A DNA stretch of 64,000 nucleotides, taken from contig CAZAZU010000001.1 in the NCBI GenBank assembly GCA_964490105.1, positions 155,440 to 219,439 on the forward strand, read 5' to 3'. The translations under genes were made by a program, and so were the position numbers. The notes beneath the pieces are model-generated. The model searched no databases. It was not told where the DNA came from and was given only the letters and a program-made list of their open reading frames with translations. Source of the stretch: an uncultured Gammaproteobacteria bacterium. Lineage in GTDB: Bacteria; Patescibacteriota; Microgenomatia; Levybacterales; UBA12049. Shown piece by piece: positions 1 to 64,000 of this stretch (the stretch's first letter is position 1; each line of letters starts with the position of its first letter).

Positions 1-116
1 TCCTGCCATAATTTTACTGCATTATAAAGGGAAGGATGGAGGTTGCAATAAGTGAAAATGCAACAAGTCCTGTGATGATAATGAGTATTACTCTGTGTTT
101 TTTACTTAAATCCATA

Positions 117-1283
117 TTACTTTTTAATCACCTTAACCTTATTTCTCCCGACACTAATAATGTCTCCGGAGTTTGGTATTGCTTTTATGTCGTTTGGAAC
201 TTTCCCATTAATTTTTATTCCATTTTCTGAAAATTTTCTTTTAATTTCTGACATGCTGGAAAGAAGCTGGGTTTCTAAAATTATTTCTGAAAGACTTTTT
301 CCTTCTATGTTTACTTCTGTAATTTCCTCTTGCGCATTTCCTTCAAAAACATCCTGTGCGTTTTTTGCGTCCTGTTCGCTATTTAAATCTTTAGTAATCT
401 CATATGCTAATTTTTTCTTAAATTGAATTGGATTTTCACCTGCTTTAATTTTTTGGGAAATTTCATTTATCTCATTCGTTGAGACATTTGTCAGATATTC
501 AAATCCAGAAATAATCACGTCATCTCCTAGTCCCATAATTTTTCCAAATAAATCTGCTGGGGCATCTGTAAGCCCAATTACGTTTCCCTCTGTCTTTCCA
601 ATTTTTCTGCCGCTTGAATCTGCAAGAAGAGGCGTTGTCATTACAAATTTATCTTTTCCTTTCATTGATTTCATAAGACTTCTCCCAGCAAGCATATTGA
701 ATGTTTGGTCAGTTCCGCCAAGTTCTAAATCTACATCCATTGCTACAGAATCATAAGCTTGAAGAAGAGGATATAAAAACTCCCGAAGATTTATGGGTTG
801 GTTATTTTTTATTCTTTCTTGAAATAAATCTCTTTCTGACAATTGCTGCCATGTAAAATGTCCGGCAATTTCAAGAATATCTGAAAGTTTTAGGTCATTT
901 AGCCAATCGCCGTTGAATCTTATCTCTATTGGATTTTCTCCACCAAATCTAACAATTTTTCCGGCTTGTTTTACATAGTCAACTGCATTTGCTCTGAGTT
1001 CATCTCGGCTCAAGAATTTATCACGTCCAACAGTTTTTCCAGAAGGATCTCCTGCTTGTCCAGTTCCATCCCCTATTAAAAAAATTACGTGATGACCCAG
1101 ATCCTGCCATTGTCTTAATTTCTTAAATCCTACCATATGTCCTATGTGAAGTCTGGTTCCTGTGGGGTCAAAACCTTGATAGATTTTTAGCTTTTTTCCG
1201 CTCCTTAGTACTTTTTCAAGTTCTTCTGATGTAGGGTAAATCTTGTCAACTCCACGGGTAAGTAGCTCTGAAATTTTATCCAT
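117..1283 (-). CDS. tyrS: tyrosine--tRNA ligase
   Basis: 388 aa; class I HIGH motif (RLHIGH), KMSKS-like KSMKGK, C-terminal S4-like domain. Confidence 0.9.
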   Translation of the reverse strand: MDKISELLTRGVDKIYPTSEELEKVLRSGKKLKIYQGFDPTGTRLHIGHMVGFKKLRQWQDLGHHVIFLIGDGTGQAGDPSGKTVGRDKFLSRDELRANAVDYVKQAGKIVRFGGENPIEIRFNGDWLNDLKLSDILEIAGHFTWQQLSERDLFQERIKNNQPINLREFLYPLLQAYDSVAMDVDLELGGTDQTFNMLAGRSLMKSMKGKDKFVMTTPLLADSSGRKIGKTEGNVIGLTDAPADLFGKIMGLGDDVIISGFEYLTNVSTNEINEISQKIKAGENPIQFKKKLAYEITKDLNSEQDAKNAQDVFEGNAQEEITEVNIEGKSLSEIILETQLLSSMSEIKRKFSENGIKINGKVPNDIKAIPNSGDIISVGRNKVKVIKK

Positions 1284-1338
1284 ATAGCCTTGAGTATAGC
1301 ATACAATGCTTTGATTTTGGTATAATTATGGTATCAAA

Positions 1339-3594
1339 ATGGTCGATTATGGTACGCGTTCGAGAAGACGTAGAACAAGGCTAAGGACCCGAAGCGGACC
1401 GCGCCTTCCGAACAAAATTGTCCTCTATTCTAAGCTTTCCCGCTATGCTCTCATCGCACTAGTTGGGGGAATTATTCTTATGGTTTTAATGTTCTTCTGG
1501 TTCAGTCGTGATCTTCCTGAGCCGGGAAAACTAATCGAAGCTCAGGCTGAAAATTCCACAAGAATTTATGATAGGAATGATATCCCTCTTTATTCCGTAT
1601 ATGAAGATGTAAACAGAACATATGTTGAGCTGGATGAAATTCCAAAAGACCTACAGCAGGCAACAATCGCGATTGAGGATAAGAATTTCTATAAAAATAA
1701 AGGATTTTCTATTACGGGTTATTTCAGGGGACTTGTAATAGACCCGATTTTTAGACGCCGAGTTACAGGAGGCTCGACTATAACTCAGCAGCTTGTTAAA
1801 AATGTTTTGCTTACTTCAGAAAGATCACTTCCTAGAAAAGTAAAAGAATTAGTTCTTTCAATCCAGGTTGATAAAAGATATTCGAAAGAAGAAATTCTTG
1901 AAATGTATTTAAATGACGTTCCGTACGGAGGAACTGCCATAGGAGTTGAGGCAGCATCAGAAACTTATTTTGGTAAAAAGGTTACTGAGCTAAATCTTGC
2001 CCAGTCGGCACTTCTTGCCGGTCTTCCGCAAAGTCCTAGTGCTTACTCCCCTTTCTCAGGAAATGATTATTATATCGGGCGAAGTGAGCAAGTTCTAAAG
2101 AGCATGCGAGAACAGGGTTACATTAATAAAGATGAAGAAAAGAAGGCGTTAGCGGAAATTAAGAAGATGAAATTTACTCAAAGAGAATCAACATCCATGA
2201 AAGCTCCGCATTTTGTTATTTATGTAAAGCAAATCTTGGCTTCTCAGTTTGGCGAAGCAGCTGTTGAAACAGGCGGGCTTCAGGTAAAAACCACTCTTGA
2301 TTATGAGCTTCAGAAAAAATCAGAAGATATAGTTAAGGAAGAAATTGAAAAGCTTAAAGGATTTCGCGTTGGAAATGGAGCTGCGATGGTAAGTGACCCT
2401 AAAACTGGTGAGGTTCTAGCTATGGTAGGAAGTAAAGATTATTTTGACGAAAAAGGAGACGGAAATTTTAACGTTGCTTTAGCAAATAGACAGCCTGGAT
2501 CATCTTTAAAGCCTATTGTTTATGCTGCTGCTTTTGAAAAAGGGTATACGCCTTCAACCATGCTTATGGATGTAAAAACAGATTTTCCAAATGGAAGCGG
2601 CGGACTATACTCGCCTGTTAATTATGATGGAAAATTTAGAGGACCAGTTCAGGTAAGATTTGCTCTTGGAAATTCTCTTAATATTCCCGCTGTAAAAATG
2701 TTAGCGCGCGTAGGGCTTTCGGACGTTATGGAAAAAGGTTATGAAATGGGGCTTGATAACTGGGAGCCGACAGCCGCGAATATGCAAAACGTAGGGCTCT
2801 CTCTTGTTCTTGGAGGACGCGAAGTTTCTCTAATGGACGAAATAACGGCATATAGTGTATTTGCAAATAAAGGCGTAAAGCAAGAACCTCTAACGATTCT
2901 TGAGGTAAAAGATAATAAGGGAAAAGTTCTATATAAATATAAAGAGAAAAAAGGACAAAGAGTTCTATCTGAAGAAATCGCTTTCTTGATTTCCCACATT
3001 CTTCTTGATAATAATGCGCGGTCTGACGCTTTTGGAGCGAGTTCTGCACTGAACATTCCTGGGGTAGCTGTAAAAACAGGAACAACGGATGAGAAAAGAG
3101 ATAATTGGACAATTGGGTATACACCGACAGTTGTAGCAGGAGTTTGGGTTGGAAATAATGATAATAGTCCTATGAATCCTGCAATAGCATCAGGCGTAAC
3201 TGGAGCCTCACCTATTTGGAGAAGGATAATGCTTGAGGCAATTGAGGTAAAGAAAAAAGAAGAATTTGAAAAACCGGAAAATGTGATTGCAGTTCAAGTT
3301 GACACCGTAGGAGGAGGAATGCCTACTTCTGGAAAACCAACTAGATCTGAATATTTTGTAAAGGGCACTGAGCCAACTAGCGAATCATCAATTTATAGAA
3401 AGAAAGATGACAAGGTTTATATTTGGATTCGAGAATCAGATCCGGTATCAACTGACGGAAAAAATCTTTGGCAAGAAGGAATAGATAAATGGGTAGAAGA
3501 ATTTCATAAAGATGATTCGCTGTATCATCCTCCTTCTGAAGTAACAAATCAGGAAAGTAATAATCCCCAAAGTCCTACTCCTACTTCACAGTAG
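1339..3594 (+). CDS. class A penicillin-binding protein (transglycosylase/transpeptidase)
   Basis: N-terminal TM; GT51 motif EDKNFYKNKGF; transpeptidase SxxK (SSLKP) and KTG (KTGTT) motifs. Confidence 0.9.
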   Translation: MVDYGTRSRRRRTRLRTRSGPRLPNKIVLYSKLSRYALIALVGGIILMVLMFFWFSRDLPEPGKLIEAQAENSTRIYDRNDIPLYSVYEDVNRTYVELDEIPKDLQQATIAIEDKNFYKNKGFSITGYFRGLVIDPIFRRRVTGGSTITQQLVKNVLLTSERSLPRKVKELVLSIQVDKRYSKEEILEMYLNDVPYGGTAIGVEAASETYFGKKVTELNLAQSALLAGLPQSPSAYSPFSGNDYYIGRSEQVLKSMREQGYINKDEEKKALAEIKKMKFTQRESTSMKAPHFVIYVKQILASQFGEAAVETGGLQVKTTLDYELQKKSEDIVKEEIEKLKGFRVGNGAAMVSDPKTGEVLAMVGSKDYFDEKGDGNFNVALANRQPGSSLKPIVYAAAFEKGYTPSTMLMDVKTDFPNGSGGLYSPVNYDGKFRGPVQVRFALGNSLNIPAVKMLARVGLSDVMEKGYEMGLDNWEPTAANMQNVGLSLVLGGREVSLMDEITAYSVFANKGVKQEPLTILEVKDNKGKVLYKYKEKKGQRVLSEEIAFLISHILLDNNARSDAFGASSALNIPGVAVKTGTTDEKRDNWTIGYTPTVVAGVWVGNNDNSPMNPAIASGVTGASPIWRRIMLEAIEVKKKEEFEKPENVIAVQVDTVGGGMPTSGKPTRSEYFVKGTEPTSESSIYRKKDDKVYIWIRESDPVSTDGKNLWQEGIDKWVEEFHKDDSLYHPPSEVTNQESNNPQSPTPTSQ

Positions 3595-5518
3595 CTTTAA
3601 ATTTTCCTGAGATAGATTTTATTGTTTGATTTCTAATTTCACTTACCTCTTCATTTGTTAAGTTTTTGTCAGTTGCCTGGTAAATGATGTGAAATGTTTT
3701 GGCGTTTTCAAATTGATCTTTAAGAGTTACTTCAGTAATTAAAAAGCTTTGAAGCTTAATTTCCTCTATTACATCTTCTGTATTAATCTCTTCGCCCAGA
3801 ACAAAAGTAATATCTTCAACAATTGGAGGAAATTTCGCTAATTGTTTGTATGCCTTTTTAAAAGTAGCATGTTTCAGTAGAGTTTCGAAAGATAATTCAA
3901 AGTCTATAATATTAGAGTTAAGTATTTCTATGTATCCAAGTTCATCATTTCCAATGTTTATATTTGCTCCCCTAGCGTCCGATCTATTTTTAAATTTATA
4001 ATTTTTAATACCCAAGTCTTCAAAAAGATTTTCTAATATTCCTTTAACTTCATAAAAGGAAATATCTTTTCTCTTTAAAATTCCAGACAGCGTCAGTCTT
4101 TCTTCTGGTAGATCATTTGTTTTTCTATAGATATTTGATAATTCAAAAATTCGAATTGATTCCCTGGTTTTATTATTTTCTAAAACCTGTAAAAGACTAG
4201 GAACCAAACTGTTTCTTAAATATTCCATATCCGAAGATAAAGGATTCTTAAGTTTTACTGCTTTTTCAATTGGGCCATCAAATAACTCCTCGGAAATTAA
4301 AGAATAGCTATATACTTCAGTAAATCCCCAGTATTTGAATGCATTTTTTACTCTTTGTTCAAGATTAAATGTATTTAAATAAGGAGTATTTTTATTATTC
4401 AAAAATCCAGGAATTATGCTCGGAAGTTTATGATATCCGTATACTCTTGCGATTTCCTCTATAATATCTTCCTCAATTAAAACTTCTGAAGCGCGAATTG
4501 TCGGTACGGTTACTTCAAGTATATCTCCCGATTTTTTAACTTTAAAATCTAATTTTTCAAGAATCTCTACAGACTTTGCCGTAGGAATCTGGACACCAAT
4601 TATTTTATTAATTTTCTTAACTGAAACTTTTATATTATTAGTTTTTGATTTATTTGGATAAATATCTAAAGTTTTTGAAATAACTTTTCCTTTAGCAATT
4701 TTTTCGTATAGTTCCACTCCCCTATTAAATGCAATCGTCATTAATTCTGGGTCTATTCCTTTCTCATTTATAATTGCGGCTTCTGTTCTTATGCCAAGAT
4801 TCATGGAGGTGTTTCTAATTTTTTTAGGATTATTATTATCAAGAAAAAATAAAATTCTTTTTGTATTATTTTGAACAACAGAATTTTTTGTTCCCATTAC
4901 TCCTAAAAGATCAATTATTTCTCCACTGCCATTGTCAGCAACTATATCTCCTCCAAGAAGTCTGTATTTTTTTCCGTCCAGCGTTGTAAGTTCTTCTCCT
5001 TCTTTAGATTCTCTTATAATCATTTTTTTAGTATTTAATAAATCGTAATCAAAGACGTGGCAAGGATGTCCGATTTCTCTCATTACATAATTTGTTACAT
5101 CGATTAAATTATTAAGACTTCTTATTCCGGACTTTTCGAGTCTTTCTTTTATTTCATTTGGACTGTCTCCAATTTCTACTTCCATTACAACTGCCATGAT
5201 CCTGTTAACTAATTTGGGATCATTTACTATTTCAATCGGGAAAGAAATATTTGCTAAAGGCGCTTTAGGAATTTTTATATCCTTAAATTTAGCAAGCGGT
5301 TTTTCTATAACAGCTCCAGCTTCTCTAGCGATAGCACGTACAGACATCAGATCAGGTCTATTAGTTGTTACTTCTATGTCATAAACCTCATCATTATTTA
5401 TTTTTTCGATTCGCTCAACTGATACACTACTTAGAGAAAGTTCGCGCGCAATTTCTTTACTCGTCGCACTTGTTGCTAAAAATTCTCTTAACCAGCTGTC
5501 TACTATTTTTATATTCAT
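3581..5518 (-). CDS. pheT: phenylalanine--tRNA ligase beta subunit (reduced form)
   Basis: 645 aa; N-term MNIKIVDSWLREFL matches PheT start, B3/B4 and B5 core present, N-terminal OB tRNA-binding and C-terminal anticodon-binding domains absent. Confidence 0.85.
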   Translation of the reverse strand: MNIKIVDSWLREFLATSATSKEIARELSLSSVSVERIEKINNDEVYDIEVTTNRPDLMSVRAIAREAGAVIEKPLAKFKDIKIPKAPLANISFPIEIVNDPKLVNRIMAVVMEVEIGDSPNEIKERLEKSGIRSLNNLIDVTNYVMREIGHPCHVFDYDLLNTKKMIIRESKEGEELTTLDGKKYRLLGGDIVADNGSGEIIDLLGVMGTKNSVVQNNTKRILFFLDNNNPKKIRNTSMNLGIRTEAAIINEKGIDPELMTIAFNRGVELYEKIAKGKVISKTLDIYPNKSKTNNIKVSVKKINKIIGVQIPTAKSVEILEKLDFKVKKSGDILEVTVPTIRASEVLIEEDIIEEIARVYGYHKLPSIIPGFLNNKNTPYLNTFNLEQRVKNAFKYWGFTEVYSYSLISEELFDGPIEKAVKLKNPLSSDMEYLRNSLVPSLLQVLENNKTRESIRIFELSNIYRKTNDLPEERLTLSGILKRKDISFYEVKGILENLFEDLGIKNYKFKNRSDARGANINIGNDELGYIEILNSNIIDFELSFETLLKHATFKKAYKQLAKFPPIVEDITFVLGEEINTEDVIEEIKLQSFLITEVTLKDQFENAKTFHIIYQATDKNLTNEEVSEIRNQTIKSISGKFKATVK

Positions 5519-5519
5519 T

Positions 5520-6554
5520 TTAAAATTGCTCTAAAAATTCTAGTTTATTACTGTAAAGTAATCTAAGATCATCGATTTCAATTCCCTCTTTCATCATGAG
5601 AACTCTTTCAACTCCCCAACCAAAAGCGAAGCCATTAAATTCTTTAGGGTCTATTCCGCAATTAATTAATACATTTGGATGAACCATTCCTGCTCCTCCC
5701 ATTTCAAGCCACCCTTCTTTACACAACTTGCATCCTTTTCCCTCACATACTCCGCAGCTTACGTCTACCTCAAAAGAAGGTTCTGTAAATTCGAAATGGT
5801 AAGGTCTGATTCTCGCACTTCTTTTTTCTCCGAAATATGATTTTACGAAATAGTCTAAAACTCCTTTTAAATTTACGATTGATAAATCTTTGTCTATCGC
5901 AAGTCCCTCAAACTGATGAAACATAGGAGTGTGTGAGACATCGGATTGGCGCCTATAGCATTTAGCGATGTTTAGCATTTTTATCGGAGGTTTGCTTTCT
6001 TGCATTTCTCTAATTTGACCACTTGAAGTATGTGGAGTTAAAAGCATTGGGCCGTATTTTTTGCTCGTAGGTGCATCAATAAAAAAAGTTTCCCAATCGT
6101 CACGGGCTGGATGACCTTCTGGGAAATTTAGAGCACCAAATGCATGCCAATCCCACTCTACCTCTGGATACCTAACTCTACTAAAACCTATTCGATCAAA
6201 GATGTCTGTAATTTCTGAAATTGCCTGAGTTATAAGATGATGATGTCCTAGTGCGGGCCTAATACCTGGATTTGTAACATCTATTCGTTCAATTTTTGCG
6301 CGTGTTTCTGTGTGCTTTGCGCCCTTTGTTTTTTCTTTAAGAGTTTCTTCAATTGTATTTTTTACTTCGTTTGCTAAAACTCCGATTTCTTTTCTTCTCT
6401 CCGGGTCTATTTTAGGCAATTGTTTTAGAAGTAGCGTTAACTGACCGCTTCTACCTAAGAATTCTAATTTAATTTCTTCTAATTCCTTTGGATCCTCAGT
6501 GTCGAGGATTAAGCTCATGGCATTATTTTTAATGTTAATTAGTTCATTTTCCAT
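5520..6554 (-). CDS. pheS: phenylalanine--tRNA ligase alpha subunit
   Basis: 344 aa; class II aaRS core, FPEGHPARD motif; directly upstream of pheT. Confidence 0.9.
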   Translation of the reverse strand: MENELINIKNNAMSLILDTEDPKELEEIKLEFLGRSGQLTLLLKQLPKIDPERRKEIGVLANEVKNTIEETLKEKTKGAKHTETRAKIERIDVTNPGIRPALGHHHLITQAISEITDIFDRIGFSRVRYPEVEWDWHAFGALNFPEGHPARDDWETFFIDAPTSKKYGPMLLTPHTSSGQIREMQESKPPIKMLNIAKCYRRQSDVSHTPMFHQFEGLAIDKDLSIVNLKGVLDYFVKSYFGEKRSARIRPYHFEFTEPSFEVDVSCGVCEGKGCKLCKEGWLEMGGAGMVHPNVLINCGIDPKEFNGFAFGWGVERVLMMKEGIEIDDLRLLYSNKLEFLEQF

Positions 6555-6600
6555 CTAGCTTAAGTATATCGAATTTGAGGGCAAATTGGGAGAATGCGGT

Positions 6601-7146
6601 TTACCTGCCTCTACCTATGAATCTTGAGAAAATAGTTCTTCCTCTTCTAGCTTCTCTCTCTGCTTCGCCTCGAGCTTTACTAATAAGCTCAGCTGGAGAT
6701 TGATACCCAAACCTGTTTAAAAGAAGAGCTCTATTTGGTACATATATTGCTCTTGCGTGAATAACATCAATTCTGTGATCAGTTAGTCTGTAGTCTGTTC
6801 CGTCCGGTGTCGTAAGAAGAACTTTACCTGTATGAGGACCTGCGCCTAGTCTTATGGATGGTGAACCTTTATGCAACGCTTCAAGGGAAAGCGTCTCATT
6901 TGTTAATGTTCTGTAGGGAGCAGTAGCATGTGCTAAATTTTCCGCTACTCCTAGATTTGCATGCGCGCCTTCAACAGGATCTAGTACTCGTTCTCGAATA
7001 TTCCGGCCATTTGCTAATTGACCAGCTTCTATTAAGCCATCCATTCTAGCGAGTGATTGTTCTGCTGCAGTCCTAATTTCTGCAGTAGTAGGTCGATATC
7101 TGTCAGTCATGTGCGAGATATTACCATCAATTAGATTTTGTGTCAA
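6601..7146 (-). CDS. hypothetical protein, GC-shifted cassette I gene C (N-term MTxxxxDxxIxHxT shared with 12906..13271)
   Basis: 181 aa uninterrupted ORF in a locally GC-richer segment; start abuts stop of 7147..7413 (translational coupling). Confidence 0.5.
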   Translation of the reverse strand: MTQNLIDGNISHMTDRYRPTTAEIRTAAEQSLARMDGLIEAGQLANGRNIRERVLDPVEGAHANLGVAENLAHATAPYRTLTNETLSLEALHKGSPSIRLGAGPHTGKVLLTTPDGTDYRLTDHRIDVIHARAIYVPNRALLLNRFGYQSPAELISKARGEAEREARRGRTIFSRFIGRGR

Positions 7147-7413
7147 TTACGCTGCGATTTCTCTCTGAGCGGGCGATTCTCTTCTTGCTTCCATTTCAGC
7201 TCTTCTTTGATCCATCACTAATCCCTGCCATTCAGCCTCTTGTCTGTGCCTAATTATTCTTTGAGCTCTTCCTTTTTCTGCTTCAAAAAGTTTTAATGTC
7301 GACGGATTAGTAGACAAAACAACAAGTTTTCTTTCAGGTGCGATCCCAGCATGAGGATCTGCAATTGGCAGTGCAGAATAATCTAAATGTAATCCAGTAT
7401 TTCTTTCTGTCAT
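7147..7413 (-). CDS. hypothetical small protein, cassette I gene B
   Basis: 88 aa; strong SD AAGGGAGGTGA upstream of ATG; weak similarity to 13264..13497 (VVxxS...TL...EKxxAQ). Confidence 0.5.
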   Translation of the reverse strand: MTERNTGLHLDYSALPIADPHAGIAPERKLVVLSTNPSTLKLFEAEKGRAQRIIRHRQEAEWQGLVMDQRRAEMEARRESPAQREIAA

Positions 7414-7463
7414 AATTAATCACCTCCCTTCGACGTTTCTCAGGGTAAACTTTTTAAAACCAC

Positions 7464-7489
7464 AAAAAAACCTCCCATCTTGGGAGGCT
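7464..7489 (-). terminator. rho-independent terminator (minus strand), conserved copy 1
   Basis: minus-strand GCCTCCCA-AGA-TGGGAGG followed by TTTTTTT; near-identical copy at 13548..13572. Confidence 0.6.
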
Positions 7490-7619
7490 TATTGCCTTTT
7501 TATTTTTGGCAATACGTTACCTCCCGGAAGGGAAAGTAAAGTAAAACCCGAAATTTATAATCTTTATCATTTATTTATGTTAATAAATTATTTTCAATTA
7601 CGCAAATAACACTTCTATA

Positions 7620-8138
7620 TTAAGCTGATTCTTGTATAGGGCCTGCGGGTTGAGCAGTCTGTTCTGGTGAATTCGATCTTTTAAAATCATCAAGAGCTCT
7701 TCTTAAGCTCCCTATCCAAATTCCCCTAGCGTTAATGACTTCCATGTCGCTGGGAGTTTCTTCTCCAAGAACTGGAAGGCCTGCATGTTCCCCCGCAGCA
7801 TGAGTATATGTTCTAAGGATGCCATCAGTGGAAAGATATGTCCCAATCATATCTGACCGCAGAATATTTGCGGTTGTTTTCTCTCCATCAATAATTACCT
7901 CTTCTGTTGGAAATGCACCCATTTCACCAAGGCCTACAGCTACTTTCCTGAGTCTATCTCTAATCCGGCTCGCAGCATATGAGACGTCAGTTTCTACTAA
8001 TTCAGATGCGTTTTTTAATCCACTCTCTGCTCTATTTATGCCCTTTTTAAGTTGCTCAGGTGAAAGGGATGGTGCTGGACCGCCAAATTCCCATTCTCCC
8101 CATTGTTCTGGTTGTGCTTGTTCTCTTCCTCTAGTCAT
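7620..8138 (-). CDS. hypothetical protein, cassette I gene A
   Basis: 172 aa, GC-shifted, acidic/Gly-Pro-rich; C-terminal region loosely resembles 13711..14379 (MEV(I/L)...SL..AL..K.S). Confidence 0.5.
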   Translation of the reverse strand: MTRGREQAQPEQWGEWEFGGPAPSLSPEQLKKGINRAESGLKNASELVETDVSYAASRIRDRLRKVAVGLGEMGAFPTEEVIIDGEKTTANILRSDMIGTYLSTDGILRTYTHAAGEHAGLPVLGEETPSDMEVINARGIWIGSLRRALDDFKRSNSPEQTAQPAGPIQESA

Positions 8139-8171
8139 GGTTGGGATTTTAACAAAGAAGTGTGCTTATTG

Positions 8172-8453
8172 TCAATTTAGTCTTCTTAGTGTTACGGTGT
8201 GGCCGATTTGAACAACTTCGTTATTCTTTGGAGTGCTAATAACACGTCCCTCCGATATAAGATGCTTTAATTGTCTAATTTTTCTATCCAAATCGCTAAG
8301 TTCGAATCGCGCTCCTTTATAATACCCATTTTCAGAAAGGTCTCCCATGTTTCTTGCCTTGGTTAAGGTCGCCACAACCTGAGGACGTTTTTCTTCAGCT
8401 TCTCTTAAATCGGACTTTAACTTTTCAAATCCTTCTTTAGTGAAAAATGCCAT
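8172..8453 (-). CDS. greA: transcription elongation factor GreA, N-terminal coiled-coil domain only (3'-truncated)
   Basis: 93 aa; GDLSENGYY motif and alignment to GreA residues 1-95; ORF stops where the GreA C-terminal FKBP-like domain should start. Confidence 0.7.
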   Translation of the reverse strand: MAFFTKEGFEKLKSDLREAEEKRPQVVATLTKARNMGDLSENGYYKGARFELSDLDRKIRQLKHLISEGRVISTPKNNEVVQIGHTVTLRRLN

Positions 8454-8472
8454 AAAGATATTGTATCAGAGG

Positions 8473-8817
8473 TTATTTAACTGAGGAAACGATTTCTTTG
8501 AAAGTAGCTGGATCGGTTTGAACTAAATCATTTAAAATTTTTCTATCTAATTCGACTTTTTCAGCTTTAAGTTTGTTAATAAGAACTGAATATGAAATTC
8601 CTTCTTTTTTTGAAGCTTCTGAAATTCTAGTAATCCAGAGCGCTCTGTTATCTCTTTTTCTTAGTTTTCTTCCATGGTATGCATATTGACCAGCGTGAAG
8701 GTCTGCTTCATGAGCATCTTTTGTTAGCCTATTATTTGTGCCAATAAAGCCTTTGTTTCTTTCAAATAATTTATTGTGTTTTCTTTTAGAGACTACGCCT
8801 CTTTTTACTCTTGCCAT
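8473..8817 (-). CDS. rplT: 50S ribosomal protein L20
   Basis: MARVKRGVVSKRKHNK... canonical L20. Confidence 0.95.
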   Translation of the reverse strand: MARVKRGVVSKRKHNKLFERNKGFIGTNNRLTKDAHEADLHAGQYAYHGRKLRKRDNRALWITRISEASKKEGISYSVLINKLKAEKVELDRKILNDLVQTDPATFKEIVSSVK

Positions 8818-8821
8818 ATAT

Positions 8822-9025
8822 TTAAGCTACGTTAAGCATTGATTTAATTTTTTTACCAAACTTTTTATCTAAAACGCCTTCCACTCTTCCTCGTCTTATT
8901 GCTCGATTGCTTTTATTGGTTTTTAAGTGGCCGCTATTTTGGTGCGAGAACATAACTTTTCCGGTTTTAGTAACCTTAAAGCGTCTCGCCACTGATCTCT
9001 TTATCTTGTGCTTGTTCTTCGTCAT
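8822..9025 (-). CDS. rpmI: 50S ribosomal protein L35
   Basis: 67 aa basic protein MTKNKHKIKRSVARRFKVTKTGKV. Confidence 0.9.
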   Translation of the reverse strand: MTKNKHKIKRSVARRFKVTKTGKVMFSHQNSGHLKTNKSNRAIRRGRVEGVLDKKFGKKIKSMLNVA

Positions 9026-9572
9026 TTTTCTTTTTCCTTTCTGGAGAAAGCATTGTTATAAGCTGCCTTCCCTCGAAATGTGCCTCCTTATCTACTTTAG
9101 AAACGTCTGAAAGGCTGTCTATAGCTTTTCTTAAAACTTGATGTCCGAATTCCGGGTGTCCCATCTGGCGACCCTTAAATCTGACAACTAGTCTTACTTT
9201 ATCGTTTCCTTCTAGAAATTCTCTTGCACGTCTTACCATGGTATCTAAATCATGGTCGTCCATAAATGGACCGAGACGGATTTCCTTAGTTTCAGAATTT
9301 TTCGCTTTCTTTTTTTCTTCCCTTCTTTTCTTCTCTTCCTGGTAAAGAAACTTTTTAAAGTCGATTATTCTGGCAACTGGTGGCTTAGCAGTAGGGGCAA
9401 CTTCTACTAAATCCAATCCTTGTTCTCGTGCAATATCTAGTGCTTCAAACTTTTTTAAGACCCCTATTTGTTTGCCTTCAGAGTCTAATACTCTTAATTC
9501 GCTCGCAAATATTCGCTCGTTAGTTCTGTAAAACTTATTAACTGTCTTGTTTTTGTTATACCTTTTTATCAA
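8976..9572 (-). CDS. infC: translation initiation factor IF-3
   Basis: IF3 N- and C-domains; ORF as drawn overlaps rpmI by 50 nt; part of conserved thrS-infC-rpmI-rplT order. Confidence 0.85.
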   Translation of the reverse strand: MIKRYNKNKTVNKFYRTNERIFASELRVLDSEGKQIGVLKKFEALDIAREQGLDLVEVAPTAKPPVARIIDFKKFLYQEEKKRREEKKKAKNSETKEIRLGPFMDDHDLDTMVRRAREFLEGNDKVRLVVRFKGRQMGHPEFGHQVLRKAIDSLSDVSKVDKEAHFEGRQLITMLSPERKKKNDEEQAQDKEISGETL

Positions 9573-11346
9573 TTTCCTCTTCGATCTTTTGTAAAAAATG
9601 AGAAAGCTCTAGATTTCCCAGGTCTTCCCCATTTCTACCTCTAATTGAAACACTGTTATTTTCAATTTCTTTGTCCCCTATTATACCTAAGTATGGCGTT
9701 TTTTGCAAAGTTGCTTCTCGAATCTTGGCCTGAAGCCTCTCTGACCTAAAATCTACCTCTGCTCGAATACCACTAGAAATGAGCTCATCAGCCACTTTTT
9801 GAGAGTATTCATTATGCTTATCAGCGATTGGGAGAAGTTTAACCTGGATTGGACTAAGCCACACAGGAAATGCGCCGGCATAGTGTTCTGTAAGAATTCC
9901 CAGGAATCTTTCAAACGAGCCGTAGATAGCTCTATGTAGGACCACAGGGGTAATTTCATTACCTGTCTGATCGATGTATCCTAGCTTAAAGTTCTTTGGC
10001 TGCTGAAAGTCTAACTGAATAGTTCCTGTTTGCCATTCTCGTCCTAAGGAATCTTTCATGAGGATGTCCACTTTCGGTCCGTAAAATGCACCTTCCCCCT
10101 CTTCGGTTACGTATTCTTTTCCTGATTTATCTAAAACTACCTGCAGTGCTTTTTCCGCGGCATCCCAATCTGTACTTTCTCCCATAAAGTTATCTGGTCT
10201 TGTTCCAAAGCGAAGTCTATATGAAAGATTGAAAGCTTTATAAAGTTCTTCTATCATATCCATAATATTTTCAAACTCTTCTTCGACTTGACCTGTTGTT
10301 AAGAAAATATGAGCATCGTCCTGATGAAATTCGCGCGCTCTAAAGAGTCCGTTTAAAGTACCGCTTGGTTCAAATCTATGAAGTGCTGAAGTTTCAGAAA
10401 ATCTTAATGGGAGATTTTTATAGGATCTTAGAGTCATAGAAAAAACGTTCATAGCATTAGGGCAGTTCATAGGTTTTATTCCGAATACTTCTGTTCCAGT
10501 GAGTGGCTCGCTAGAGTCTTCTCTTAAGAAGGACATTGGGGACAAAAACATGTCGTCTCTGTAATGCGACCAGTGTCCAGAAATTTCATAAAGGGTTTTC
10601 TTATTTAGAATTGGTGTTGATATTTCTTTATATCCATATTTTCTGTGCACCGCTCTTGAGAAATTTAAAAGATTGTTGTAAAGAATAAAACCGTTTGGGA
10701 GGAAGTAAGGCATACCCGGTGACGTTTCATGGAACATGAATAATTCCAGATCAACACCAATTTTTTTATGATCTCTTTTCTTTGCTTCTTCAAGTATTTG
10801 AAGATACTCATCAAGCTCTTCTTTTGTAGAAAAACTTGTTCCATAGATTCTGGTCAGCATTTTATTTTTTTCGCTTCCCCGCCAATATGCACCAGCTAAA
10901 GAAAGAAGCTTAAATGCACCGATGTCCCGTGCAGGATTTTCGCTGTGTCCGCCACGACAGAGATCTTCAAAATTTCCCGCTTTATAAAATGAAATCTTCT
11001 CCCCTTTTTCTACTATTTCATCTACTAATTCTTGTTTGTATTTATTATTTTTATAAAATTCCTTCGCTTCTTCCGCAGTTACTTCTCGGTGAGAAAAAGA
11101 ATCCCAGGTTGGCAAAATTTCCGCCATTTTTTTTTCAATTTTTGGAAGATCTTCTTCAGAAATGGGATTTTTAAAATCCAAATCATAATAAAAACCAGTA
11201 TCAATCGAAGGGCCTATTGTTAAAAGAGTATCAGGATAGAGATCTAAAATAGCTGCAGCAAGAAGATGCGCAGTCGAGTGTCTTATATTTGAAAGGTGTG
11301 CTTCGTTCATCTTTGGGATTTTAGCAAGCGCCGGTCTTTTTAGCAA
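9556..11346 (-). CDS. thrS: threonine--tRNA ligase (short form lacking TGS domain)
   Basis: 596 aa; editing-domain HSTAHLLAAA motif, class II catalytic core and anticodon-binding domain. Confidence 0.9.
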   Translation of the reverse strand: MLKRPALAKIPKMNEAHLSNIRHSTAHLLAAAILDLYPDTLLTIGPSIDTGFYYDLDFKNPISEEDLPKIEKKMAEILPTWDSFSHREVTAEEAKEFYKNNKYKQELVDEIVEKGEKISFYKAGNFEDLCRGGHSENPARDIGAFKLLSLAGAYWRGSEKNKMLTRIYGTSFSTKEELDEYLQILEEAKKRDHKKIGVDLELFMFHETSPGMPYFLPNGFILYNNLLNFSRAVHRKYGYKEISTPILNKKTLYEISGHWSHYRDDMFLSPMSFLREDSSEPLTGTEVFGIKPMNCPNAMNVFSMTLRSYKNLPLRFSETSALHRFEPSGTLNGLFRAREFHQDDAHIFLTTGQVEEEFENIMDMIEELYKAFNLSYRLRFGTRPDNFMGESTDWDAAEKALQVVLDKSGKEYVTEEGEGAFYGPKVDILMKDSLGREWQTGTIQLDFQQPKNFKLGYIDQTGNEITPVVLHRAIYGSFERFLGILTEHYAGAFPVWLSPIQVKLLPIADKHNEYSQKVADELISSGIRAEVDFRSERLQAKIREATLQKTPYLGIIGDKEIENNSVSIRGRNGEDLGNLELSHFLQKIEEEIDKKV

Positions 11347-11426
11347 TCCTTATGCGTAATATTGATATGACCAAATAAAAGGCATTACTGGCGCAAGTAA
11401 AATTAGAAGAGTTAAAATTTTTTTTA

Positions 11427-11654
11427 TCATCTAGGTAGTTGATTGCTGCTAGTTAAGACATAGTTGAGTACTCCAGCTACAAATTCCCCCACAATTGGGA
11501 TGAAATCAATATGAGACGATATGAATGCTATAGCTGCAAGGAAAATGGATAATCCTATTGTGACTCCGATTCCCCAAGCGATTCCACCCAGAAAGTTATT
11601 TGTGATAATCTGCTTTCTGCTTCTATAGATATGTTCACTTTTAGATTCGCTCAT
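11427..11654 (-). CDS. small membrane protein, hypothetical
   Basis: 75 aa with two hydrophobic helices. Confidence 0.4.
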   Translation of the reverse strand: MSESKSEHIYRSRKQIITNNFLGGIAWGIGVTIGLSIFLAAIAFISSHIDFIPIVGEFVAGVLNYVLTSSNQLPR

Positions 11655-11685
11655 AATCTAGTTTAGGCAAAAATGTTAACACTTG

Positions 11686-12255
11686 TCAAAGATTTAAGTC
11701 TCCTGAGATTTTCTGCATAGAAGTTAGCGCAATTTTAACAAATTCAGGCAGGGGGATTTTAAGAGCTGTCTCGCAAGATTTCATTTGTTCCCTGTTGGCT
11801 CCCTTTGCAAAATTTGGCTCATTGAATCTTTTTAAAACAAAATCGACATCTACTTTTGCAAGTTTTTTATCTGGATGAATTAAAGTAGCCGCGATGATAA
11901 GTCCAGATAGTTCGTCACAAGCATAAATGCTCCAGTCCATAAGAGATTTTGGTGTGGCTCCTGTTTTCCCAAAATTATGAGCTTTTATGGCATAAACTAC
12001 ATCTGCGTCTAGTTTATCTTTTAATTTTTCTTCAGCCACGAGTCCATGTTTTTCCGGATTATCTTTTGTGAGTTCATAATCGACATCGTGTATAAGGCCT
12101 GTTACTCCCCATTTGTTTAATAAAATTTCATCTGCGTTTGGGTTAAGCTTTTTGCAAAGCTCAATCATGATAGCCTCACATGCAAGCATGTGCTTTATCA
12201 AGTTTTGATTCTTAACATAGCTATTTAATGTTTCAATCGCGTCAGCTCTAGTCAT
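11686..12255 (-). CDS. HD domain phosphohydrolase
   Basis: H..HD signature (HMLACEAIM ... LIHDVDY). Confidence 0.7.
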   Translation of the reverse strand: MTRADAIETLNSYVKNQNLIKHMLACEAIMIELCKKLNPNADEILLNKWGVTGLIHDVDYELTKDNPEKHGLVAEEKLKDKLDADVVYAIKAHNFGKTGATPKSLMDWSIYACDELSGLIIAATLIHPDKKLAKVDVDFVLKRFNEPNFAKGANREQMKSCETALKIPLPEFVKIALTSMQKISGDLNL

Positions 12256-12321
12256 AATTTAATTGTACCATAGGCTTAAGCGTTTGCTCCTCCAAGCTTA
12301 GTTTGTTAAAATAAGCGGATT

Positions 12322-12395
12322 GGAGTTGTAGCTCAGTTGGTTAGAGCGCAGCATTGACATTGCTGAGGTCACAGGTTCGAATCCTGTCAGCTCCA
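12322..12395 (+). tRNA. tRNA-Val(GAC)
   Basis: manual cloverleaf: acceptor GGAGUUG/CAGCUCC, D-arm GCUCAGUUGGUUAGAGC, anticodon loop UUGACAU, T-loop UUCGAAU. Confidence 0.85.
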
Positions 12396-12410
12396 CAAAC
12401 AATTTTTGGA

Positions 12411-12671
12411 TTATCTTACTTCTTCGAAAGTTCTCCATCCTTGATCGTTTCTGGCAACATCTTTTACCTGTACTCCAAAGTTACCTCCGTATGTGCGTCT
12501 ATAATAAGACGGTTTGTCTTTAGGAGCACCGGATTCTATTTGATCGTAACGTAGAGCACTAAAAACTAAAGGTGCGCCAGCTCTCTCAGTTCCTGTATGA
12601 GAAAATCTGCTTGGTATTCTAAAGCTTGCTTCTGCTCCCGTTATTTGTCCTTCTTTTATCATCATAATCAC
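12411..12671 (-). CDS. hypothetical protein (GC-shifted island II)
   Basis: 86 aa; strong SD AAGGGGGTGA. Confidence 0.4.
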   Translation of the reverse strand: MIMMIKEGQITGAEASFRIPSRFSHTGTERAGAPLVFSALRYDQIESGAPKDKPSYYRRTYGGNFGVQVKDVARNDQGWRTFEEVR

Positions 12672-12693
12672 CCCCTTTTTAATTTAAATATTT

Positions 12694-12903
12694 TTACCTG
12701 CCTCTCTGCCCGCTATTTCTAATTTTTCTATTTGATGTTCCCGGAACGGGCCCCCGGCTTCTTCTTTCCTGCCCTGGTTGAATCACTCTTCCATTTGGCC
12801 CAATCGTTAAATCTCCCACGAATCTTTGTTGCGGTCTGGGTCTGTCAAACCCTTGTCTGCTGCTAAAGCCTGGATCTTGACCAAATCTATTACTTCCTTC
12901 CAT
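12694..12903 (-). CDS. hypothetical Gly/Arg/Pro-rich low-complexity protein
   Basis: 69 aa; very strong SD GGAGGAGGTGA; composition low complexity so could be non-functional. Confidence 0.3.
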   Translation of the reverse strand: MEGSNRFGQDPGFSSRQGFDRPRPQQRFVGDLTIGPNGRVIQPGQERRSRGPVPGTSNRKIRNSGQRGR

Positions 12904-12905
12904 AT

Positions 12906-13271
12906 TTATTCACCTCCTCCAGCTGTTAGCTCTTCTAATAATGTTCCTGACGAAAAAACTACATGATTTGGAAAAACTTGTGCTCCCGATTGGGCAATTC
13001 CATATCGATCTTTGTCTCTCGCAACTTGTTCAGCAAGCCAGTCAACGGCAGCGACTTGATCCGGTGGGTTTCCTCTCTCAACCTTAAAGCTTAATCTAGG
13101 AGTTTCTTCTCCTTCTCTAAGCCAAACTTCTCGAGTTATAAATGTATCTCCAAGAAAACGGACTTCAAATTGGCCTCCTCTGTTAACCTTTCCATATAGT
13201 TTAAAAAGAGTTGGTTTGACTGGCTCTTTGGTCACATGATGTATTGATGAATCGTAGGCTTCGTTAGTCAT
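12906..13271 (-). CDS. hypothetical protein, cassette II gene C (paralog of 6601..7146 N-terminus)
   Basis: 121 aa; N-term MTNEAYDSSIHHVT vs MTQNLIDGNISHMT; start overlaps stop of upstream gene by 8 nt. Confidence 0.5.
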   Translation of the reverse strand: MTNEAYDSSIHHVTKEPVKPTLFKLYGKVNRGGQFEVRFLGDTFITREVWLREGEETPRLSFKVERGNPPDQVAAVDWLAEQVARDKDRYGIAQSGAQVFPNHVVFSSGTLLEELTAGGGE

Positions 13272-13497
13272 AATTTCCTTCTCCCATCGGCGAATAAACA
13301 GCAGACATCAGTTGAGCTTTTTCTCTTGGATGTACAGGCATTACTAATGTTTCGTTCCCATGTTGTGAATCAAATACCACATTTATTTCAGAAACCTTTC
13401 CTCCAAGAGTCGAATTTATTGTCCCGCTAGTACCTGCTACTTCCGTTGGAATCATAAATCCTAAATTTCTATAATTTTCTTTCGCCATTGAGTCCAT
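13264..13497 (-). CDS. hypothetical small protein, cassette II gene B
   Basis: 77 aa; SD AAAGGAAAA; same position relative to conserved terminator as 7147..7413. Confidence 0.5.
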   Translation of the reverse strand: MDSMAKENYRNLGFMIPTEVAGTSGTINSTLGGKVSEINVVFDSQHGNETLVMPVHPREKAQLMSAVYSPMGEGNYD

Positions 13498-13547
13498 AAT
13501 AATTTTCCTTTCAAAGTCGGAATCGCTTTGAATTCTGACTAAACCAC

Positions 13548-13572
13548 AAAAAAACCTCCCGTCTGGGAGGCT
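13548..13572 (-). terminator. rho-independent terminator (minus strand), conserved copy 2
   Basis: aaaccacaaaaaaaCCTCCCgtctGGGAGGct, near-identical to 7458..7489. Confidence 0.6.
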
Positions 13573-13710
13573 GTCCTGGTTGCGTATTTGTCTTACTTAC
13601 GCGTCAGACTTACCCCCCTTAAGGGATTTAAGAATGACGAGAATAAGATTTTTTATCGCTTGCATGAAAAGTATAATAGCAATTTAATATTTACTGTGTC
13701 AAGAGGAGTT

Positions 13711-14379
13711 TTATCCTGTTTGAGTAGCCGCGGTTCTTTCGTTAGAAAGAGTGAATGAGGTTCCGCCTTTTTTAGCCATAGCGCCGTATTGACGTGAAGC
13801 TTTTTTACTTCTTAAAGCATGGAACCAAGCTAAGGAATCTTCTACGTTCATTCGGGCATCTCTAATCCACTTTAGGACTTCTTCCATGAAGTTAAGATGA
13901 TAAACGCCAGGGTTTTCACCGATTTGTTCGATAGTTAAGACTTGTACTTTTTCTTTGAGTTCGCCTGAGCTATTGGCAAGCTGTTTTATCTCAATCAAGA
14001 TTTCCTGCACTTTAACCGCGATTTCTTGATTTTCTGAAGAGGCTCCTCTTTCTGAAGCATGAACTATATCTCTATGGTAACTATTTCCAGCCTCAACATG
14101 AGGTTTTGAGTGCTCTTTATTGCTTTCGCCGTGGTTTACTTCAACTTCTTCGCCTGCATGCATTTCCGTTTCCCCACCATGATGGTCATCATGAGACTTA
14201 TCAGCACCTAAAAATTGATCCCATGCATCAAAAACTAAGTCCTTTCCGGCATCGGTTTTTATTGATTTAACCACGTCATTACCCATACCCATTAAGGCTT
14301 CGAATGGATTTTCGTCTATATATTGTTTCGGCTCTTTTTTGCCGCCACTTTTTAGCTTTGGAAGTTGCATAACTCGCAC
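13711..14379 (-). CDS. hypothetical His/Glu-rich protein, cassette II gene A
   Basis: 222 aa, GC-shifted, acidic His-rich middle region. Confidence 0.5.
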   Translation of the reverse strand: MRVMQLPKLKSGGKKEPKQYIDENPFEALMGMGNDVVKSIKTDAGKDLVFDAWDQFLGADKSHDDHHGGETEMHAGEEVEVNHGESNKEHSKPHVEAGNSYHRDIVHASERGASSENQEIAVKVQEILIEIKQLANSSGELKEKVQVLTIEQIGENPGVYHLNFMEEVLKWIRDARMNVEDSLAWFHALRSKKASRQYGAMAKKGGTSFTLSNERTAATQTG

Positions 14380-14387
14380 CTAATCTA

Positions 14388-15284
14388 TCACAGGCCTTTT
14401 AAGAAATCAAGCGTTTTTTGCTGCCTGATAATTGAGGCTAAAAGATATTTATTTGCCCTAAGACTTTCCTTCTCTTGGGGAGGGGCATTTTCTATAGTTT
14501 TTTCAATATCAGCTTCTTCTGCTGTAATTTTTTCTGATTCAGCTATTTTCTGAAGTATAAATTCAAGCTTTAAGTCAGTGTTTGCTTTTACAGCTGATTC
14601 GGCTCTTAAATCTTCAGCTGTTTTTTTAGTTGAAGCCAGATATTGATCCAAATTCATACCTAATTTCTTAATTTCTTCAAGAGTCTGAGTTAAAAGCCTA
14701 TCTACTTCTCTTTCTACCAAAACCTGAGGTACCGTAACCTTTACGTTTTCCAGAAGAGATTTTACGATCTCGTCAAAGCGAGGCGCTTCTTGTTCTTTTC
14801 CAGGAACTACGATCTTGCTCTTAGCGGTAATTTTTTTAACTTCATCTTTATAGTTTCCAAGTTCAACTACTGGAGCCTCACAAGTTATAGCATGAAATTC
14901 CCAGTTTTTTCCTTCTTCTAAAGCTTCATCTACATGAATTCTAGGATCAATTATGGGCTTTACATTATTATCTTTAACAGCCTGTGCATATACAGCAGGA
15001 AGAAGATGTCTGACGACCTCATCTCTAATCTTTGCTTTATCAAGACTACCTTCAACTAGGTTTTTAGGAGCTTTTCCTTTCCTGAAGCCTGGAAGATTGG
15101 TATTTTTTGCCATCTCTTCTACGACAAGATCCCAAACTACCTTAGCTTTATCCCATGGAATAGTAAGTCTGAATTCTATGGTGCCATCTGAAGTTTTTAA
15201 GAATGGTTTTTTAACTGCTTCAGAATCTGCTGCTGCAACTGGTGTTTTAACTTTTGATTTAACTGTTTTAGTTTTTCCTGCCAT
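14388..15284 (-). CDS. tig: trigger factor-like chaperone (short, no PPIase domain)
   Basis: GFRKGKAP ribosome-binding signature; ORF-track N-terminal extension to 15368 overlaps a tRNA, so start moved to internal Met. Confidence 0.7.
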   Translation of the reverse strand: MAGKTKTVKSKVKTPVAAADSEAVKKPFLKTSDGTIEFRLTIPWDKAKVVWDLVVEEMAKNTNLPGFRKGKAPKNLVEGSLDKAKIRDEVVRHLLPAVYAQAVKDNNVKPIIDPRIHVDEALEEGKNWEFHAITCEAPVVELGNYKDEVKKITAKSKIVVPGKEQEAPRFDEIVKSLLENVKVTVPQVLVEREVDRLLTQTLEEIKKLGMNLDQYLASTKKTAEDLRAESAVKANTDLKLEFILQKIAESEKITAEEADIEKTIENAPPQEKESLRANKYLLASIIRQQKTLDFLKGL

Positions 15285-15301
15285 ATTTATTCCCCTTAGT
15301 G

Positions 15302-15382
15302 TGCGGATGAGAGGACTCGAACCCCCATGCCTTACGGCACATGGTCCTAAACCATGCGCGTCTACCATTCCGCCACATCCGC
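15302..15382 (-). tRNA. tRNA-Leu(TAG)
   Basis: type II tRNA with long variable arm; anticodon loop UUUAGGA; acceptor GCGGAUG/CAUCCGC. Confidence 0.85.
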
Positions 15383-15430
15383 GTCAGACCTTACGAGCAT
15401 TATAGCCTAATCTAAGGCTACAGACAAGCT

Positions 15431-15982
15431 TTATAGGGCTAGCGCAAGTGTAGACTTGGCATTCTTTAACCTATATTCTTCCATTCTATTCATAAAAAAT
15501 GTTACTCTTACAGCCCAAGTTGGAGATGATGCGTACGTAGGCCCGATTATATATGGATCAGAATACTGACCATCTTTAAGGTATCTTGTTCTAAGCCCAT
15601 GAGAGATTGTTTCAATACCTTCAGACCACGATTCAAACCTAATTACATTATCTCCATAAACTCCCCATCCCCATCCGTTATATGACTGATAAGGAATCCT
15701 TTTTCCAAAGGTAGACTCTAATCCTGCAATCGAGGCTACAAGTCTCCAGTCAAGATCGTATTGGTCAGCGTACTTAATAAAATCACCTGCGTAAGGCGCA
15801 AGGGGTGAATCATACTGAAGTAAGAATCCTTCAAGTATTCTAGCTCTGTCATCTACCACCAATGGAGATATTTCAGAAGCAAGTTTAGCCGATGAACCTG
15901 ATGCCTGGTTAGAGGCATAAGAGTTATCAGTGCTTATTAAAAGCAGTACTATTGTTGAAATTATTGCTAGAAGTTTTTTCAT
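15431..15982 (-). CDS. secreted peptidoglycan hydrolase-like protein (glucosaminidase-like), paralog 1
   Basis: signal peptide; SIAGLESTFGK and YNGWGWGVYG blocks shared with 16194..16766. Confidence 0.5.
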   Translation of the reverse strand: MKKLLAIISTIVLLLISTDNSYASNQASGSSAKLASEISPLVVDDRARILEGFLLQYDSPLAPYAGDFIKYADQYDLDWRLVASIAGLESTFGKRIPYQSYNGWGWGVYGDNVIRFESWSEGIETISHGLRTRYLKDGQYSDPYIIGPTYASSPTWAVRVTFFMNRMEEYRLKNAKSTLALAL

Positions 15983-16193
15983 ACTTTATTGGTTTACTAA
16001 ACTTTTGTGTTTAGATTTACTCCCCACTCTGCTTCTGCTTTGCGGGGTAAACCAATAAAAAATCCTAACGTGAGCATTTGGAAAGGCGCACCTTAGGATC
16101 TAGAACGAAGTGTATCATATAACTATAGGACTTGTCAAGATACCGCTATAGGTTTGTTTATTATTTTTGAGGCTAAATAAGGATTATCTGAGG

Positions 16194-16766
16194 TTATTTG
16201 AGCTCATTCATGAAGCTAGTTACGTTTTCTGCCCAGTTATTAGTATTACTTGGATTATACAGTCTTGCTATCTCAAAAGGAGTAACTAGTCCTCTGTCTC
16301 TATATTTTGTAGAAAGTGTTTTGGTGATGGTTTCAATTGCATGAGGATAGTTGCTGAATTTTGTTACTTTAGTGCCATAAATACCCCATCCCCAACAGTT
16401 ATAAGATTCTTTAATTATTCTTTTACAGGCGCCTGATTCCTGAACTGAAATAGCCGGAAGAAGTCTAAAGTCTATATCGTATCTTTCTGCAGCAGCTACG
16501 ATATCAGGTGCGTAAGGCTCTAACGGAGAATTTTTTTTAGCTAAATATTGTCTTACAATCTCGACTTTAGAGTCCTCTTCTATAATAGTATTTTCAATTG
16601 TGTTATCCGCAGGAGGAAGAGCTGCATATGCAATTCCCTGTGTGCTTTCAGAAAGGATTTGGCCTGAGCTTTTAAGAGCCGTAATATGTAATAAATAAGC
16701 TAGGGTTAAAAAGAGAAAAACTGGGGTTCCGAGAAAAAAACCCATTAGGACAGCGAGCTTTTTCAT
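16194..16766 (-). CDS. secreted peptidoglycan hydrolase-like protein, paralog 2
   Basis: signal/TM N-term; AISVQESG and YNCWGWGIYG blocks; paralog of 15431..15982. Confidence 0.5.
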   Translation of the reverse strand: MKKLAVLMGFFLGTPVFLFLTLAYLLHITALKSSGQILSESTQGIAYAALPPADNTIENTIIEEDSKVEIVRQYLAKKNSPLEPYAPDIVAAAERYDIDFRLLPAISVQESGACKRIIKESYNCWGWGIYGTKVTKFSNYPHAIETITKTLSTKYRDRGLVTPFEIARLYNPSNTNNWAENVTSFMNELK

Positions 16767-16871
16767 CAGATTATTTTGTCAATTTAGATTGATTTTGTCA
16801 ACTGAACCAAAGTAGTTCAAACTACTAAGAAGTTGAGTAACTGAGCTCGTTTTGATATACTCCCATTGTTC

Positions 16872-16943
16872 GCGGATGTAGTTCAGCGGTAGAATGTCTC
16901 GTTGCCAACGAGAAGGTCGCCGGTTCGATCCCGGTCATCCGCT
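16872..16943 (+). tRNA. tRNA-Gly(GCC)
   Basis: acceptor GCGGAUG/CAUCCGC; anticodon loop UUGCCAA; T-loop UUCGAUC. Confidence 0.85.
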
Positions 16944-16949
16944 CATTAG

Positions 16950-17765
16950 TTATTGAGAATATCCTCTAGATCTTGCAAGGCTTAAAGCTTTTTCGCTGTC
17001 TCCGCCATATGATTTAAGTCCCTGCTCTACTCCTCCGTGTTTGGAAATGTAATTTGCGGCTCCATGTATAGCATCGACTGCATTATTTATGTCCATATTT
17101 CCATCACCATTTCCATCTGCTCCGTACGCTGTCCATGTGCTAGGCATGAATTGAAGTGGACCTTGAGCGCCTGTTCCATAACCTGAAGAAATGGCTCCGT
17201 CGCGCCCGCCTGTTTCCATATGATGCAACCCATAAAGGATTTCCCAAGGAACACCGTATTTAGCTCCAGCCTCCTTATAAACATTATCGAATGAGCTTGG
17301 TGGACCCTGATTGACGGAAGATGTTTGGGTACCGATAACTTCTTGGGAAGGGTTGGCAGGCGTAGGAGTTGGTGATGGATCTGTAATTTCTTTATAAATT
17401 GCTGCAAGTTTTTCTGACGGATCTTCGACTGTTTCAGGTTTAATTTTCGAGATATTTAGTTCCCAGCCGCTTCTAATTAATCTCGGGTCTTCTATAAAAT
17501 CATTATCATTCCATAGATTTATCCAGAATTTTTGGTCACCATAGTATTCTTCTGCGATTGTATATAAAGTTTCCCCAGATTCAATTACATGATGTATCGG
17601 AGTTGGGGTTGGCGGGACTCTGGTGGGTGTAGGTGTAGCGGATTTAGAGGGAGTAGGTTGAGGTGTCGAGGTTTCATCCGGCGTGGGTGCCGAAATTGGC
17701 TTAAATACTGCCAAAAGAAAGATAGCTCCTGCGACTATGCCTCCCATAAAAACAAATACTAACAA
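16950..17765 (-). CDS. LysM domain lytic transglycosylase (MltB/SLT-like)
   Basis: TM; PT-rich linker; LysM (VIESGETLYTIAEEYYG); SLT motifs HMETG and GAQGPLQFMPSTW. Confidence 0.75.
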   Translation of the reverse strand: MLVFVFMGGIVAGAIFLLAVFKPISAPTPDETSTPQPTPSKSATPTPTRVPPTPTPIHHVIESGETLYTIAEEYYGDQKFWINLWNDNDFIEDPRLIRSGWELNISKIKPETVEDPSEKLAAIYKEITDPSPTPTPANPSQEVIGTQTSSVNQGPPSSFDNVYKEAGAKYGVPWEILYGLHHMETGGRDGAISSGYGTGAQGPLQFMPSTWTAYGADGNGDGNMDINNAVDAIHGAANYISKHGGVEQGLKSYGGDSEKALSLARSRGYSQ

Positions 17766-17802
17766 AGATAAAAGGGGGAGTCAATGTCCTCAAGTAATTT
17801 AA

Positions 17803-18492
17803 TTAAAGTATTCCTTGAGCTTGCATTTTTCGTGCGCATCCTGGGAACTGCGTGAAGATGCTAGATCTTGTTAATAGTTTTTGAACTGCGCCAATTTGGA
17901 CTTCAAGTGGTGCTAAATCTGCTCTTTCGTAACCTGTTCCCATAGCATTCCAAGTTCCAATTGAAAACTGAAAAGCTCCATAGTATCCATTTCCGCTATT
18001 TCTTGTGGCTGTCATTCCTGATTCACAATTTCCTAAAAAGTTGATTTGTGCGTCATTTAGCGGACCACCTAAGGTTGTTGTTGAGGAAACTTGAGATAAA
18101 GCCTGTGTTGAGGTTTGACCAACTACTGGTGTTTGAGTCGGAAAAGGTAAAACGGTAATTATTTTAGCTTGTGCTTCAAGCTTTTCTTTTAAATCTGAGC
18201 TAAGTGTAGCTACTGATGCAGGTTTATTTTCGCTTAGCTTTAATTTCCAGTCTTTTTCAATCAGATTCGGATTTTCGATCCATGGATTCTCTGCCCAGAT
18301 ATTTACCCAATAATCTTTAGATCCATATTCTTTTTCTGCGATTATAGATATAGTGTCACCCTCTTTTACATAGTAGTCCCTCATCTCTTCTTTTACGATT
18401 GTTTGAGATGTAAATTGGGTAGAGGTATTTCCCGATGGATTTAAGAGTACTAATGAAAGCGCTAATACTCCCGAAAGAATATTTTGTTCCAT
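17803..18492 (-). CDS. LysM-like + resuscitation-promoting factor (Rpf) transglycosylase domain protein
   Basis: N-term YYVKEGDTISIIAEKEYG; C-term Rpf-like CESGMTATRNSGNGYYGAFQFSIGTW ... FPGCARK. Confidence 0.7.
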   Translation of the reverse strand: MEQNILSGVLALSLVLLNPSGNTSTQFTSQTIVKEEMRDYYVKEGDTISIIAEKEYGSKDYWVNIWAENPWIENPNLIEKDWKLKLSENKPASVATLSSDLKEKLEAQAKIITVLPFPTQTPVVGQTSTQALSQVSSTTTLGGPLNDAQINFLGNCESGMTATRNSGNGYYGAFQFSIGTWNAMGTGYERADLAPLEVQIGAVQKLLTRSSIFTQFPGCARKMQAQGIL

Positions 18493-18583
18493 ATATTTTT
18501 AATGCCAACTATTACTAGTTGGCAAGAAGTGGCAATTCTACCAATAACAGGTCGTCAAGTCAAGCAATTCACGGCTTTAAAGG

Positions 18584-19198
18584 ATGTGTTATAATAGATT
18601 TTTAATGGAAAATCGAAAGATATTTTTTATACTAATTGCTTTTCTTGTAACTCTTTTCTCCGGATTGGTTTTTGTCGCTTCTCAGCAAATATTAAGACTT
18701 ACTGCAAACGATCCTCAGGTTCAAATAACTCAAGACATTTTAAATTCTTTGAGTCAGGGCGCAGATCCGAAACAGCTTTCACCTACTACAGTTGACATGA
18801 CAAAGGCCACAAACCCATTTGTGATAATTTATGATAATAACCAAAAAGCTGTTGGTACAACCGTTGAGCTTGATAAGAAAACTCCTGTTCCTCCAAAAGA
18901 AGCATTCGAAAAAACAAAGAATAATAATGAGAACAGGTTTACATGGGAGCCAAAAAAAGGATTAAGGCAGGCTACTATTATGGTTAAGTATAAAGACGGA
19001 TATGTTGTCGTAGGAAAGAGTCTAAGAGAAATTGATAACAGAATTAAAATGATGCTTCAGCTAGCTGGTGTTGCATGGGTCATGGGAATTGCTGCTACTT
19101 CTCTTGCATTTCTATTTACGAGAACAAAAAGTAAATCCGAAGTCCAGGAAGTAAAAGTTGCAGCTCCTAGAAAATCCGCAAGAAAAGCAAAGAAGTAA
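18584..19198 (+). CDS. membrane protein, hypothetical
   Basis: N- and C-terminal TM helices, Lys-rich tail; probable start at Met8 (18605). Confidence 0.5.
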   Translation: MCYNRFLMENRKIFFILIAFLVTLFSGLVFVASQQILRLTANDPQVQITQDILNSLSQGADPKQLSPTTVDMTKATNPFVIIYDNNQKAVGTTVELDKKTPVPPKEAFEKTKNNNENRFTWEPKKGLRQATIMVKYKDGYVVVGKSLREIDNRIKMMLQLAGVAWVMGIAATSLAFLFTRTKSKSEVQEVKVAAPRKSARKAKK

Positions 19199-19199
19199 A

Positions 19200-19565
19200 T
19201 TAAATTAGAGACCCGTATTTTAAGACAAAATCTGCTGTTTGATTTGAGAGTGAAAGTTTTTGAAGGTCTTTTAATGTAAAGAAGTCTAGCAGCTGATCTT
19301 CCGCCCTTTTTATTTGATTAACATTCTCATCAGTTAATCGCGCGTGATAATACGTATCAGATAAGCATTCGACTTCTTGAATTTTTATTCCCATCTCCTT
19401 CTCTACTCGTTTTACGAGAGTATTTTTAATAGGTTCTTTGCTTTGTTTGTCCCCTGCTATAAACGACCACGCATCTTTTATTTCATCAATTGGACTGGTT
19501 TTCTTATACATTAGAAGAGCTTTGCCTTTATACGTGAGGAGAATTAAGCCTGAAGTTTTATCCAC
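19200..19565 (-). CDS. Nudix-like protein (degenerate Nudix box)
   Basis: AGDKQSKEPIKNTLVKRVEKEMGIK resembles GX5EX7REUXEEXGU with catalytic Glu replaced. Confidence 0.4.
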   Translation of the reverse strand: MDKTSGLILLTYKGKALLMYKKTSPIDEIKDAWSFIAGDKQSKEPIKNTLVKRVEKEMGIKIQEVECLSDTYYHARLTDENVNQIKRAEDQLLDFFTLKDLQKLSLSNQTADFVLKYGSLI

Positions 19566-19626
19566 ATATCCATTATAGTCTTTTTTGAGGTGGAAAGGTT
19601 GAATAGAATTTTATGGATTTTTAAAT

Positions 19627-20292
19627 CTAGTTTTTTGTTAAATTTAACTCGGGTTTTATGAGCAGATACCCAATTATCCAGAATTCACCAATGGTAGCAA
19701 GCATAGGTAGTGTTTCTGTAACCGTTTTAAGGTTAGGAAGTAGAACCAATATAAACGTTGAGATAATATACCCGATTCCACCTAAAATTAAAATCCAACC
19801 TAACGATTTTGGCATCCCTGATTTATATGTAAGGTATCCCATCGGTATTAACCAAAGACCAAAAAATATTCCAGAAACCAGCCATATTGATTCGTGTAAG
19901 TTTAATAAATTATATGCTAAAACAGCTTGATTACCCGCTAAAGATGCATAGAGAGCGGACAGCCACATCGCTGAGGATATGAGTATAGCAATTGCATTTA
20001 TTATCCCAAAAACCGCGATAAGTCCTGAGGAAAAACCGTTAACTTTTTTAAATAGTTTATAAAACCAAACGGCAACTAATGCCTGAAAAATTACGAGAGC
20101 TAATTCTGTAGCTATACCCAAACGAGCCAGGCTTTCTTTTTCAAGTAAATTTGTACTTGTTGCGAGTGTGTTCCCGTCTACATAGATATTGCTTCTGGCA
20201 AACACAAAAACAAATAATCCAGTTAAAGCTAGGCCTAAATATAAAATTCCAGTTATTCTCGTGTCAGTAAAAAATTTAATAATGCTGGTCAC
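19627..20292 (-). CDS. DUF4386-family membrane protein
   Basis: 6 TM helices, FGLWLIPMGYL block typical of DUF4386. Confidence 0.6.
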   Translation of the reverse strand: MTSIIKFFTDTRITGILYLGLALTGLFVFVFARSNIYVDGNTLATSTNLLEKESLARLGIATELALVIFQALVAVWFYKLFKKVNGFSSGLIAVFGIINAIAILISSAMWLSALYASLAGNQAVLAYNLLNLHESIWLVSGIFFGLWLIPMGYLTYKSGMPKSLGWILILGGIGYIISTFILVLLPNLKTVTETLPMLATIGEFWIIGYLLIKPELNLTKN

Positions 20293-20342
20293 CGATCTAA
20301 TTATAGCAGTTCATGCAATTCTGTAGCTTTAGTGAAAGATTG

Positions 20343-20413
20343 CTGCGGGACATGGACTCGAACCATGGTAAACGGATCCAAAGTCCGTTGTCCTACCATT
20401 AGACGATCCCGCA
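20343..20413 (-). tRNA. tRNA-Gln(TTG)
   Basis: U1-A72 acceptor (UGCGGGA/UCCCGCA), anticodon loop CUUUGGA, discriminator G. Confidence 0.8.
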
Positions 20414-20460
20414 ATGGACTTAATTATACCTAAATCAGCCTCATTAAACAAGAAAACTAC

Positions 20461-20838
20461 TTGACTAAAGTATTAAAGGACAATAGTATGAGGTTTATGT
20501 TTTGGTCTGAATTTGCAGATATTCGTAGATGGGTTGGGAATGAACCACCGTCTAATTTACACGCCCGAGGAATAATTGAAGGTAAATTAATAGAGCCTTG
20601 GAATTATCCGATTACTGTTGAATATGATCCAAATGAACCTGCTGAACCTGTGCGCAGAGTTGTTACGAAGCAGGGCTTGGATGGAACAACCTCAAAACAT
20701 GCGTCAACGGGTGAATGTGGTAGGCTTGCGCCAGATGGTAGTACAACTATTATTGATTTTCATGGTGAACCTATGGCTGGAGATCCAGTCAGTCAAAATT
20801 TACGAGCTATTGATCATAGACAAGACCCAGGGCTGTAA
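20461..20838 (+). CDS. hypothetical protein, GC-shifted orphan between tRNA-Gln and tRNA-Leu
   Basis: 125 aa (TTG start; alternative ATG at codon 10 after AAAGGA); Pro/Glu/Gly-rich. Confidence 0.45.
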   Translation: MTKVLKDNSMRFMFWSEFADIRRWVGNEPPSNLHARGIIEGKLIEPWNYPITVEYDPNEPAEPVRRVVTKQGLDGTTSKHASTGECGRLAPDGSTTIIDFHGEPMAGDPVSQNLRAIDHRQDPGL

Positions 20839-20878
20839 GGTTTGTTTAGTGAATCCCCTTTTGTTAGAATATTCCCAA

Positions 20879-20961
20879 GCCGCGGTGGCGAAATGGTAGA
20901 CGCGCAGTGTTCAGAACGCTGTTCCTTCACAGGATTGGAAGTTCGAGTCTTCTCCGCGGTA
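20879..20961 (+). tRNA. tRNA-Leu(CAG)
   Basis: type II tRNA; anticodon loop UUCAGAA; long variable arm; G1-U72. Confidence 0.8.
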
Positions 20962-21120
20962 CTTCGTCATGATTACGACTCGTGTCTTCGTCCCGATTTT
21001 ACCAGGACTTCGACTTTTCGTCGATCATTCCTCTTCAAAATCCTGCGGATTTGAGAAATTGCTTCGCAATTTAGATCGAGGACTTTTTTTCCAGCCTTGG
21101 GAATGATAAAATGACTTTTG

Positions 21121-21205
21121 CGCGGATGTGGTGAAATGGCATACACGCAGCCTTGAGGTGGCTGTGCCCTAAAAAGCGTGGAGGTTCGACTCCTCTCATC
21201 CGCAC
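21121..21205 (+). tRNA. tRNA-Leu(GAG)
   Basis: acceptor GCGGAUG/CAUCCGC; 3-bp D stem; anticodon loop UUGAGGU; long variable arm; encoded CA. Confidence 0.8.
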
Positions 21206-21291
21206 AATTTACCTCTAATTATAATTTGCTTGCTTTGCAAAATTTAATACTGCATAATAACCCCAAGAAGTGCGGATAGGAGGTGATTAAT

Positions 21292-21765
21292 ATGGTTAAA
21301 AAAATATTTTATTCCACATTGGTATTAGCATTTGGGCTATCTATCATGTCAGTTACTCCTAGAAGTGCGTTTGCTACAAATTTTCCATCATGGCATTGGG
21401 AAAAACAAGCAATTAGTTCATATGTAACTATTGATATGCCAGTAGATGATAGATGCGATAATGCATCTCCAGCTTTTAGAGTCACAATTTTTGAAGGTGG
21501 AAATTATACAGGTGCTAGAGCAAGGCTATGTGGATATTGGGACGATTTGTCTCAACTCCCTCAATCTAAAGCAGCAAATGCACCCACTTTTAACAATAGT
21601 GTAAGTTCATATAAAGTTACTTATGTTCCAGGTGGATATGCTATTCAATTTAATTCACTTAAAGACCAGCAAGGAATAGCTTGGGTCAGAGGTGAAGGAA
21701 ATGTAAATGAAGCCGGTGGTGATGTAGACAATATTTTGTCCTCATTAAAAAGGATTAATCCTTAA
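21292..21765 (+). CDS. secreted hypothetical protein
   Basis: SD AGGAGGTGA 7 nt before ATG at 21292 (ORF track starts 21283); signal peptide. Confidence 0.6.
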   Translation: MVKKIFYSTLVLAFGLSIMSVTPRSAFATNFPSWHWEKQAISSYVTIDMPVDDRCDNASPAFRVTIFEGGNYTGARARLCGYWDDLSQLPQSKAANAPTFNNSVSSYKVTYVPGGYAIQFNSLKDQQGIAWVRGEGNVNEAGGDVDNILSSLKRINP

Positions 21766-21858
21766 AAGAGTTTAAAAGAGTGGTGTTTTTAAATTGAATA
21801 ATTTAAGACCCACTCTTTTAATTGATATTAGCTTCAGAATGAATTATAATTGGCTCAT

Positions 21859-21934
21859 TGGACGGTTAGCTCAGCTGGTAGAGCGTCGCATTTACACTGC
21901 GAATGTCGCGAGTTCGATCCTTGCACCGTCCACC
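21859..21934 (+). tRNA. tRNA-Val(TAC)
   Basis: GGACGGU/ACCGUCC acceptor, anticodon loop UUUACAC, encoded CCA. Confidence 0.85.
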
Positions 21935-21935
21935 A

Positions 21936-22008
21936 CGCTGAGGTAGCCAAGGTGGTCAAGGCACCTGTCTGAAGAACAGGCTATATGTGTTCGACTCACA
22001 TCCTCAGC
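21936..22008 (+). tRNA. tRNA-Phe(GAA)
   Basis: acceptor GCUGAGG/CCUCAGC, anticodon loop CUGAAGA, T-loop UUCGACU; starts 2 nt after tRNA-Val. Confidence 0.7.
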
Positions 22009-22056
22009 ACTGAAGAATTGTAAGTTTTTCTGCATAAGCATTTCATCCAAGCGTAA

Positions 22057-22073
22057 CCCCCCCCTTTTTTTTT
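22057..22073. repeat. homopolymer tract C8 T9
   Basis: aaCCCCCCCCTTTTTTTTTat read directly; about 40 nt upstream of the -35 of the surface-protein promoter. Confidence 0.9.
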
Positions 22074-22105
22074 ATATTATTAAAATTATCCCATAATATT
22101 ACCGC

Positions 22106-22134
22106 TTGACATATATTGATACTGTCTGTATAAT
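22106..22134 (+). promoter_or_regulatory. consensus sigma70-type promoter TTGACA-17-TATAAT
   Basis: TTGACAtatattgatactgtctgTATAAT about 40 nt upstream of ORF 22173. Confidence 0.55.
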
Positions 22135-22172
22135 TCCGATTCACTTATAGTAAATCGCTATAAGACTGACAA

Positions 22173-23027
22173 ATGACAGAAACAAAACAGCTTTTATCAA
22201 TATTTGCAGGAACTACACTGGTAGCTTTTACGGCTTTCCAAACTGCATCTATGACTAGTGTTTCAGCTACTTATGGTGGCGGAGATAACTGTAATCAGGA
22301 AACAACTTATACAGTAGATGAAGACGATGAGTCACATTTGTCATTTTCAGAAACAAGTAACCGAGTAGATGTAGATTTTAATGGTAATAATGATGATAGA
22401 AATCAAGCAATTATTACAGCAGGGTCTGGTTATCAAATAATTACCGTTAGATATGATAATGAAACGAGTAATACTAATTGGATTAATTTTTCAGTTTCAA
22501 ATCCCGTCACGACTATAAATTTAGCTGGAACATCTGATACAACAAGAATCGATAAGGTAGAGGTAAAAGTTAAGAAAGTTTGTGCTACTCCAACTGTCAC
22601 TCCAACTGTTACACCAAGGCCAACTACAGCACCTACTCAAGCGCCAACAGCTATACCGACAGCAGTTCCTACCGTAGTACCAACTACAGCACCTACAGCC
22701 GTTCCAACTGCAGTGCCAACAAGTATCCCATCTATATCACCAGTTCCCACGAATATAATTGAACAGGATGTAAATCCAACTATAACAACTGCTCCAACAG
22801 CTACGCTTACACCAACCGTAACTCCTACTGATACTCCAAGTCAGGGTGGAACATCAAATAATAACAGCTCTTCAAACAATAATTCATCTAATAATGAAGT
22901 AAAAGTTGCTGGAATCAGCGCTTTAGCTTCAACTGGTGGAATAATTGATAGCTTAATGAACTCAGTGTTTGTATCAGGTCTTCTTACCTTTGCGTTTGGT
23001 TTAAAACGTCATGGTAAAAAAAGCTAA
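22173..23027 (+). CDS. cell-surface protein with PT-rich repeats and C-terminal LAxTG-type sorting signal
   Basis: signal peptide; (PTxxPT)n linker; C-term LASTGG + hydrophobic segment + KRHGKKS tail. Confidence 0.7.
   Translation: MTETKQLLSIFAGTTLVAFTAFQTASMTSVSATYGGGDNCNQETTYTVDEDDESHLSFSETSNRVDVDFNGNNDDRNQAIITAGSGYQIITVRYDNETSNTNWINFSVSNPVTTINLAGTSDTTRIDKVEVKVKKVCATPTVTPTVTPRPTTAPTQAPTAIPTAVPTVVPTTAPTAVPTAVPTSIPSISPVPTNIIEQDVNPTITTAPTATLTPTVTPTDTPSQGGTSNNNSSSNNNSSNNEVKVAGISALASTGGIIDSLMNSVFVSGLLTFAFGLKRHGKKS
22590..22760 (+). repeat. in-frame Pro/Thr/Ala/Val tandem coding repeats
   Basis: ACNCCAAC-type codon repeats encoding PTVTPTVTPRPTTAPTQAPTAIPTAVPT... Confidence 0.6.
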
Positions 23028-23568
23028 GCCTAAGAAAGGCAAAAGTCTCCTTCTTCCCCGTCTCATAATTGTCCTAGGAATACTCCTGATGATTTTTTCA
23101 ATATTCTGGAAAATTGATCAAGGCAGTCTTGGATTTAAGAATCAACCGACTCCAATTAGGCAGTTAAATCATGACAGTAAAAAACCTTTAAGCCTTAAAA
23201 TTACAAATGCCAAAATAAGTCTAAATATCGAAGAGAGCGAAATAGTGAATGGCAACTGGGAAGTAAGCAGGCACGGAGTATCTCATTTAAACACTTCTTC
23301 CATACCTGGAAACAGAGGAAATATTGTTATTTACGGCCACAATAAATCAAATATATTGGGTTCATTAGATTCTGTAGAAATTGGCGATGAAATAATAATT
23401 ACAACCAGAAATAATGAAAATCATAAATATGTGGTTAGATCTATTGAAGTGGTCTCCCCTTCTAGGGTAGATGTGATTAATCCTACAGAAATAGAAGTTT
23501 TAACAATTTATACGTGTACAGGATTTTTAGACTCAAAAAGACTTGTAGTGAAAGCAGAACCAGTTTAA
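23011..23568 (+). CDS. sortase (class E/A-like)
   Basis: N-terminal TM, catalytic His (IYGHN), TLxTC motif (LTIYTCTG); overlaps upstream substrate gene by 17 nt. Confidence 0.8.
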   Translation: MVKKAKPKKGKSLLLPRLIIVLGILLMIFSIFWKIDQGSLGFKNQPTPIRQLNHDSKKPLSLKITNAKISLNIEESEIVNGNWEVSRHGVSHLNTSSIPGNRGNIVIYGHNKSNILGSLDSVEIGDEIIITTRNNENHKYVVRSIEVVSPSRVDVINPTEIEVLTIYTCTGFLDSKRLVVKAEPV

Positions 23569-23570
23569 CT

Positions 23571-24446
23571 ATGGTAGCGGATAGAGAAAAACCTCAGGAA
23601 TTAGATAGATTAATTAGCGCATATACTTCAAATGAAGGAGCTGGAATCACTAATGTTGAGCAGGGGCTGTGGGGGTCTCACCATGGTGAACTAGCAATCG
23701 CGGCAGTGGGATTAGCTAGAAGATTTAATGGATATGAATCACTCGATCCAGGACTCACTCGTGAAGTTTATGACGTTATTTCTGATCAGCCTATTTCTAG
23801 CGGTTATCCTCGTATTTATACTATGTTTCATGACTGCACGACATTAGAAGAAGTTAGGGCAAAGCTAGATGTTATGAAGAGACTTTCTCAGGGGCAACCA
23901 GTAAGACTTGAATCTGATGCATTTCCATTTAGAGCATTTGATTTTGGAGAAAGATATCCAGTTGATTTTAAGGAAGGAAGCTATGAGGCGCAGTGGGGTT
24001 TTGGAATTCAATTAAGTGATCGTAGCTATCCCTATGCAGGAAAAGAGCTTATGGCAGTAGAAGGAAGACTTCATACGCATACAAATGTTCTAAATATTCA
24101 AGGAGGCCGACATAAAGCTGATCTAGTCCAGGATTTTAAAGATAGATTTGGAATTCATCCAGCAAATTTACTGTTATTAATGTATTTAAGAATTGGGCAA
24201 ATTTTAGGACACGATAGAGTAGAGATTGCAGGTAAAACAGACAGAGAATATAACAGAAGAGAAGTTGAAAGCACCCTTTATGATATTCCTAGAAATTATT
24301 TTAGATTAAGAATTGATCCAGAGACAGGAAGATATCGATTTGACGGTGCTACTCGAGATAGAATTCTTGAAAAGTTTTTAGGGAAAGCGCCCTTTTTAGC
24401 GGAGGCTTTTGGAAAACTTGACGCTTATCTAGCTAGCTCTCGATGA
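23571..24446 (+). CDS. hypothetical protein (mildly GC-shifted)
   Basis: about 292 aa from ATG at 23571 immediately after sortase stop (ORF track extends to 23514); no recognisable motif. Confidence 0.5.
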   Translation: MVADREKPQELDRLISAYTSNEGAGITNVEQGLWGSHHGELAIAAVGLARRFNGYESLDPGLTREVYDVISDQPISSGYPRIYTMFHDCTTLEEVRAKLDVMKRLSQGQPVRLESDAFPFRAFDFGERYPVDFKEGSYEAQWGFGIQLSDRSYPYAGKELMAVEGRLHTHTNVLNIQGGRHKADLVQDFKDRFGIHPANLLLLMYLRIGQILGHDRVEIAGKTDREYNRREVESTLYDIPRNYFRLRIDPETGRYRFDGATRDRILEKFLGKAPFLAEAFGKLDAYLASSR

Positions 24447-25716
24447 GGTCTGATTTTGGTTTTTCTCTGCGTGCAAGATATATAAACGGAAGTGCAGCCC
24501 ACTGAAATACTGAAGAAGTTAAATAAGACGCCGGATATCCATTATTATCCGCTACTTTTCCTAGTGCAGGCTGAATGCCAACTGCTCCGCCGGAGCCAAG
24601 TAAGGAGTCAAATGAAAGAACTGTCGCTCTTTGTTCACTTGGGATTAAACCATTGAGATAAGCTTGGCGTATCGGGCCAATCGCCGCGAATAATAAACCC
24701 CAAATAAAAATAAGTCCTATTGCGCCGTAAAAATTATCAACTTGTGATACCAGAACTAAAATAAGTCCTGTCAGGAAGGTTCCTAAGAAAATTGCTGAGG
24801 TTCTCTTTTTAAACAATTTTCTGATTCTTGAGGCCAATATACCACCAGCTATTTGTGAAAGTCCAGTGAGCGCAGCAATTATTCCGGCAATAGCGTAAGC
24901 TGTCTCATCACCATAAAGTTCAAGTAGAAAAGGCTGAAGTGCATAGAAAACATAAAAACTAACCCCGGTGGCAAATGGGGCTGTAAGCATGATCCAGCGA
25001 ACTGGTGGATTTTTTATACCAAGATCAATTGATTTATTAAAAATCTTTTTCATTTCATGAATTGGATTTTTTGGTCTAGAAGGAGTAAAACCCAAATCCT
25101 GCATGAGAACAAATGCCATCGCAAAATTAATCATTAAAACTGCAGATCTTAAGATATATGGAACTCCTAAATTTGAATATTGAGCAATAAGTCCTCCAGC
25201 AATTGCTCCGGTCAGCATAGCAGCGCCACCTACCATTTGCCCTTTTGCGAAAACGCTTTCTAAGCTTCCTTTGAAATTTGTAGCTTTAAGTGCATCCACA
25301 AGCCAAGCCTCAGTTGCGCCAGAAAAAAAAGTATAACCAAGACCAAGTATCATAGATGAAAGTGCCCATCCCCAGAAAGGACCCTGAATCTGCCACATAT
25401 ATAGGTATAAGACTGTAGAAATGGCCAGTGTTAAGGCTCCTAAGAGGTAGCTTAGGCGCCTTCCGTAGGTGTCAGCTATAATGCCAGTCGGAACCTCAAA
25501 AATGACATATCCTACAGAGTAAAATGCATTTGCTAGAAAAGCCTGGAAATTTGAAAGCCCAGCATTGAGCAAGAATATTGTGTTTATTCCCCATATAAAA
25601 CTCGTAGCTAAGGTATTGCCTCCAACTAAATATAAATAAATTGTTTGGATATTTGTTGGTTTTTTAAGAAGTTTTAACACTACTTCTTTAATATAGATTT
25701 TTTTTCTTTGTGTCAA
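24433..25716 (-). CDS. MFS transporter
   Basis: about 12 TM helices, GRR motif between TM2 and TM3. Confidence 0.8.
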   Translation of the reverse strand: MTQRKKIYIKEVVLKLLKKPTNIQTIYLYLVGGNTLATSFIWGINTIFLLNAGLSNFQAFLANAFYSVGYVIFEVPTGIIADTYGRRLSYLLGALTLAISTVLYLYMWQIQGPFWGWALSSMILGLGYTFFSGATEAWLVDALKATNFKGSLESVFAKGQMVGGAAMLTGAIAGGLIAQYSNLGVPYILRSAVLMINFAMAFVLMQDLGFTPSRPKNPIHEMKKIFNKSIDLGIKNPPVRWIMLTAPFATGVSFYVFYALQPFLLELYGDETAYAIAGIIAALTGLSQIAGGILASRIRKLFKKRTSAIFLGTFLTGLILVLVSQVDNFYGAIGLIFIWGLLFAAIGPIRQAYLNGLIPSEQRATVLSFDSLLGSGGAVGIQPALGKVADNNGYPASYLTSSVFQWAALPFIYLARREKPKSDLIES

Positions 25717-25754
25717 CGAGCAATTGAAATCTAGTGATATAATAGGTTTTCCAA

Positions 25755-26879
25755 ATGATTAATCCTGTAAGATCGGCGTTTGGTAAAAAATATTATCCTC
25801 TTAATGAAATAGAGATCTCCAAAACCGCGCTCCTTTATAACTATAAATACTTAAAAAAACTTTCCAAAGTACCAGTTGCTCCAGTTTTAAAAAGTAACGC
25901 ATATGGACATGGGATAGAAATAGTTGGAAAAATTTTAGATGCAGTTGCTCCCCCTCTAATTTGCGTTGACAGCATTTATGAAGCCTATCAGTTACTAAAT
26001 GCGAAAGTTAAAACCAAAGTTCTTGTAATGGGATATGTAGGCAGTGAAAATTTAAGTGTTAAAAAGCTCCCTTTTTCCTTCGCGGTTTACACTTATGAAA
26101 TGTTAGAGAATATTAAAAATTTTCAACCGAATGCGCCTGTGCATATTTTTGTAGACAGCGGAATGCACAGAGAGGGAGTGCCTATGGATGAGCTTTCAAA
26201 TTTTTTAAAGAAAGCAAAAAGTTTGAATTTAAATATGGAAGGAATCATGTCTCATTTTGCAAAACCGCAGTCCCCCTCAAATGTTAAGACTAAGAATCAA
26301 GTTGATAATTTCGAGAAAGCAATTGAGCTGGGAAAAACTTTCGGAATTAACTTTAAATTCATTCATTTATTTGCATCAAATGGCATAAGAAATATTGAAA
26401 ATTATAAAAGAGTTGATAATTTAACTAGGAGCGGAAAGGCGCTTTATGGAATTGACGTTGAGATAAACAGCAAAAAATTAAAACCCGTTCTAACTCTTAA
26501 CTCTACGATAGTACAAATTAAAAAACTAAATAAGGGAGAAGCGGTTGGCTATGATTTTATTTTTAAGGCACCTCGCGATATGATAACTGCTATTCTTCCG
26601 ATTGGATATAACGATGGAGTGAACAGGAGGCTTTCGAATAAAGGTTTTGTAAAAGTAAACGGAAAGTTCGCACAAATAATTGGAAGAGTTAGTATGAATA
26701 TTACTGTAATTGATGTGACAGATATTAAAGATGTTAGGGTTGGACAAAAAGTAAATATTTACTCAAATGATCCCATGGATAGAAATTGTGTTTATAATGT
26801 AGCAGAAATAACCGAAACTATCCCCTATGAAATTTTAACTCACTTAAATCCCTCGACAAAAAGGATCACAATTACTTAA
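25755..26879 (+). CDS. alr: alanine racemase
   Basis: PLP motif VLKSNAYGHGI; FVDSGMHREG; GRVSMN. Confidence 0.9.
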   Translation: MINPVRSAFGKKYYPLNEIEISKTALLYNYKYLKKLSKVPVAPVLKSNAYGHGIEIVGKILDAVAPPLICVDSIYEAYQLLNAKVKTKVLVMGYVGSENLSVKKLPFSFAVYTYEMLENIKNFQPNAPVHIFVDSGMHREGVPMDELSNFLKKAKSLNLNMEGIMSHFAKPQSPSNVKTKNQVDNFEKAIELGKTFGINFKFIHLFASNGIRNIENYKRVDNLTRSGKALYGIDVEINSKKLKPVLTLNSTIVQIKKLNKGEAVGYDFIFKAPRDMITAILPIGYNDGVNRRLSNKGFVKVNGKFAQIIGRVSMNITVIDVTDIKDVRVGQKVNIYSNDPMDRNCVYNVAEITETIPYEILTHLNPSTKRITIT

Positions 26880-27597
26880 CGGCATTTTTTAGTTGTTCTA
26901 TTTCATTTGGAGTTAGCGCTCTATAGTCTCCTTCCTTAAGACTCCCTATTTTTATCGGACCAAATTGTATGCGTTTGAGATCCGTCAATTCTAAAAAAAT
27001 AGCTTGGCACATTCTTCTAATTTGGCGATATCTGCCTTCAAAAATTTCCATTTCAAGATATGTAATTCTCTCTCTTTGTTTTACGAGTTTTACTTTTGCA
27101 GGCTGAGTAATTCCGTCAGTTAGAATTATTCCATTTCTTAGTTTATTCATTTTTTCTTCGCTCACATTCCCATTTATTGTAAGTAAATATTTTTTAGGAA
27201 CATGAAATTTAGGATGTGTTGATTTGTGAGTTAATTCTCCATCGTTTGTTAGAAGGATTAATCCATGAGTATCTTTATCAAGACGTCCAACAGGATAAAT
27301 TCTATGAGGAGTGTCGATTAGATCTGTAACATTTGTTCTGTCATATTCATCTGAGGAAGTTGAAATAATTCCTTTTGGTTTGTTAAGTAGAAAATAAACA
27401 GAGGAAGCTTTTTTAATTTTCTTATTATTAATTCTTACATCGTCGTAGTCTACGTCAATTCTGGTTCCGGATTCTCTAACTCTTTTTCCATTAACTGTAA
27501 CGTTTTCATTTTTTAGGAATTGTTTAATACCCCGACGTGATGCAATACCGTTATTTGCTAAAAACTTATCAAGTCTTTGTGTAATGTTTTCTTCCAC
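26872..27597 (-). CDS. pseudouridine synthase (RsuA/RluB family)
   Basis: S4 domain N-term; catalytic VGRLDKDTHGLILLTNDG. Confidence 0.85.
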   Translation of the reverse strand: MEENITQRLDKFLANNGIASRRGIKQFLKNENVTVNGKRVRESGTRIDVDYDDVRINNKKIKKASSVYFLLNKPKGIISTSSDEYDRTNVTDLIDTPHRIYPVGRLDKDTHGLILLTNDGELTHKSTHPKFHVPKKYLLTINGNVSEEKMNKLRNGIILTDGITQPAKVKLVKQRERITYLEMEIFEGRYRQIRRMCQAIFLELTDLKRIQFGPIKIGSLKEGDYRALTPNEIEQLKNAVK

Positions 27598-28563
27598 TTA
27601 ATTTCCTCCAGCAAATTTTTTAATAACTTCTTTAAGTTTTTCAATTGAATCCTCATCATAAATAGAAACTTCTAGAATCTCTAGTCTCTTTTTTGAAAAT
27701 ATTTTTTTGTTTTCCTTAAGCTTTTCCCGGGTTGCTAAATCTTTTTTTGTAAAAATTATTATTTCAGGTTTTTCTAAAAGTTCTGGGTTATATTTCTGAA
27801 ATTCTCCTCTTACGATTTCATAAGCTTTTTTTGGATCGGTTTCAGTAGAGTCAATGCAGTGAAGGATAATTTTAGTTTTTTCAATATGTTTTAAGAATCG
27901 TATTCCTAATCCTTTTCCAGTAGAAGCGCCTTCAATAAGTCCTGGAATGTCCGCAAGAGTAATGCTATCTAGCATTCCAATATTTGGCTCAAGAGTTGTA
28001 AATGGATAATTACCTATTCTTGGCGTTGCGTTTGTTAAGACAGCTAAGAGACTACTCTTTCCTGCATTTGGAAGTCCAGCAAGTCCGCCGTCGGCAATTA
28101 TTTTTAGTTCAAAAATTAAATCTTTTTCTTCCCCCTCGCCTCCCGGCTCAGCGAATTTTGGTGTTTGACGGGTAGCGCTTTTAAATTCATTATTTCCGCG
28201 TCCCCCCACTCCTCCTCTAGCAATAAGAATAGGTTTGTCGTCCCGTATTTCAAAAGTTTGATTAGATTTAGCGTCAGTTACTTGAGTTCCAATTGGGAGA
28301 AGGATGGTTATATGTTCTGCGTTTTTTCCGTAGAGATTATTTCGTCCACCAGGGACTCCGTCGATTCCTCTAATTTTTTTCTTAAATCTAAATTCCTTAA
28401 GGTCATTAATATTTGTGGATCCCTGAAGAAAAACATTTCCGCCGTTTCCCCCATTTCCGCCATCGGGGCCGCCTTTTGAGGTTTGGCCATTTCTAATAAA
28501 GGAGACTGCACCGTTTCCCCCATTTCCTGCTTTTAAATTTACTTTTACGTAGTCAACTAACAT
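27598..28563 (-). CDS. obg: GTPase Obg (short, no C-terminal domain)
   Basis: Gly-rich Obg fold N-domain; G1 GLPNAGKSSLL. Confidence 0.9.
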   Translation of the reverse strand: MLVDYVKVNLKAGNGGNGAVSFIRNGQTSKGGPDGGNGGNGGNVFLQGSTNINDLKEFRFKKKIRGIDGVPGGRNNLYGKNAEHITILLPIGTQVTDAKSNQTFEIRDDKPILIARGGVGGRGNNEFKSATRQTPKFAEPGGEGEEKDLIFELKIIADGGLAGLPNAGKSSLLAVLTNATPRIGNYPFTTLEPNIGMLDSITLADIPGLIEGASTGKGLGIRFLKHIEKTKIILHCIDSTETDPKKAYEIVRGEFQKYNPELLEKPEIIIFTKKDLATREKLKENKKIFSKKRLEILEVSIYDEDSIEKLKEVIKKFAGGN

Positions 28564-28570
28564 ATCTTAA

Positions 28571-29782
28571 TTATTCCACAAAAGTTAACGCAATTCCTCT
28601 TTTTCCAGCTCTTCCAGTTCTTCCAATTCTGTGAACATAATCTTCATATGAAGCAGGTTCATCGTAATTTATAACGTGACTTACGTCTTCAATGTCTAGT
28701 CCGCGAGATGCTACATCTGTTGCAAGTAATATGTGAATGTCCCCATTTTTAAATCCGTCTAATGCTCTTTGGCGTTGTCCTTGTGATTTATTTCCATGAA
28801 TTGAAGCAGCTCTAAAACCTCTCATGATTAAAGCTTTAGAAAGTTTTTCTATTCCCCATTTAGTTCTGCCAAAAATTAAAACTTTACTAAATTCTTCTGT
28901 TGCTAATAGATCATGGAGCATGTCCAATTTTCTATTTTTATCAGTTACCCTGATGATGTCTTGTTCGATAGTCCCTGCAGTTTCTTGAGTTTTTACAGAA
29001 ACAGTGACCGGATCAGTCACAAAATTCTGTAGAATTTCTTTCGTCTTTCCATCCACTGTTGCTGAGAAAAATAAAGATTGTCTTTTTTGAGGAAGCTGGG
29101 AAATAAGATACTTAATGTCATGAATAAATCCTATATCGACCATTCTGTCTGTTTCGTCCAGAACTATATTTTGAAACATCATAAGATTTAATTTTTTACG
29201 TTGGACTAGATCTTTAAGTCTTCCTGGAGTCCCGATTACAAAATGAGGGTTATGTCTTAAGTTAGATTCTTGTCTGTGTAGGTTTGCTCCGCCGATGCAA
29301 ATTAAGGCTTCCAAATCTGTTCCTTTTGCAAAAAATTTGAATTCATCTTTTATTTGCATAGCGAGCTCTCGGGTTGGCGCCATAATTAAAACTCTTTCAT
29401 ATTTATTTAGATAAGATTTATTTATAAGTGGGATAAGAAATGACGCAGTTTTACCAGTTCCTGTGTTTGCAATACCAATTACGTCCCTGCCATTTATAAT
29501 TGCGGGAATTACTTGATCTTGAATAGGAGTGGGTTTTTTATAACCGTGTTCTAAAATATTTCTTTTAATTTTTTCATCAATTTGGAAAGTCTCAAAACTA
29601 TTAATCGGCTGAAATGTTTCTTCCTGAACTTGTGTAATTGCTTTATTAACATAAATATTCGGATTAAGTTTTTTTACCTGGTGTCTTCCTCCGCCAAAGG
29701 ATCTGGCGTTTCTGTTTGGTCTTCCTGAGTAATTATTTCTTCCACTTTTGAAGGAATTTCTGTTGGAGTTTTGGTGGTACAT
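28571..29782 (-). CDS. DEAD-box ATP-dependent RNA helicase
   Basis: Q motif, PTRELA, DETD (DEAD variant), SAT, HRIGRTGRAG; R/G-rich N-terminus. Confidence 0.9.
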   Translation of the reverse strand: MYHQNSNRNSFKSGRNNYSGRPNRNARSFGGGRHQVKKLNPNIYVNKAITQVQEETFQPINSFETFQIDEKIKRNILEHGYKKPTPIQDQVIPAIINGRDVIGIANTGTGKTASFLIPLINKSYLNKYERVLIMAPTRELAMQIKDEFKFFAKGTDLEALICIGGANLHRQESNLRHNPHFVIGTPGRLKDLVQRKKLNLMMFQNIVLDETDRMVDIGFIHDIKYLISQLPQKRQSLFFSATVDGKTKEILQNFVTDPVTVSVKTQETAGTIEQDIIRVTDKNRKLDMLHDLLATEEFSKVLIFGRTKWGIEKLSKALIMRGFRAASIHGNKSQGQRQRALDGFKNGDIHILLATDVASRGLDIEDVSHVINYDEPASYEDYVHRIGRTGRAGKRGIALTFVE

Positions 29783-29783
29783 A

Positions 29784-31592
29784 TTAGATTAATCCAAGGG
29801 ATCTTTTTCTTCTTTCCTCTATTTCGTCAAGAATAATTTTTCTAATTCTTATGTTTTTTGGAGTTACTTCTACTAATTCATCATCTGAAATATATTCCAG
29901 TGCGTCTTCTAAGTCCATAGTTTTTGGAGTTCTAAGATAAACAGAAACTCCTTCTCCCTTTGATCTGTGATTTGTTAGCTGCTTAGTCTTACAAACATTA
30001 ATTCTTATGTCTTCACTTCTTGAATTTTGTCCTATAACCTGTCCTTTATAAACTTGAGTTTCAGGGCCAAGAAAAAGCACACCTCTGTCTTGAAAACCTG
30101 TTAAAGAATAGGTATTAGTGACACCTGATTCGTGGGAAACGAGTGAACCTTGCTCACGCTTTAGGGCAAATCCTGAATCCGGTGCATATTCAAAGAAAAG
30201 TGTGTTCATGATTCCAAGTCCTTTAGTGTCTGTTACGAATTCACTTCTGTAGCCGAATAAATTCTTTGTAGAAATTACAAATTCCATAAAACAAATCCCA
30301 TTTTCAGTTCTCATGTCTTTCATTTCGCCTCGTCTGCCCCCCATTTTTTGAATTACAGTTCCGCTAAATTCCTCAGGACACTCTAGATAAACTTTTTCAT
30401 AAGGAGTTAAGGTTTTTCCGTCAATCACTTTATCAATTACATGAGGACGTCCTACTTGGAACTCATAACCTTCTCTTCTCATTCTTTCAATTAGAATCGC
30501 AAGATGTAGTTCTCCACGACCTGAGACTATCCATTCATTTCCGCTGTCCTCTACTCGAAGCGCCATGTCAGTTTCTAGTTCTTTATAGAGTCTGTCTCTA
30601 ATCTGGCGCGAAGTTTTAAATTCTCCCTCCCTGCCTGCAAAAGGAGAACTATTTACTGAAAAAGTAGCTCTAATAGTAGGTTCTTCAATTGAAAGAACAG
30701 GAAGAGCTATGGGGTTAATTGGGTCTGAAATAGTCTCTCCGATCACTGGTTCCGGAATTCCTGAAATTGCAACTATGTCTCCAGCTTCCGCTTTTTCAAT
30801 TTCCACTTTACCAAGGCCTTCAAAAGTTACCAAAGATGTTATTCTGTGTTTTAAAACTTCACCGGTTCTTTTTATCTGAGAAATTTCCTGACTTTTATTA
30901 ATTGTGCCATTATAAATTCTTCCGATCGCAATTCTTCCTTTATGAGAGTCTCTTGATAAAGTTGTGATAAGAATTTGAAGTGGAAGTGCAGGGTCGCCTG
31001 ATGGAGCGGGAATTTCTTTATGAATCATTTCAAAAATTGGATTAATATTTGTCATTTCCTCGAGTTTGTCAGATGTTCCTGCAAGTCCGTTTTTTGCTGA
31101 TGCATAAATTATAGGGAAATCAGCAGAATCATCATCTGCTCCAAGATCTAAAAATAGATCCAGTGTTTTATCTAAAACATGATGGATTCTAGCGTCAGAC
31201 TTATCGATCTTGTTAACTACTACGATAATTTTTAGCTTCATTTCGAGTGCTTTTTTAAGAACAAATCTTGTTTGAGGCATTGGACCCTCTTTAGCGTCCA
31301 CCAAAAGAAGACATCCATCTGCCATTTTTAGAACTCTTTCTACTTCTCCGCCAAAATCAGCGTGTCCAGGAGTGTCGATGATGTTTATCTTCGTACCATT
31401 CCACATGACTGATGCATTTTTAGAGAAAATTGTGATTCCTCTTTCCTGCTCGAGCTCATTACTGTCCATGATGAGAGACTGTGCAGTGTCCTTATGCATT
31501 TCAGTCTTTGACTGTTTTAAAAGCGCGTCAACTAAAGTCGTTTTTCCGTGATCGACGTGAGCGATTATTGCGATGTTTCTTATATCTTTCAT
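29784..31592 (-). CDS. typA: translational GTPase TypA/BipA
   Basis: NIAIIAHVDHGKTTL; EF-G-like domain order; 602 aa. Confidence 0.9.
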   Translation of the reverse strand: MKDIRNIAIIAHVDHGKTTLVDALLKQSKTEMHKDTAQSLIMDSNELEQERGITIFSKNASVMWNGTKINIIDTPGHADFGGEVERVLKMADGCLLLVDAKEGPMPQTRFVLKKALEMKLKIIVVVNKIDKSDARIHHVLDKTLDLFLDLGADDDSADFPIIYASAKNGLAGTSDKLEEMTNINPIFEMIHKEIPAPSGDPALPLQILITTLSRDSHKGRIAIGRIYNGTINKSQEISQIKRTGEVLKHRITSLVTFEGLGKVEIEKAEAGDIVAISGIPEPVIGETISDPINPIALPVLSIEEPTIRATFSVNSSPFAGREGEFKTSRQIRDRLYKELETDMALRVEDSGNEWIVSGRGELHLAILIERMRREGYEFQVGRPHVIDKVIDGKTLTPYEKVYLECPEEFSGTVIQKMGGRRGEMKDMRTENGICFMEFVISTKNLFGYRSEFVTDTKGLGIMNTLFFEYAPDSGFALKREQGSLVSHESGVTNTYSLTGFQDRGVLFLGPETQVYKGQVIGQNSRSEDIRINVCKTKQLTNHRSKGEGVSVYLRTPKTMDLEDALEYISDDELVEVTPKNIRIRKIILDEIEERRKRSLGLI

Positions 31593-31820
31593 AATAAAAA
31601 TCCTCTCTATTGCTTCTGCTTTTTTGGTTTAATTCGAATTTGGCTCGAAGAAAAAAAGAGGGATCAAGTTGTATTTAAACAACTCGTTAATTATAGCAGA
31701 AATAAAGCTAAATTGCTTGTCCTATAGTTTTGATCTTACTGTCTTCTTACTCCTGTGATATCGTTATCCCTTGTCTATATTGTTAAATACAGGCTCTACT
31801 AAAAGAGAGGAGGTGAAAAA

Positions 31821-32567
31821 ATGATAAATAATAAGAAAAAACTAACTACAGCGATTGTACTAGGGTTATTTGTTTTTGCTTTTACAGCAAACACATCGCT
31901 AGCAGCTTTTAATGTACGAATAAATGGAAACGGATCTGATTCTGAAAACAGAGTCAGAATAAATAGCGATTACAAGTTAAATGTGTCTCAGTCTAACAGA
32001 GCAGACTTTAATAACAAAATTAATGTAAGTTCTAATACAGGCGGAAACGACGCAAATAGAAATAATCGAGGAGATGTTTCCATTCATACTGGAAATTCTA
32101 ATACTTCAGTTGAGGTTTCAAATCAAGCCAACTTAAATCATATATATCTTAGTCATTCAAATGACGGGAGTGGTAATGGCGGAAATGGAGACAATGGACA
32201 CAAGGAATATAAAAAGTTTCATGTATCCATGAATGGAGCACAAGAAGTACCAGGACCAGGAGATCCAAATGGATGGGGTATGGCTAAAGTAGCTGTAATT
32301 CCTTCCATGGGAAAACTTTGTATAGCTATGCATGTCGGTAATATTGAGCCTGCAACGGCAGCTCATATCCATGAAGCACCAGTTGGTGTTTCTGGACCAG
32401 TGGTAATCAACTTGCCTACACCAGATAGCAATGGTCACGCGAAGGGATGTGTGGATGCTGACTCGAACAAGTTAACAGAAATTAAGAATAATCCTTCTAA
32501 TTTCTATGTGAACGTTCATAACGGTCCATATCCTAATGGAGCTGTACGAGGTCAATTAAGTAATTAA
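31821..32567 (+). CDS. secreted CHRD-domain protein with Asn-rich N-terminal region
   Basis: SD GAGAGGAGGTGA; signal peptide; CHRD signature GAQEVP ... AAHIHEAPVGVSGPVV ... FYVNVHNGPYPNGAVRGQL. Confidence 0.7.
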   Translation: MINNKKKLTTAIVLGLFVFAFTANTSLAAFNVRINGNGSDSENRVRINSDYKLNVSQSNRADFNNKINVSSNTGGNDANRNNRGDVSIHTGNSNTSVEVSNQANLNHIYLSHSNDGSGNGGNGDNGHKEYKKFHVSMNGAQEVPGPGDPNGWGMAKVAVIPSMGKLCIAMHVGNIEPATAAHIHEAPVGVSGPVVINLPTPDSNGHAKGCVDADSNKLTEIKNNPSNFYVNVHNGPYPNGAVRGQLSN

Positions 32568-32613
32568 AACTTAACTGATAGTTCTTTCTAAAACCTGCCC
32601 AAAGCGGCAGGTT

Positions 32614-33030
32614 TTAGTTTGTGGTAAATGTCATACCGAGTTTACTTGCTTCATTAATTATTTTTCTAAGTAAGTTGGTATCTATGTCTTCCATCTTTTT
32701 AAACCTGATACAGCTCCTGCCTATGGATGCCTTAGGAAGTTTATCTTTATATTTTTCAGCAACATATTGTTTTCCGTCTGCAGCGCAAATATAAAGAGAA
32801 ATATAGTTTTTTCGACTGGCAAGAGCAATAAGCGGCCAATCGCCTACTCTTCCTGACTTAGATTTATAATGTTCACTTCTAAAACCAATCATCCCAGAAA
32901 TAATATATGGTTTGTCTTTAGGCATTTCATCTTTAATTAACTCGAAAACTTTTTTTGTTTCAGTTTTCTCTGGTTCGGGGAGCATTTCTAAGTATTCATC
33001 GGGAGTCTTTGCTGCAGTTGGCTTAAACAT
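32614..33030 (-). CDS. DUF1801-like protein
   Basis: start moved to Met24 to avoid overlap with carB; similarity judged from memory only. Confidence 0.4.
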   Translation of the reverse strand: MFKPTAAKTPDEYLEMLPEPEKTETKKVFELIKDEMPKDKPYIISGMIGFRSEHYKSKSGRVGDWPLIALASRKNYISLYICAADGKQYVAEKYKDKLPKASIGRSCIRFKKMEDIDTNLLRKIINEASKLGMTFTTN

Positions 33031-33043
33031 GTTCATAGGCCAA

Positions 33044-36000
33044 TTATACAATATACTCATTCCACGACTTAATCTGAAGTTCTTCAACTGGGATTTCACT
33101 AACTGCTTTTATGAATAATTCTGCTTTCTTTAGATTTGTAAAAAGAGTGATATTATGGTCCACAGCAGAACGTCTAATAGAGTAATCATCATTAATATGT
33201 TTTTTCATATAAATATCATTAATATTTATTGCGAGATCAATTACTCCTTTTTGGAAATATTCTAAAATATTTGGAGATTTACCTTCGTAAATCTTGTGAA
33301 GAATATTCACTTTCACTCCGTGCTGAGTCAGAAAATTTGATGTTTTTTCAGTTGCATAAATTGGGATATTTAATTTATTAAGATACGGCACCATATCTAA
33401 AAACTTAATTTTATTTTCATCTCCCCCAAGACTTACGAAAATTCCTTTTTTTGGTATTTTTTCTCCAACTGAAAGTTCTGCTTTTAAAAATGCTTCTTCG
33501 ACTGTATTTCCAAAGCAGGCTACTTCTCCTGTTGAGGTCATCTCTACGTCTAGTACAGGATCTGCTCCTGTTAATCTAGAAAAAGAGAACTGTGCAACCT
33601 TTACTGCTACAAAATTATATTTAGTAAAATCAATTATTTTTTCCTTTTTACATTTTCCAAAAAAAGCATCTACTGACTGTTCCATAAAGTCTACTCCGCT
33701 AACTTTTGAAATGAAAGGAAATGTTCGCGAGCTTCTAACATTTATTTCAATTACTGAAATTTCATTATCTTTCGCAAGACACTGAATATTAAATGGCCCT
33801 GTGATAGATAGGTTTTTTACTAAAGATTCAGCTATTAATCTTAACTTCTTAAATGTTTCTATGTAAATTTTTTGAGCCGGAAAAACAATTGACGCATCTC
33901 CTGAATGCACGCCGGCATTTTCTATGTGTTCTGATACTGCAATTGCTTTAATTATTCCATCTTGAGCAACTCCGTCGATTTCAATCTCCTTAGCATCCGT
34001 TACGAATTTCGAAATTGTCACTGGATATTCCCTTGAGATAATTGACATTTTTTTAAGGAAAGATGATAACTCATCTTCTGAAAAGATGACTTTCATGTTG
34101 CTGCCGGAAAGCACAAACGAAGGTCTAACTAAAACTGGGAATCCTTCTTTTTTCGCAAATTTTGAAGCTTCTTCTAATGTATTAAATTTATTCCATGCGG
34201 GCTGTTTAATTTCAAGCCTATCAAGTAACGCTGAGAATCGCGTTCTATCTTCGGCCATCTCTATATTTGAAGGATCCGTTCCGAGAATGTGAAATCCATA
34301 TTCTTTTAATGATTTCGCCCTGTTATTTGGTGTTTGTCCGCCCACAGAAACAACCACTCCAAAAGGATTTTCAAACTCATAAATATCTGCAATTCTTTCA
34401 AAAGTCAGTTCTTCAAAATAAAGTTTATTTGAAACATCATAGTCAGTTGAAACTGTTTCCGGATTACAATTAATCACTATAGTTTTCTTTTTGTGTTTTT
34501 CTAAAGCTCTTATCGCAGCTACACTTGTCCAGTCAAACTCTACAGAAGACCCAATTCTATAAGGACCGGATCCAAGAACTATAACCCCATCTTTTTTAGA
34601 AGGTGAAATATCATTATGGGACCCGTTGTAGGTAAGATAAAGATAATTTGTTTGAGCCGGGAATTCTCCTGCCAAGGTGTCAATCTGAAAAATTGAGGGA
34701 ATGACATTAAGTTTTTTTCTTATTTTTCTAACTTCAAGTCCCTTTTTATTTACGAGTTCTCCGATTCTTTTATCGGAAAATCCTAATTGTTTAAATTCCA
34801 GTAATTCATTTCTATCTAAGATGAGTTTTTTATTAGATTTTAATTTTTTCTCGTGGTTTGTTATGTTTTGAATTCTAAAAAGAAACCATGGATCAATTCC
34901 CGTAAGAAGCCTTATTTCTTCAGTGGTAAAACCTCTTTTATAAGCCTCTGAAATTGCAAACATTCTGTTTGGTGTGGGTTTACTCAGCGCATTCTTTAGT
35001 TCAAGTTCAGATGCATCGCTAAATAATTTATCATTAACTATTCCTTCAAAATCTAAGTCAAGCATTCTTATTGCTTTTTGAAATGCCTCACCAAAAGTAC
35101 GCCCAATTCCCATGACTTCTCCAACCGACTTCATACTGCTTCCGATTGTTTGATCTGCATTTTTAAATTTATTTATGTCCCAGCGGGGCATTTTTATGGT
35201 CACGTAATCCAGCGCTGGTTCAAAGCAAAATTGAGTAGCTTTTGTTACTCTATTTGTGAGCTCAGTAAGATTTTTACCAAGCGCTAATTTGGCTGCTACA
35301 TATGCTAAAGGGTATCCAGTCGCCTTACTTGCAAGAGCCGAGCTTCTGGAAAGGCGGGCATTAAGTTCAATTACATAATATTCCAGTTCTCCGTTTTTAG
35401 GATTTGGGTTAAGCGCAAACTGAACATTACATTCTCCTACTATTCCAAGGCTTCTGACAATTTTTATCGAGACACTTCTTAGTTTATGGTATTCATTATT
35501 TGTTAAAGTCTGACTAGGGGCAATAACTATTGACTCACCGGTGTGAATCCCTAAAGGATCCATGTTTTCCATATTACAAACAGTTACGCAGTTGTCGAAA
35601 GAATCTCTAACTACTTCGTATTCGATTTCTTTATAGTGATGAAGATATTTTTCGACCAGTACTTGTTTTACGAAAGAGAAAGCAACTTCTAAAATTTTCC
35701 TAAGCTCTTTTTCATCCGCCGCAATTCCAGATCCCTGCCCGCCCAATGCAAATCCCGCTCTTACCATAACGGGATACTTTATCTCTTTTGCAATTTTTAC
35801 TGCGGTTTCAACATCTGTTGCTGATTTACTGACTGGAGTAAAAACTCCTAGCTTTTTAAGATGCTGTGCAAATTTTTTTCTGTCTTCTGAAATCTCAACT
35901 GCTGAAATTGGTGAACCCAGAATTTTAACTTTATATTTTTTAAGTGTTCCGCTTTCGTCTAGGGCTAATCCGCAATTTAACGCAGTTTGTCCGCCGAATG

Positions 36001-36253
36001 AAACAAGAATTGCATCGGGTTTTTCTTTTTTTATAATTTTTTCTACAAAAAAAGGCGTCACAGGGAGAAAATATACGATATCCGCTAAGAGTTTGGAAGT
36101 TTGAATTGTAGCTATATTTGGATTAACCAAAACAGTTTTTAATCCCTCTTCCTTAAGAGCTTTAATAGCCTGAGAACCGGAATAATCGAATTCTCCAGCT
36201 TCACCGATTTTTAATGCTCCTGAACCCAGGATTAATACCTTTTTTACTTTCAT
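33044..36253 (-). CDS. carB: carbamoyl-phosphate synthase large subunit
   Basis: 1069 aa, duplicated ATP-grasp halves; canonical N-term KVLILGSGALKIGEAGEFDYSGSQA. Confidence 0.95.
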   Translation of the reverse strand: MKVKKVLILGSGALKIGEAGEFDYSGSQAIKALKEEGLKTVLVNPNIATIQTSKLLADIVYFLPVTPFFVEKIIKKEKPDAILVSFGGQTALNCGLALDESGTLKKYKVKILGSPISAVEISEDRKKFAQHLKKLGVFTPVSKSATDVETAVKIAKEIKYPVMVRAGFALGGQGSGIAADEKELRKILEVAFSFVKQVLVEKYLHHYKEIEYEVVRDSFDNCVTVCNMENMDPLGIHTGESIVIAPSQTLTNNEYHKLRSVSIKIVRSLGIVGECNVQFALNPNPKNGELEYYVIELNARLSRSSALASKATGYPLAYVAAKLALGKNLTELTNRVTKATQFCFEPALDYVTIKMPRWDINKFKNADQTIGSSMKSVGEVMGIGRTFGEAFQKAIRMLDLDFEGIVNDKLFSDASELELKNALSKPTPNRMFAISEAYKRGFTTEEIRLLTGIDPWFLFRIQNITNHEKKLKSNKKLILDRNELLEFKQLGFSDKRIGELVNKKGLEVRKIRKKLNVIPSIFQIDTLAGEFPAQTNYLYLTYNGSHNDISPSKKDGVIVLGSGPYRIGSSVEFDWTSVAAIRALEKHKKKTIVINCNPETVSTDYDVSNKLYFEELTFERIADIYEFENPFGVVVSVGGQTPNNRAKSLKEYGFHILGTDPSNIEMAEDRTRFSALLDRLEIKQPAWNKFNTLEEASKFAKKEGFPVLVRPSFVLSGSNMKVIFSEDELSSFLKKMSIISREYPVTISKFVTDAKEIEIDGVAQDGIIKAIAVSEHIENAGVHSGDASIVFPAQKIYIETFKKLRLIAESLVKNLSITGPFNIQCLAKDNEISVIEINVRSSRTFPFISKVSGVDFMEQSVDAFFGKCKKEKIIDFTKYNFVAVKVAQFSFSRLTGADPVLDVEMTSTGEVACFGNTVEEAFLKAELSVGEKIPKKGIFVSLGGDENKIKFLDMVPYLNKLNIPIYATEKTSNFLTQHGVKVNILHKIYEGKSPNILEYFQKGVIDLAININDIYMKKHINDDYSIRRSAVDHNITLFTNLKKAELFIKAVSEIPVEELQIKSWNEYIV

Positions 36254-37290
36254 ATTTTTTCTAAGAAATAATCAAAAATCCATTCTGTGTCTTCCGGACC
36301 CGGAGTTGCTTCAGGGTGAAATTGGACAGACATTATCGGGCGTGTTTTATGAATAATGCCCTCATTTGAGCCGTCGTTAGCATTAATAAACCATGGCTTA
36401 AAATCTTTGGGGATTCTCTTTACCTCAAACCCATGATTTTGTGTTGTTATATAGCACCTATTAGTTCCTACCATTGTGCAGGGTTGATTCTGACTTCTAT
36501 GTCCATATTTTAATTTTCCAGTGTCGCCTCCTGCAGCAAGCGTTAGAAGTTGATTACCTAGACACACGCCCAGAATCGGTAATTTCAATTTAAAAAGTTT
36601 TCTTATATTCTCAATCGTTTCGGTTACGAATTTTGGATTTCCCGGGCCGTTCGAAATTACCACTCCATTAATCTTATCCATAAATTTGCTTGCCGTTAGA
36701 TCGAAGTCCCATGGAACTGTAATCACATTTACCCCTCTTTTGCTTAGCGCCCTTTGAATATTCTTCTTTGCACCGCAATCAATTAATAAAATATTTTTTG
36801 CATCCTTTGAAATCTCCTTAGTTGTTACTTTGGAGGTTGAAACTTTTTTAACAAGATTTTCATTATCAGGGTCATAAAAATTTATATCTTTTCCATTAAC
36901 TATTTTTCCAAGCACTGTTCCTTTTTCTCGAATTGTTTGAGTCAGAAGTCTTGTGTCTTTTATTTCGAGTGCCGGTATTCCCTCTTCTTTTAGCCACTGC
37001 CCAAGCGTCTTTCTGCTTTGAAAATGATACGGAGTATTTATATATGTAGACACAATTAACCCTGAAATCATAATTTTATCCGCTTCCCAGAATTTTTTAT
37101 CAGGAATTCCGTAATTTCCGACCAAGGGATATGTGAGAATTAATATCTGGCCTTTATAGGAAGGATCTGTTAAGGATTCAGGGTAGCCCATCATGCCGGT
37201 TGAGAAAACTACCTCCCCTGCTGATGGACTTTCCGCACCGAAGCTTTTTCCGGTAAAGCTTAATCCGTTTTTAAGTACTAACTTATTCAT
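36250..37290 (-). CDS. carA: carbamoyl-phosphate synthase small subunit (glutamine amidotransferase)
   Basis: class I GATase triad region GVCLGNQ; 4-nt overlap with carB. Confidence 0.9.
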   Translation of the reverse strand: MNKLVLKNGLSFTGKSFGAESPSAGEVVFSTGMMGYPESLTDPSYKGQILILTYPLVGNYGIPDKKFWEADKIMISGLIVSTYINTPYHFQSRKTLGQWLKEEGIPALEIKDTRLLTQTIREKGTVLGKIVNGKDINFYDPDNENLVKKVSTSKVTTKEISKDAKNILLIDCGAKKNIQRALSKRGVNVITVPWDFDLTASKFMDKINGVVISNGPGNPKFVTETIENIRKLFKLKLPILGVCLGNQLLTLAAGGDTGKLKYGHRSQNQPCTMVGTNRCYITTQNHGFEVKRIPKDFKPWFINANDGSNEGIIHKTRPIMSVQFHPEATPGPEDTEWIFDYFLEKI

Positions 37291-38261
37291 GCTTTACCCA
37301 GAATTAAACTTAATAGGGCCATTCTTATGTACATTCCATTCCTAACTTCTGATCTAAGATACTGAGCACGCGGATCCTGATCAACATCAAGAGTTATTTC
37401 TCCAATTCTGGGAAGCGGATGCATAAAAATTGTATTTTTTCCAGCGAGCTCATTTATAAGATTAGTATCTAAGATGAATTTATTTTTTACTTTTTCGTAT
37501 TCTTTTGTGTTTTTAAATCGTTCTTTTTGTACTCTAGTCCAATACCAAAAATCTGCATTTTTTGGCATGTCTTTTTCTGAATCTATTTCGATTAATTTTA
37601 TGTTGGCATTTTTAAAATTTAAGTGATCATTTTTTGAGAGCCTTAATTCTTTTGGAGACAACAGATAAAGAGTATTATTTTTAAATTTAGAAAGTCCCCG
37701 AATTAAAGAATGAACAGTACGGCCATTTAACATGTCGCCAGCCATTACTCCCGTTAACCCATCGAGTTTTTTTGTATGCTCGAAAATAGTCATCAAATCT
37801 AGAAGTGCTTGGGTTGGATGTTCTCCGATTCCGTCACCTGCGTTAACAACTGGTACAAGCTCTGCGGTCTCAGCAGCTTTTAATGCAGTTCCAGCAACTG
37901 GGTGTCTTATTACTATTGCATCACAGTAAGATTCAAAAACTCTAATTGTATCTTCTAAGGTTTCACCTTTTGAGACTGAAGAAAATACCTGAGGGTTAAG
38001 AATCTCAACCGTTGCGCCCCCGAGTTGTTTAATTGAAGCTCCAAATGAGCCGAAAGTTCTTGAAGATGGTTCATAAAAAATAAGGGTAACGATGTTACCC
38101 TTAAGAATATCCGATGGCCTTGCATTTTTTGCAATGCTGCGCATCTTAGAGGCTTGCTTAAATAGAATACTAATGTCTTTAGGAGTGAACTGATCTAAAG
38201 AGATGATGTCTTTGCCCTTAAAGTCTCCGTCTATGGGGTCAATTGTTATTTTTTTAACCAT
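37287..38261 (-). CDS. pyrB: aspartate carbamoyltransferase catalytic subunit
   Basis: SSRTF and HPLP (HPxQ-region) motifs; heads pyrB-carA-carB operon. Confidence 0.9.
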   Translation of the reverse strand: MVKKITIDPIDGDFKGKDIISLDQFTPKDISILFKQASKMRSIAKNARPSDILKGNIVTLIFYEPSSRTFGSFGASIKQLGGATVEILNPQVFSSVSKGETLEDTIRVFESYCDAIVIRHPVAGTALKAAETAELVPVVNAGDGIGEHPTQALLDLMTIFEHTKKLDGLTGVMAGDMLNGRTVHSLIRGLSKFKNNTLYLLSPKELRLSKNDHLNFKNANIKLIEIDSEKDMPKNADFWYWTRVQKERFKNTKEYEKVKNKFILDTNLINELAGKNTIFMHPLPRIGEITLDVDQDPRAQYLRSEVRNGMYIRMALLSLILGKA

Positions 38262-38373
38262 AAAAAAATCCTTCGCTAACGCTCAGGATGGACCAGAATC
38301 GTTAGTTAGATTGCCAACGCGTTCTGGAATTAAAGTTTAACAAAGTGTACTTAACTAGTCAACAAGAAAACTC

Positions 38374-38410
38374 TTGACAACTATTAGCACTCGTGCTATT
38401 CTATTGCTAA
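38374..38410 (+). promoter_or_regulatory. promoter (TTGACA-17-TATTCT) overlapped by CIRCE-like inverted repeat
   Basis: TTAGCACTC-N9-TATTGCTAA versus CIRCE consensus TTAGCACTC-N9-GAGTGCTAA; immediately upstream of hsp20. Confidence 0.45.
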
Positions 38411-38420
38411 TTGAGAGGAG

Positions 38421-38855
38421 GTGAGTAAAATGTCTGATGATTTAGTACCAAAATCTTTCTGGAGTTTTCCTTCCTTTAGGTTCCCTTCTTTTGGTGACCT
38501 AGATAGAGATGATGATTGGCTGACGATTCCAGGTTTTTCAAATGGTCTTAGTGTATCTGAAGATGAAAATAAGGTTTATGTTTCAGCAGCACTGCCAGGG
38601 GTAAAGCCGGATCAGATTGAAGTAACTTACGATAAAGGCTATCTCTGGGTAAAAGGCGAAGTTAAAGAGGAAGAGGGAGATAATAAGAAATATTATAGAA
38701 AAGCATCCAGCTCCTTTTCCTATAGAGTAGCAGTTCCAGGAGAATTGGATCAAAACAAGGAACCAGAAGCTACATATAAAAATGGAATTATGACTGTGGA
38801 GTTCGCGAAAGTACCTAAAGCACCACCTAAGAAAATAAATATTAAAAGCACTTAA
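38421..38855 (+). CDS. small heat-shock protein (Hsp20/alpha-crystallin family)
   Basis: alpha-crystallin domain, GIMTVEFAKVPK C-terminal motif; probable ATG at 38430 after GAGGAGGTGA. Confidence 0.85.
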   Translation: MSKMSDDLVPKSFWSFPSFRFPSFGDLDRDDDWLTIPGFSNGLSVSEDENKVYVSAALPGVKPDQIEVTYDKGYLWVKGEVKEEEGDNKKYYRKASSSFSYRVAVPGELDQNKEPEATYKNGIMTVEFAKVPKAPPKKINIKST

Positions 38856-38862
38856 GCTTTTA

Positions 38863-38887
38863 ACCCCGCTTGTGCGGGGTTTTTTAT
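38863..38887 (+). terminator. rho-independent terminator of hsp20
   Basis: AACCCCGC-TTGT-GCGGGGTT followed by TTTTTATTATTTT. Confidence 0.7.
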
Positions 38888-38901
38888 TATTTTAAAATAT
38901 A

Positions 38902-39858
38902 TTGATGAAGCGGACGATTTGTGCATTTTTTTGTCTTTTAATAGTTTTTCTTGGCGGGACTGGGTTATATTTTCACCACGAGAGAGCCAATGCGAAAAAT
39001 ATAGATTCTCCTCTTCCGGAAGATTTAAGTAAAAACAATAACTCAGAAATAACGAGTCTGGATTTTTGGCTTCCAAGCCTTTTTGGCTTATTTGATTCTA
39101 ATGAAGTGCCTCAGCTTTCAGCTAAATCAGCCTTAGTTTATGATCTTACAGATGAAGTGACTGTTTACGAAAAAAATTCAGAGGAGCGTCTTCCTATGGC
39201 ATCTATTACAAAGCTAATGACTGCAGTTGTTGCAATTGATCATAAAAGGCCCGATGACAGGTATGTTGTATACGAGGAAGCCCTTGTTGGAGAAAATACG
39301 ATAGGTCTCTCAGCGGGTGAAGTAATGACACTTGAAGAACTCTTGTACGGAGTTTTTATGTATTCAGCTAATGATGCAGCTGAAACCCTAGCAATTAACA
39401 CTATGGATCGAAGTGAATTTATAAATACTATGAATAAAAAAGCAAAAGCCATAGGGTTATCTAATACTAATTTTACAAATCCCACCGGGCTTCAAGGGGA
39501 CGGAGATCAATACACAACTGCATATGACTTATTAGTGCTAGCTCGTTATATAGTTGCAAATTATCCTCAAATTATAAAAGCCTCGTCAACTGAAGAAATT
39601 GTTCTTGAGGAATCCAGCGACCATTATGAATACCATTTGTATAATCAGCTAAATCTTATTACAAGTTACCCTGGAGTTAAGGGTTTGAAAGATGGATATA
39701 CTCCTGAAGCAGGACTTTGCTTGGTCACTTATCTTGATTATAAAGGGCATCAGATGATAGGGATTATTCTTGGAAGCGAGAACAGAAGACAGGAGATGAA
39801 AGATTTGCTGGACTATTCACTCACTAAGCAAGGTGTTAAGCCACCGGCCCATGATTAA
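38902..39858 (+). CDS. D-alanyl-D-alanine carboxypeptidase (PBP5/6, S11 family)
   Basis: N-terminal TM; SxxK (ASITK), SxN (YSANDAAE), KxG (LKDG) motifs. Confidence 0.8.
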   Translation: MMKRTICAFFCLLIVFLGGTGLYFHHERANAKNIDSPLPEDLSKNNNSEITSLDFWLPSLFGLFDSNEVPQLSAKSALVYDLTDEVTVYEKNSEERLPMASITKLMTAVVAIDHKRPDDRYVVYEEALVGENTIGLSAGEVMTLEELLYGVFMYSANDAAETLAINTMDRSEFINTMNKKAKAIGLSNTNFTNPTGLQGDGDQYTTAYDLLVLARYIVANYPQIIKASSTEEIVLEESSDHYEYHLYNQLNLITSYPGVKGLKDGYTPEAGLCLVTYLDYKGHQMIGIILGSENRRQEMKDLLDYSLTKQGVKPPAHD

Positions 39859-39912
39859 GTTTTAGAATTTCGTTTGCCTTGAATACTTATGGTTTAGTAT
39901 AATACTTCTTGC

Positions 39913-39995
39913 GCCGCGGTGGTGGAATGGTAGACACGAAGGCCTTAAGAGCCTTTTCCCTTTCGGGAGTGGAGGTTCGAGTCCTCTTCGCGGTA
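39913..39995 (+). tRNA. tRNA-Leu(TAA)
   Basis: type II tRNA, anticodon loop CUUAAGA, long variable arm, T-loop UUCGAGU. Confidence 0.8.
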
Positions 39996-40010
39996 CATAG
40001 AGATATTTTT

Positions 40011-40083
40011 CGGGGTTTAGCTCAGTTGGTAGAGCGCGCGGTTTGGGACCGTGAGGTCGGAGGTTCGAGCCCTCTAACCCCGA
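40011..40083 (+). tRNA. tRNA-Pro(TGG)
   Basis: acceptor CGGGGUU/AACCCCG, anticodon loop UUUGGGA. Confidence 0.8.
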
Positions 40084-40089
40084 CTTATT

Positions 40090-40779
40090 ATGCCAGAACA
40101 AGGAGAACCTAGACCGCCAATTTCCAGGGTTGAACCAGCTGAAGTATCAAGGAATATTAGAGATTTAGCTGTTGATTATGCTGGATATTTTGGAGTCTAT
40201 GTTGCAGGCAGAGGAGAATATGATAGGGCGTCAGACAGGGTTGGGCCTCTGGAGGGGATAGTTGAAAGATTTCCCGCTCAAGCAGATAGAATAAAATTAT
40301 TAGATGCACATTTAGAAAGAGCGTATGAACTGAAAAAAGGATTTTTTACCGCTCGGGTGCCATCCTACGATAGAGATCCAGAAATAGATTTAGGTAGTCG
40401 TTTAACTTCTTTTTTCGGCAAGCCTCAGCCGAGAGTATCAGTTTCAGGAACACCCCCCGATTATACCTTTGCATCAGTTAGACACCCAGTGGCTCGGCCG
40501 TTGTTGGATTTGATTAATATCGCTATCGCAGTAGATGATGATGTTATGGATAATCCAAACGAGCGCGCGAATAGACTGAAGTCAAATGGTGACAAAATGG
40601 TTCAGGATTTAGTTGGAAAGGACAGAGACCCAAAGAAACTTCTTAGAATCACAGACGTAGCAGTATTAGAGGCTGTATTTGATGGAAGATTAAGATTACC
40701 TGCTTCTCCTGGTAAGCCTTTATATCCAGATCAAGAAATTCGCGTTGGTTCCAGCGAATTACCAGACGAAAGTGCGTGA
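40090..40779 (+). CDS. hypothetical protein, GC-shifted orphan abutting tRNA-Pro
   Basis: 229 aa; ATG a few nt after tRNA 3' end with no SD; N-term GEPRPPIS resembles 49804..50163 (GEERPPIG). Confidence 0.5.
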   Translation: MPEQGEPRPPISRVEPAEVSRNIRDLAVDYAGYFGVYVAGRGEYDRASDRVGPLEGIVERFPAQADRIKLLDAHLERAYELKKGFFTARVPSYDRDPEIDLGSRLTSFFGKPQPRVSVSGTPPDYTFASVRHPVARPLLDLINIAIAVDDDVMDNPNERANRLKSNGDKMVQDLVGKDRDPKKLLRITDVAVLEAVFDGRLRLPASPGKPLYPDQEIRVGSSELPDESA

Positions 40780-40782
40780 TCT

Positions 40783-41373
40783 TTAGTTTTCAAGTTGCGC
40801 ATAAGCAACAGTCCTTTCCGAGTAGTTTTTTGTAGCTTTATCGAATTCGCCCTCACAGGTTATAAGATTTAAATATTTTCCAGATGTATCTGCGAAAACT
40901 TCCTGAAGCGGAAATTTATCAAAAGGATATGTTTCGATCCTGGTAACTATGAAAACTAACTCTTTTCCGTTTTTATCAGTTACTTTTATCTCATCTCCCT
41001 TTTGAAGTTTTTTAAGATCCCAGAAAACTGCAGGGGCACCTTTTGGATCGTCCAAATGTCCTGCCATGACAGCGCTTCCGATCTCCCCTGGTTTCGCTCC
41101 CAAGTTATACCAGCCGACATTCTTAGCATCTTTTGGAACATCCATATTTTTCTTTTCATCTAATCCTACGTATTCCACATTGGAAGTGATACTAATACTC
41201 GGAATTTCAAGCTTAACTGGAAGTCCTATGTCTTTTTGGTCTTCAGGGTTTTGATGCGCGATTTTACCTGAAGTTGTGGTTCTGGTTGAAGATTCAGTAG
41301 CGGACAAATTTCTATAAAGAAAGCCCGCTAAAATCACACCTATGAATAGAATAAGAAATGATAGTTTCTTCAT
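40783..41373 (-). CDS. sortase family protein (second copy)
   Basis: signal/TM; LEIPSISI, catalytic His (VMAGHLDD), Cys (LNLITCEG), Arg (ERTVAY). Confidence 0.75.
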   Translation of the reverse strand: MKKLSFLILFIGVILAGFLYRNLSATESSTRTTTSGKIAHQNPEDQKDIGLPVKLEIPSISITSNVEYVGLDEKKNMDVPKDAKNVGWYNLGAKPGEIGSAVMAGHLDDPKGAPAVFWDLKKLQKGDEIKVTDKNGKELVFIVTRIETYPFDKFPLQEVFADTSGKYLNLITCEGEFDKATKNYSERTVAYAQLEN

Positions 41374-41412
41374 TAATAAATACAGACACCTTAAATTAAG
41401 GTGTCTTTCACG

Positions 41413-41562
41413 TTATCTTCCAAATCCCGTGGATGGTGCTCCTGCGGGAACGGTAGCGCTTGTTGGTGCGGGAGTCACAGTTGGGGTCGCAGTTTGAGCC
41501 TGCGCTAATCCGACTACTCCTGCAAACATAAGCGTAAGTGCTAGTATTGTTGCTTTTAACAT
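41413..41562 (-). CDS. unannotated small secreted peptide (49 aa) upstream of sortase
   Basis: not in ORF track (<60 aa); SD GGGGGTGA 5 nt before ATG; MLKATILALTLMFAGVVGLAQA signal then TATPTVTPAPTSATVPAGAPSTGFGR; hairpin AGACACCTTAA-ATT-TAAGGTGTCT before sortase start. Confidence 0.4.
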   Translation of the reverse strand: MLKATILALTLMFAGVVGLAQAQTATPTVTPAPTSATVPAGAPSTGFGR

Positions 41563-41676
41563 TTCATCACCCCCTTCAAGCAATTAGTGTCTAATATTGA
41601 TGTGAAAGTCTAGCAAATCAGGAGTAAGAGAAGCATAAGAAAGAACTGGAAATTTGGTGCTTGGGGAAAACAACTG

Positions 41677-41747
41677 GAGCGGGTGAAGGGAATCGAACCC
41701 TCGTATCAACTTTGGAAAAGTTGTGTTCTACCATTGAACTACACCCG
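41677..41747 (-). tRNA. tRNA-Gly(TCC)
   Basis: acceptor GCGGGUG/CACCCGC; anticodon loop UUUCCAA; T-loop UUCGAUU. Confidence 0.8.
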
Positions 41748-41877
41748 CTAAATGGGACAAGCCTCGCGATTTTTCCCAACGATTTCCCTTTAAGGATCAT
41801 AAAATCGATACTTTTAGGCCACCGATTTTATGTTTTTAATTCTACCAAAATTGTGGGCTTAGTTCAATTTATTGAAT

Positions 41878-42642
41878 TTAAGGAGTCGGAGTAGTTTCTT
41901 CTGAAAGGCCGAGTTCGCTCCCTACAATTACCAATACTTCCCCATCTTCACCAGTTGCAAATTTCTTAACTTTTCCAACTGGCCCTCTTTTCTCTAGAAC
42001 TTTTGTTAGAGCTTCGATATATGAATCTGGTACATCTTCATTAACTGTGATTATTGTATCTGTATAGCTTGATTTATCAGCATTTCCTATATCTCCTACT
42101 TTAAATCCATCTTCTTCAAGCATTTCTCCGACACTTGCTCCCTCCCCTGCAATTCCGCTTCCATTCTGAACTTCTATGATATATGCCTCTTTATCAAGTG
42201 GTTCTTCTGTTGGAGTTGGAGAAGCTTCTGGGATTTCAAGTTTTTTCTCAGGTTCTTTCCTAAGCTTACTGGTATCGAAATTATCGCTGAAATATAAGAA
42301 ACCTCCAAATGCTAAAAATCCGATAGGAACAACGATAAGAATCGTTAAGAGTAATTTTTTAAATCCAAATCTGCTTCTAGAATTATCGTCCCCAATATTT
42401 ACAGGCATTTCCTCTGAATTTTCTTTTGTTTCAGTCTCCTCTATTTCTTCGGATTCTTTTTCTTCAGTTTCGTTAGATTCCTGCGATTTAATCTCTTCTT
42501 CGGCTGATTCAGCTTTTTCTGCCGGTGTAACTAGTTCTTCAATTTTAGGAGTGTTATCTTCAGTCTCTTCTACTTCTATCGTTACCTTAGCGCTTGGGAT
42601 TTCTGTGACTTTTTTAAATGTTTTCGGTTTTTTAATTGCCAT
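41878..42642 (-). CDS. membrane-anchored acidic protein with LytR_C domain
   Basis: Glu-rich N-term, one TM, C-terminal IIEVQNGSGIAGEGASVGEMLEEDGFKVGDIGNA typical of LytR/CpsA/Psr C-terminal domain. Confidence 0.65.
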   Translation of the reverse strand: MAIKKPKTFKKVTEIPSAKVTIEVEETEDNTPKIEELVTPAEKAESAEEEIKSQESNETEEKESEEIEETETKENSEEMPVNIGDDNSRSRFGFKKLLLTILIVVPIGFLAFGGFLYFSDNFDTSKLRKEPEKKLEIPEASPTPTEEPLDKEAYIIEVQNGSGIAGEGASVGEMLEEDGFKVGDIGNADKSSYTDTIITVNEDVPDSYIEALTKVLEKRGPVGKVKKFATGEDGEVLVIVGSELGLSEETTPTP

Positions 42643-42680
42643 TAAGTCTAGTTTAGGAAAGATTGGTTACTAAGTCAAAT

Positions 42681-43661
42681 TTAGCGGAGAGCTCTAAAAA
42701 TTATTATTGCAGCAGAAACAAATGGAATAGAAAGAAGTGCCCCAGCTACCCCCATAAGATTTCCTCCGACTAAAATCGCGATAATTATAATTACCGGATT
42801 AAGACCTACAGCTTTTTGCATTATTTTTGGAACTAGGAAATTGTTTTCAGCCAGCTGAATTCCTATATAGACTCCAATTACAGAGATTGCCATAACTGGT
42901 GAAATTGCGAGAGCGACGATTGTCGCTGGAATTGCAGCTATGATAGGTCCAAGTGTCGGTATAATCTCTAAAAAGCCTGCTAGGATAGCTAGAGGAAGCG
43001 CAAAGGGTATTCCAAGAATTGTTAGAGCCACCCAAGTAATAACTCCAATTGCTAAGGATAGTATAACTTGTCCTCTTAGCCATGCACCAAGTTTTTCTTC
43101 TACTAAGTGAATTGTCAGAATCCCCTTTTCCTTAAATTCTTCGGGTAAAAGACCGGGCACCGATCTTCCAATTCTATTTCTATCTATTAGCATGTAGAAG
43201 CTTAAGATGAACAAGGTAATTACAGAGAAAATTCCACCGAATACTTTAGATGTAACTGAAAACGCATTCTGCCCTACTGAGCTCGCAATAGGTGAAATAA
43301 CAGAATTAATCTGATCTTTATTTACTTGAATGCCCAATGCCTGGCTAGCAGTGTCTACATATGACGGGATAGCTTTAAGAAGTGACTGAATTTGAGAGAT
43401 AAAGAACGGAAGAATAGGAATGACTAAAAGTACTATAAATGCGATTACTATCGAATAAACAAATACTATTGCTGCGATTTTAGGCACTCTGTGGTGCATA
43501 AGCTGTCTTACGAATGGGTTTAATGCAGCCATGATGATGTAGGAAAGAAAAACAGTTACCAAAATATTTCTTATTTCAAAAAGAAATAAAGCGAGCGCTA
43601 CAATAAGAACTGTAGCTAAAACATGGTTATCTAGGGCGTATTTGACTATAGGATTTTTCAC
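42681..43661 (-). CDS. AI-2E family transporter (PerM/UPF0118)
   Basis: 8 TM topology and conserved C-terminal block of PF01594-like proteins. Confidence 0.8.
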   Translation of the reverse strand: MKNPIVKYALDNHVLATVLIVALALFLFEIRNILVTVFLSYIIMAALNPFVRQLMHHRVPKIAAIVFVYSIVIAFIVLLVIPILPFFISQIQSLLKAIPSYVDTASQALGIQVNKDQINSVISPIASSVGQNAFSVTSKVFGGIFSVITLFILSFYMLIDRNRIGRSVPGLLPEEFKEKGILTIHLVEEKLGAWLRGQVILSLAIGVITWVALTILGIPFALPLAILAGFLEIIPTLGPIIAAIPATIVALAISPVMAISVIGVYIGIQLAENNFLVPKIMQKAVGLNPVIIIIAILVGGNLMGVAGALLSIPFVSAAIIIFRALR

Positions 43662-43735
43662 TATCTTAATTATAGCATAACTTGTTTGATTTTAGGTTCA
43701 AAAGAATGATAAAATACGTCTAGCTAGTCGTGTTC

Positions 43736-43808
43736 GGCCCCGTAGCTCAACGGATAGAGCACATCGGTTCTAACGATTAGGTTGGGGGTTCGATTCCCTC
43801 CGGGGTCG
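43736..43808 (+). tRNA. tRNA-Arg(TCT)
   Basis: acceptor GGCCCCG/CGGGGUC, D-arm GCUCAACGGAUAGAGC, anticodon loop GUUCUAA (one 27-43 mismatch), T-loop UUCGAUU. Confidence 0.65.
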
Positions 43809-43812
43809 CAAA

Positions 43813-44286
43813 TTATTTAGTTTCGTCAAAAGGAGGAAGCTCTCTTTTTTCAGCTGCACCCTCAATTTTACTATTTACTTTGTTTTCTGTTTGAAAAACT
43901 ACTTTAAAGATTTTATTTTTCTTTCTCCAAAATTTAGAAGCATCTTTTAGAGTATCTAGGAATATATCTAAATCCTTTTCTAGGAGTGATTCTGAGTTTA
44001 TTATGAATAGAATGTATCCTTTTTCACTTTTTATCCAATAAAGATCGGAAATGCATTCATCAAAAGCATTCCAATTGTTACCAAAATAGTACGGAAACTG
44101 TAGTGCGCTAGAAAATTCTTTAAAAAGTTCTTTTGAGTTTGTACAGTTTTCGCCGCGTATAAGTTTTGAAACTACTCCATTTTTTTCTGAGTCGTTTGAA
44201 AATATATTAATATCCCTAGGCCTTGTCTTTACCAAAAAAAATGATGAACTGCCTGAGGTCAATAATTCATTCCAGTTTAAATTCAT
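43813..44286 (-). CDS. barstar-like ribonuclease inhibitor family protein
   Basis: LQFPYYFGNNWNAFDECISDL matches barstar core; no barnase-like gene adjacent. Confidence 0.6.
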   Translation of the reverse strand: MNLNWNELLTSGSSSFFLVKTRPRDINIFSNDSEKNGVVSKLIRGENCTNSKELFKEFSSALQFPYYFGNNWNAFDECISDLYWIKSEKGYILFIINSESLLEKDLDIFLDTLKDASKFWRKKNKIFKVVFQTENKVNSKIEGAAEKRELPPFDETK

Positions 44287-45146
44287 TGTGCAGAAGAAAG
44301 ATGCTCCACTGTTCCCTCGTCGAATTTGGCCGAGGTTTTAATAATGTTTGTATCGTTCTCAATTTCTTTAATTCCTACATAAATAAATTTAGATTTATGT
44401 CCGTGTTTGATAAGATACTTGTGCATTTCAAGATCTCCCGGGCTATCGCCAAAAGTTTCAAATTCTTCTGGTTCTCCCCTCCCCTTTATTAAAGATAAAA
44501 ATCTTTCCACTCCTAAATCTTTTCCTACATGCGGGTTTTGAATGTCGGTCGCAATTATGCTTGGTTCAATCACGAGATTTGAGAGCCCTAAATGCTCCAG
44601 GATTTTTTTCATTTCTTCTACAAGACTTTCTTGTTCTTCATGAAATTTATTTAAATCTTTTCCCTTAATAAATTCTGTAGAGATCATAGTTCTCTTGGTT
44701 TCGTCAAAAAACATCGTGTCAGAGTATTTAAATGAAATTAGATCTCGAATTTTCTGTGTTAATTCATCTGGAATTGATATTTGAGGATCCACTATATTTT
44801 CAATTTTTCCATTTTTATAATCTCCCCATGTTCCGCCTTTTTCTCCTACGAAAAATACATTATAAAGGAGGTCTTTATTTATTAACGTCGACTCCAGTGG
44901 TTTGAGTACTTCTTCAATTACAAATTCTAAAGCTCTTCCTGTGTTAAAACCTAAAATCTCACCTCTTTCTAATATTTCAGAAAGTTTTTTAATAATCTGG
45001 GGATTTGCCTTTTTAAATTCCGGATTTGTGATAACTCCGTCTACATCAAATAACCATGCTTTCATAATCATATTATACAAGTTTGTGTCTAAGATGATAT
45101 ACTTTTCCCATGAAAATAGCTGTTCTTGGGGGTCGGTTTGATCCAA
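44283..45146 (-). CDS. HAD-superfamily hydrolase
   Basis: motif I LFDVDGVIT, motif IV FGDSPGDLEM; likely start at internal Met (about 45065-45071). Confidence 0.7.
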   Translation of the reverse strand: MDQTDPQEQLFSWEKYIILDTNLYNMIMKAWLFDVDGVITNPEFKKANPQIIKKLSEILERGEILGFNTGRALEFVIEEVLKPLESTLINKDLLYNVFFVGEKGGTWGDYKNGKIENIVDPQISIPDELTQKIRDLISFKYSDTMFFDETKRTMISTEFIKGKDLNKFHEEQESLVEEMKKILEHLGLSNLVIEPSIIATDIQNPHVGKDLGVERFLSLIKGRGEPEEFETFGDSPGDLEMHKYLIKHGHKSKFIYVGIKEIENDTNIIKTSAKFDEGTVEHLSSAQ

Positions 45147-45676
45147 TTCACGTAGGACATCTTCTTATTGCCCGTCAAGTATTAGAATTTGATTCTACAA
45201 TTGACAAGGTTTTATTTGTTCCAGCTTATGAGCACCACTGGAAACCCATACAGGCAAGTCCGGAGGACAGAGTCGAAATGATTAAGTTGGTTCTTGAGGA
45301 AAGAATGGAAGTCTCAGATATTGAAATAAAAAGAAAAGGCGTAAGTTATTCGATTGATACCATTAGAGCTTTAAAATCTGAAACCGGCGCTGAAATTGTT
45401 TGGGTAGTCGGGTCGGACATTGTAAGAGAGTTTGATAAATGGAAGGATGCAGACCAGTTAGTCAAAGAAGCGACTTTTTTAGTTTTTCCAAGAGATCCTT
45501 ATAAATTGCCAAAAGATTTACCACAAGGATTTAAGTTAGTTGAGTCCTCTACTCTTCAGGTCGCAAACTTCTCATCAACTGTAATTAGAGAAAGAATAAA
45601 AGCAGGAAAAACGATAAAATATCTGGTATCAGAAAAAGTAGAAGAATATATTAAAGAAAATAATTTATATGTTTAA
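45110..45676 (+). CDS. nadD: nicotinate-nucleotide adenylyltransferase
   Basis: GGRFDPIHVGHL (H/TxGH) nucleotidyltransferase motif; 188 aa. Confidence 0.85.
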   Translation: MKIAVLGGRFDPIHVGHLLIARQVLEFDSTIDKVLFVPAYEHHWKPIQASPEDRVEMIKLVLEERMEVSDIEIKRKGVSYSIDTIRALKSETGAEIVWVVGSDIVREFDKWKDADQLVKEATFLVFPRDPYKLPKDLPQGFKLVESSTLQVANFSSTVIRERIKAGKTIKYLVSEKVEEYIKENNLYV

Positions 45677-46427
45677 CAACTTGCTTGAGATAGATCCAGC
45701 GCAGGAAGAAAAAAAGATTTTAGAGTTTTTAAAAAAGACTTTTAGTGAGCAGAAAATCGAAAAAGCAGTAATTGGAATTTCAGGAGGAGTAGATTCGGCG
45801 ACCAGTCTTTATTTACTATCTAAATTAATTAGTCCGGAAAACATAATCGCCATACACCTTCCCTACTTTAATGAAATAGATCCTGACGTAAAAATTATCG
45901 AAGAAGAGCTTGGAATTAGGACTACTAAGATTTCCATAAATAAACTAGCTGATGAAATGTTCTCCTGGCTAGAAATACCTAAAGACGATATCGTCCGGCG
46001 CGGAAATATTATGGCGCGCGTAAGAATGATTACACTTTTTGATTTTGCTAAAAAGAATAACGCTATGGTGGTAGGTACTGAAAACAGATCCGAATATCAG
46101 CTGGGATATTTTACAAGGTTTGGCGACGAAGCCTCAGACATAGAGCCTTTGCAGCATCTTTATAAAACTCAAATTTATAAACTTGCCAAGCATTTAGGAG
46201 TTCCGGATTCAATTCTTACAAAAGCGCCATCTGCAAATCTTTGGAAGGCGCAAACAGATGAGGGTGAATTTGGTTTTAGCTATGAAGAGGCTGATCCAGT
46301 ACTTTATTTATATTTTGATAAGAAAAATCCTGTATGGACAATTGAATCAATGCATCAGGGAGCAAAAAAAATTATAGAATTTGCAGAAAAATTTACCTTT
46401 AAGCACCGCGTGCCATATCACTTGTAA
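45669..46427 (+). CDS. nadE: NH3-dependent NAD+ synthetase
   Basis: PP-loop IGISGGVDSA; overlaps nadD by 8 nt. Confidence 0.85.
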   Translation: MFNNLLEIDPAQEEKKILEFLKKTFSEQKIEKAVIGISGGVDSATSLYLLSKLISPENIIAIHLPYFNEIDPDVKIIEEELGIRTTKISINKLADEMFSWLEIPKDDIVRRGNIMARVRMITLFDFAKKNNAMVVGTENRSEYQLGYFTRFGDEASDIEPLQHLYKTQIYKLAKHLGVPDSILTKAPSANLWKAQTDEGEFGFSYEEADPVLYLYFDKKNPVWTIESMHQGAKKIIEFAEKFTFKHRVPYHL

Positions 46428-47097
46428 ATATAGGAATTGAATTTACCCAGCCACTTGTTACCTCAGCAACTCTTGGCAAAACCTCATTCACGAATTTCTC
46501 ATTTGGCATTCTGTCAGCCTGATCGCCTGTAAAATTTAATGCGGCAAATCTATCGTTAAGATCTGGATCAGGAATTGCTATTTTTCTGCCATCTTTAAAT
46601 CTGTGCTGCGCATCTTTCATTAATCCCTCTACCTCTACAAGGGTATGCGGTACTGGCACTATTCCGCCTCTCGATTTTATAAAAATATTCCATGCTCCCC
46701 ACCAGCCAGGAGAACCCTCTTCGAATTTAGATGCAATGGATTCTTTTATCGGAAACGCTTGTTGTCCCTTTCTTGCAATTTCCACACCTAATGCTATCTG
46801 ATGTTTCGGATCTGCTGAAGGCTGGTCCCAATCTCCTCTGGTATGCCTAACTGAAGTGTAATCTAGCGAATGAAAACCATATTGCGCGGCAACAATCCCA
46901 ACTAGTCCTAGGAGCTGAAAATACGCTGGATCTAAATCTTGGTGATCTTGGGCATACCACTTGACGTCTCTTGGCCACTGAGCACTATAAAAATGAGAAC
47001 GTTCAAATGCGGTATATGAAGAAACAGAATCTGTACCCCTAACTATTCTTTTCTGATCTTCTATTGTTTCTACATTTGCAGGAATTTCTCTAGACAT
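46399..47097 (-). CDS. hypothetical protein (GC-shifted), convergent with nadE with 29-nt overlap
   Basis: 232 aa Trp/Asp-rich protein with no recognisable motif. Confidence 0.45.
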   Translation of the reverse strand: MSREIPANVETIEDQKRIVRGTDSVSSYTAFERSHFYSAQWPRDVKWYAQDHQDLDPAYFQLLGLVGIVAAQYGFHSLDYTSVRHTRGDWDQPSADPKHQIALGVEIARKGQQAFPIKESIASKFEEGSPGWWGAWNIFIKSRGGIVPVPHTLVEVEGLMKDAQHRFKDGRKIAIPDPDLNDRFAALNFTGDQADRMPNEKFVNEVLPRVAEVTSGWVNSIPIFTSDMARGA

Positions 47098-47142
47098 AAG
47101 GAGGAATTATATCAATTATTTTGTAATATTTTACGTTTGATA

Positions 47143-47454
47143 CTATGAATATTTTTGTGCAAATTTTGAAATCTCATTTATTACAGGAATAATTGCTCTA
47201 CCCTTTTCAGTGAGAGCATAAACCACAGATACTTTATCAAGCGTTTCTTCTTTTCTATTAACTAATCCGTCTTTTTCGAGCTTTTTAAGCCGATCTGAAA
47301 GTGTTGCAGGATTAAGACCTTTAATAGAGCGCTGAATTTCAACAAATCTCAATTCCTTTTCAGAAAGGTGGTTGATAATGCACAGCATGTGAGCTTCAGC
47401 GATTGTTGTTATCGCATGATCTATTTCGTTGGGCTTAACTTTACTAGTTGACAT
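47143..47454 (-). CDS. HxlR-family transcriptional regulator
   Basis: winged HTH with RFVEIQRSIKGLNPATLSDRLKKLEKDGLV. Confidence 0.75.
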   Translation of the reverse strand: MSTSKVKPNEIDHAITTIAEAHMLCIINHLSEKELRFVEIQRSIKGLNPATLSDRLKKLEKDGLVNRKEETLDKVSVVYALTEKGRAIIPVINEISKFAQKYS

Positions 47455-47520
47455 ACTTAATTTTCTGTAGTACTATAAATTTTATAGCGCTATAGAATAT
47501 ATAGCAATTATAACATAAAT

Positions 47521-48165
47521 ATGATTTCCGCTCAAACAAATAATAATAAGAATTTTAATGAATTAGCTGATAATTCTAAGGTTTTAAAAACAGTAGAATC
47601 TCTTAAAGAAAATGGATTCTTACCTATTCTGGTAAATTCAAAGGAAGAAGCATTCGAAAAAATTCAGGAATTAATTCCAGATGACGCGTCAGTAATGAAT
47701 GGAACATCAGCAACTCTTCGAGAAATTGGATATATAGAATATCTAAAACAAGGCGGGCATAAGTGGAATAATCTCCACGAAAAAGTTTTAGCTGAGCTTG
47801 ATCCTGAAAAACAAGCAAAACTAAGAAAAACATCAGTAATTTCTGATTTTTATTTAGGAAGTGCTCATGCGGTTACCCAGAATGGAGAAATTCTTATAGC
47901 TTCTAATACAGGTAGTCAGCTCCCCCATTTAGTTTATACATCTCAAAATATAATATTTGTGGTTGGTGCGCAGAAAATTGTTGAAAATTTAGATGAGGCT
48001 TTTCAAAGACTTGATGAACATGTAATCCCTCTTGAAAATGAAAGAATGATGGGAGTTTATGGAGTCGGTACTACCCATGCAAAGACACTAATTCTACATA
48101 AGGAAAATCCAATGATGGGTAGACAAATCTATGTAATTTTGGTTAATGAGAAGCTTGGTTTTTAA
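47521..48165 (+). CDS. LUD (lactate utilisation, DUF162) domain protein
   Basis: GSAHAVTQNGEILIASNTGSQL block typical of LutC/LUD domain. Confidence 0.6.
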   Translation: MISAQTNNNKNFNELADNSKVLKTVESLKENGFLPILVNSKEEAFEKIQELIPDDASVMNGTSATLREIGYIEYLKQGGHKWNNLHEKVLAELDPEKQAKLRKTSVISDFYLGSAHAVTQNGEILIASNTGSQLPHLVYTSQNIIFVVGAQKIVENLDEAFQRLDEHVIPLENERMMGVYGVGTTHAKTLILHKENPMMGRQIYVILVNEKLGF

Positions 48166-48704
48166 ACCTGAAGACGCCAGTTCTTTGATACGTAAGGCTC
48201 AGAACATAAGTTACGATTAAAACAGCAAGGTCTTCGCATTCCCTTATTTAATTTATCCAGCATCACTTCCAGATGTTTTTTTCGTGTCTCCTCTGTCTTT
48301 ACCGCACGAATCCAGCGGATCCAGTCCCATCTTGCAAGAGGTGTAATGTCCTCCCATAGCGCTTGCGCTTTCGTAGAACCAGAGAGTGTTTTCTTTACAT
48401 CTTCAGACACATCGGGATCTACCCAATCTTTCGTAGGTTCTATTGAAATTTTTACTGTATCTCCTGCATTAGCCTTTGCATCTTTCAGTAATTTATCGCT
48501 TGGTCTAAACCAATGACTAGGTCTAAGACCTGGACCGTATTTACCATCGGGTTCAAGTAGGGTTTTAAAGGGAACGCCATTTAGACTCCCCTTAATCATA
48601 GTCATTCCCCGTGTTGGAAGTTTCGCACTAGCATCCTCAGGGAGAAGGAGAATAGTCCAGTCTTTAATTTTAAAAAGCTCAGCTTCAAAATTGATCAATG
48701 GCAT
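48162..48704 (-). CDS. DUF1905 + YdeI/OmpD-associated family protein
   Basis: N-terminal DUF1905-like beta domain, C-terminal WDWIRWIRAVKTEETRKKHL bacteriocin-protection-like helix. Confidence 0.55.
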   Translation of the reverse strand: MPLINFEAELFKIKDWTILLLPEDASAKLPTRGMTMIKGSLNGVPFKTLLEPDGKYGPGLRPSHWFRPSDKLLKDAKANAGDTVKISIEPTKDWVDPDVSEDVKKTLSGSTKAQALWEDITPLARWDWIRWIRAVKTEETRKKHLEVMLDKLNKGMRRPCCFNRNLCSEPYVSKNWRLQV

Positions 48705-48758
48705 AGTTTAAATTTTACCAAAATTCTATTCTAATAACTTGTTATAATTTTCAGAAGT

Positions 48759-49292
48759 ATGGACGCTTTATTAGAAAGTCTTTATCAGTTTTGCCTAGAA
48801 CATCGAAAAAAACACTCTTGCGGAGCTGTTCCCTACCAGAATGGTAAATTTCTCATAGACCTTGTCTCTTCAATTAAGGCCAAAAAAATTCTAGAGGTAG
48901 GTACCGGAGTTGGATATTCAACTGTTTGTATGTGTTTAGGAAATAATGAAGCAACTGTTGAGACTATAGATAAAGATGCAATCCACATTTCTTTAGCAAA
49001 AGAAAACTGTGATAAATTAGGCTTGAGCGAAAGGGTCCTTTTCCATGAATCCAGTGCAGAGGATATCTTCCCCAAGCTTACGGGACCGTATGATTTGATT
49101 TTCTACGATGGAAATACTCCTCAAAAAAAATTTGTTGCACAGTTCGAGAGATTATTGAAAAAAGGAGGAATAGCGCTTAGCGCAAATTTATTTTTAAGTG
49201 ATCCTTCTGGAGGAGGATATCTGAAATTATTGCAAGACGGTAGGTGGGATACAAAAATTGAAGGCGACACTGCGATTTCAGTTAAATTATAA
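48759..49292 (+). CDS. class I SAM-dependent O-methyltransferase (family 3)
   Basis: SAM motif ILEVGTGVGYST; acidic DKD; length 177 aa. Confidence 0.75.
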   Translation: MDALLESLYQFCLEHRKKHSCGAVPYQNGKFLIDLVSSIKAKKILEVGTGVGYSTVCMCLGNNEATVETIDKDAIHISLAKENCDKLGLSERVLFHESSAEDIFPKLTGPYDLIFYDGNTPQKKFVAQFERLLKKGGIALSANLFLSDPSGGGYLKLLQDGRWDTKIEGDTAISVKL

Positions 49293-49321
49293 AAAGGTAA
49301 TTACGTCTTGAGCTAGTCGAA

Positions 49322-49396
49322 TGGGTGGATGACGGGGATCGGACCCGCGACCTTCTGGACCACAACCAGACGCTCTACCACTGAGCTACAACCACC
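49322..49396 (-). tRNA. tRNA-His(GTG) with G-1, atypical features
   Basis: G-1 + GUGGUUG ... anticodon loop UUGUGGU, C73, encoded CCA; U5-U68 mismatch and T-loop UCCGAUC (C at position 55) are unusual. Confidence 0.7.
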
Positions 49397-49400
49397 ATGT

Positions 49401-49643
49401 CTACTTACTAATTAACCATTTAATATATTTCTTACTTTTATACGATTTTAACTTTTTTTCTCTTAATCTTGCTTCTTCTAAAGTGCTAAATTGCTCTTTG
49501 TAAACTAATCGATATGTTTCTAGAATTCTCGTTGTTCGAGTGTAACCCTTAAGGTGTTGCTTTAGCCTTCTTTCAAGATCGTTAGTAGAACCTATATAAA
49601 ACCTATCTGTTTCGGGATTATGTAATATATACATCCAAAACAT
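49401..49643 (-). CDS. small GIY-YIG nuclease (YhbQ/UPF0213-like)
   Basis: WMYILHNPETDRFYIGSTNDLERRLKQH matches GIY-(10-11)-YIG ... R ... H core; stop 4 nt before tRNA-His 5' end. Confidence 0.75.
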   Translation of the reverse strand: MFWMYILHNPETDRFYIGSTNDLERRLKQHLKGYTRTTRILETYRLVYKEQFSTLEEARLREKKLKSYKSKKYIKWLISK

Positions 49644-49656
49644 ATTTGTTTTACAA

Positions 49657-49705
49657 GACGCTCTACCACTGACCCCGATTTAATCGGGGCTGAGCTACAA
49701 CCACC
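49657..49705 (-). pseudogene. duplicated 5' fragment of tRNA-His (acceptor 5' strand, D-arm, start of anticodon stem) interrupted by 17-nt palindrome
   Basis: GGUGGUUGUAGCUCAG[CCCCGAUUAAAUCGGGG UCA]GUGGUAGAGCGUCU identical to tRNA-His positions -1..31 apart from the insertion. Confidence 0.7.
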
Positions 49706-49803
49706 ATGCTTTAATTATACCAGAGCACTCCTCTAGCCACAATACAGAGCCCTATAGTTTGGTCATTGATCTTACGCTTGATTTGAGCTAAACTCCCTTC
49801 GTT

Positions 49804-50163
49804 ATGTCAAAACCAAGATTTGAAGGAGAAGAAAGACCGCCAATCGGGCCCAATACTTATCTAGGACAAAGTGAACCATTAAATTTGGTTCAAAGACTTG
49901 CTCATGTTTATGATAGTCCGGTTGTTCCTGGAAGGCCTACGGTTTTAACTGATGGAGATGGCCATGTAATACCAGGAAAAGGCGGAACAGTTAGGCCAGT
50001 ATCGCCTAGAGAAATTAGAGGCGTTTTAGATCAAGGTGCATTTGGTGCAGAAATGAACCCAATGGATAGGGATTGGGCTGACCAAAGAGCTTTAAGAGAG
50101 GCTAGAAGAGATGCAGCAAAAGAAATGAGAAGAGGAACGAGAGATTCTAGAAACAGTCGCTAA
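49804..50163 (+). CDS. hypothetical Arg/Pro/Gly-rich protein, GC-shifted orphan
   Basis: 119 aa; N-term GEERPPIGPN resembles 40090..40779. Confidence 0.45.
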   Translation: MSKPRFEGEERPPIGPNTYLGQSEPLNLVQRLAHVYDSPVVPGRPTVLTDGDGHVIPGKGGTVRPVSPREIRGVLDQGAFGAEMNPMDRDWADQRALREARRDAAKEMRRGTRDSRNSR

Positions 50164-50537
50164 TTTGGAAAAATAAATTTGAGAACGTGAGGAGTAAAAA
50201 CTAAAAATCCTACAGCAATGCTTCCAGTTGCTACAATTAAGACCATTCCTGCAGATACATCTTTAGCGTATTTGGCCTCTTCTTTATAATCTTTAGTAAC
50301 TAAATCCACGATTTCCTCTATGGCTGTATTTATCATTTCAGCGGAAATCACCAGAAGAATAATCATGCAGATAATAGCCTTCTCGAATTGGTTTAGCCCG
50401 AAGATGAATGTGGCAATAACTACTAAAACTGCTATTACTATATGAATACGAATATTTCTGTTATATCTTATCGCTACTTTTATGCCTTCTATGGCATATC
50501 CTACTGATTCAATGAATGTGGGTTTATCGCCTTTCAT
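50160..50537 (-). CDS. dgkA: diacylglycerol kinase / undecaprenol kinase family (DgkA)
   Basis: 3 TM; NTAIEEIVD motif (xSAIE-type). Confidence 0.7.
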   Translation of the reverse strand: MKGDKPTFIESVGYAIEGIKVAIRYNRNIRIHIVIAVLVVIATFIFGLNQFEKAIICMIILLVISAEMINTAIEEIVDLVTKDYKEEAKYAKDVSAGMVLIVATGSIAVGFLVFTPHVLKFIFPN

Positions 50538-51283
50538 TTCTTTGAAGATTTATATAACCTTTTAAATATAATAGTCTTCTCAAAAAGAATAGCAGATGTG
50601 AACCATAGAAATCCAGCGATGAATCCTCCGATTACATCGCTTGGATAATGCACGCCTAAATAGATCCTGCTTATTCCAATTAGGCCAATTAACGTAGCGG
50701 AGATTAAAGATATAACTATAGTGAGTTGTTTATTTTTCGTTTCTCTGAAGATGAAATATGAGAGAGCAGCAAAGAAAAGAAAGCTGTTCATGGCGTGAGC
50801 TGAAGGAAAGCTAAGGCTATTTTCATGAATCAGCGGTAGGTTATCTGGGCGAGGGCGCATATATAGGAATTTTAAAAGTATATTTACGAGAATTCCCGAG
50901 TAAAGAATTCCTAAATAAATCCCTACATCTTTCTTTCGAACATTTCCAATATAAAGAATCATTATGAGGGAAAGTAGAATGAGGGAAATTCCGCTTGCTA
51001 ATGAGGTAAAAAGCAGCATTATAGAATCAAGGGTGGGATTGCGAAATTCTAATATGAAATTTGTTATAGTGAGATCGATAAGTAGAATATCGTTTTCAAT
51101 AATCTCGTGCCCAATTTTTAAAAATAAATACATTGAGGCAAGACTTACTATTATTCCGATTATTATTTCAGCAAATAAAACTAAAGAGAGGTGCGAGTTT
51201 TTTAGAAAATTTATAAATCCTTTGATGTTTTTCATGAATCTTATTCTAGTATAGCAACGAATTAGGAATTTTTTTTGGTACAC
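50534..51283 (-). CDS. PAP2-family phosphatase
   Basis: KX6RP-like, SFPSAHA (PSGH) and YLGVHYPSDV (SRX5HX3D) motifs; 6 TM. Confidence 0.8.
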   Translation of the reverse strand: MYQKKFLIRCYTRIRFMKNIKGFINFLKNSHLSLVLFAEIIIGIIVSLASMYLFLKIGHEIIENDILLIDLTITNFILEFRNPTLDSIMLLFTSLASGISLILLSLIMILYIGNVRKKDVGIYLGILYSGILVNILLKFLYMRPRPDNLPLIHENSLSFPSAHAMNSFLFFAALSYFIFRETKNKQLTIVISLISATLIGLIGISRIYLGVHYPSDVIGGFIAGFLWFTSAILFEKTIIFKRLYKSSKK

Positions 51284-51290
51284 TTAGTAC

Positions 51291-52217
51291 GTGAGAAAAA
51301 AGAAATCTAAAATTTTTATATTAGGGTTTCTAACCCTTTCTCTTATATTAGTTATGATTTTACTTAATTTTTTAGGTTCCAAGAAGCAATCAATTGAGCT
51401 TGGAGGTAGTACTCGAGAATATTTACTCCACTTGTCTCGTTCTCATGATTCTTCTGAAAATTTACCTCTGGTTATTGCTCTCCATGGTTACACCGATAAC
51501 CCAAGACTAATGGAATTTTATAGTGGATTAAGTAGAAAGTCTGATCGTGAAGGGTTTGTAGTTGTCTATCCATATGGAACGAAAAATGATACTGATAAAA
51601 ATTTATCTTGGAATGGGGGCTCATGCTGCGGGAATGGAGTTTTAAGCAATGTAGAAGACGTCCAGTTTATAAATTCTCTGACCGACGAACTGATTGAGAA
51701 ATACAAAATTGATCCCGAGAGAATTTATATTGCAGGTTTTTCAAATGGCGGACTTTTAGCGCATAGGATCGCCTCGGAAACGCCTGAAAGATATAAGGCA
51801 ATAGCTGTAGTATCAGGGGCAATTGGCGGAAAAGTTTATAAAAAATTACCTCCTTATATTATTCCTAATCCTAAAAAGCCGGTCTCCATGCTTTTAATGC
51901 ATGGAATGAAGGATAGCCGTATTCCTTACAAGGGCGGGCTAAATAATAGTAAAGACGGCGAATTTAAATCATTTAAAGAATCGAGTGAGCTATGGATTCA
52001 AAATAATAACTGCAAAGGTAGCCTAAAGACAGAAAATAAAGTATCAATTAATGAGTCGTTTGAAAATTGCGAGAATGAGACTCGAGTCGAACTATATTCT
52101 GTTAAAGAAAGTGGGCATATGTGGTTTGGTGGAATTGGAGAATTATTTAAAAACCTAAAAGGCGAAAGTATATCTGCGACAAGTATTATCTGGTCATTTT
52201 TTAAAACTGCAAAATAA
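51291..52217 (+). CDS. secreted alpha/beta-hydrolase esterase (PHB-depolymerase/LpqC-like)
   Basis: signal/TM; nucleophile elbow GFSNGG; HG oxyanion-hole motif (LHGYT). Confidence 0.6.
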   Translation: MRKKKSKIFILGFLTLSLILVMILLNFLGSKKQSIELGGSTREYLLHLSRSHDSSENLPLVIALHGYTDNPRLMEFYSGLSRKSDREGFVVVYPYGTKNDTDKNLSWNGGSCCGNGVLSNVEDVQFINSLTDELIEKYKIDPERIYIAGFSNGGLLAHRIASETPERYKAIAVVSGAIGGKVYKKLPPYIIPNPKKPVSMLLMHGMKDSRIPYKGGLNNSKDGEFKSFKESSELWIQNNNCKGSLKTENKVSINESFENCENETRVELYSVKESGHMWFGGIGELFKNLKGESISATSIIWSFFKTAK

Positions 52218-52242
52218 AATTCAGATTTGCTATACTGATATT

Positions 52243-52476
52243 ATGTTTCTTCTTACTCTTCCAATGAAAATCTTTGGACTTACTGGCACTCTAGTTTTAG
52301 CAGTAGTTTTATATTGGCTATTTATAGGTACTGGAATGAATTTAGATAGAAGCGGAAAATGCGACTCTGGAGTGGCAGTAAGCGCTAAAAATCCTGTTTC
52401 AGGTGTTCACAGGACTTTTTCTAACGAATGTAAAATTCCAGTGGGCTGGCAAAAAGGTGCAGTTGTAGCTCTTTAA
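52243..52476 (+). CDS. small membrane-anchored hypothetical protein
   Basis: 77 aa, N-terminal TM; stop codon forms first base of direct repeat. Confidence 0.3.
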   Translation: MFLLTLPMKIFGLTGTLVLAVVLYWLFIGTGMNLDRSGKCDSGVAVSAKNPVSGVHRTFSNECKIPVGWQKGAVVAL

Positions 52477-52507
52477 TTCTTTTCTACGGATTGTAGAATC
52501 AAAATAC
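52473..52507 (+). repeat. 35-bp direct repeat copy L (with short hairpin TTCTAC-GGATT-GTAGAA)
   Basis: ttaattcttttctacggattgtagaatcaaaatac; about 29/35 identical to 56365..56399. Confidence 0.6.
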
Positions 52508-52599
52508 CCTCCTAATTCTCTTTTTACTCCATATACTATTTATTATTTAATTAACAATTAACACTGTGTTCTTACATTTCTCTAATCTTTTTAGATGAA

Positions 52600-54780
52600 T
52601 TGCTTAGCTATTATGAAATCATGAATGGTATTTCTGTGGTAATCCCAACATATAATGAAAAAGGGACAATTGGTGATTTGATCAAAAGGATAGTAGCTCC
52701 ACTTGAAAAGGAAGAAATTAGCTATGAATTAATATTTATTGATGATAATTCTACGGATGGAACTCAGCAGGAGATTTTAAAACATGATCGAAAAAAACCC
52801 GTAATTTTTGAACTAAAAAAGGGAGAGCAAGGAAAAGCCTACTCTTTACTGCAGGGATTTAAACTAGCAAAGTATGATGCTATAGCCATGATTGACGCTG
52901 ATCTGCAATATCCGCCCGAAGTAATTCCAAGTATGTATGAAAAACTGGATCAATTTGATATCGTAGTGGCAGAACGAAGAATAAGAAAAACCAGTTTTCT
53001 AAGAAGTTTGTTGAGTCATGGATTTATTAGATTTTTTGGAAAAACACTTCATCACCTAGAAACTGACGTGCAATCGGGCCTAAAGATATTTAAAAAAGAA
53101 ATTTTTGAAAAAGTTGAACTTAACCCCACTCCTTGGACATTCGATTTAGAATTTTTGGTTAGATCTAGAGAGCAAGGTTATAAAATTACAGGACATCCAA
53201 TTACGTTCGAAGAGAGAAAATATGGAAAATCAAAAGTATCCATTTTCAAAACGATTTTTGAGATCGGGATATCTGCAGTAAAGCTTAAGTTTAGCAATCA
53301 AGCAATTGTAACTCAGTCATCGGGTTTAAATAAATTAAATAGTCATCAGTTTTTTCATAAAGGAAATAAATATGTAACATTTAATCAGTTTAGGCATGGC
53401 GAGAGTGCATTTTCCAGTATAAATGCAAGACAAAAAAATATTTTAATAATGATTGCTGTTCTATTTTTAGTTGGATTGGTTATAGATTGGCATTTAACCA
53501 TAATTTTGGGAATTGCTTTCTTAACTATTGTTTACTTAGCTGACATAGTGTTTTATTTATATCTAACAATTAAGAGTTTAGCTACAACTCCTGAAATTCT
53601 ATTTAAACCCGAAGAGCTTCAGAGTATTCCGGAAAACGAATTACCCACATACACAATATTATGCCCGCTATATAAGGAGTGGCATGTTTTACCGCAGTTC
53701 GTGAAAGCTATAAACGATTTAGATTATCCTAAGGAAAAACTTCAAGTGCTACTTTTACTTGAAGAGGATGACGAAGAAAGTATAAATAGAATTAATTCAA
53801 TGAATTTACCTTTTTATTTTCAAAAACTCGTAGTCCCGCATTCTATGCCAAAAACTAAACCAAAAGCATGTAACTATGGATTACATTATGCTACCGGAAA
53901 ATATTCTGTTATTTTTGATGCGGAAGATATACCGGAAAAGGAGCAGTTAAGAAAGGCTGTGGTAGCGTTTAACAAGTTACCTGGATCAACAATTTGTCTT
54001 CAGGCAAAGTTAAATTTCTATAATCCAAAGCAAAATTTACTAACACATTTGTTTACATCGGAATATTCACTTTGGTTTGATTTAATTTTACCAGGGCTTC
54101 AATCAGTTAACGCTCCGATACCTCTTGGTGGAACCTCAAATCATTTTAGAACAGCAGATCTTCGAAGTATGAATGGCTGGGACGCATTCAACGTGACAGA
54201 GGACGCAGATTTAGGAGTTAGGCTAGCATCTAGAGGACTTAAAACAGCAATTATTGATTCTACTACCTATGAGGAAGCAAATAGTCTAACGAGAAATTGG
54301 TTGGGTCAAAGATCAAGATGGATTAAGGGATATATTCAAACATTCTTAGTACATACAAGAAAAAAGAATTCTAATCGCGGGATTAAAGATTCATTATTGT
54401 TTCAATTTGTTATCGGAGGAAAAATATTTCTGTTGTTCATTAATCCCGTTATGTGGATCATAATTCTCTTATATTTTGGATTAAGGCCAATATCCGGACC
54501 TTTTATAGAATCTTTTTTCCCTACTCCGGTGCTGTATATGGGAGTAGCGTCTCTTTTGATAGGTAACTTCGTTTATCTTTATTCGTATATGATTGGCTGT
54601 GCTAAAAGAGAAAAATATGAACTCATTAAATATGCATATCTCGTACCTATATATTGGCTGATGATGAGTTTGGCGGCCTGGGTTGCACTGTATCAGCTTA
54701 TAAGACAGCCTCATTATTGGTTCAAAACTCTTCATGGGCTACATTTAACACCAGAAAATAAATCTGCTTTAGCTTCATAA
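52600..54780 (+). CDS. fused dual family-2 glycosyltransferase (Dpm1-like GT2 + membrane + cellulose-synthase-like GT2)
   Basis: N-term VVIPTYNE ... DDNSTDGT, DAD; central TMs; second module YTILCPLYKEW, DAEDIP, QRSRW (QxxRW) processive motif; C-terminal TMs. Confidence 0.75.
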   Translation: MLSYYEIMNGISVVIPTYNEKGTIGDLIKRIVAPLEKEEISYELIFIDDNSTDGTQQEILKHDRKKPVIFELKKGEQGKAYSLLQGFKLAKYDAIAMIDADLQYPPEVIPSMYEKLDQFDIVVAERRIRKTSFLRSLLSHGFIRFFGKTLHHLETDVQSGLKIFKKEIFEKVELNPTPWTFDLEFLVRSREQGYKITGHPITFEERKYGKSKVSIFKTIFEIGISAVKLKFSNQAIVTQSSGLNKLNSHQFFHKGNKYVTFNQFRHGESAFSSINARQKNILIMIAVLFLVGLVIDWHLTIILGIAFLTIVYLADIVFYLYLTIKSLATTPEILFKPEELQSIPENELPTYTILCPLYKEWHVLPQFVKAINDLDYPKEKLQVLLLLEEDDEESINRINSMNLPFYFQKLVVPHSMPKTKPKACNYGLHYATGKYSVIFDAEDIPEKEQLRKAVVAFNKLPGSTICLQAKLNFYNPKQNLLTHLFTSEYSLWFDLILPGLQSVNAPIPLGGTSNHFRTADLRSMNGWDAFNVTEDADLGVRLASRGLKTAIIDSTTYEEANSLTRNWLGQRSRWIKGYIQTFLVHTRKKNSNRGIKDSLLFQFVIGGKIFLLFINPVMWIIILLYFGLRPISGPFIESFFPTPVLYMGVASLLIGNFVYLYSYMIGCAKREKYELIKYAYLVPIYWLMMSLAAWVALYQLIRQPHYWFKTLHGLHLTPENKSALAS

Positions 54781-54784
54781 GAAC

Positions 54785-56368
54785 ATGATTAATAAATTTC
54801 ATTCTAAGATAAATTATTTGTTGGATAAGCATCCCAATCTAATTATTTTTATTGTTGCTGGTGTTTTAAGTTCTATTTCCACAATTTATTTTTTTACCCA
54901 AGGGCAAATAACTGCTTACGGAGACTCTGAGTCACATTTAAATATTGCAAAAAGGGTTGTAGCCAGTCCTACCCCAGGATTTGCACAGCTTGGAGGAATA
55001 TGGCTCCCGTTGCCGCATTTATTGATGACACCTTTCGTCTCGATCGATCAATTATGGAGAACTGGGCTAGCTGGTTCAATTGTATCCGGTATCGCTTATG
55101 CTATCTCGAGTTTATTTATTTATAAATTAATTTACTTGCTGACTAAAAATAAAGTAGCCTCTGTTTTTGGTTTTTTAGTTTTTGCACTAAATGCAAATAT
55201 TTTATACATGCAATCCACACCGATGACCGAGGTTTTGTTAATTGCTTTCTTCATTCTCTCTATGTACTTTTTTATAAAATTTATATTAAATCATAATGAT
55301 AATATCTCCCTCATTGCCGCAGCTTTTTTTGGTTTTTGTGCAACTTTAACAAGATATGATGGGTGGCTGCTTGTTGGAATAGAAGCTTTAATTATACTGG
55401 CTATCTTTGTAAAAAATAGATTTAGCGTATTCTATCAAGGTCTTTTTTTCTTATTCTCCACACTAGGTTTTGTCGGAGTTTTAATTTGGTTAGCCTGGGA
55501 TTTTTTAATTTTAGGAGACGCCTTGTATTTTACAAATAGTCCTTTTTCCGCTAAATCTCAGCAGCAGGGATGGTTAGCGCGTGGTGAATTGCCAACATAT
55601 CATGATATTGTTCAGTCCTTTTTATATTATTCAGTAACCTCGCTCCATAATATTGGATTTTTAATATCAATATTAGCTGTCCTATCTTTGATTATTTTAA
55701 TTCTGGATAAAAGCATAAGACAGAGAATATTTATAATTCTATTATTATTTGTACCTTTTATTTTTTATGTATTAACTTTGTTTATGGGACAATCAGTTAT
55801 CTTTATTCCTGATTTAACTCCAAAAAGTTTTGAATGGAATTTGTTTAACGTAAGATATGGAATTATGATGGTGCCAGCCGCCGCAATTCTATTAGGATAT
55901 TTGTTTTCAAAAAGATTCCTTGCTCTAAAGTTATTTATAGTAATTGTACTATTCGCTCAATCTTTATTGTTTTTTAGTGGAATCCAAAAAACTATTACCC
56001 TTGAAGACGGAACAGTAGGCTTATCTTCTTCAAAGAAAGTAGATGCAGAGAAATTTTTAACGAAGAATTATAAGGATGGATATGTATTAATGGATGACTA
56101 TGCAAGATCAGTGAGTATTTTAAGAACAACTATACCAATGCAAAATGTTATCTACATAGGAAATAAACCTTATTGGGAAGAGAGCTTAGAGACTCCTGAA
56201 AAATATGCAGAGTGGATTGTTCTTCAGAAGGATGACACTTTATGGAAAAATTTTATGGAAAATAAACGTAAAGAAGAAAGACTGTATAAATATTTTAAGA
56301 AAACATATACTTCTAATGAAATTTTAGTATTTCAGAGGTCAGATGTAGAAGTAAGTAGAGGAAATTAA
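54785..56368 (+). CDS. polytopic membrane protein, putative GT-C type glycosyltransferase
   Basis: about 12 TM; periplasmic-loop acidic motif YGDSESH near TM1 as in GT-C enzymes; co-transcribed with GT2 gene. Confidence 0.45.
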   Translation: MINKFHSKINYLLDKHPNLIIFIVAGVLSSISTIYFFTQGQITAYGDSESHLNIAKRVVASPTPGFAQLGGIWLPLPHLLMTPFVSIDQLWRTGLAGSIVSGIAYAISSLFIYKLIYLLTKNKVASVFGFLVFALNANILYMQSTPMTEVLLIAFFILSMYFFIKFILNHNDNISLIAAAFFGFCATLTRYDGWLLVGIEALIILAIFVKNRFSVFYQGLFFLFSTLGFVGVLIWLAWDFLILGDALYFTNSPFSAKSQQQGWLARGELPTYHDIVQSFLYYSVTSLHNIGFLISILAVLSLIILILDKSIRQRIFIILLLFVPFIFYVLTLFMGQSVIFIPDLTPKSFEWNLFNVRYGIMMVPAAAILLGYLFSKRFLALKLFIVIVLFAQSLLFFSGIQKTITLEDGTVGLSSSKKVDAEKFLTKNYKDGYVLMDDYARSVSILRTTIPMQNVIYIGNKPYWEESLETPEKYAEWIVLQKDDTLWKNFMENKRKEERLYKYFKKTYTSNEILVFQRSDVEVSRGN

Positions 56369-56399
56369 TTTTTTTCTACGGATTGTAAAATCAGTACAC
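56365..56399 (+). repeat. 35-bp direct repeat copy R
   Basis: ttaatttttttctacggattgtaaaatcagtacac. Confidence 0.6.
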
Positions 56400-56922
56400 T
56401 TCCTTCTCTCCAGCTATCTGTATTTCCATCGTCAAGTTTTATATCAGTTCCTTCCAGGTCAACTCCCATTAGTGTTCCAAGTTCTTCTTTATTCATGATT
56501 CTTACCCTTCCTTTCAAGTGTACGCTAACAGTCTCCCCTAGTCCGAGCTCTGTTCCGGTGGTGTCTTTAGGGAGTTTAAAATTATCTCTTCCTACAACAA
56601 TTAGTCTTTTTCCTCCGCTCGAGAGAAATCCTCCGCTCGATCCTACTGTGAATACTCTTTTAGTTACCCAGTCAACAACTCTTGATTCTACTTCAACCTC
56701 TAAGCCATCATAGACTAGCGGATCAGTTACTATATCATTTACTGAAATGATTTCTTTTTTAACCTCGACACCTGGAGTTAGTTTGGCTGTAGTATTCGTA
56801 GTGTTTCTTGTATTTCGATTTGTATTAGTATTTGGGGTGATTCTACTTAAAATGAAAAGTACAACAAAGACTACAATGAACAAGATTACTCCTATCGTAA
56901 TAATTATTTCTCTTTTTCCCAT
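56365..56922 (-). CDS. membrane-anchored hypothetical protein (Asn/Thr-rich linker)
   Basis: N-terminal TM, NTNTNRNTRNTTNTT low-complexity stretch. Confidence 0.4.
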   Translation of the reverse strand: MGKREIIITIGVILFIVVFVVLFILSRITPNTNTNRNTRNTTNTTAKLTPGVEVKKEIISVNDIVTDPLVYDGLEVEVESRVVDWVTKRVFTVGSSGGFLSSGGKRLIVVGRDNFKLPKDTTGTELGLGETVSVHLKGRVRIMNKEELGTLMGVDLEGTDIKLDDGNTDSWREGSVLILQSVEKN

Positions 56923-57001
56923 TTTAAAATTAGAACCTATTCATATAATAATATAACAACCAAAGTTGAGCAAGCGGGTGAATTACAGGAGAGACTGTAG
57001 T

Positions 57002-58171
57002 TTAAATCCTCCTTTTTATAAAAGAAGTTATCTTCTTAACCTTTTCAGTTTTGCTTTTTGCGTTTTCTGGGATTTCAAATTCATCGTGAATTTCCCCAAC
57101 TAAACTTTCAACAAGATCTTCTAGGGTAACAATTCCACTAGTTTTATTATTTTCGTCTTTGACTATTGCCATATGAACTCTTTTTTCCCGTAATAAAATC
57201 ATTGCATCATCAATTTTTTTATTCTCCGAAATTTTTGGAACTTCTCTTATTATTCCCATTTTTGATAATTTTCTTTCTCTGTTTTTAAATAAAAAATTTA
57301 AATACACTTCCCTAAAGCTCTCAAATTTATTTTGAGAAAATAGATTTTTATAAACGTCTTTTACGTGTATAAATCCTAAAATATGATCAATATTGTCTTG
57401 ATATATGGGAAATCTGCTGTGAGGATTTTTTTGAAAAATTTTAATCATGTGTTTTAGCGATGTATCTTTTTCAAAAGCTATGACTTTGCTTCTTGGAATC
57501 ATAACTTTTCTAACCGGAGTATCTCCCAACTTTAGGACGCTATAAACCATTTCAGCCTCCTTTTTTTCAATCGCTCCCTCTTCTGCGCTTTGGGCTAAAA
57601 TCATTTTTATTTCTTCTTCTGAGTGGACTAATTGGTGACCAGTTGGCGCTTTAAATCCAATAGCCTTTAAAACTAAAATTCCAGCGCCGTTTAATACATA
57701 AATAAATGGTTTGAAAATTGTAGTGAAAAGAAGAAGCGGTCTTATAATCCAAAGAGAAGTTTTTTCTGCTTTTTGTAAAGCAATTGACTTGGGTGCAAGC
57801 TCACCTAAAACAATGTGGAGAAAAGTAATAATTGAAAAAGCAATTGAAAAAGCTAGACCATGGCTAGAGATAACTGCTAAATTAGCTGGTAAATATTCAT
57901 CAAGAAATGGTTCAAAAAAATGTGCTAAGAATGGTTCCCCTACCCACCCCAGAGCAAGGCTCGCAAGGGTAATTCCTAATTGAGTTGCAGAAATATAGGT
58001 ATCTAAATGATTTAGTGCATTTTGGACAAGTTTTGCTGATTTATTATCCTTTTTAGCAAGTTCTTCAATTCTGGTTTTCCTAACTCCAACTAATGCAAAT
58101 TCAGAAGCGACAAAGAATCCGTTAAGCAAAACGAGAAAAATTATGAGGGCTAACTGAGGAATGATCTCCAT
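57002..58171 (-). CDS. CNNM/HlyC-CorC family transporter (DUF21 + CBS pair)
   Basis: N-term DUF21 TM domain (GFFVASEFALV), tandem CBS domains. Confidence 0.8.
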   Translation of the reverse strand: MEIIPQLALIIFLVLLNGFFVASEFALVGVRKTRIEELAKKDNKSAKLVQNALNHLDTYISATQLGITLASLALGWVGEPFLAHFFEPFLDEYLPANLAVISSHGLAFSIAFSIITFLHIVLGELAPKSIALQKAEKTSLWIIRPLLLFTTIFKPFIYVLNGAGILVLKAIGFKAPTGHQLVHSEEEIKMILAQSAEEGAIEKKEAEMVYSVLKLGDTPVRKVMIPRSKVIAFEKDTSLKHMIKIFQKNPHSRFPIYQDNIDHILGFIHVKDVYKNLFSQNKFESFREVYLNFLFKNRERKLSKMGIIREVPKISENKKIDDAMILLREKRVHMAIVKDENNKTSGIVTLEDLVESLVGEIHDEFEIPENAKSKTEKVKKITSFIKRRI

Positions 58172-58270
58172 TAAAAAAAGAGTATAGCATACTCATGCCA
58201 GTATTAATTATTTCTACTATCTACTGCGGTAATCCTCTTTTAGTACGCTTATAATTACGGTAATTATAAA

Positions 58271-58747
58271 TTAGAAGGTTCTGCCTTGGAATTCGACATT
58301 GCATAAAATATCTTCTATTTCCGGAAGATTTGCTCCAACTGATATTTTAGTAACTTCAATTCCGCAAAATCTTAATCCACGCACTAACGCTAAGCTTGGA
58401 AAATCATCCACGGGAACGTCTCGTTTTTCGCCGGGATTAAGTCCGTAAGTATATCTTTCGACTAATGCTTTGTAGGTCGCCTCATGGATTATTGCTCCAT
58501 GTACTGCTTGATCGGGGCCCACATGGTCTACGAAGGATCTTAGAAGAGCCTGACCTATTCCCAATCCCTTTGCTCCGTCATCTACCATTACATTTTCTAT
58601 ATTCCATCCACCGGTATCGTAGTTACGTACATATTGCAGATAACCTACTCTTTCGTTATTTACGAAAGCTTTTAGACTGCTGGAATGTTTATATGGATCC
58701 TCATATTTATGAATTACTTGAGGAATCGGTCTTTCGGAAATTGCCAT
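58271..58747 (-). CDS. GNAT-like acetyltransferase fold protein (GC-shifted)
   Basis: GAKGLGIGQALL resembles GNAT motif A. Confidence 0.4.
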   Translation of the reverse strand: MAISERPIPQVIHKYEDPYKHSSSLKAFVNNERVGYLQYVRNYDTGGWNIENVMVDDGAKGLGIGQALLRSFVDHVGPDQAVHGAIIHEATYKALVERYTYGLNPGEKRDVPVDDFPSLALVRGLRFCGIEVTKISVGANLPEIEDILCNVEFQGRTF

Positions 58748-58909
58748 GTGGGTATTCTACATAAAATTTGCTCCCAAATCAAACTATAGGTCTTAAAATA
58801 TTTAGCCTTGTAAGGTCTTGCCCCACGAGGTCAGTTGCGACAATTACCCCATGCTGATTGAGTGTTTTGCTTGAATTAATCGATTATTTACTGATATAAT
58901 CCGAAGCTT

Positions 58910-59323
58910 ATGAGTGAAATAAAGATGTCTAGAAGAATGGGAGCCGTAGGAGTTGTAGGAATGACAGCAGTCCTTGTTGCAGGTTGCGGAAATGAAGCGC
59001 CAAAACCTACCCAAGCTGTGGACGCGACATTAAAACCGACGGAACTATATGATCATAGGGTTGCAGTTCAGAGAGAGGAAAATCTAATTGTTTGTTTTAC
59101 AGATGAAGAGCCAATTAGAGATGGAGTTAAATGGGCTTTTGTAGCAGATGTGGCATATTGTCCAGATACTGAAGCAAACTTAATTTTTCTTGGACAGAAA
59201 GGTCCAGTGATATCTCCATTCAGGCTAGATATTAAAAGAGGACAGGATTATTTTGAACATGCAGACCAGGAAGCTCTTAGAGAAAAAGGCAAAGACATTC
59301 CTCCGCCTTTTATGGGTCAGTGA
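58910..59323 (+). CDS. lipoprotein, hypothetical (GC-shifted)
   Basis: lipobox LVAGC after hydrophobic signal; probable start at Met6. Confidence 0.5.
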   Translation: MSEIKMSRRMGAVGVVGMTAVLVAGCGNEAPKPTQAVDATLKPTELYDHRVAVQREENLIVCFTDEEPIRDGVKWAFVADVAYCPDTEANLIFLGQKGPVISPFRLDIKRGQDYFEHADQEALREKGKDIPPPFMGQ

Positions 59324-60505
59324 TTATTTCCTAACAAATAAGATGGCATTTGGAATTGCTCTTCCCGGACCTACTCGATAACCCCCGCTCCATAGAGCTG
59401 TTGAGCCGCCGCTATCAAGGTTCAGTGCATTTTGAATTCCCATTGTATGCAAAACTCTTGCCATTTGTGCAGCATTTACTCCGTGAACGACTCCGATATA
59501 AACGGTTGAACCAGTGCTACCAACAAAACTTCTGCTTCCTGCTCCTGCTCTTTTAACTTCATCATCTCCTCCGAAAACCACATTTCCGCCTGAGACTAAT
59601 AATGGTTGGTTTGCAATAACTCCGTCTACTCCCGTATCTCTTCCCCACCCGGAACTTGCCCCGATAAATCTAGCAGAATTTCCAGAAAAAATTACCACTG
59701 GAACATTAGAGTAAACATTATTATCTGAGTTAAAATATTTTTTATTTTTATTCATAAGAAGTGTGTCGAATGAATTTGTTTTTCCTGCGCAAGATGGGTA
59801 ACTTGCCGGACAAAAATAGGAGCCGTTAATTCCAGCAAATGCGCCACTTCTTGCAACATAATCTCCCAGAGATAGCACCGGGCAATTATCTCTGCAGTCT
59901 CCATCTGAGGCAGTATCTACAATTACTCGAGTTGAGTTCATGTCTGCCGCGACGATATCAACTATAAATTCACCAAAATCAGTCTTTACTTTCTGTCTGC
60001 TAAAGCCAGAGCCTGGAGCTGTATTATTAATTGCCACATTTGCCGTATTTCCTACTGCGCTTGATGCTACTGTTTTAGGAGCGTCTTGATCTATTTTAGC
60101 GTTAAGCTTCGTAAACTGGGCTCCAGCTGAAGCATAATCCCTTTTTGATAGTAAGTTTAAGTTTTCCGCAAAAGTTTTTTCATACTCAGCTACATTTCTT
60201 TTAGCATCCCTGGCATCAATTATTTTTTCATATAGAGTTACTGCTTGAGAATACGTTTTTTCAATGCTCTGAATCGTCGACTCAAGTTCTTTATTTTTCT
60301 TAAATTGATCCTCGGATTTTAATTTGGTAAGTTCTGCCTGAACCCTTTCGTTAGTAGCTTTAAGTTCTTTATTTAAGTCTGTTGATTGTTTGTAGAATGT
60401 AAAAAAGCCAATTGCTCCCAGAATTAAAACACCGCTTAATATTGGAATGATTTTCCGAGCGGTCAAACCTAACTTTGCAAAGCTTGATTTAAATTTGTTA
60501 ATCAC
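59324..60505 (-). CDS. membrane-anchored phosphodiester glycosidase-family (NAGPA/DUF2233-like) protein
   Basis: TM + coiled coil, C-terminal GSRSFVG ... NALNLDSGGST. Confidence 0.5.
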   Translation of the reverse strand: MINKFKSSFAKLGLTARKIIPILSGVLILGAIGFFTFYKQSTDLNKELKATNERVQAELTKLKSEDQFKKNKELESTIQSIEKTYSQAVTLYEKIIDARDAKRNVAEYEKTFAENLNLLSKRDYASAGAQFTKLNAKIDQDAPKTVASSAVGNTANVAINNTAPGSGFSRQKVKTDFGEFIVDIVAADMNSTRVIVDTASDGDCRDNCPVLSLGDYVARSGAFAGINGSYFCPASYPSCAGKTNSFDTLLMNKNKKYFNSDNNVYSNVPVVIFSGNSARFIGASSGWGRDTGVDGVIANQPLLVSGGNVVFGGDDEVKRAGAGSRSFVGSTGSTVYIGVVHGVNAAQMARVLHTMGIQNALNLDSGGSTALWSGGYRVGPGRAIPNAILFVRK

Positions 60506-60840
60506 TTTTTTGAAGATTTCTTGTGAGATTCCTCTATATCCTTGTGAAGTTCTTTTTTAAGATCATCCGCAGTTTTTTTAATCTTATCTTCAATATGATC
60601 TACCCTATCAATGAGAAGTTTCCAGATTTTATCGTGATCATCATTCGCAAGAAGCACTAAAAATTCCTGTTTATCTTTATCTGAAAGTTCGGACAAAACA
60701 GAATCTAAAATTGCGTGATGCAAATTTTCCTGTGCGAGATCTATTAAATGTTTTCTCTCAGCCTGCGTTAGCTCCATTTCAGCCAAAGCAAGACTGATTG
60801 AGGAGGTTTCTATGACATGAGTGTAAAAATGTTTTTTCAT
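60502..60840 (-). CDS. coiled-coil hypothetical protein
   Basis: 112 aa charged helical repeats. Confidence 0.35.
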   Translation of the reverse strand: MKKHFYTHVIETSSISLALAEMELTQAERKHLIDLAQENLHHAILDSVLSELSDKDKQEFLVLLANDDHDKIWKLLIDRVDHIEDKIKKTADDLKKELHKDIEESHKKSSKK

Positions 60841-60844
60841 ATTA

Positions 60845-61720
60845 TTATTGTAAAGCCTTAACTGGTCCTAATGGAATAGCGTTATTAGGATCTTCTACGA
60901 AAAAATATAGAACCGGCCCTTTTGCAGCTCCATCAACGCGTTCCAGATGCTTCATGACCTCAGGGCTTCCTCCAAGATGTTTTCCTGTCCACTCAGCTGG
61001 TCCGGCATCTCCTATTACGGCGACTACTGCTTTTCCATTCTCAGGATTTACTACAAGCATTTTCCTGTATTTAAAAAAATCTCTATATTCCGCAACCCTA
61101 TTATTAAAATCTGGAGCCAGGAAAGTTTGGACTGCTATGTAGTATTTCTCACGCATTACGTCTTCTTCTGTCATTTGGGATTTAGATGTCGTGAAGTATC
61201 CCCAAGCCCCAAGTCCAGGTGCCATTCCAGATGAATGATATTTTTCAGCGTCTTCCTGATTCCCATCAAAATGTGTCGCCATATTGTCCCCAGGATATCT
61301 TGCTAGATGCTGTTCTGAACCGATAAGTCCGTAGCTTCTGTTAAGTCTTAAACCGTTAATTTCCGGAGCTACAGTCATCCCGAAGTTTTTAGAGAGAATC
61401 GCACTTACAGTCGCTTCCTCGCTTCCGGTAAGAGGTCTAACTAAATCTGGGAGAGCCTTAGAAAGATCAGTAATTAGAAATACATCAGTATTAATTTTTT
61501 GAGCTTCCTGAGTCGCTACTTTTACTTTGGAATTCATGGAGTCTTTTTGAATCGGAGACGTAAGAAGAACCAGGCTTCCTAAGGAGCCAACGGCTAGTTG
61601 TTTTGTGTTATCTGAAAGCCATTTAAATGAATCAGAATGTTTTTGGGCTATAGTTTCCTGGAGTTCTTTATGTCTTTTGGTCCACTTATCTTTAAGGAAT
61701 TGATAATTAGGAGACTGCAT
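60845..61720 (-). CDS. hypothetical protein
   Basis: start set to Met37 (MQSPNYQF) of ORF-track frame; no recognised motif. Confidence 0.4.
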   Translation of the reverse strand: MQSPNYQFLKDKWTKRHKELQETIAQKHSDSFKWLSDNTKQLAVGSLGSLVLLTSPIQKDSMNSKVKVATQEAQKINTDVFLITDLSKALPDLVRPLTGSEEATVSAILSKNFGMTVAPEINGLRLNRSYGLIGSEQHLARYPGDNMATHFDGNQEDAEKYHSSGMAPGLGAWGYFTTSKSQMTEEDVMREKYYIAVQTFLAPDFNNRVAEYRDFFKYRKMLVVNPENGKAVVAVIGDAGPAEWTGKHLGGSPEVMKHLERVDGAAKGPVLYFFVEDPNNAIPLGPVKALQ

Positions 61721-61727
61721 ATAAAAA

Positions 61728-61772
61728 TTGTAACAAAAAATAGTTGTTACAAGCAATTTTTTGGTGTTACAA
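61728..61772. promoter_or_regulatory. operator-like palindrome TTGTAACAA-N7-TTGTTACAA plus third half-site TGTTACAA
   Basis: perfect 9-bp inverted repeat in divergent intergenic region. Confidence 0.5.
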
Positions 61773-61779
61773 TAGCCAT

Positions 61780-61935
61780 ATGGCAAAAATATCTGAGGAA
61801 ATGCGAGAAAAAATGTTTGAAGTCGCACTATTTTTAGTTGGGCTAATTGGTCTTTTAATCCTTTTTACAGTACTTTATCAGGGGCCAAGATTTATTTTTA
61901 ATAAAGTTCTTGAATACTTCGGAATCTCTGTTTAG
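61780..61935 (+). CDS. small membrane peptide (51 aa), hypothetical
   Basis: ATG inside ORF-track TTG-initiated frame; single TM. Confidence 0.3.
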   Translation: MAKISEEMREKMFEVALFLVGLIGLLILFTVLYQGPRFIFNKVLEYFGISV

Positions 61936-62034
61936 TTTTGAATAAAATTATAACCTCACCCTTTCCGACTATATATATTCTACTAGCCGCCAAAAAGAGT
62001 GAGGTTAATAAATACTTTTCAGTAGTCGATTGGT

Positions 62035-62274
62035 TTACTTTTTCGACATTTTCATCCACCAATCGTAGAATAACCAAACACCAGCTACTCCTACTAATAC
62101 GTATACTAGCCATTCGACTTGTGGCCAAGCACCAAGAACCATATTAACTATGTTCCAGTTAGCGCCCATAAATCCACCGAGTCCAACGAGACCCCAGTTA
62201 ACAGCTCCAACTACCACTAAGAGTGTTGCAACTAATTCAACCCATTTCATTGTATCTTTGCTCATGTAATTCAC
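62035..62274 (-). CDS. DUF378-family small membrane protein
   Basis: GAVNWGLVGLGGF block characteristic of DUF378. Confidence 0.6.
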   Translation of the reverse strand: MNYMSKDTMKWVELVATLLVVVGAVNWGLVGLGGFMGANWNIVNMVLGAWPQVEWLVYVLVGVAGVWLFYDWWMKMSKK

Positions 62275-62500
62275 CTCCCCTCTATAATTTGTCTTTACAT
62301 ATTTAGTTAGACATATACTAAAAATTCTGTCAAGTGCTACTAAGATTGAGGGCGTTTGAATATTTATGTTCTAGTTTTGTTCTATTGTTTTGCGTAAATA
62401 ATTTCAGTATATTTATAATTATGTTTGACTTTCTGTCCAGGTTAAATCCCCTCCGAGCGTTTAAAAAAGTTCTTAAAATGTACGCCTTCTGGATACTATT

Positions 62501-63757
62501 ATGAAAGAAAAAGTAATTCTTCATATAGATTTCGATTCTTTTTTTGCTTCGTGTGAACAGCAGTTTGACCCCGCTCTCCGAGGAAAGCCAATAGGAGTAA
62601 CAGCCACCAATGGCAGAACTTGCATTATTGCAGCGAGTAGGGAGGCAAAAAAGTTTGGAGTTAAAAATGTAACTAGAGTTTGGGAGGCGCAAAAGCTGTG
62701 TCCTCAGATTTTTACAGTTCCGGCACATTTTCAGAAATATTGGGAAATCACTCAAATATTTTTAAATATCTGTAAAGATTACTCGCCATATGTCGAGCTT
62801 TTCTCACTTGATGAGGTGTTTATAGACATTACTTCGACAGAGCATCTATTTGGAGACAGATACAAAATAATTGAGGTTATTAAAAAGAGAATAAATGAAG
62901 AGATTGGAGAATACATAACTGTTTCAGTGGGACTTTCCTATAATAAGCTTCTTGCGAAGCTTGGTTCTGGTATGAACAAGCCGAACGGGTTTACGCAAAT
63001 TCTTCCAGAAGATGTAGAAAGCGTATATTCAAAAGTAGAATTGACTGATTTTTGCGGAATTGGCGAGAGAACCGCCATAAGACTTAGAAAAATAGGAATT
63101 AATACTCCCCTTCAGCTTCGCGCAGCATCTTTAGACTCGTTAATAGAAGAGTTTAAAGATGTTGAAGGACATTTTCTTAAAAACTTAGGGCAAGGTGTGG
63201 ACGTTTCTGAAGTGGTCCCTTACTATCTGCCTCAGGAAACAAAATCAGTCGGAAGAAATTACTGTATGCCAAAAAATGAATATGATCAGAGGGTAATTCT
63301 TCAAAATGTTTTTGAATTATCTGAAGAGATTGGAATTAAGTTAAGAAGACTTAGCAAAAAAGCTAGAACAATCGGTCTTTATTTAGGTGGAACTCAGACT
63401 TATCATGGGAGAAGAACCTTAAGCTATCATATAGATAAAGGGTCTGATATTTTTGGTCTTTGCAAAAACTTATATGATTCTTGGGGGTTAGGGAAAATGA
63501 ATAGAGAAGACGCCATGGTTAGGCAGATTTCTGTATGGGCAGGAAATCTTGAGGATTCAGTCAATCTCACTCTTTCTCTGTTTGACACAAAAGTTAAAAC
63601 TTCTAAAATTCAATCAACCATTGATTCTTTAAATGAACGTTTTGGAGACCACACTATTAGGAACGGATTTTTAACTGATGGTCCTAAGTTAAAAACAGTA
63701 CCAAATGGATTTATGGCAGATAAATTTGAGAGACAGAAATTAGTAGGAACAGTTTAG
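62501..63757 (+). CDS. dinB: DNA polymerase IV (Y-family)
   Basis: ILHIDFDSFFASCEQ catalytic Asp motif, SLDE, little-finger domain. Confidence 0.9.
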   Translation: MKEKVILHIDFDSFFASCEQQFDPALRGKPIGVTATNGRTCIIAASREAKKFGVKNVTRVWEAQKLCPQIFTVPAHFQKYWEITQIFLNICKDYSPYVELFSLDEVFIDITSTEHLFGDRYKIIEVIKKRINEEIGEYITVSVGLSYNKLLAKLGSGMNKPNGFTQILPEDVESVYSKVELTDFCGIGERTAIRLRKIGINTPLQLRAASLDSLIEEFKDVEGHFLKNLGQGVDVSEVVPYYLPQETKSVGRNYCMPKNEYDQRVILQNVFELSEEIGIKLRRLSKKARTIGLYLGGTQTYHGRRTLSYHIDKGSDIFGLCKNLYDSWGLGKMNREDAMVRQISVWAGNLEDSVNLTLSLFDTKVKTSKIQSTIDSLNERFGDHTIRNGFLTDGPKLKTVPNGFMADKFERQKLVGTV

Positions 63758-64000
63758 ATCATGCAGACTCTTTTGGCTTCGTCTAGAATTTCGTCTCTTT
63801 TGTTAAGAGGAATCGAAATTTGATTTATGATTTCAGGATTCTCACAAATACTTTTTACTAAAACTATATTTTTTGCGAGCAATTCCTGTTTTTGCGGCAT
63901 ACTTAAGAAAGATAATGAAGTAATAGGATAAAGCTTGTACTTTTCTACTTTTTCCCTAAGGCTCTCCCCTTCCGGATGTTCCCAGCTAAGAATTTTTACA

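What the first reader, a model, noticed from the sequence alone, without database searches (positions are those of the whole stretch)
6601..8171. GC-shifted three-gene cassette I inserted between pheS and a truncated greA
Three co-oriented ORFs (172, 88 and 181 aa) sit in a segment visibly GC-richer than the flanking housekeeping genes. The small middle gene has a perfect SD and a coupled start with the next gene. None of the products has a motif I recognise. The segment interrupts the otherwise conserved thrS-infC-rpmI-rplT-pheST block. Its gene order, N-termini and intergenic element are paralogous to a second cassette at 12906..14379, so it behaves like a multi-copy inserted module of unknown function.
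Basis: partly seen in the sequence, partly recalled or inferred. Interest (0 to 1): 0.75.

Follow-up and report, generated by a model that had tools for sequence, protein, structure and literature searches.

The report
Phe attenuator flanked by orphan genes
The "three-gene cassette" is not a repeated mobile module: it is three separately promoted, lineage-restricted genes of unknown function sitting around a phenylalanine-sensing leader-peptide attenuator that controls the phenylalanyl-tRNA synthetase operon of a Levyibacteriota (CPR) bacterium.

Summary
The three co-oriented ORFs are real, under purifying selection, and absent from many relatives, where rplT abuts pheS. The GC excess lies in codon positions 1+2; GC3 equals the genome mean. 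The proteins share nothing with the "second cassette". The "coupled TTG start" is the -35 box of a conserved promoter, and ORF181 starts at ATG 7110 (169 aa). The truncated greA is an old 93-aa form ending at the same residue in at least 10 related loci.

The spacer 7464-7605 is the informative part. It holds a promoter, a probably leaderless 17-codon ORF (MIKIINFGFYFTFPSGR), mutually exclusive hairpins and a terminator. Rfam Phe_leader matches it below threshold. About 35 related elements, all F/Y-rich, precede pheS or Phe-biosynthesis genes; Thr-run versions precede thrS. The element at 13548-13665 shares this design with a Leu/Ile/Val-rich leader, and that is the only real paralogy.

ORF88 is the first cistron behind the attenuator. 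ORF172 and ORF181 have their own leaderless-type promoters. ORF88 and ORF181 form a conserved, fast-evolving, mosaic pair. No family or fold match was found for the proteins searched, so function is unknown.

The parts
8172..8453 (-). greA, N-terminal coiled-coil domain only (93 aa). The acidic tip GDLSENG is kept and the C-terminal RNAP-binding domain is absent. The stop codon TGA lies inside the next promoter's -35 box.
   Evidence: Pfam GreA_GreB_N 2.7e-17. NCBIfam GreA models match only model positions about 1-99. The alignment with 150-158-aa GreA of relatives shows the same truncation point in six loci. No GreA C-domain is found anywhere in the window.
8146..8175 (-). Promoter of ORF172: TTGACA-N18-TAAAAT (11/12, TG-extended), ending 7 nt before ATG 8138. 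This predicts a leaderless mRNA.
   Evidence: It is conserved in L001, L003, L006, L007 and L009, and in front of UPRTase in L008 and L083. It is near-identical to the -10/start region of thrS (D14).
7620..8138 (-). ORF172, an orphan cytoplasmic protein: a conserved disordered N-terminus (WGxWExGGP), two long helices, a 5-stranded sheet and C-terminal helices.
7577..7605 (-). Promoter of the leader transcript: TTGCGT-N17-TAACAT, ending 6 nt before the leader ATG, with no SD. This predicts a leaderless leader ORF.
   Evidence: Read from the sequence. A -10 box 6-7 nt upstream of the leader ATG recurs in relatives.
7517..7570 (-). Leader peptide ORF, 17 codons plus stop: MIKIINFGFYFTFPSGR (4 Phe + 1 Tyr).
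   Evidence: Thirty orthologous leaders are 19% F and 8% Y, against 4.9% and 3.3% in the proteome. It resembles enterobacterial pheL, to which the Rfam Phe_leader consensus translates.
7513..7543 (-). Hairpin 1:2. The Phe/Tyr/Thr codons UACUUUACUUUCCC pair with GGGAGGUAACGUA, which spans the leader stop codon.
   Evidence: MFE folds. RNAalifold predicts its core independently. 87% of cells are paired across 17 sequences.
7482..7525 (-). Antiterminator 2:3. GGGAGGU pairs with GCCUCCC and encloses the hairpin AUUGCC..GGCAAU.
   Evidence: -20.2 kcal/mol, z -4.8. It is the MFE of the transcript lacking the 3' terminator arm in 12 of 28 relatives. The outer helix is paired in 98% of cells.
7464..7490 (-). 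Intrinsic terminator 3:4 (AAGCCUCCC-AAGA-UGGGAGGUU) plus U7.
   Evidence: -17.3 kcal/mol, z -4.1. 90% of cells are paired.
7147..7428 (-). ORF88 with its SD (GGGAGG 7428..7423). It is the first cistron downstream of the attenuator.
   Evidence: Six homologue clusters. It lies directly behind the attenuator in the window, L001, L002 (a shorter, unverified 65-aa ORF), L083, L084 and L088, and after prephenate dehydratase in L008. Ka/Ks is 0.20-0.46. A strong SD is rare in this window.
7118..7146 (-). Promoter of ORF181: TTGACA-N17-(TG)GTAATAT, ending 7 nt before ATG 7110.
   Evidence: It is conserved in L001, L002 and L008, with a similar -10 in L090.
6601..7110 (-). ORF181, true length 169 aa. 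It is an orphan protein with a conserved C-terminal half (VPNRALLLNRFG..TIFSRFTGRGR).
13548..13665 (-). The second copy of the element design: promoter TTGACA-N18-TATTAT (13702..13673), leader ORF MQAIKNLILVILKSLKGGKSDA (13665..13597), GGGGGG/CCUCCC/GGGAGG boxes and a terminator (13572..13546).
   Evidence: CM R1 scores 28.8 bits, E 0.003. Rfam Phe_leader scores 27.2 bits, E 0.31. Orthologous Leu/Ile/Val-rich leaders follow the DUF5660 gene in at least 9 loci.

Best explanation
The interval is a composite of native transcription units built around a ribosome-mediated, phenylalanine-sensing attenuator of the pheST operon.

Shown or strongly supported. A promoter starts a transcript at or next to the AUG of a 17-codon Phe/Tyr-rich leader ORF. 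The Phe/Tyr codons lie in segment 1 of a 1:2 / 2:3 / 3:4 set of mutually exclusive hairpins, and 3:4 is an intrinsic terminator.

Inferred mechanism. When Phe-tRNA is plentiful, the ribosome reaches the stop codon inside segment 2, the terminator forms and transcription stops at about 7464. When Phe-tRNA is scarce, the ribosome stalls on segment 1, GGGAGG pairs with CCUCCC, and RNA polymerase reads on into ORF88, ORF181 and pheS-pheT.

Evolutionary context. In relatives the genes behind this attenuator are DAHP synthase, chorismate mutase, an aminotransferase and prephenate dehydrogenase/dehydratase, followed by pheST. In the window's clade those genes are gone and the slot holds the orphan pair ORF88-ORF181.

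Expression of the three genes. ORF88 has a strong SD and no promoter of its own, so it is the attenuator-controlled product. ORF181 has its own near-consensus promoter and is probably made constitutively from a leaderless mRNA. ORF172 lies upstream of the attenuator in a second variable slot after the truncated greA. It is expressed from its own leaderless-type promoter, and its transcript should end at the attenuator's terminator.

Protein function. The biochemical function of the three proteins is unknown. My working guess, at low confidence, is that ORF88 is a Phe-starvation-induced partner that modulates the constitutively made ORF181.
For: Attenuator. The leader is Phe-rich and conserved as xFGFYFTxxxGR in the close clade and as F-Y-F-(Y)-F-T more widely. 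A terminator and alternative folds are predicted. Pairing is kept in 85-90% of cells, against 34-54% when the partner is slid. Rfam Phe_leader matches over the full model at 38.8 bits, E 8.5e-4 in 8 kb. The element is tied to its cognate genes: about 35 F/Y-rich leaders precede pheS or DAHPS/CM/AT/PDT. As an internal control, leaders with runs of 5-7 Thr sit 49-420 nt upstream of thrS.

Not a mobile cassette. GC3 is native. Native promoters are conserved across genomes. The same arrangement appears in independent assemblies. Synteny is kept in genomes whose ORF181 is only 46-60% identical. There are no repeats or recombinases and no viral relatives.

Real genes. Ka/Ks is 0.10-0.46, and AF2 gives confident models for ORF172 and ORF181.

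ORF88-ORF181 as a pair. They are adjacent in the window, L001, L008, L084-86 and L088, and in the distant L090 away from pheS. A stop-codon read-through fusion is tolerated in P0006.
Against: No compensatory base changes exceed the shuffle controls, because the helices are made of nearly invariant GGGAGG/CCUCCC boxes. The RNA structure therefore rests on conserved pairing potential and context, not covariation. The Rfam score is below the gathering threshold (38.8 < 55). No expression data exist. pheS lacks an SD and carries a conserved TATACT 8 nt before its ATG, so part of pheS expression may not depend on the attenuator. ORF181's own promoter means only ORF88 is clearly attenuator-dependent. 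The protein functions are unassigned, and the ORF88-modulates-ORF181 idea has no direct support. An ancient transfer from a GC-rich donor, with third positions since ameliorated, cannot be excluded given the Gly/Ala/Arg/Pro-rich composition.
Confidence: 0.72

Rival explanations
1. One reading: a horizontally acquired, multi-copy mobile cassette inserted between rplT/greA and pheS.
For: The site is empty in many relatives and its content varies between close relatives. Total GC is raised and the proteins are rich in Gly/Ala/Arg/Pro. Alleles are mosaic, and Ks is locally low for ORF181 between the window and L084 (0.43, against at least 1.0 in the flanks), which indicates recombinational exchange.
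Against: No protein paralogy to the second locus. GC3 is native. No integrase or transposase, no flanking repeats. Each gene carries a host-type promoter that is conserved across genomes and resembles the thrS promoter. The genes occupy two separate slots that vary independently. No relatives in viral contigs.
Confidence: 0.08
2. ORF88-ORF181 is a toxin-antitoxin-like or defence/conflict module that lodged in the pheST operon. ORF172 would be a further fast-evolving conflict gene.
For: It is a conserved two-gene pair with a small first gene. It evolves fast (Ka/Ks 0.2-0.46 against 0.03-0.07 in the flanks). It shows mosaic allele exchange and patchy presence, and it occurs in a different context in L090.
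Confidence: 0.12
3. The ORFs are decaying remnants or overprinted relics of the lost Phe-biosynthesis genes, or are not functional genes at all.
For: They occupy the slot where relatives carry DAHPS/CM/AT/PDT. Their taxonomic range is very narrow.
Against: tblastx and blastn against the biosynthesis regions of nine relatives found nothing. L008 carries PDT together with ORF88 and ORF181. Ka/Ks is well below 1 in all comparisons. Lengths and starts are conserved and the AF2 cores are confident.
Confidence: 0.05

Closest known systems
Enterobacterial Phe attenuators: pheL upstream of pheA (Rfam Phe_leader RF01859) and pheM upstream of pheST
   Same: A short Phe-rich leader ORF (FFTFP- / FYFT-type), 1:2-2:3-3:4 alternative hairpins, a CCUCC/GGAGG terminator plus U-tract, and control of Phe biosynthesis and pheST. 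The position after rplT matches E. coli thrS-infC-rpmI-rplT-pheM-pheST (gene order from my own knowledge). pheST attenuation in gamma-proteobacteria is noted in PMC1262725. The Rfam match covers the full model.
   Different: The score is below the family's gathering threshold. The host is a Patescibacteria/CPR lineage. The leader ORF has no SD and its AUG sits 6-7 nt after the -10 box, which predicts leaderless translation. In this clade one element drives biosynthesis genes and pheST as a single operon. In many relatives segment 4 (GGGAGG-U7-AUG) is also the SD of the next gene.
Mycobacterial polycysteine leaderless short ORFs acting as Cys-responsive attenuators (bioRxiv 10.1101/834739)
   Same: A leaderless sensory short ORF enriched in one amino acid. 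Stalled ribosomes prevent an RNA structure that sequesters the downstream ribosome-binding site. Several loci share the same design, a 'ribulon'.
   Different: Here the structure also has a canonical U-tract terminator. The amino acids are Phe, Thr and Leu/Ile/Val. The leaderless status is only predicted from promoter spacing.
GreA/GreB transcript-cleavage factors
   Same: The adjacent 93-aa gene keeps the N-terminal coiled coil with the acidic tip motif.
   Different: It lacks the globular C-terminal domain, which the literature holds responsible for RNAP binding (PMC4598747). This truncated form is conserved in a whole sub-clade.
Type II toxin-antitoxin pairs
   Same: ORF88-ORF181 is a small-plus-larger adjacent pair, patchy in distribution and fast-evolving.
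   Different: No homology or fold match. The second gene has its own strong promoter, a fusion is tolerated, and each gene is also found alone.

Membership tests
Ribosome-mediated leader-peptide transcription attenuator (Phe type) | Short leader ORF enriched in codons of the regulatory amino acid | tested here: met
   The leader has 4 Phe + 1 Tyr in 17 codons (P about 0.008-0.01 for this one leader). Thirty orthologous leaders are 19% F and 8% Y, against 4.9% and 3.3% background.
Ribosome-mediated leader-peptide transcription attenuator (Phe type) | Intrinsic terminator between the leader ORF and the regulated genes | tested here: met
   10-bp GC-rich stem plus U7 at 7490..7464. It is conserved in all related elements.
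Ribosome-mediated leader-peptide transcription attenuator (Phe type) | Mutually exclusive 1:2, 2:3 and 3:4 pairings, with the regulatory codons in or just before segment 1 and the stop codon at segment 2 | tested here: met
   Folds. RNAalifold recovers 1:2 and 3:4. The leader stop UAA directly follows GGGAGG.
Ribosome-mediated leader-peptide transcription attenuator (Phe type) | Compensatory base changes supporting the helices | tested here: inconclusive
   Pairing is kept in 85-90% of cells, but covariation measures do not exceed the shuffles. The helices are nearly invariant.
Ribosome-mediated leader-peptide transcription attenuator (Phe type) | Downstream genes belong to the cognate amino-acid pathway | tested here: met
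   pheST in the window; DAHPS, chorismate mutase, aminotransferase and PDH/PDT plus pheST in relatives. Thr-run leaders precede thrS, which serves as a control.
Ribosome-mediated leader-peptide transcription attenuator (Phe type) | Read-through responds to Phe-tRNA availability | not testable with these tools
   Needs expression or reporter experiments.
Rfam Phe_leader (RF01859) | Score at or above the curated gathering threshold (55 bits) | tested here: not met
   38.8 bits, E 8.5e-4 in an 8-kb search, full-length match. It is related in design but not a member by Rfam's criterion.
Mobile / horizontally acquired gene cassette | Mobility genes or flanking repeats / att sites | tested here: not met
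   No recombinase domains. No significant flanking direct or inverted repeats.
Mobile / horizontally acquired gene cassette | Atypical composition at synonymous sites | tested here: not met
   GC3 is 0.227-0.267, against a genome mean of 0.265 +/- 0.037.
Mobile / horizontally acquired gene cassette | Multiple homologous copies | tested here: not met
   BLASTP E>1 between the two loci. Clustering and jackhmmer find no link. Only the regulatory element recurs.
Mobile / horizontally acquired gene cassette | Presence/absence polymorphism among relatives | tested here: met
   The rplT-pheS gap ranges from 52 bp to 4.2 kb, with differing content.
Type II toxin-antitoxin / known defence systems | Homology of either protein to a known toxin, antitoxin or defence family | tested here: not met
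   No PADLOC, Pfam, NCBIfam or PHROG hits. Structure searches were run for ORF172 and ORF181 only and gave no specific match.
GreA (for the neighbouring 93-aa gene) | N-terminal coiled coil with acidic tip AND C-terminal RNAP-binding domain | tested here: not met
   The N-domain is present. The C-domain is absent from the gene, from the window and from the neighbouring ORFs.

The most novel reading that the evidence does not exclude
ORF88-ORF181 is a previously unknown two-protein module whose stoichiometry is set by tRNA-Phe charging. ORF88 is made only on attenuator read-through and ORF181 is made constitutively. The module would therefore be a Phe-starvation-triggered switch, for example a growth-arrest, conflict or host-interaction system. 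It would have replaced Phe biosynthesis in an auxotrophic CPR symbiont and is kept hypervariable by diversifying selection and recombination.
Probability: 0.15. Interest if true: 0.75.

Novelty: new member of a known kind. Interest (0 to 1): 0.55.

Why it matters
Candidate Phyla Radiation bacteria are usually described as regulation-poor auxotrophs. This locus and its relatives show a family of classical ribosome-sensing attenuators in Levyibacteriota: Phe, Thr and a Leu/Ile/Val type. They share a GGGAGG/CCUCCC design and leader ORFs that are probably leaderless. They control aminoacyl-tRNA synthetase genes and, in some members, a residual Phe-biosynthesis operon. I found no report of this in the searchable literature.

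This gives a concrete, testable handle on how these uncultured organisms sense amino-acid supply. It also corrects gene starts, for ORF181 and probably thrS. It shows that fast-evolving orphan genes collect in the slots next to these attenuators. Finally, it exposes a conserved GreA that has lost its RNAP-binding domain.

Tried and rejected
- **Paralogy of the two cassettes.** BLASTP of the three protein pairs, all-against-all clustering and jackhmmer found none.
- **ORF172 and ORF181 as distant paralogues.** They have the same order of secondary-structure elements. However, hhalign probability is below 1% and HMM cross-searches are marginal. This is left open and not claimed.
- **ORF172 as the missing GreA C-domain.** A GreA-C HMM and tblastn found nothing in the window or in any gap protein. 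UPRTase replaces ORF172 in L008, L083 and L088.
- **Relics of Phe-biosynthesis genes.** tblastx and blastn were negative.
- **P0006 as a Rosetta-stone fusion of ORF88 and ORF181.** It is explained by a TAA-to-CAA read-through across the in-frame 45-nt spacer that holds the ORF181 promoter, so the evidence is weak.
- **Covariation support for the RNA.** Not obtained.
- **Viral or mobile origin.** No relatives in IMG/VR.
- **Names for the proteins in public sources.** None.
Full report
**1. What is at the coordinates**

All genes in this part of the window are on the minus strand. In order they are:
- thrS, infC, rpmI and rplT (8817..8473)
- a 93-aa gene that matches only the N-terminal domain of GreA (8453..8172; Pfam GreA_GreB_N 2.7e-17)
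- ORF172 (8138..7620)
- a 206-nt spacer
- ORF88 (7413..7147)
- ORF181 (7146..6601 if read from the TTG)
- pheS (6554..5520) and pheT

Loci recovered with pheS carry titles naming Candidatus Levyibacteriota / Patescibacteria, so the organism is a CPR bacterium. The same arrangement is present in independent assemblies, so it is not an assembly artefact.

**2. Composition**

The three ORFs have 41-45% GC, against a gene mean of 37.1% (z 1.2-2.2). Their GC3 is 0.227-0.267, against a genome mean of 0.265. The excess sits in codon positions 1+2, because the proteins are 34-39% Gly/Ala/Arg/Pro against 21% in the rest of the window. The visible GC shift is therefore real, but it reflects amino-acid composition. 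It is not the synonymous-site signature of recently imported DNA. A very old import with ameliorated third positions cannot be excluded.

**3. Paralogy with 12906..14379**

BLASTP of 172 vs 222 aa, 88 vs 77 aa and 181 vs 121 aa gives E>1 in each case. All-against-all clustering and jackhmmer also find no link. The 222-aa protein is a DUF5660 protein.

What does recur is the intergenic element:
- GGGAGGTTTTTTTGTGGTTT occurs exactly twice in 64 kb, where 0.02 is expected.
- The two spacers align over about 110 nt.
- A covariance model built only from Phe-type elements finds 13548-13665 as the single other significant hit (28.8 bits, E about 0.003).

**4. What the spacer is**

Read on the minus strand, the spacer contains the following:
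- a promoter, TTGCGT-N17-TAACAT (7605..7577)
- six bases later, and with no SD, ATG 7570 opening a 17-codon ORF, MIKIINFGFYFTFPSGR
- GGGAGG overlapping the last two codons, followed directly by the stop
- a small hairpin, ATTGCC..GGCAAT
- CCTCCC
- GGGAGG followed by U7

Folding gives three mutually exclusive structures:
- 1:2, in which the Tyr/Phe/Thr codons pair with GGGAGGUAACGUA
- 2:3, the antiterminator, at -20.2 kcal/mol
- 3:4, the terminator, at -17.3 kcal/mol

RNAalifold recovers 1:2 and 3:4 on its own. Rfam's Phe_leader, whose consensus translates to the enterobacterial pheL peptide, aligns over its whole length at 38.8 bits. That is E 8.5e-4 in an 8-kb search and is below the 55-bit gathering score.

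**5. Comparative evidence**

Eighty Levyibacteriota pheS loci were fetched. A pattern scan of all loci fetched up to that point, plus the window, found 59 elements of the design "short ORF - GGGAGG - CCUCCC - GGGAGG-U(5 or more)".
- Leaders rich in Phe/Tyr (FGFYFT, FYFYFTS, FFFFFT and similar; about 35 elements) are followed by pheS or by genes that Pfam identifies as DAHP synthase, chorismate mutase, class I/II aminotransferase and prephenate dehydrogenase/dehydratase, and then by pheS.
- Leaders with runs of five to seven Thr lie 49-420 nt upstream of thrS in L048, L056, L072 and L075.
- Leaders rich in Leu/Ile/Val follow the DUF5660 gene; the window's second element is one of these.

This amino-acid-to-gene correspondence is the strongest argument that these are ribosome-sensing attenuators.

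The limits of the evidence are as follows. Pairing is kept in 85-90% of alignment cells, against 34-54% for slid partners. Compensatory changes do not exceed the shuffles, because the boxes are almost invariant. No expression data are available.

In most loci the -10 box ends 6-7 nt before the leader AUG and there is no SD. This predicts leaderless translation of the leader. It resembles the Cys-responsive leaderless short ORFs of mycobacteria (10.1101/834739). In many relatives GGGAGG-U7 is followed directly by ATG, so segment 4 doubles as the SD of the next gene.

**6. The three genes are not one unit**

*Slot A*, between truncated greA and the attenuator:
- It holds an ORF172-family gene in the window, L001, L003, L006, L007, L009, L084 and L093.
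- It holds uracil phosphoribosyltransferase in L008, L083 and L088.
- It holds nothing in L028.

*Slot B*, between the attenuator and pheS:
- Phe-biosynthesis genes in L016, L018, L028 and L045
- PDT + ORF88 + ORF181 in L008
- ORF88 + ORF181 in the window, L001, L084-86 and L088 (L002 has ORF181 plus a shorter, unverified 65-aa ORF in the ORF88 position)
- ORF88 alone in L083
- an ORF181-like gene alone in L003
- other small ORFs in L006, L007 and L009
- nothing in L061, where the attenuator sits directly between rplT and pheS

*Start signals*:
- ORF172 is preceded by TTGACA-N18-TAAAAT ending 7 nt before its ATG. The TGA stop of greA lies inside that -35 box. The same promoter precedes UPRTase in L008 and L083. 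Its -10/start region is nearly identical to that of thrS (D14).
- ORF181 is preceded by TTGACA-N17-TGgTAATAT ending 7 nt before ATG 7110, and this is conserved in L001, L002 and L008. All homologues begin MxDRY at that ATG. The protein is therefore 169 aa, and the "TTG coupled start" is the -35 hexamer.
- ORF88 has no promoter of its own, but it has one of the few strong SDs in the window. It is the cistron that the attenuator controls most directly.

**7. Are they genes, and how do they evolve?**

Ka/Ks is 0.10-0.19 for ORF172, 0.20-0.46 for ORF88 and 0.18-0.32 for ORF181. The values for pheS and greA are 0.03-0.09. The ORFs are therefore coding but fast-evolving.

Identities to the window vary independently of the flanks, while pheS stays at 91-95%:

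| Locus | ORF172 | ORF88 | ORF181 |
|---|---|---|---|
| L001 | 80% | 44% | 52% |
| L084/85 | 54% | 56% | 86% |
| L088 | - | 68% | 48% |
| L003 | 24% | - | 33% |

Ks for ORF181 between the window and L084 is 0.43, against at least 1.0 in the flanks. This mosaic pattern points to recombination among divergent alleles.

The families are tiny. Each has 6 clusters among 5.8 billion sequences. The ORF181 profile finds 12 clusters among 1.84 billion representatives.

A distant ORF181 homologue in L090 is again preceded by an ORF88 homologue and a similar -10 box, away from pheS. ORF88-ORF181 is therefore a conserved pair. The 262-aa "fusion" P0006 is a stop-codon read-through across the in-frame spacer.

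**8. Function of the proteins**

- There are no hits in Pfam, NCBIfam, PADLOC or PHROGs.
- AF2 models are moderately confident, at pLDDT 77.6 for ORF172 and 76.0 for ORF181. For ORF181 the other four of the five models scored only 45-59. Both models show two long helices, a small sheet and C-terminal helices.
- No relatives occur in viral contigs.
- There is no similarity to the Phe-biosynthesis genes they replace.

Function remains unknown. The only mechanistic statement the data allow concerns wiring: ORF88 should rise on Phe-tRNA shortage, while ORF181 and ORF172 are driven by their own promoters.

**9. The truncated greA**

Full-length greA (150-158 aa) lies between rplT and pheS in more distant Levyibacteriota. 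In the window's clade, and also in L028, the gene ends at the same residue (..VTL[KR]R[IL]N*). It keeps the GDLSENG tip and has Ka/Ks 0.03-0.09. No C-domain is found in the window or in the neighbouring ORFs. The C-domain is regarded as the RNAP-binding part (PMC4598747). The truncation is old and is not caused by ORF172. Whether a second greA exists elsewhere in the genome could not be checked.

**10. Verdict**

The region is a Phe attenuator with native, lineage-restricted orphan genes in the variable slots on either side of it. The attenuator is a new member of a well-known kind, found in a phylum where I found no prior report. The proteins are uncharacterised.

Noticed in passing
window 8172-8453 (-); also L001, L003, L006-L009, L011, L028, L083, L084, L093: A GreA consisting of the N-terminal coiled coil only (92-95 aa). 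It ends at the same residue in a whole sub-clade, keeps the acidic tip and is under strong purifying selection. More distant relatives have a 150-158-aa greA at the same place. No C-domain is found nearby.
   Followed up: partly
window 13548-13702 (-): A second attenuator-like element: promoter, leader MQAIKNLILVILKSLKGGKSDA, G-rich/CCUCCC/GGGAGG boxes and a terminator. It lies directly after the DUF5660 gene. Orthologous Leu/Ile/Val-rich leaders occur in at least 9 loci. What follows them is a different set of small orphan ORFs in almost every genome, before a conserved HD-domain gene and thrS. What it regulates is unclear.
   Followed up: partly
L048:2999, L056:3825, L072:2635, L075:1550 (leader starts): Leaders with runs of 4-7 Thr codons plus the same GGGAGG/CCUCCC terminator design lie 49-420 nt upstream of thrS in other Levyibacteriota. 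The window itself has no such element in front of thrS.
   Followed up: partly
L016:3296-7000, L018, L028, L045, L065, L074: Some Levyibacteriota carry DAHP synthase, chorismate mutase, an aminotransferase and a prephenate dehydrogenase/dehydratase fusion between the Phe attenuator and pheS. This is a Phe/Tyr-biosynthesis plus pheST operon in a phylum usually regarded as auxotrophic.
   Followed up: partly
window 11310-11346 (-): thrS probably starts at ATG 11310, giving 584 aa as the gene callers have it, and not at the TTG 11346. TTGCTA-N17-TAAAAT ends 7 nt before that ATG and closely resembles the ORF172 promoter. Leaderless-type starts seem to be used for first genes of operons here.
   Followed up: partly
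whole window: Strong Shine-Dalgarno sequences (5 nt or more) are rare: 8 of 75 ORF regions have one, several of them at implausible starts. ORF88 has one of the best.
   Followed up: no
window 6555-6568 (-): pheS has no SD. It has a TATACT box 8 nt before its ATG that is conserved in L001, L006, L008 and L083, although the sequence further upstream differs. This may be a separate, leaderless pheS start that bypasses the attenuator.
   Followed up: no
L094:1-1220; L028:2842-3342: A 178-aa protein in L094, marginally related to the ORF181 family (E 1e-6 / 5e-4 in small databases), sits between truncated greA and an ORF172 homologue. Both L094 genes have their own TTGACA promoter. A relative of the 178-aa protein lies between rplT and greA in L028. 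The neighbourhood of greA seems to collect such promoter-plus-ORF units in varying order.
   Followed up: partly
many loci, e.g. L065:2899, L074:3270, L075:4926, L040:6471: The 3' arm of the terminator (GGGAGG) followed by U6-7 and then ATG is the SD and start of the next gene. The hairpin would therefore both terminate transcription and sequester the ribosome-binding site. In the window the U-tract is followed by a vestigial GTG.
   Followed up: no

What the first reader, a model, noticed from the sequence alone, without database searches (positions are those of the whole stretch)
7414..7620. Conserved intergenic element (terminator plus downstream box) shared by cassettes I and II
aaaccacaaaaaaaCCTCCCaTCTtGGGAGGct at 7458..7489 recurs almost base-for-base at 13542..13571. 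About 20 nt further on, a second conserved box is shared (ttacCTCCCggAAGGGAaag vs ttacCCCCCttAAGGGAttt). On the minus strand this is a canonical hairpin + U7 terminator after gene A, followed by a conserved box and then a strong SD for gene B. Non-coding conservation across two loci implies a functional regulatory or RNA element, or recent duplication.
Basis: seen in the sequence. Interest (0 to 1): 0.55.

Follow-up and report, generated by a model that had tools for sequence, protein, structure and literature searches.

The report
Amino-acid-sensing leader-peptide attenuators, two copies
The two look-alike intergenic stretches are most likely switches that read amino-acid supply through a ribosome translating a tiny upstream gene (one senses phenylalanine, the other leucine/isoleucine/valine), and they belong to a large, apparently undescribed family of such switches in the poorly understood Patescibacteria (CPR) bacteria.

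Summary
The sequence observation is correct. The 20-mer GGGAGGTTTTTTTGTGGTTT occurs exactly twice in the window, and a second box is shared. The interpretation needs re-ordering. On the coding (minus) strand each region reads: promoter-like hexamers, a 17- or 22-codon ORF starting 6-7 nt after the -10, the box, a variable hairpin, the terminator, then the SD and gene. The box precedes the terminator and can pair with the terminator's 5' arm. These are classical ribosome-mediated transcription attenuators.

Copy I encodes MIKIINFGFYFTFPSGR and precedes o88-o181-pheS-pheT. In a relative it directly precedes pheA. Copy II encodes MQAIKNLILVILKSLKGGKSDA and precedes small unknown proteins.

Public genomes and metagenomes hold more than 100 distinct leaders on the same layout. 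Their codon runs match the downstream genes (Phe-pheA/pheST, Ile-IleRS, Thr-ThrRS, Cys-a cysK-like enzyme, aromatic-DAHP synthase). A simulated ribosome places the switch point at the end of the run in 49 of 49 leaders. Regions 2, 3 and 4 co-vary in five variant cores. The small proteins they control are depleted in the sensed amino acid.

The mechanism is known. The family, the leaderless start and the cargo are new. No experiment supports any of this yet.

The parts
7577..7605 (-). Copy I putative promoter: -35 TTGCGT (7600-7605), 17-nt spacer, -10 TAACAT (7577-7582). The -10 ends 6 nt before the leader ATG.
   Evidence: Read from the sequence. It is weak (7 of 12 matches) and the scanner does not call it. 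Orthologs have TAGTAT, TATTAT or TAATAT at the same spacing.
7517..7570 (-). Copy I leader ORF, MIKIINFGFYFTFPSGR plus stop (TAA 7517-7519). It has no SD and is probably leaderless.
   Evidence: The peptide is conserved in orthologs with synonymous changes (TTC GGG TTT / TTT GGA TTC / TTT GGT TTT).
7538..7552 (-). Copy I regulatory codons F7-G8-F9-Y10-F11.
   Evidence: Ribosome-parking simulation: terminator probability falls from 0.99 to 0.07 only for codons 7-10. Region 3 is captured up to F11 and released from codon 13 onward.
7531..7543 (-). Copy I region 1: the 5' strand of helix P1 (UAC UUU ACU UUC C), which overlaps the regulatory codons.
   Evidence: RNAalifold consensus of 11 orthologs; MFE structure.
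7513..7525 (-). It pairs either with region 1 or with the terminator's 5' arm.
7490..7514 (-). Copy I variable hairpin (UAUUGCC...GGCAAUA), which stacks inside the antiterminator.
   Evidence: Three of its pairs show compensatory changes.
7461..7490 (-). Copy I intrinsic terminator: region 3 AGCCUCCCA (7481-7489), loop, region 4 UGGGAGGUU (7469-7477), U7 (7464-7470).
3581..7428 (-). Operon controlled by copy I: SD GGGAGGTGA (7420-7428), o88 (7147-7413), o181 (6601-7146), pheS (5520-6554), pheT (3581-5518).
   Evidence: Pfam marks for PheS and PheT. The same gene order occurs in L005 and L016, and pheA is inserted in L006.
13673..13702 (-). Copy II promoter: TTGACA, 18-nt spacer, TATTAT (11 of 12 matches, with an extended -10 TG). 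The -10 ends 7 nt before the leader ATG.
13597..13665 (-). Copy II leader ORF, MQAIKNLILVILKSLKGGKSDA plus stop (TAA 13597-13599). It has no SD.
   Evidence: Orthologs: MQAVKNLILVILKSLKGGKSDA, MVEKIKNLILVLINSLRGGKSDA, MFRSLSLIIVLLNSRRGAKFDA, MFRNVNLIIVLLNSREGAKFDA.
13630..13647 (-). Copy II regulatory codons L7-I8-L9-V10-I11-L12.
   Evidence: Region 3 is captured up to L12 and released from K13 onward.
13591..13648 (-). Copy II long P1 helix: 5' strand 13623-13648 (the Leu/Ile/Val codons to UCCC); 3' strand 13591-13618, which includes the box GGGGGGUAAG (13609-13618) = region 2.
13548..13572 (-). Copy II intrinsic terminator: region 3 AGCCUCCC (13565-13572), loop AGAC, region 4 GGGAGGUU (13553-13560), U7 (13548-13554).
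12411..13511 (-). Cargo of copy II: SD (13503-13511), o77 (13264-13497), o121 (12906-13271), o69 (12694-12903), o86 (12411-12671). All are of unknown function.
   Evidence: The o69-like protein is the recurrent cargo in L017, L018, L060 and L082.

Best explanation
Both elements are ribosome-mediated (leader-peptide) transcription attenuators in the 5' leader of the downstream operon. Transcription starts at or next to the ATG of a tiny ORF, so the ORF is translated without a Shine-Dalgarno sequence (inferred). The ORF carries a run of codons for the sensed amino acid: F-G-F-Y-F in copy I and L-I-L-V-I-L in copy II. These codons form the 5' strand (region 1) of a hairpin whose 3' strand is the G-rich box (region 2: GGGAGGU or GGGGGGU). 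When charged tRNA is plentiful, the ribosome runs to the end of the ORF and covers region 2. The CCUCCC/GGGAGG-U7 hairpin (regions 3:4) then forms and transcription stops before the first gene. When the cognate charged tRNA is scarce, the ribosome stalls on the run. It melts region 1 but leaves region 2 free. Region 2 pairs with region 3 across the variable hairpin (the antiterminator), the terminator cannot form, and RNA polymerase reads into the operon. Copy I senses phenylalanine and controls o88-o181-pheS-pheT. Copy II senses branched-chain amino acids and controls four small proteins of unknown function. What is shown: the anatomy, peptide-level conservation, the match between codon runs and gene functions across the family, the predicted alternative pairings and their geometry, and co-variation of regions 2, 3 and 4. 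What is inferred: the transcription start, translation of the leader ORF, and the response to starvation.
For: (1) Anatomy: both copies have the full set of parts in the right order. A terminator-agnostic finder picks exactly these 2 of the window's 6 strict terminators, and none in 10 shuffles.
(2) Both copies give sub-threshold hits to the one Rfam family that models a Phe leader-peptide attenuator.
(3) The copy-I peptide is conserved in orthologs at 59-77% cargo identity, with synonymous codon changes in the F-G-F-Y-F run. The element stays with the downstream operon while the upstream gene changes, and in L006 it directly precedes a PDT+ACT (pheA) gene.
(4) Family: 55 distinct leaders from genomes and 63 more from metagenomes share the layout. 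Codon runs match Pfam-identified downstream genes: FGFYF-PDT/ACT and pheST; FWFYF-DAHP synthase; KKTTKTT-amino-acid kinase; CCC-PALP enzyme plus Cys/Met PLP enzyme; IIITII-IleRS; TTTTT-ThrRS; LPVPxxxP-amino-acid kinase; SPSS-HAD+2-hydroxyacid dehydrogenase fusion. An apparent mismatch in L070 was resolved by a second, Phe-type leader directly before the PDT gene.
(5) Alternative pairing: removing region 4 makes region 2 pair with region 3. Parking a ribosome footprint codon by codon puts the captured/released boundary at the end of the codon run in 49 of 49 leaders, against 23 of 294 shuffled controls, and in 57 of 63 independent metagenome leaders.
(6) None of the roughly 30 hits from other phyla with the identical terminator has the box.
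(7) Three-way co-variation in five non-canonical cores: CCUCCG/CGGAGG with r2 GCGGAGG; CCCGCC/GGCGGG with r2 GGCGGG; CCUCCU/AGGAGG with r2 AGGAGG; CCCUCC/GGAGGG with r2 GGAGGG; CCGCCCC/GGGGCGG with r2 GGGGUGG.
(8) Leaderless start: 42 of 55 leaders have TAnnnT ending 5-9 nt before the ATG, against a 10.8% background, and 1 of 55 has an SD-like 4-mer.
(9) The first downstream proteins are depleted in the sensed residue: median 0.40x background against 0.89x for non-cognate residues over 45 families, p=1.7e-5. The window's own sets show Phe 1.2% against 4.1-4.3%, and LIV 16.7% against about 23%.
Against: There is no experimental or transcript-level evidence of any kind. Copy I's own promoter is weak (7 of 12) and the scanner does not call it. 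If the leader were instead transcribed from the upstream gene's promoter, the SD-less ORF might be poorly translated. The region 2:3 helix is invariant within the type-I subfamily, so it carries no covariation signal there. At equilibrium, copy II's terminator is barely destabilised by a parked ribosome (0.85-0.92). For copy I without a ribosome, the model favours the antiterminator once region 4 is removed (0.75). The model therefore relies on co-transcriptional order, as the classical one does. Copy II's targets are of unknown function, so the cognate relation cannot be checked directly and rests on geometry and cargo composition. There are exceptions in the family: the leader before AlaRS in L056 has no Ala run, 6 of 63 metagenome leaders do not switch, and some cargo is not depleted. 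My ORF caller preferred ATGs that had a -10, which inflates the 42 of 55 figure somewhat. All family members were collected with patterns that fix the terminator sequence, so the apparent uniformity of the layout is partly ascertainment.
Confidence: 0.82

Rival explanations
1. One reading: the hairpin+U7 is simply the 3' terminator of the upstream gene (o172 or the DUF5660 gene), and the box and SD are separate conserved signals for the next gene.
For: The terminator is a strong canonical one and lies downstream of gene A. Nothing excludes that it also stops read-through from gene A.
Against: A promoter (11 of 12 matches in copy II) and a conserved ORF lie between gene A's stop and the terminator. 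The upstream gene differs among orthologous loci while the element stays with the downstream operon. The box is 5' of the terminator and complementary to its 5' arm. The same terminator in other phyla never has the box.
Confidence: 0.07
2. The elements are genes for small trans-acting RNAs of about 105-120 nt (promoter to terminator), or they have that role in addition to attenuation. The ORF would then be incidental or encode a functional micro-peptide.
For: Promoter plus terminator at sRNA-like spacing. Attenuator-derived sRNAs and leader peptides that act in trans are documented for the rhizobial trp attenuator (abstracts listed). The type-II leader is nearly identical in nucleotide sequence across genomes.
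Against: Synonymous variation inside a conserved peptide. Codon runs change with the function of the gene immediately downstream. The switch geometry tracks the codon run. No Rfam sRNA family reaches its threshold. This rival does not exclude the attenuator.
Confidence: 0.08
3. The similarity reflects a recent duplication or a mobile repeat with no function of its own.
For: Near-identity of the 33-nt terminator module. The spacer after copy I recurs after a type-II leader in L082.
Against: The similarity is confined to the functional modules. The peptides, variable hairpins, spacers and cargo differ. Each copy has orthologs at a syntenic position in genomes as distant as 47-51% PheS/ThrRS identity. 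The repeat would need to keep a reading frame and two alternative pairings.
Confidence: 0.02
4. A ligand-, tRNA- or protein-binding leader (riboswitch, T-box, or RNA-binding-protein attenuator) in which the small ORF is irrelevant.
For: The terminator/antiterminator logic is shared with those systems, and synthetase genes in Firmicutes use T-boxes (PMC1262725).
Against: No T-box or riboswitch hit even at E<=10. The sensing part is only about 45 nt and its sequence varies with codon identity. There is no conserved aptamer-like core across types. Peptide-level conservation.
Confidence: 0.02

Closest known systems
Escherichia coli pheST attenuator (pheM leader peptide)
   Same: A Phe-codon-rich leader ORF, alternative hairpins and an intrinsic terminator upstream of the phenylalanyl-tRNA synthetase genes. 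Classical attenuation of pheST is cited in PMC1262725; the details rest on my own knowledge of the E. coli system.
   Different: No sequence homology was tested or expected. Here the ORF appears leaderless, two small unknown genes (and pheA in a relative) sit between leader and pheS, and the host is a Patescibacteria-type organism.
pheA leader pheL (Rfam RF01859 Phe_leader)
   Same: This is the only Rfam family that either copy hits. It shares the CCC...GGGAGG box followed by a GCCUCCC...GGGAGGC-U terminator and a Phe-rich leader. In L006 the copy-I ortholog directly precedes pheA.
   Different: The scores (38.8 and 27.2 bits) are below the gathering score of 55. The long stem of the model is largely unmatched, so this is resemblance or convergence, not membership.
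Multivalent branched-chain leaders of enterobacterial ilvGMEDA, ilvBN and leu operons, and the Leu-rich attenuator peptide of Staphylococcus aureus ilv-leu (PMC5794164, listed)
   Same: A leader peptide mixing Leu, Ile and Val codons, as in copy II.
   Different: Copy II controls small proteins of unknown function, not ilv or leu biosynthetic genes. The comparison with the enterobacterial leaders rests on my own knowledge.
Predicted classical attenuators upstream of trpS and leuS in Streptomyces (PMC1262725)
   Same: Leader-peptide attenuators controlling aminoacyl-tRNA synthetase genes outside Proteobacteria.
   Different: Different phylum and sequences, only two specificities, and no shared layout across many amino acids.
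Leaderless polycysteine short ORFs of mycobacteria (Canestrari et al., bioRxiv 10.1101/834739)
   Same: A leaderless sensory short ORF with a run of one codon, several loci forming a ribosome-directed regulon, and Cys-run leaders before Cys-metabolism genes. CCC/CCCC leaders exist in this family too.
   Different: [quoted passage not shown] Here there is an intrinsic terminator with U7 (transcriptional control), and at least a dozen amino-acid specificities.
T-box riboswitches
   Same: The same physiological job: sensing charged-tRNA supply to control synthetase and amino-acid genes through terminator/antiterminator choice.
   Different: Sensing is by direct tRNA binding, with no ORF. There is no T-box hit here.

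Membership tests
Classical ribosome-mediated (leader-peptide) transcription attenuator | A short ORF in the 5' leader with clustered codons for the regulating amino acid | tested here: met
   Copy I has F7,F9,(Y10),F11,F13. Copy II has L7,I8,L9,V10,I11,L12. By my count of the table, 37 of 49 family leaders have at least 3 identical residues in the 6-codon sensing window.
Classical ribosome-mediated (leader-peptide) transcription attenuator | An intrinsic terminator between the leader ORF and the first structural gene | tested here: met
   10-bp and 8-bp GC-rich stems followed by U7.
Classical ribosome-mediated (leader-peptide) transcription attenuator | A mutually exclusive antiterminator (2:3) and an anti-antiterminator (1:2) that overlaps the regulatory codons | tested here: met
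   Predicted for both copies. 92% of cells are paired against 38-55% for slid controls. Five variant cores show matching changes in regions 2, 3 and 4. This is computational evidence only.
Classical ribosome-mediated (leader-peptide) transcription attenuator | Ribosome position decides the fold: a stall on the run gives the antiterminator, reaching the stop gives the terminator | tested here: met
   Footprint simulation: 49 of 49 real leaders against 23 of 294 shuffled, and 57 of 63 independent leaders. This is a thermodynamic model, not kinetics.
Classical ribosome-mediated (leader-peptide) transcription attenuator | The regulated genes concern the same amino acid | tested here: met
   Copy I: pheS/pheT, and pheA in L006. 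For copy II it is inconclusive: the cargo is of unknown function and the only support is LIV depletion.
Classical ribosome-mediated (leader-peptide) transcription attenuator | The leader ORF is translated, and read-through rises on starvation for the amino acid | not testable with these tools
   Only indirect support: synonymous changes within a conserved peptide.
Rfam RF01859 Phe_leader | Score at or above the curated gathering threshold (55 bits) | tested here: not met
   38.8 bits (copy I) and 27.2 bits (copy II). No hit at gathering thresholds.
T-box riboswitch | Stem I with specifier loop and a conserved T-box sequence in the antiterminator bulge | tested here: not met
   No T-box match at gathering thresholds over the whole window, nor at E<=10 in either region.
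Mycobacterial leaderless sensory short-ORF attenuators | The transcript begins at the start codon of the sensory ORF | tested here: inconclusive
   A -10-like hexamer ends 5-9 nt before the ATG in 42 of 55 leaders (background 10.8%), and an SD is absent in 54 of 55. Copy II's promoter is strong and copy I's is weak. There is no TSS data.
Mycobacterial leaderless sensory short-ORF attenuators | Control by sequestering or unmasking the downstream ribosome-binding site | tested here: not met
   In the window the SDs of o88 and o77 lie about 35-40 nt beyond the terminator and outside the switching helices. Control here is by an intrinsic terminator.

The most novel reading that the evidence does not exclude
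The shared layout (leaderless ORF, G-rich box, CCUCCC/GGGAGG-U7 terminator) is a plug-in amino-acid sensor that this lineage has re-coded for at least a dozen amino acids. Besides synthetase and biosynthesis genes, it drives a fast-turning-over set of small orphan proteins that are built to be made when one particular amino acid runs out: they nearly lack that residue. In symbiotic, largely auxotrophic Patescibacteria these could be starvation-specific effectors, for example for obtaining amino acids from a host or for shutting down growth. That would be a nutrient-specific stress proteome of a previously unseen kind.
Probability: 0.3. Interest if true: 0.8.

Novelty: new variant of a known kind. 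Interest (0 to 1): 0.66.

Why it matters
Patescibacteria (CPR) make up a large share of bacterial diversity, are mostly uncultured, and are usually described as having little regulation and little amino-acid metabolism. If this reading holds, three things follow. First, one lineage uses a single re-codable ribosome-sensing module to control synthetase genes (PheRS, IleRS, ThrRS) and the remaining biosynthetic genes. That fills the role T-boxes play in Firmicutes. Second, each leader is a sequence-readable label of which amino acid limits expression of the genes behind it. This gives a functional handle on dozens of orphan proteins. Third, the cognate-residue depletion of those orphans indicates that they are real, starvation-expressed proteins. 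The leaders are also compact (about 110 nt) and modular, so they could serve as sensors for synthetic biology. I found no description of them in the searchable literature.

Tried and rejected
- **Rfam at gathering thresholds:** only tRNAs.
- **Homology between the two cassettes' proteins:** none found. This rules out a simple duplicated cassette.
- **Pfam, NCBIfam, PADLOC and PHROGs on the seven cargo proteins:** no family. Only a weak DUF5818 hint for o181, below its cut-off.
- **Structure prediction:** o181 with a 6-sequence alignment gave pLDDT 56, and o121 as a single sequence gave pLDDT 44. Both are too poor for fold search, which I therefore did not run.
- **Covariance model from the type-I seed:** it finds both window copies and all CPR leaders. 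It also scores bare terminators of other phyla at 26-35 bits, because their terminator is identical by selection. It is therefore not a clean classifier for distant types, and I did not use its alignment A3 for covariation.
- **My first reading of copy II's peptide:** I took it to stop at the box TAA, which was wrong. The frame runs on to GCG TAA, giving 22 aa.
- **Equilibrium folding with the full terminator present:** it gave only a weak effect for copy II. I replaced it with the state before region 4 is transcribed.
- **Terminator's 3' arm as SD for a GUG start:** I considered whether GGGAGG-U7-GUG serves as an SD plus start codon. In L006 and L063 the GUG is in frame with the downstream gene. 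In both window copies it opens only a 2-7 codon frame, so I dropped this as a general feature.
- **GC-rich composition as the cause of the Phe depletion:** rejected, because type-II cargo is as GC-rich yet has normal Phe, and Phe cargo has normal Leu+Ile+Val.
Full report
**Observation**

On the minus strand, 7457-7489 reads AGCCTCCCAAGATGGGAGGTTTTTTTGTGGTTT and 13541-13572 reads AGCCTCCCAGACGGGAGGTTTTTTTGTGGTTT. Only the loop differs. The 20-mer GGGAGGTTTTTTTGTGGTTT occurs exactly twice in the window, against 0.02 expected. CCTCCC-N3-6-GGGAGGTTTTT also occurs twice, against 0 expected. The second box (7517-7536 and 13610-13629) shares 14 of 20 bases.

**Anatomy**

All genes here are on the minus strand. 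Read in that direction, each intergenic region has the same order:

- the stop codon of the upstream gene;
- promoter-like hexamers (copy II: TTGACA-18-TATTAT, 11 of 12 matches; copy I: TTGCGT-17-TAACAT, weak);
- an ATG 6-7 nt after the -10, with no Shine-Dalgarno sequence;
- a tiny ORF (copy I: MIKIINFGFYFTFPSGR; copy II: MQAIKNLILVILKSLKGGKSDA);
- the G-rich box;
- a variable hairpin;
- the CCUCCC/GGGAGG-U7 terminator;
- about 35-40 nt of spacer, then an SD and the first gene.

The box sequence (GGGAGGU or GGGGGGU) is complementary to the terminator's 5' arm.

Rfam finds nothing at gathering thresholds. In permissive mode both copies hit the same family, the pheA leader-peptide attenuator RF01859, at 38.8 and 27.2 bits against a threshold of 55. 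Downstream of copy I lie o88, o181, pheS and pheT.

**Orthologs of copy I**

Homologs of o88 (59-77% identical) led to related contigs. In all of them the leader is present upstream of the operon. Its peptide is conserved: MIGKLNFGFYFTSLTGR, MIKKLNFGFYFTSPTGR, MIKGLNFGFYFTYPTGR. The run carries synonymous changes (TTC GGG TTT, TTT GGA TTC, TTT GGT TTT), which indicates selection on the translated product. The upstream gene differs: o172 in the window and UPRTase elsewhere. In L006 and L007 the leader directly precedes a PDT+ACT gene (pheA), followed by the o88 and o181 homologs and pheS. The element therefore belongs to the downstream, phenylalanine-related operon.

**A family**

I scanned one genome per species for the terminator string and got 72 loci.

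- About 30 come from unrelated phyla and have neither a box nor a tiny ORF. The hairpin alone is therefore generic.
- The other 42 are AT-rich CPR-type contigs: Daviesbacteria, Levybacteria, Gottesmanbacteria, 'Patescibacteria group', and MAGs labelled 'uncultured Gammaproteobacteria' whose PheS and ThrRS are 89-93% identical to the window's. These carry the full layout.

Their tiny ORFs have runs of different amino acids, and Pfam shows that the runs match the genes behind them:

| Leader run | Downstream gene(s) |
|---|---|
| FGFYF | PDT/ACT (pheA), pheST |
| FWFYF | DAHP synthase |
| KKTTKTT, TKKTAKAT | amino-acid kinase (probably aspartokinase) |
| CCC | PALP enzyme plus Cys/Met-metabolism PLP enzyme |
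| IIITII | IleRS |
| TTTTT | ThrRS |
| LPVPAQDIP | amino-acid kinase (probably glutamate 5-kinase) |
| SPSS | HAD + 2-hydroxyacid dehydrogenase fusion (probably SerB-SerA) |

An apparent mismatch was resolved. In L070 an Ile leader lies some distance before a PDT gene, but the model found a second leader directly before that gene: TTGACA-17-TATAAT, 9 nt, then MQKSGKTFLFFFTFA.

It gave 63 further distinct leaders, including Met, Val and Tyr types.

**Mechanism tests**

- *Uniqueness in the window.* A terminator-agnostic finder (any hairpin plus U-run, plus an upstream complement of the 5' arm) picks exactly these 2 of the window's 6 strict terminators, and none in 10 shuffles. A covariance model from 11 type-I leaders finds only these two places in the window.
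- *Alternative folds.* The full-length RNAs fold into P1 (regulatory codons paired with the box), the variable hairpin and the terminator. Without region 4, region 2 pairs with region 3.
- *Ribosome position.* I forced a ribosome footprint to be unpaired, codon by codon. Region 3 stays captured (P about 1.0) up to F11 in copy I and L12 in copy II. It is released from codon 13 onward, when the footprint reaches the box. With the whole terminator present, copy I's terminator probability drops from 0.99 to 0.07 only for codons 7-10.
- *Family-wide geometry.* All 49 of 49 leaders switch, against 23 of 294 composition-matched shuffles. The six codons before the boundary, defined by folding alone, are where the runs sit: NFGFYF, LILVIL, NCCCCL, CSTTTT, IIITII, ALNLLL and others. 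In the independent metagenome set, 57 of 63 switch.
- *Covariation.* The region 2:3 helix is invariant within type I and so is uninformative there. The variable hairpin has three compensatory pairs. Leaders with other terminators show matching changes in regions 2, 3 and 4:

| Region 3 / region 4 | Region 2 |
|---|---|
| CCUCCG / CGGAGG | GCGGAGG |
| CCCGCC / GGCGGG | GGCGGG |
| CCUCCU / AGGAGG | AGGAGG |
| CCCUCC / GGAGGG | GGAGGG |
| CCGCCCC / GGGGCGG | GGGGUGG |

**Leaderless start (inferred)**

42 of 55 leaders have TAnnnT ending 5-9 nt before the ATG, against 10.8% of all ATGs in the same loci. Only 1 of 55 has an SD-like 4-mer upstream. My ORF caller preferred ATGs with such a hexamer, so the first figure is somewhat inflated. 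Copy I's own promoter is a poor match.

**Copy II and the cargo**

Type-II leaders occupy a syntenic position in many genomes: trigger factor, DUF5660, leader, small genes, HD, DUF5665, ThrRS, IF3, L35, L20, GreA-N..., Phe leader, pheST. Leu and Ile codons interchange between orthologs, while the branched-chain character and the C-terminal G(G/A)K(S/F)DA are kept.

The genes behind the type-II leader are small, variable and without any family match. An o69-like protein recurs most often. The two cassettes' proteins are not homologous to each other.

The cargo is depleted in the amino acid its leader senses, and the depletion is reciprocal:

| Protein set | Phe | Leu+Ile+Val |
|---|---|---|
| Phe-leader cargo | 1.2% | 22.7% |
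| Type-II cargo | 4.3% | 16.7% |
| Housekeeping | 4.1% | 23.0% |

Fisher tests give p=2e-7 (Phe in Phe cargo against housekeeping) and p=2e-6 (LIV in type-II cargo against housekeeping). A Lys-type leader precedes a 134-aa protein with no lysine at all. Over 45 independent cargo families, the cognate residue is at a median 0.40x of background, against 0.89x for non-cognate residues (Wilcoxon p=1.7e-5). This supports the specificity assignments. It also indicates that these ORFs are real proteins made under shortage of that amino acid.

**Comparison with what is known**

The mechanism is the classical one (trp, his, pheA, pheST). Attenuators before synthetase genes are known for pheST in gamma-proteobacteria and predicted for trpS and leuS in Streptomyces (PMC1262725). 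Leaderless sensory ORFs are known from mycobacterial polycysteine attenuators, which act on a ribosome-binding site rather than a terminator (10.1101/834739). The elements are not members of Rfam Phe_leader, because the score is below threshold, and they are not T-boxes.

I found no paper that combines leader peptides or attenuation with CPR, Patescibacteria or Microgenomates.

**Verdict**

The element is a known kind of switch. It is new in three respects: the lineage, a common layout re-coded for many amino acids, and an apparently leaderless ORF combined with an intrinsic terminator. It also controls orphan proteins tuned to the starvation it senses. Everything rests on sequence analysis, and no transcript or expression data were available.

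Noticed in passing
window 6601-7413 and 12411-13497; L004-L166 first ORFs after leaders: The small orphan proteins behind the leaders are depleted in exactly the amino acid the leader senses. Phe is 1.2% against about 4%; Leu+Ile+Val is 16.7% against 23%; one Lys-leader cargo has 0 of 134 Lys. Over 45 families the median is 0.40x background against 0.89x for non-cognate residues, p=1.7e-5.
   Followed up: yes
window 6601-7413 compared with L004, L005, L016, L017, L060, L062: Genomes whose PheS is 90-93% identical carry different small genes between the Phe leader and pheS: o88+o181; o83 or o79; o68; o85 alone. This indicates fast cargo turnover at a fixed site. The cargo is also more GC-rich (0.37-0.48) than the housekeeping genes (0.30-0.39).
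   Followed up: partly
L016, L017, L018, L060, L062, L082 and others: MAGs titled 'uncultured Gammaproteobacteria' (TPA_asm records) share 89-93% identical PheS and ThrRS and the same gene order with this CPR-type window. The taxonomic label is almost certainly wrong.
   Followed up: partly
window 15301-15382 and 14388-15368 (minus strand): The first ~22 codons of the 326-aa trigger-factor ORF overlap tRNA-Leu(TAG) on the same strand. The real start is probably the internal ATG at 15284 (MAGKTKT...), which would fit the 298-aa homolog in L014.
   Followed up: partly
window 12322-12396 (+) and 15301-15382 (-): tRNA-Val(GAC) and tRNA-Leu(TAG) genes flank the cassette that sits behind the Leu/Ile/Val leader. 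The leader's single Val codon is GUC. This may be coincidence.
   Followed up: no
window 8172-8453 (-): A 93-aa protein consisting only of the GreA/GreB N-terminal domain. It is conserved at the same place and length (93-94 aa) in relatives.
   Followed up: no
window 7620-8138 (-): o172, the gene upstream of leader I, occupies the place held by a UPRTase gene in relatives. It is itself Phe-poor (3 of 172), weakly resembles o181 (E=0.02), and has its own good promoter at 8175-8146.
   Followed up: partly
window 7429-7460 (-); L082 about 6472-6518; L024 about 6420-6470: The spacer after terminator I (GUUUUAAAAAGUUUACCCUGAGAAACGUCGAAGGGAGG) recurs almost unchanged after a type-II leader in L082. 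It also resembles 'ACCCTGAGCGAAGTCGAGGGG' in L024. It may be a small dispersed repeat.
   Followed up: no
L035 3300-5460 (-): Three attenuators in tandem (Leu/Ile/Val-like, Leu, Phe/Tyr), each followed by one small orphan gene. They lie at the position where the window has copy II.
   Followed up: partly
L054, L071, L080, L128, L144: Hydrophobic ORFs of 30-34 codons (for example MSKMIAIDLQRVESLVVLLIVLLTGAFLGGLFRF) end just before the same box and terminator. They could be long Leu/Val leaders or real small membrane proteins.
   Followed up: no
L025, L029, L041, L050, L052, L064, L069, L086 (Azospirillum and relatives): The identical terminator string lies in a conserved GC-rich region upstream of a gene starting MAKR... 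in several Azospirillum genomes. It is unrelated to the CPR leaders and may be a conserved 5' UTR or sRNA there.
   Followed up: no
window 1-64000: 13 tRNA genes are scattered singly over both strands. Only 6 strict intrinsic terminators occur in 64 kb, one of them an ordinary terminator at 38864-38879 (+).
   Followed up: no

What the first reader, a model, noticed from the sequence alone, without database searches (positions are those of the whole stretch)
40783..41562. Unannotated small secreted Pro/Thr-rich peptide gene directly upstream of the second sortase
A 49-aa ORF with an ideal SD encodes a signal peptide followed by TATPTVTPAPTSATVPAGAPSTGFGR. It is missed by the ORF track because of its length. 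A strong hairpin separates it from the sortase start, and a second hairpin follows it. A tiny exported peptide paired with a sortase could be a minimal sortase substrate, a pilin-like primer or a RiPP-like precursor.
Basis: partly seen in the sequence, partly recalled or inferred. Interest (0 to 1): 0.55.

Follow-up and report, generated by a model that had tools for sequence, protein, structure and literature searches.

The report
Tiny secreted peptide paired with sortase
The 49-codon gene is real and belongs to a large, undescribed family of tiny secreted Pro/Thr-rich peptides that always sit just upstream of a sortase in ultra-small (CPR) bacteria; they end in a stripped-down sortase tag (APxTG plus about three residues), so they are most likely the enzyme's own minimal substrate.

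Summary
The small ORF (window 41413-41562, minus strand, 49 aa) is real. It has a near-consensus Shine-Dalgarno site and a Sec-type signal peptide. Between close relatives dN/dS is 0.08-0.24. It is not called in its own genome's gene calls, but orthologues elsewhere are annotated as hypothetical proteins.

It belongs to a family of at least 271 protein clusters of 44-95 aa, with no Pfam or NCBIfam model. Named members are all CPR/Patescibacteria. The shared architecture is:
- a signal peptide ending A|Q-T, with the Gln invariant;
- a Thr/Pro/Ser-rich spacer of 16-53 aa;
- the motif (V)P-x-G-A-P-x-T-G-[FRYM]-[GA];
- only 1-8 further residues, with no hydrophobic segment or basic tail.

In 9 of 9 context look-ups a sortase gene follows immediately on the same strand, while other neighbours differ. 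Sortases with such short-tail partners form one clade. The sister clade sits next to canonical LPxTG+TM+basic-tail proteins. A strong, non-homologous hairpin lies between peptide and sortase in 15 of 21 loci.

Best reading: a dedicated, passenger-less sortase substrate made in excess over its enzyme. The acceptor is unknown and inferred to be peptidoglycan. Pilin-like and RiPP-like readings are not supported.

The parts
41413..41562 (-). Small gene, 49 aa plus stop: precursor of the secreted Pro/Thr-rich peptide
   Evidence: ORF and translation. Purifying selection, dN/dS 0.08-0.24. Member of a family of at least 271 clusters.
41566..41574 (-). Shine-Dalgarno sequence GGGGGTGAT, 3 nt before the ATG
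   Evidence: Read directly from the sequence. Identical in L001. Over-extended family ORFs read 'KGGD/E..M', which reflects the same GGAGGTGA element.
41497..41562 (-). Sec-type signal peptide, residues 1-22 (MLK + hydrophobic core + AQA); predicted signal peptidase I cut between A22 and Q23
   Evidence: Position -1 is A or G in 129/133 members and a Gln follows in 133/133. This is a heuristic, not SignalP.
41428..41496 (-). Predicted final peptide Q23-T45 (QTATPTVTPAPTSATVPAGAPST): invariant N-terminal Gln, Thr/Pro-rich spacer, ending at the Thr that would be joined by the sortase
   Evidence: Family statistics: T 33%, P 22%, S 13%, A 11%; length 16-53 aa; Lys in 7/133.
41425..41439 (-). APSTG: LPXTG-like sortase motif (family consensus VP-x-G-A-P-x-T-G)
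   Evidence: P, T and G are invariant in 133/133 and A precedes P in 128/133.
41416..41424 (-). Three-residue tail FGR after the predicted cleavage site; there is no hydrophobic segment and no basic tail
   Evidence: Tail length is 1-8 aa (mode 3) across the family. The first tail residue is F/R/Y/M/L and the second is G/A.
41384..41406 (-). Intercistronic stem-loop AGACACCTTA-ATT-TAAGGTGTCT followed by GTATTTATTA; terminator-like
   Evidence: z = -4.4. A compensatory A-U to G-C change occurs in L001. Strong unrelated hairpins occupy the same position in 15 of 21 distinct loci.
40783..41373 (-). Membrane-anchored sortase, 196 aa, class-F-like; catalytic His106, Cys173, Arg187
   Evidence: Pfam Sortase 1.5e-24. 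NCBIfam class_F_sortase 150.5 bits, cut-off 166. H106, C173 and R187 are invariant in 32 homologues. AF2 pLDDT 83 and Foldseek probability 1.0 to solved sortases.
41675..41748 (-). tRNA-Gly(UCC) directly upstream on the same strand; possibly co-transcribed (context, not shown to be part of the unit)
   Evidence: The same arrangement occurs in L001. A promoter-like site lies at 41867-41839.

Best explanation
The ORF is a real gene for a precursor made of a Sec signal peptide, a short unstructured Thr/Pro-rich stretch and a truncated sortase tag. It is the dedicated substrate of the sortase encoded 39 nt downstream.

Proposed steps:
1. The peptide is translated efficiently from a strong Shine-Dalgarno site. 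It is made in excess over the sortase, because a terminator-like hairpin lies between the genes and the sortase start has no well-placed ribosome-binding site.
2. It is exported through Sec and cut by signal peptidase I after AQA, leaving an N-terminal Gln that may cyclise to pyroglutamate.
3. The membrane-anchored sortase attacks the Thr45-Gly46 bond of APSTG with Cys173 and releases GFGR.
4. The sortase then transfers the 23-residue peptide QTATP...APST to an amine acceptor, most likely the peptidoglycan stem peptide or lipid II. The wall thereby carries many short, possibly O-glycosylated, Pro/Thr-rich peptides.

Shown here: the gene is real and under protein-level selection; the family architecture; the invariant P-x-T-G; the strict peptide-sortase adjacency; the clade structure of the sortases; the recurrent hairpin. 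Inferred: export, both cleavages, the acceptor, pyroglutamate, glycosylation and the expression ratio.
For: The gene is real:
- dN/dS is 0.075-0.24, with 9-17 synonymous codon changes per pair among the window, L001 and L004.
- The identical ORF is present in two independent assemblies.

The family:
- A profile search of 1.84 billion representatives gives 19 hits at E<1e-3.
- A profile search of the 5.8-billion collection gives 271 clusters at E<=0.01, of which the 120 listed are 47-95 aa.
- In 133 members P-x-T-G is invariant, the tail is 1-8 aa, and a Gln follows the signal peptide in all.

Pairing with the sortase:
- In 9 of 9 look-ups starting from peptides, a PF04203 sortase gene comes next on the same strand, among otherwise unrelated neighbours.
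- Starting from sortase relatives, 10 of 80 metagenome loci plus L001 carry a family member directly upstream.
- Two more loci carry larger proteins ending in the same short signal: L006 ...APPVTGRGKE and L014 ...APSTGHAQ. L014 also starts A|QT.

Same enzyme family with classical substrates:
- The sister clade of these sortases lies next to roughly 285-aa proteins with [LVA]P[NQG]TG, a hydrophobic segment and a basic tail.

Dedicated pair:
- The window holds a second, different sortase (23011-23568) with its own canonical substrate, LASTG + TM + KRHGKKS.
- No other ORF in the window ends in P-x-T-G plus a short tail.

The enzyme looks active:
- His, Cys and Arg are invariant and the model has a sortase fold.

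The hairpin:
-.

Precedent that a hydrophobic anchor is not chemically required:
- S. aureus SrtA incorporates exogenous LPETG peptides lacking the membrane-spanning domain into its wall (PMC4723074).
Against: - No direct evidence of translation, export or cleavage exists.
- The classical retention elements (hydrophobic segment, basic tail) are absent. From my own knowledge of the staphylococcal protein A truncation experiments, removing these elements leads to secretion rather than anchoring, so efficient capture by the sortase is not guaranteed.
- The first motif position is Ala, not Leu, and no natural APxTG-specific sortase was found in the literature search.
- The simple anchoring model does not require the invariant Gln at the mature N-terminus. 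Other secreted proteins of this window do not share it.
- A complex prediction could not be run.
- Sortase-first sampling also found clade members without an upstream peptide (L039, L067).
Confidence: 0.6

Rival explanations
1. Sortase-stitched polymer or ring. The sortase joins Thr45 of one peptide to the alpha-amine of the invariant N-terminal Gln of another peptide (head-to-tail polymer, finally anchored to the wall) or of the same peptide (cyclic peptide). Both conserved ends would then be recognition sites.
For: The only strongly conserved features of the mature peptide are its two ends: Q-T at the N-terminus and VPxGAPxTG at the C-terminus. Gln at +1 is specific to this family and to the L014 short-tail protein. 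It is not a general property of secreted proteins in this window. The hairpin implies a large excess of peptide over enzyme, as expected for a building block.
Against: No natural sortase is known (my knowledge) to use a Gln alpha-amine, or to polymerise substrates other than through Lys side chains. N-terminal Gln tends to cyclise to pyroglutamate, which would block the amine. There is no direct evidence. L014 and L006 show the same signal on larger proteins, which fits simple anchoring better.
Confidence: 0.12
2. Membrane-to-wall tether. The N-terminal hydrophobic segment is not cleaved and stays in the membrane. The sortase links the C-terminal Thr to peptidoglycan, giving a Braun-lipoprotein-like strap. 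The uncleaved signal anchor would also replace the missing C-terminal retention segment.
For: The absence of a C-terminal hydrophobic segment leaves the N-terminal one as the only membrane-retention element. The extended Pro/Thr spacer of variable length (16-53 aa) would suit a spacer role.
Against: The c-region is a good signal peptidase I site (small residues at -1 in 129/133 and at -3 in most). The h-region of about 16-19 residues is typical of cleaved signal peptides.
Confidence: 0.08
3. Not a transpeptidation substrate. The peptide is a secreted or wall-associated factor with another role (signal, adhesive coat, or competitive pseudo-substrate that regulates the sortase), and is merely co-transcribed with the sortase.
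For: The sorting signal is incomplete by the classical definition. The function of class F sortases is unknown, and a quadruple class F deletion in Actinoplanes has no phenotype (PMC13251363).
Against: Invariance of P-x-T-G, strict adjacency in 9 of 9 look-ups, and the same motif at the extreme C-terminus of larger proteins next to clade members are hard to explain without recognition by the sortase.
Confidence: 0.12
4. Chance ORF, or a purely regulatory upstream ORF or RNA element whose peptide sequence does not matter.
For: It is short, of low complexity, and not called by the gene finder in its own genome.
Against: dN/dS is 0.08-0.24. Architecture and motifs are conserved over a family whose DNA sequences are unrelated. 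The Shine-Dalgarno site is strong and conserved. There is no Rfam match.
Confidence: 0.02

Closest known systems
Canonical sortase substrates with a C-terminal cell-wall sorting signal (LPXTG + hydrophobic segment + basic tail), handled by housekeeping sortases of classes A, E and F
   Same: N-terminal Sec signal peptide; a Pro/Thr-rich 'wall-spanning' type segment; a P-x-T-G pentapeptide near the C-terminus; a membrane-anchored His-Cys-Arg sortase encoded next door. The same window has a textbook example at 22173-23568.
   Different: There is no passenger domain at all. Ala replaces Leu at motif position 1. Only 1-8 residues follow TG, with no hydrophobic segment or charged tail. The N-terminal Gln is invariant.
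Dedicated sortase-substrate operons (for example class B SrtB with IsdC, or class C sortases with their pilins)
   Same: A specialised sortase is encoded adjacent to its own substrate, in a genome that also has another sortase with other substrates.
   Different: The substrate here is a peptide of about 25 residues with no fold, no pilin Lys and no haem- or ligand-binding domain. The sortase is class-F-like, not class B or C.
Class F sortases (NCBIfam NF033748; first studied in Propionibacterium acnes, LPXTG-specific; physiological role unknown - PMC8225981, PMC13251363)
   Same: It is the best-scoring sortase class for the partner enzyme (150.5 bits, E 2.7e-44). Some relatives are named class F by NCBI.
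   Different: The score is below the curated cut-off of 166. The inferred motif is APxTG with a truncated signal.
Synthetic short LPETG peptides used for in-vivo wall labelling, and engineered APxTG-specific SrtA variants (F40, A1-22) used for histone H3 semisynthesis (PMC4723074, PMC8248031)
   Same: Short peptides with a sortase motif and no hydrophobic anchor are accepted by a sortase and incorporated into the wall. APATG, the histone H3 sequence, is the exact motif of 55 of 133 family members.
   Different: Those are laboratory constructs and evolved enzymes. Here the short substrate and the apparent APxTG preference are natural and genomically encoded.
Bacteroidetes 'Q-rule' (Gln at +1 of signal peptidase I substrates, converted to pyroglutamate) - from my own knowledge, not tested here
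   Same: Invariant Gln immediately after the predicted signal peptidase site.
   Different: In this organism it is specific to this family, not proteome-wide. No glutaminyl cyclase was looked for.

Membership tests
Canonical cell-wall sorting signal (CWSS) protein | N-terminal Sec signal peptide | tested here: met
   MLK + a 16-residue hydrophobic core + AQA. Heuristic only; SignalP was not available.
Canonical cell-wall sorting signal (CWSS) protein | LPXTG-type pentapeptide near the C-terminus | tested here: met
   APSTG at residues 42-46. P, T and G are invariant in 133/133 members. Position 1 is Ala (128/133) rather than Leu.
Canonical cell-wall sorting signal (CWSS) protein | Hydrophobic membrane-spanning segment after the motif | tested here: not met
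   Only FGR follows TG. Family tails are 1-8 residues.
Canonical cell-wall sorting signal (CWSS) protein | Positively charged C-terminal tail | tested here: not met
   There is a single terminal Arg here. Close orthologues end in K or S, and family tails are mostly FG + N/K/S/P...
Canonical cell-wall sorting signal (CWSS) protein | Cleavage between T and G and transfer to peptidoglycan by sortase | not testable with these tools
   Needs biochemistry or mass spectrometry.
Class F sortase (NCBIfam NF033748) - partner enzyme | HMM score at or above the curated cut-off (166 bits) | tested here: not met
   150.5 bits, E 2.7e-44. It is the best class by far; class E comes next at 45 bits. Hence 'class-F-like'.
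Sortase superfamily (PF04203) - partner enzyme | Sortase domain, beta-barrel fold, His-Cys-Arg triad with the TLxTC-type motif | tested here: met
   Pfam 86.6 bits, cut-off 26.6. H106, LITC173 and R187 are invariant in 32 homologues. AF2 pLDDT 83 and Foldseek probability 1.0 to solved sortases.
Sortase-assembled pilin | Pilin-motif Lys as nucleophile and Ig-like (CnaA/CnaB) domains | tested here: not met
   The window peptide has no Lys in its mature part. 126 of 133 members have none. The mature length of 16-53 aa is too short for an Ig fold.
RiPP precursor peptide | Leader/core organisation with a conserved RiPP-tailoring enzyme in the neighbourhood | tested here: not met
   The N-terminal part is a Sec signal peptide. 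Across 9 contexts the only conserved neighbour is the sortase. No Cys, and few residues typical of RiPP chemistry.
Any curated protein family for the peptide (Pfam-A, NCBIfam) | Match above the curated threshold | tested here: not met
   There are 0 Pfam hits. NCBIfam gives only low-complexity noise far below cut-offs for this peptide and 4 other members. The precomputed Pfam column is '-' for all 120 listed members.

The most novel reading that the evidence does not exclude
The pair is a two-gene machine that makes a new kind of surface material. The sortase uses the invariant N-terminal Gln of one exported peptide as the nucleophile for the APxT-acyl intermediate of another. It thereby stitches 20-50-residue Thr/Pro-rich units head-to-tail into a ribosomally encoded, probably glycosylated, mucin-like polymer (or a cyclic peptide) on the surface of CPR bacteria. 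This would be a sortase-built fibre without any pilin fold or Lys isopeptide.
Probability: 0.1. Interest if true: 0.9.

Novelty: new variant of a known kind. Interest (0 to 1): 0.66.

Why it matters
- **A candidate substrate for the CPR sortase.** Sortase is reported as near-ubiquitous in Microgenomates (PMC6744442), yet none of the papers found here identify what it acts on. This finding proposes a concrete, conserved and very simple substrate for one CPR sortase clade.
- **An open question becomes testable.** As of 2026 the physiological role of class F sortases is described as unknown (PMC13251363). A cognate peptide-enzyme pair of about 25 and about 150 residues is an easy in-vitro system.
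- **It challenges the textbook sorting signal.** The textbook signal needs a hydrophobic segment and a charged tail. Here a whole family, and some larger proteins, carry only the motif plus about 3 residues.
- **Possible tool enzymes.** The natural motif APxTG, often exactly APATG, is the sequence for which sortases had to be engineered to ligate histone H3 tracelessly (PMC8248031). These enzymes may therefore be useful reagents.
- **Gene calling.** It is another case of a conserved small gene missed in its own genome.

Tried and rejected
- **Second hairpin.** I looked after the sortase stop (z = -0.03), in the leader (z = +2.0) and with the terminator scan. Only the intercistronic hairpin exists.
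- **Known RNA element.** Rfam at E<=1 over 40600-42000 gives only the tRNA.
- **Known protein family for the peptide.** Pfam and NCBIfam give nothing above noise.
- **Peptide-sortase complex.** I built an alignment of 16 natural pairs fused through a Gly-Ser linker plus 42 unpaired sortases (A5).
- **Contig look-up of P0001.** It is not on record.
- **Other tail-less P-x-T-G ORFs in the window.** Only spurious off-frame hits appeared.
- **Proteome-wide Q-rule as the explanation for Gln at +1.** Rejected, because other secreted proteins in the window start with S, T, A or K.
- **Relatedness of the two unknown ORFs flanking the two sortases** (40090-40779 and 23514-24446). No similarity.
- **Literature searches.** I searched for sortase with Patescibacteria, CPR or Microgenomates, for class F sortase with sorting signal, and for the APxTG, APATG and APSTG motifs. 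No description of this peptide family was found. The CPR 'Pam' pilus preprint is unrelated: it describes donor-strand-exchange pilins, and sortase is mentioned only as background.
- **Pilin and RiPP readings.** Rejected on composition and context.
Full report
**1. What is there**

On the minus strand of the window, an ATG at 41562 opens a 49-codon ORF ending at TAA 41415-41413. It encodes MLKATILALTLMFAGVVGLAQAQTATPTVTPAPTSATVPAGAPSTGFGR.
- GGGGGTGAT lies 3 nt upstream of the ATG (41574-41566). It is one mismatch from the AGGAGGTGAT anti-16S consensus. A longer TTG-initiated reading (56 aa) would swallow this site, so the ATG is the start.
- Thirty-nine nucleotides downstream begins a 196-aa membrane-anchored sortase (41373-40783). 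It scores Pfam Sortase 1.5e-24 and NCBIfam class_F_sortase 150.5 bits, just under the 166-bit cut-off.
- His106, Cys173 (LITC) and Arg187 are invariant in 32 homologues. An AlphaFold model (pLDDT 83) matches solved sortases of several classes with probability 1.0.
- A tRNA-Gly(UCC) lies about 110 nt upstream on the same strand.
- The organism is a CPR bacterium. GC is 36.7% and the closest annotated orthologue is from Candidatus Levybacteria.

**2. Checking the observation**

- The hairpin between peptide and sortase is real: 41406-41384, a 10-bp stem followed by GTATTTATTA, -14.4 kcal/mol, z = -4.4, with no shuffle folding as well.
- A second hairpin is not there. The stretch after the sortase stop folds like shuffled sequence. 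The leader is less structured than shuffles. The terminator scan finds one site only.
- 'Unannotated' is true for this genome. The exact peptide is absent from a collection of 15 billion proteins, while the identical sortase is present. No gene is called at that place in the source contig, although the ORF is intact in two independent assemblies.
- Orthologues elsewhere are called as hypothetical proteins.

**3. It is a real protein-coding gene**

Three close relatives carry the ORF at 86-92% amino-acid identity, against 71-76% for the sortase: L001, L004/P0002 and P0001.
- Window versus L001 shows 17 synonymous codon changes and 4 amino-acid changes, dN/dS 0.075. The three pairs range from 0.075 to 0.24.
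- dS is lower in the peptide gene (0.3-0.65) than in the sortase (1.2-1.9). This would fit codon constraint in a highly expressed gene, but that is an inference.

**4. It belongs to a large, undescribed family**

- A profile of three sequences, searched exhaustively against 1.84 billion representatives, gave 19 hits at E<1e-3. Eighteen of them are 44-67 aa proteins of the same design.
The 120 listed are 47-95 aa. None has a Pfam domain, and every source name given is 'hypothetical protein'.
- The organisms named are Levybacteria, Roizmanbacteria, 'Patescibacteria group' and Saccharimonadales, all CPR.

In 133 members:

| Feature | Result |
|---|---|
| P-x-T-G | invariant (133/133) |
| Ala before the Pro | 128/133 |
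| Extended consensus | T-V-P-[SGA]-G-A-P-[AS]-T-G-[FRYML]-[GA] |
| Residues after TG | 1-8, mode 3 |
| Gln after the signal peptide's A/G | every member |
| Thr after that Gln | 106/133 |
| Stretch from that Gln to the motif Thr | 16-53 residues, median 27 |
| Composition of that stretch | 33% T, 22% P, 13% S, 11% A |
| Lys in that stretch | 7/133 members |
| Cys in that stretch | never |

Gln is also invariant in alignment A4. Other secreted proteins in the window do not have Gln at +1, so that residue is a family feature and not a habit of the organism's signal peptidase.

**5. It is tied to the sortase**

Starting from peptides:
- All 9 context look-ups show a PF04203 sortase gene as the very next gene on the same strand, at a gap of 5-140 nt. 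The peptides were P0002, P0186, P0208, P0220, P0226, P0210, P0176, P0231 and P0138.
- The remaining neighbours differ from locus to locus.

Starting from the sortase:
- L001 and 10 of 80 metagenome loci have a family member directly upstream: L005, L007, L008, L009, L010, L013, L017, L023, L030 and L073.
- Two further loci have larger proteins ending in the same short signal: L006, 795 aa...APPVTGRGKE, and L014, 193 aa...APSTGHAQ. L014 also begins ...VHA|QTT.
- About two dozen higher-GC, Chloroflexota-like loci instead have a protein of about 285 aa ending in [LVA]P[NQG]TG, a hydrophobic segment and a basic tail. That is a textbook sorting signal.

On a neighbour-joining tree of the catalytic domains, the short-tail loci fall in one clade and the canonical ones in another. 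That tree came from a rough script that missed some loci and mislabelled a few; L087/88 and L032 are noted.

The window itself also has a second, unrelated sortase (23011-23568, only 21 bits to the first). Its own canonical substrate lies upstream: 22173-23027, ending ...LASTGG + TM + KRHGKKS. No other ORF in the window ends in P-x-T-G plus a short tail. The peptide and the class-F-like sortase therefore look like a dedicated two-gene module.

**6. The hairpin is a conserved feature of the module**

- In 15 of 21 distinct peptide-sortase spacers there is a strong stem-loop (z between -3.7 and -7.1), with unrelated sequences from locus to locus.
- Between the window and L001 the closing pair changes from A-U to G-C.
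- Several are followed by U-rich tracts; L085 is an example.
- In the window, the only purine-rich stretch before the sortase ATG (AAGGTG) is part of the 3' arm of the stem and lies 13 nt from the ATG.
- The natural reading is a leaky terminator or 3'-stabiliser that gives much more peptide than enzyme, as expected for a stoichiometric substrate. This is inference; no expression data were available.

**7. How it most likely works**

The best-supported model is that the peptide is a passenger-less sortase substrate.
1. It is exported through Sec and cleaved after AQA.
2. It is recognised through VPAGAPSTG and cleaved between Thr45 and Gly46 by Cys173.
3. It is transferred to an amine, most plausibly the peptidoglycan stem peptide or lipid II.

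Points bearing on the model:
- The missing hydrophobic segment and charged tail are the main difficulty, since these retain classical substrates at the membrane. Chemically they are dispensable: S. aureus SrtA incorporates exogenous LPETG peptides lacking the membrane-spanning domain into its wall (PMC4723074).
- The invariant Gln could protect the free N-terminus as pyroglutamate. It could alternatively be the acceptor in a head-to-tail reaction (rival 1). The uncleaved signal peptide could also act as the membrane anchor (rival 2).
- Thr/Pro-rich secreted segments are classic O-glycosylation targets (my knowledge). In L092 a double-GT2 gene and a PMT_2-family gene sit immediately upstream of the peptide. 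Their orthologues are at 52600-56368 in the window, with 52% identity for the PMT_2-like protein. That is a single linkage and only a hint.

**8. Comparison with what is known**

- The system works like a sortase/LPXTG pair but fails two of the defining features of a canonical sorting signal. It also uses Ala at motif position 1.
- The enzyme is class-F-like but below the curated threshold.
- The pilin and RiPP readings fail their defining features (see the membership table).
- In the held literature I found nothing on this peptide family. Sortase is reported as near-ubiquitous in Microgenomates without identified substrates (PMC6744442). The role of class F sortases is described as unknown in 2026 (PMC13251363).
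- APxTG appears only as the motif of laboratory-evolved SrtA variants made to ligate histone H3, whose own sequence is APATG (PMC8248031). APATG is the motif of 55 of the 133 family members.

**9. Verdict**

The 'minimal sortase substrate' reading is supported by comparative evidence, though not by any direct assay. The other two readings are not supported.

I rate it a new variant of a known kind: a natural sortase system with a truncated sorting signal, an APxTG motif and a substrate reduced to a bare linker, widespread in CPR bacteria. Interest is moderately high. It gives a simple, testable handle on what the CPR sortase and class-F-like sortases do. It questions the generality of the tripartite sorting signal. 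It may also supply useful ligases.

Noticed in passing
window 22173-23568 (+): First sortase operon. A 284-aa secreted protein has a long Thr/Pro/Ala linker and a textbook sorting signal (…ALASTGG + hydrophobic segment + KRHGKKS). It overlaps by 17 nt the start of a 185-aa sortase whose best NCBIfam hits are classes D, C and E, all far below cut-off. The genome therefore carries both a canonical and a tail-less sortase system.
   Followed up: partly
window 52600-56368 (+); L092 1-2897: A 726-aa double-GT2 glycosyltransferase is followed by a 527-aa multi-pass protein with no Pfam hit here. That protein is 52% identical to a PMT_2-family protein in L092. In L092 the same gene pair lies immediately upstream of the peptide-sortase pair. 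This is a possible O-glycosylation link to the Thr-rich peptide, but it was seen only once.
   Followed up: partly
L006 69-2456; L014 1864-2445; L037 2061-2417; L075 2473-2913 (-): Larger secreted proteins next to related sortases end in the same kind of tail-less signal: ...APPVTGRGKE, ...APSTGHAQ, ...FPDTGGGGLSK and ...LPATGGGWGATQ. The truncated sorting signal is therefore not limited to the mini-peptides.
   Followed up: partly
L011 1099-1803; L031 2-373; L045 1801-2484: In higher-GC relatives, proteins with a shared ...SIHNVE[GA]QHAA[MI]L.DL[VI]G... region lie upstream of the sortase. They end in [LAM]P[QAG]TG[RGM]GG followed by 14-18 non-hydrophobic residues. This is a third, intermediate kind of signal without a membrane segment.
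   Followed up: no
window 41675-41748 (-) and 41839-41867 (-): tRNA-Gly(UCC) lies directly upstream of the peptide gene on the same strand, and the same arrangement occurs in L001. The only sigma-70-like promoter match in the region (TTGAAC-17-TAGAAT with TG) lies upstream of the tRNA. The tRNA, peptide and sortase may therefore share a transcript.
   Followed up: no
window 40090-40779 (+): A 229-aa ORF convergent with the sortase has no Pfam or NCBIfam match. Its first part, together with the adjacent tRNA genes, lies in a stretch of locally raised GC (0.41-0.48 against a window mean of 0.367). It is called as a gene in the source contig. It is unrelated to the unknown 310-aa ORF that follows the first sortase (23514-24446).
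   Followed up: partly
window 43813-44286 (-): A barstar-like (barnase inhibitor) protein of 157 aa (PF01337, 3.6e-22). No adjacent barnase-like gene was looked for.
   Followed up: no
window 15431-18492 (-): A run of small secreted cell-wall hydrolase-like genes (glucosaminidase-like, SLT and transglycosylase-like domains). One of them has a Pro/Thr-rich linker similar in composition to the peptide.
   Followed up: no
window, whole: There are thirteen tRNA genes in 64 kb, several of them overlapped by spurious ORFs of 60-80 aa in the mechanical ORF list (for example 39862-40112).
   Followed up: no
L001 (CAYXTY010000098.1): This 2.4-kb contig carries the closest relative of the locus. It is labelled 'uncultured Gammaproteobacteria bacterium' in its record, but its gene content and GC (39%) match the Levybacteria-like window. 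It is probably a binning error.
   Followed up: no
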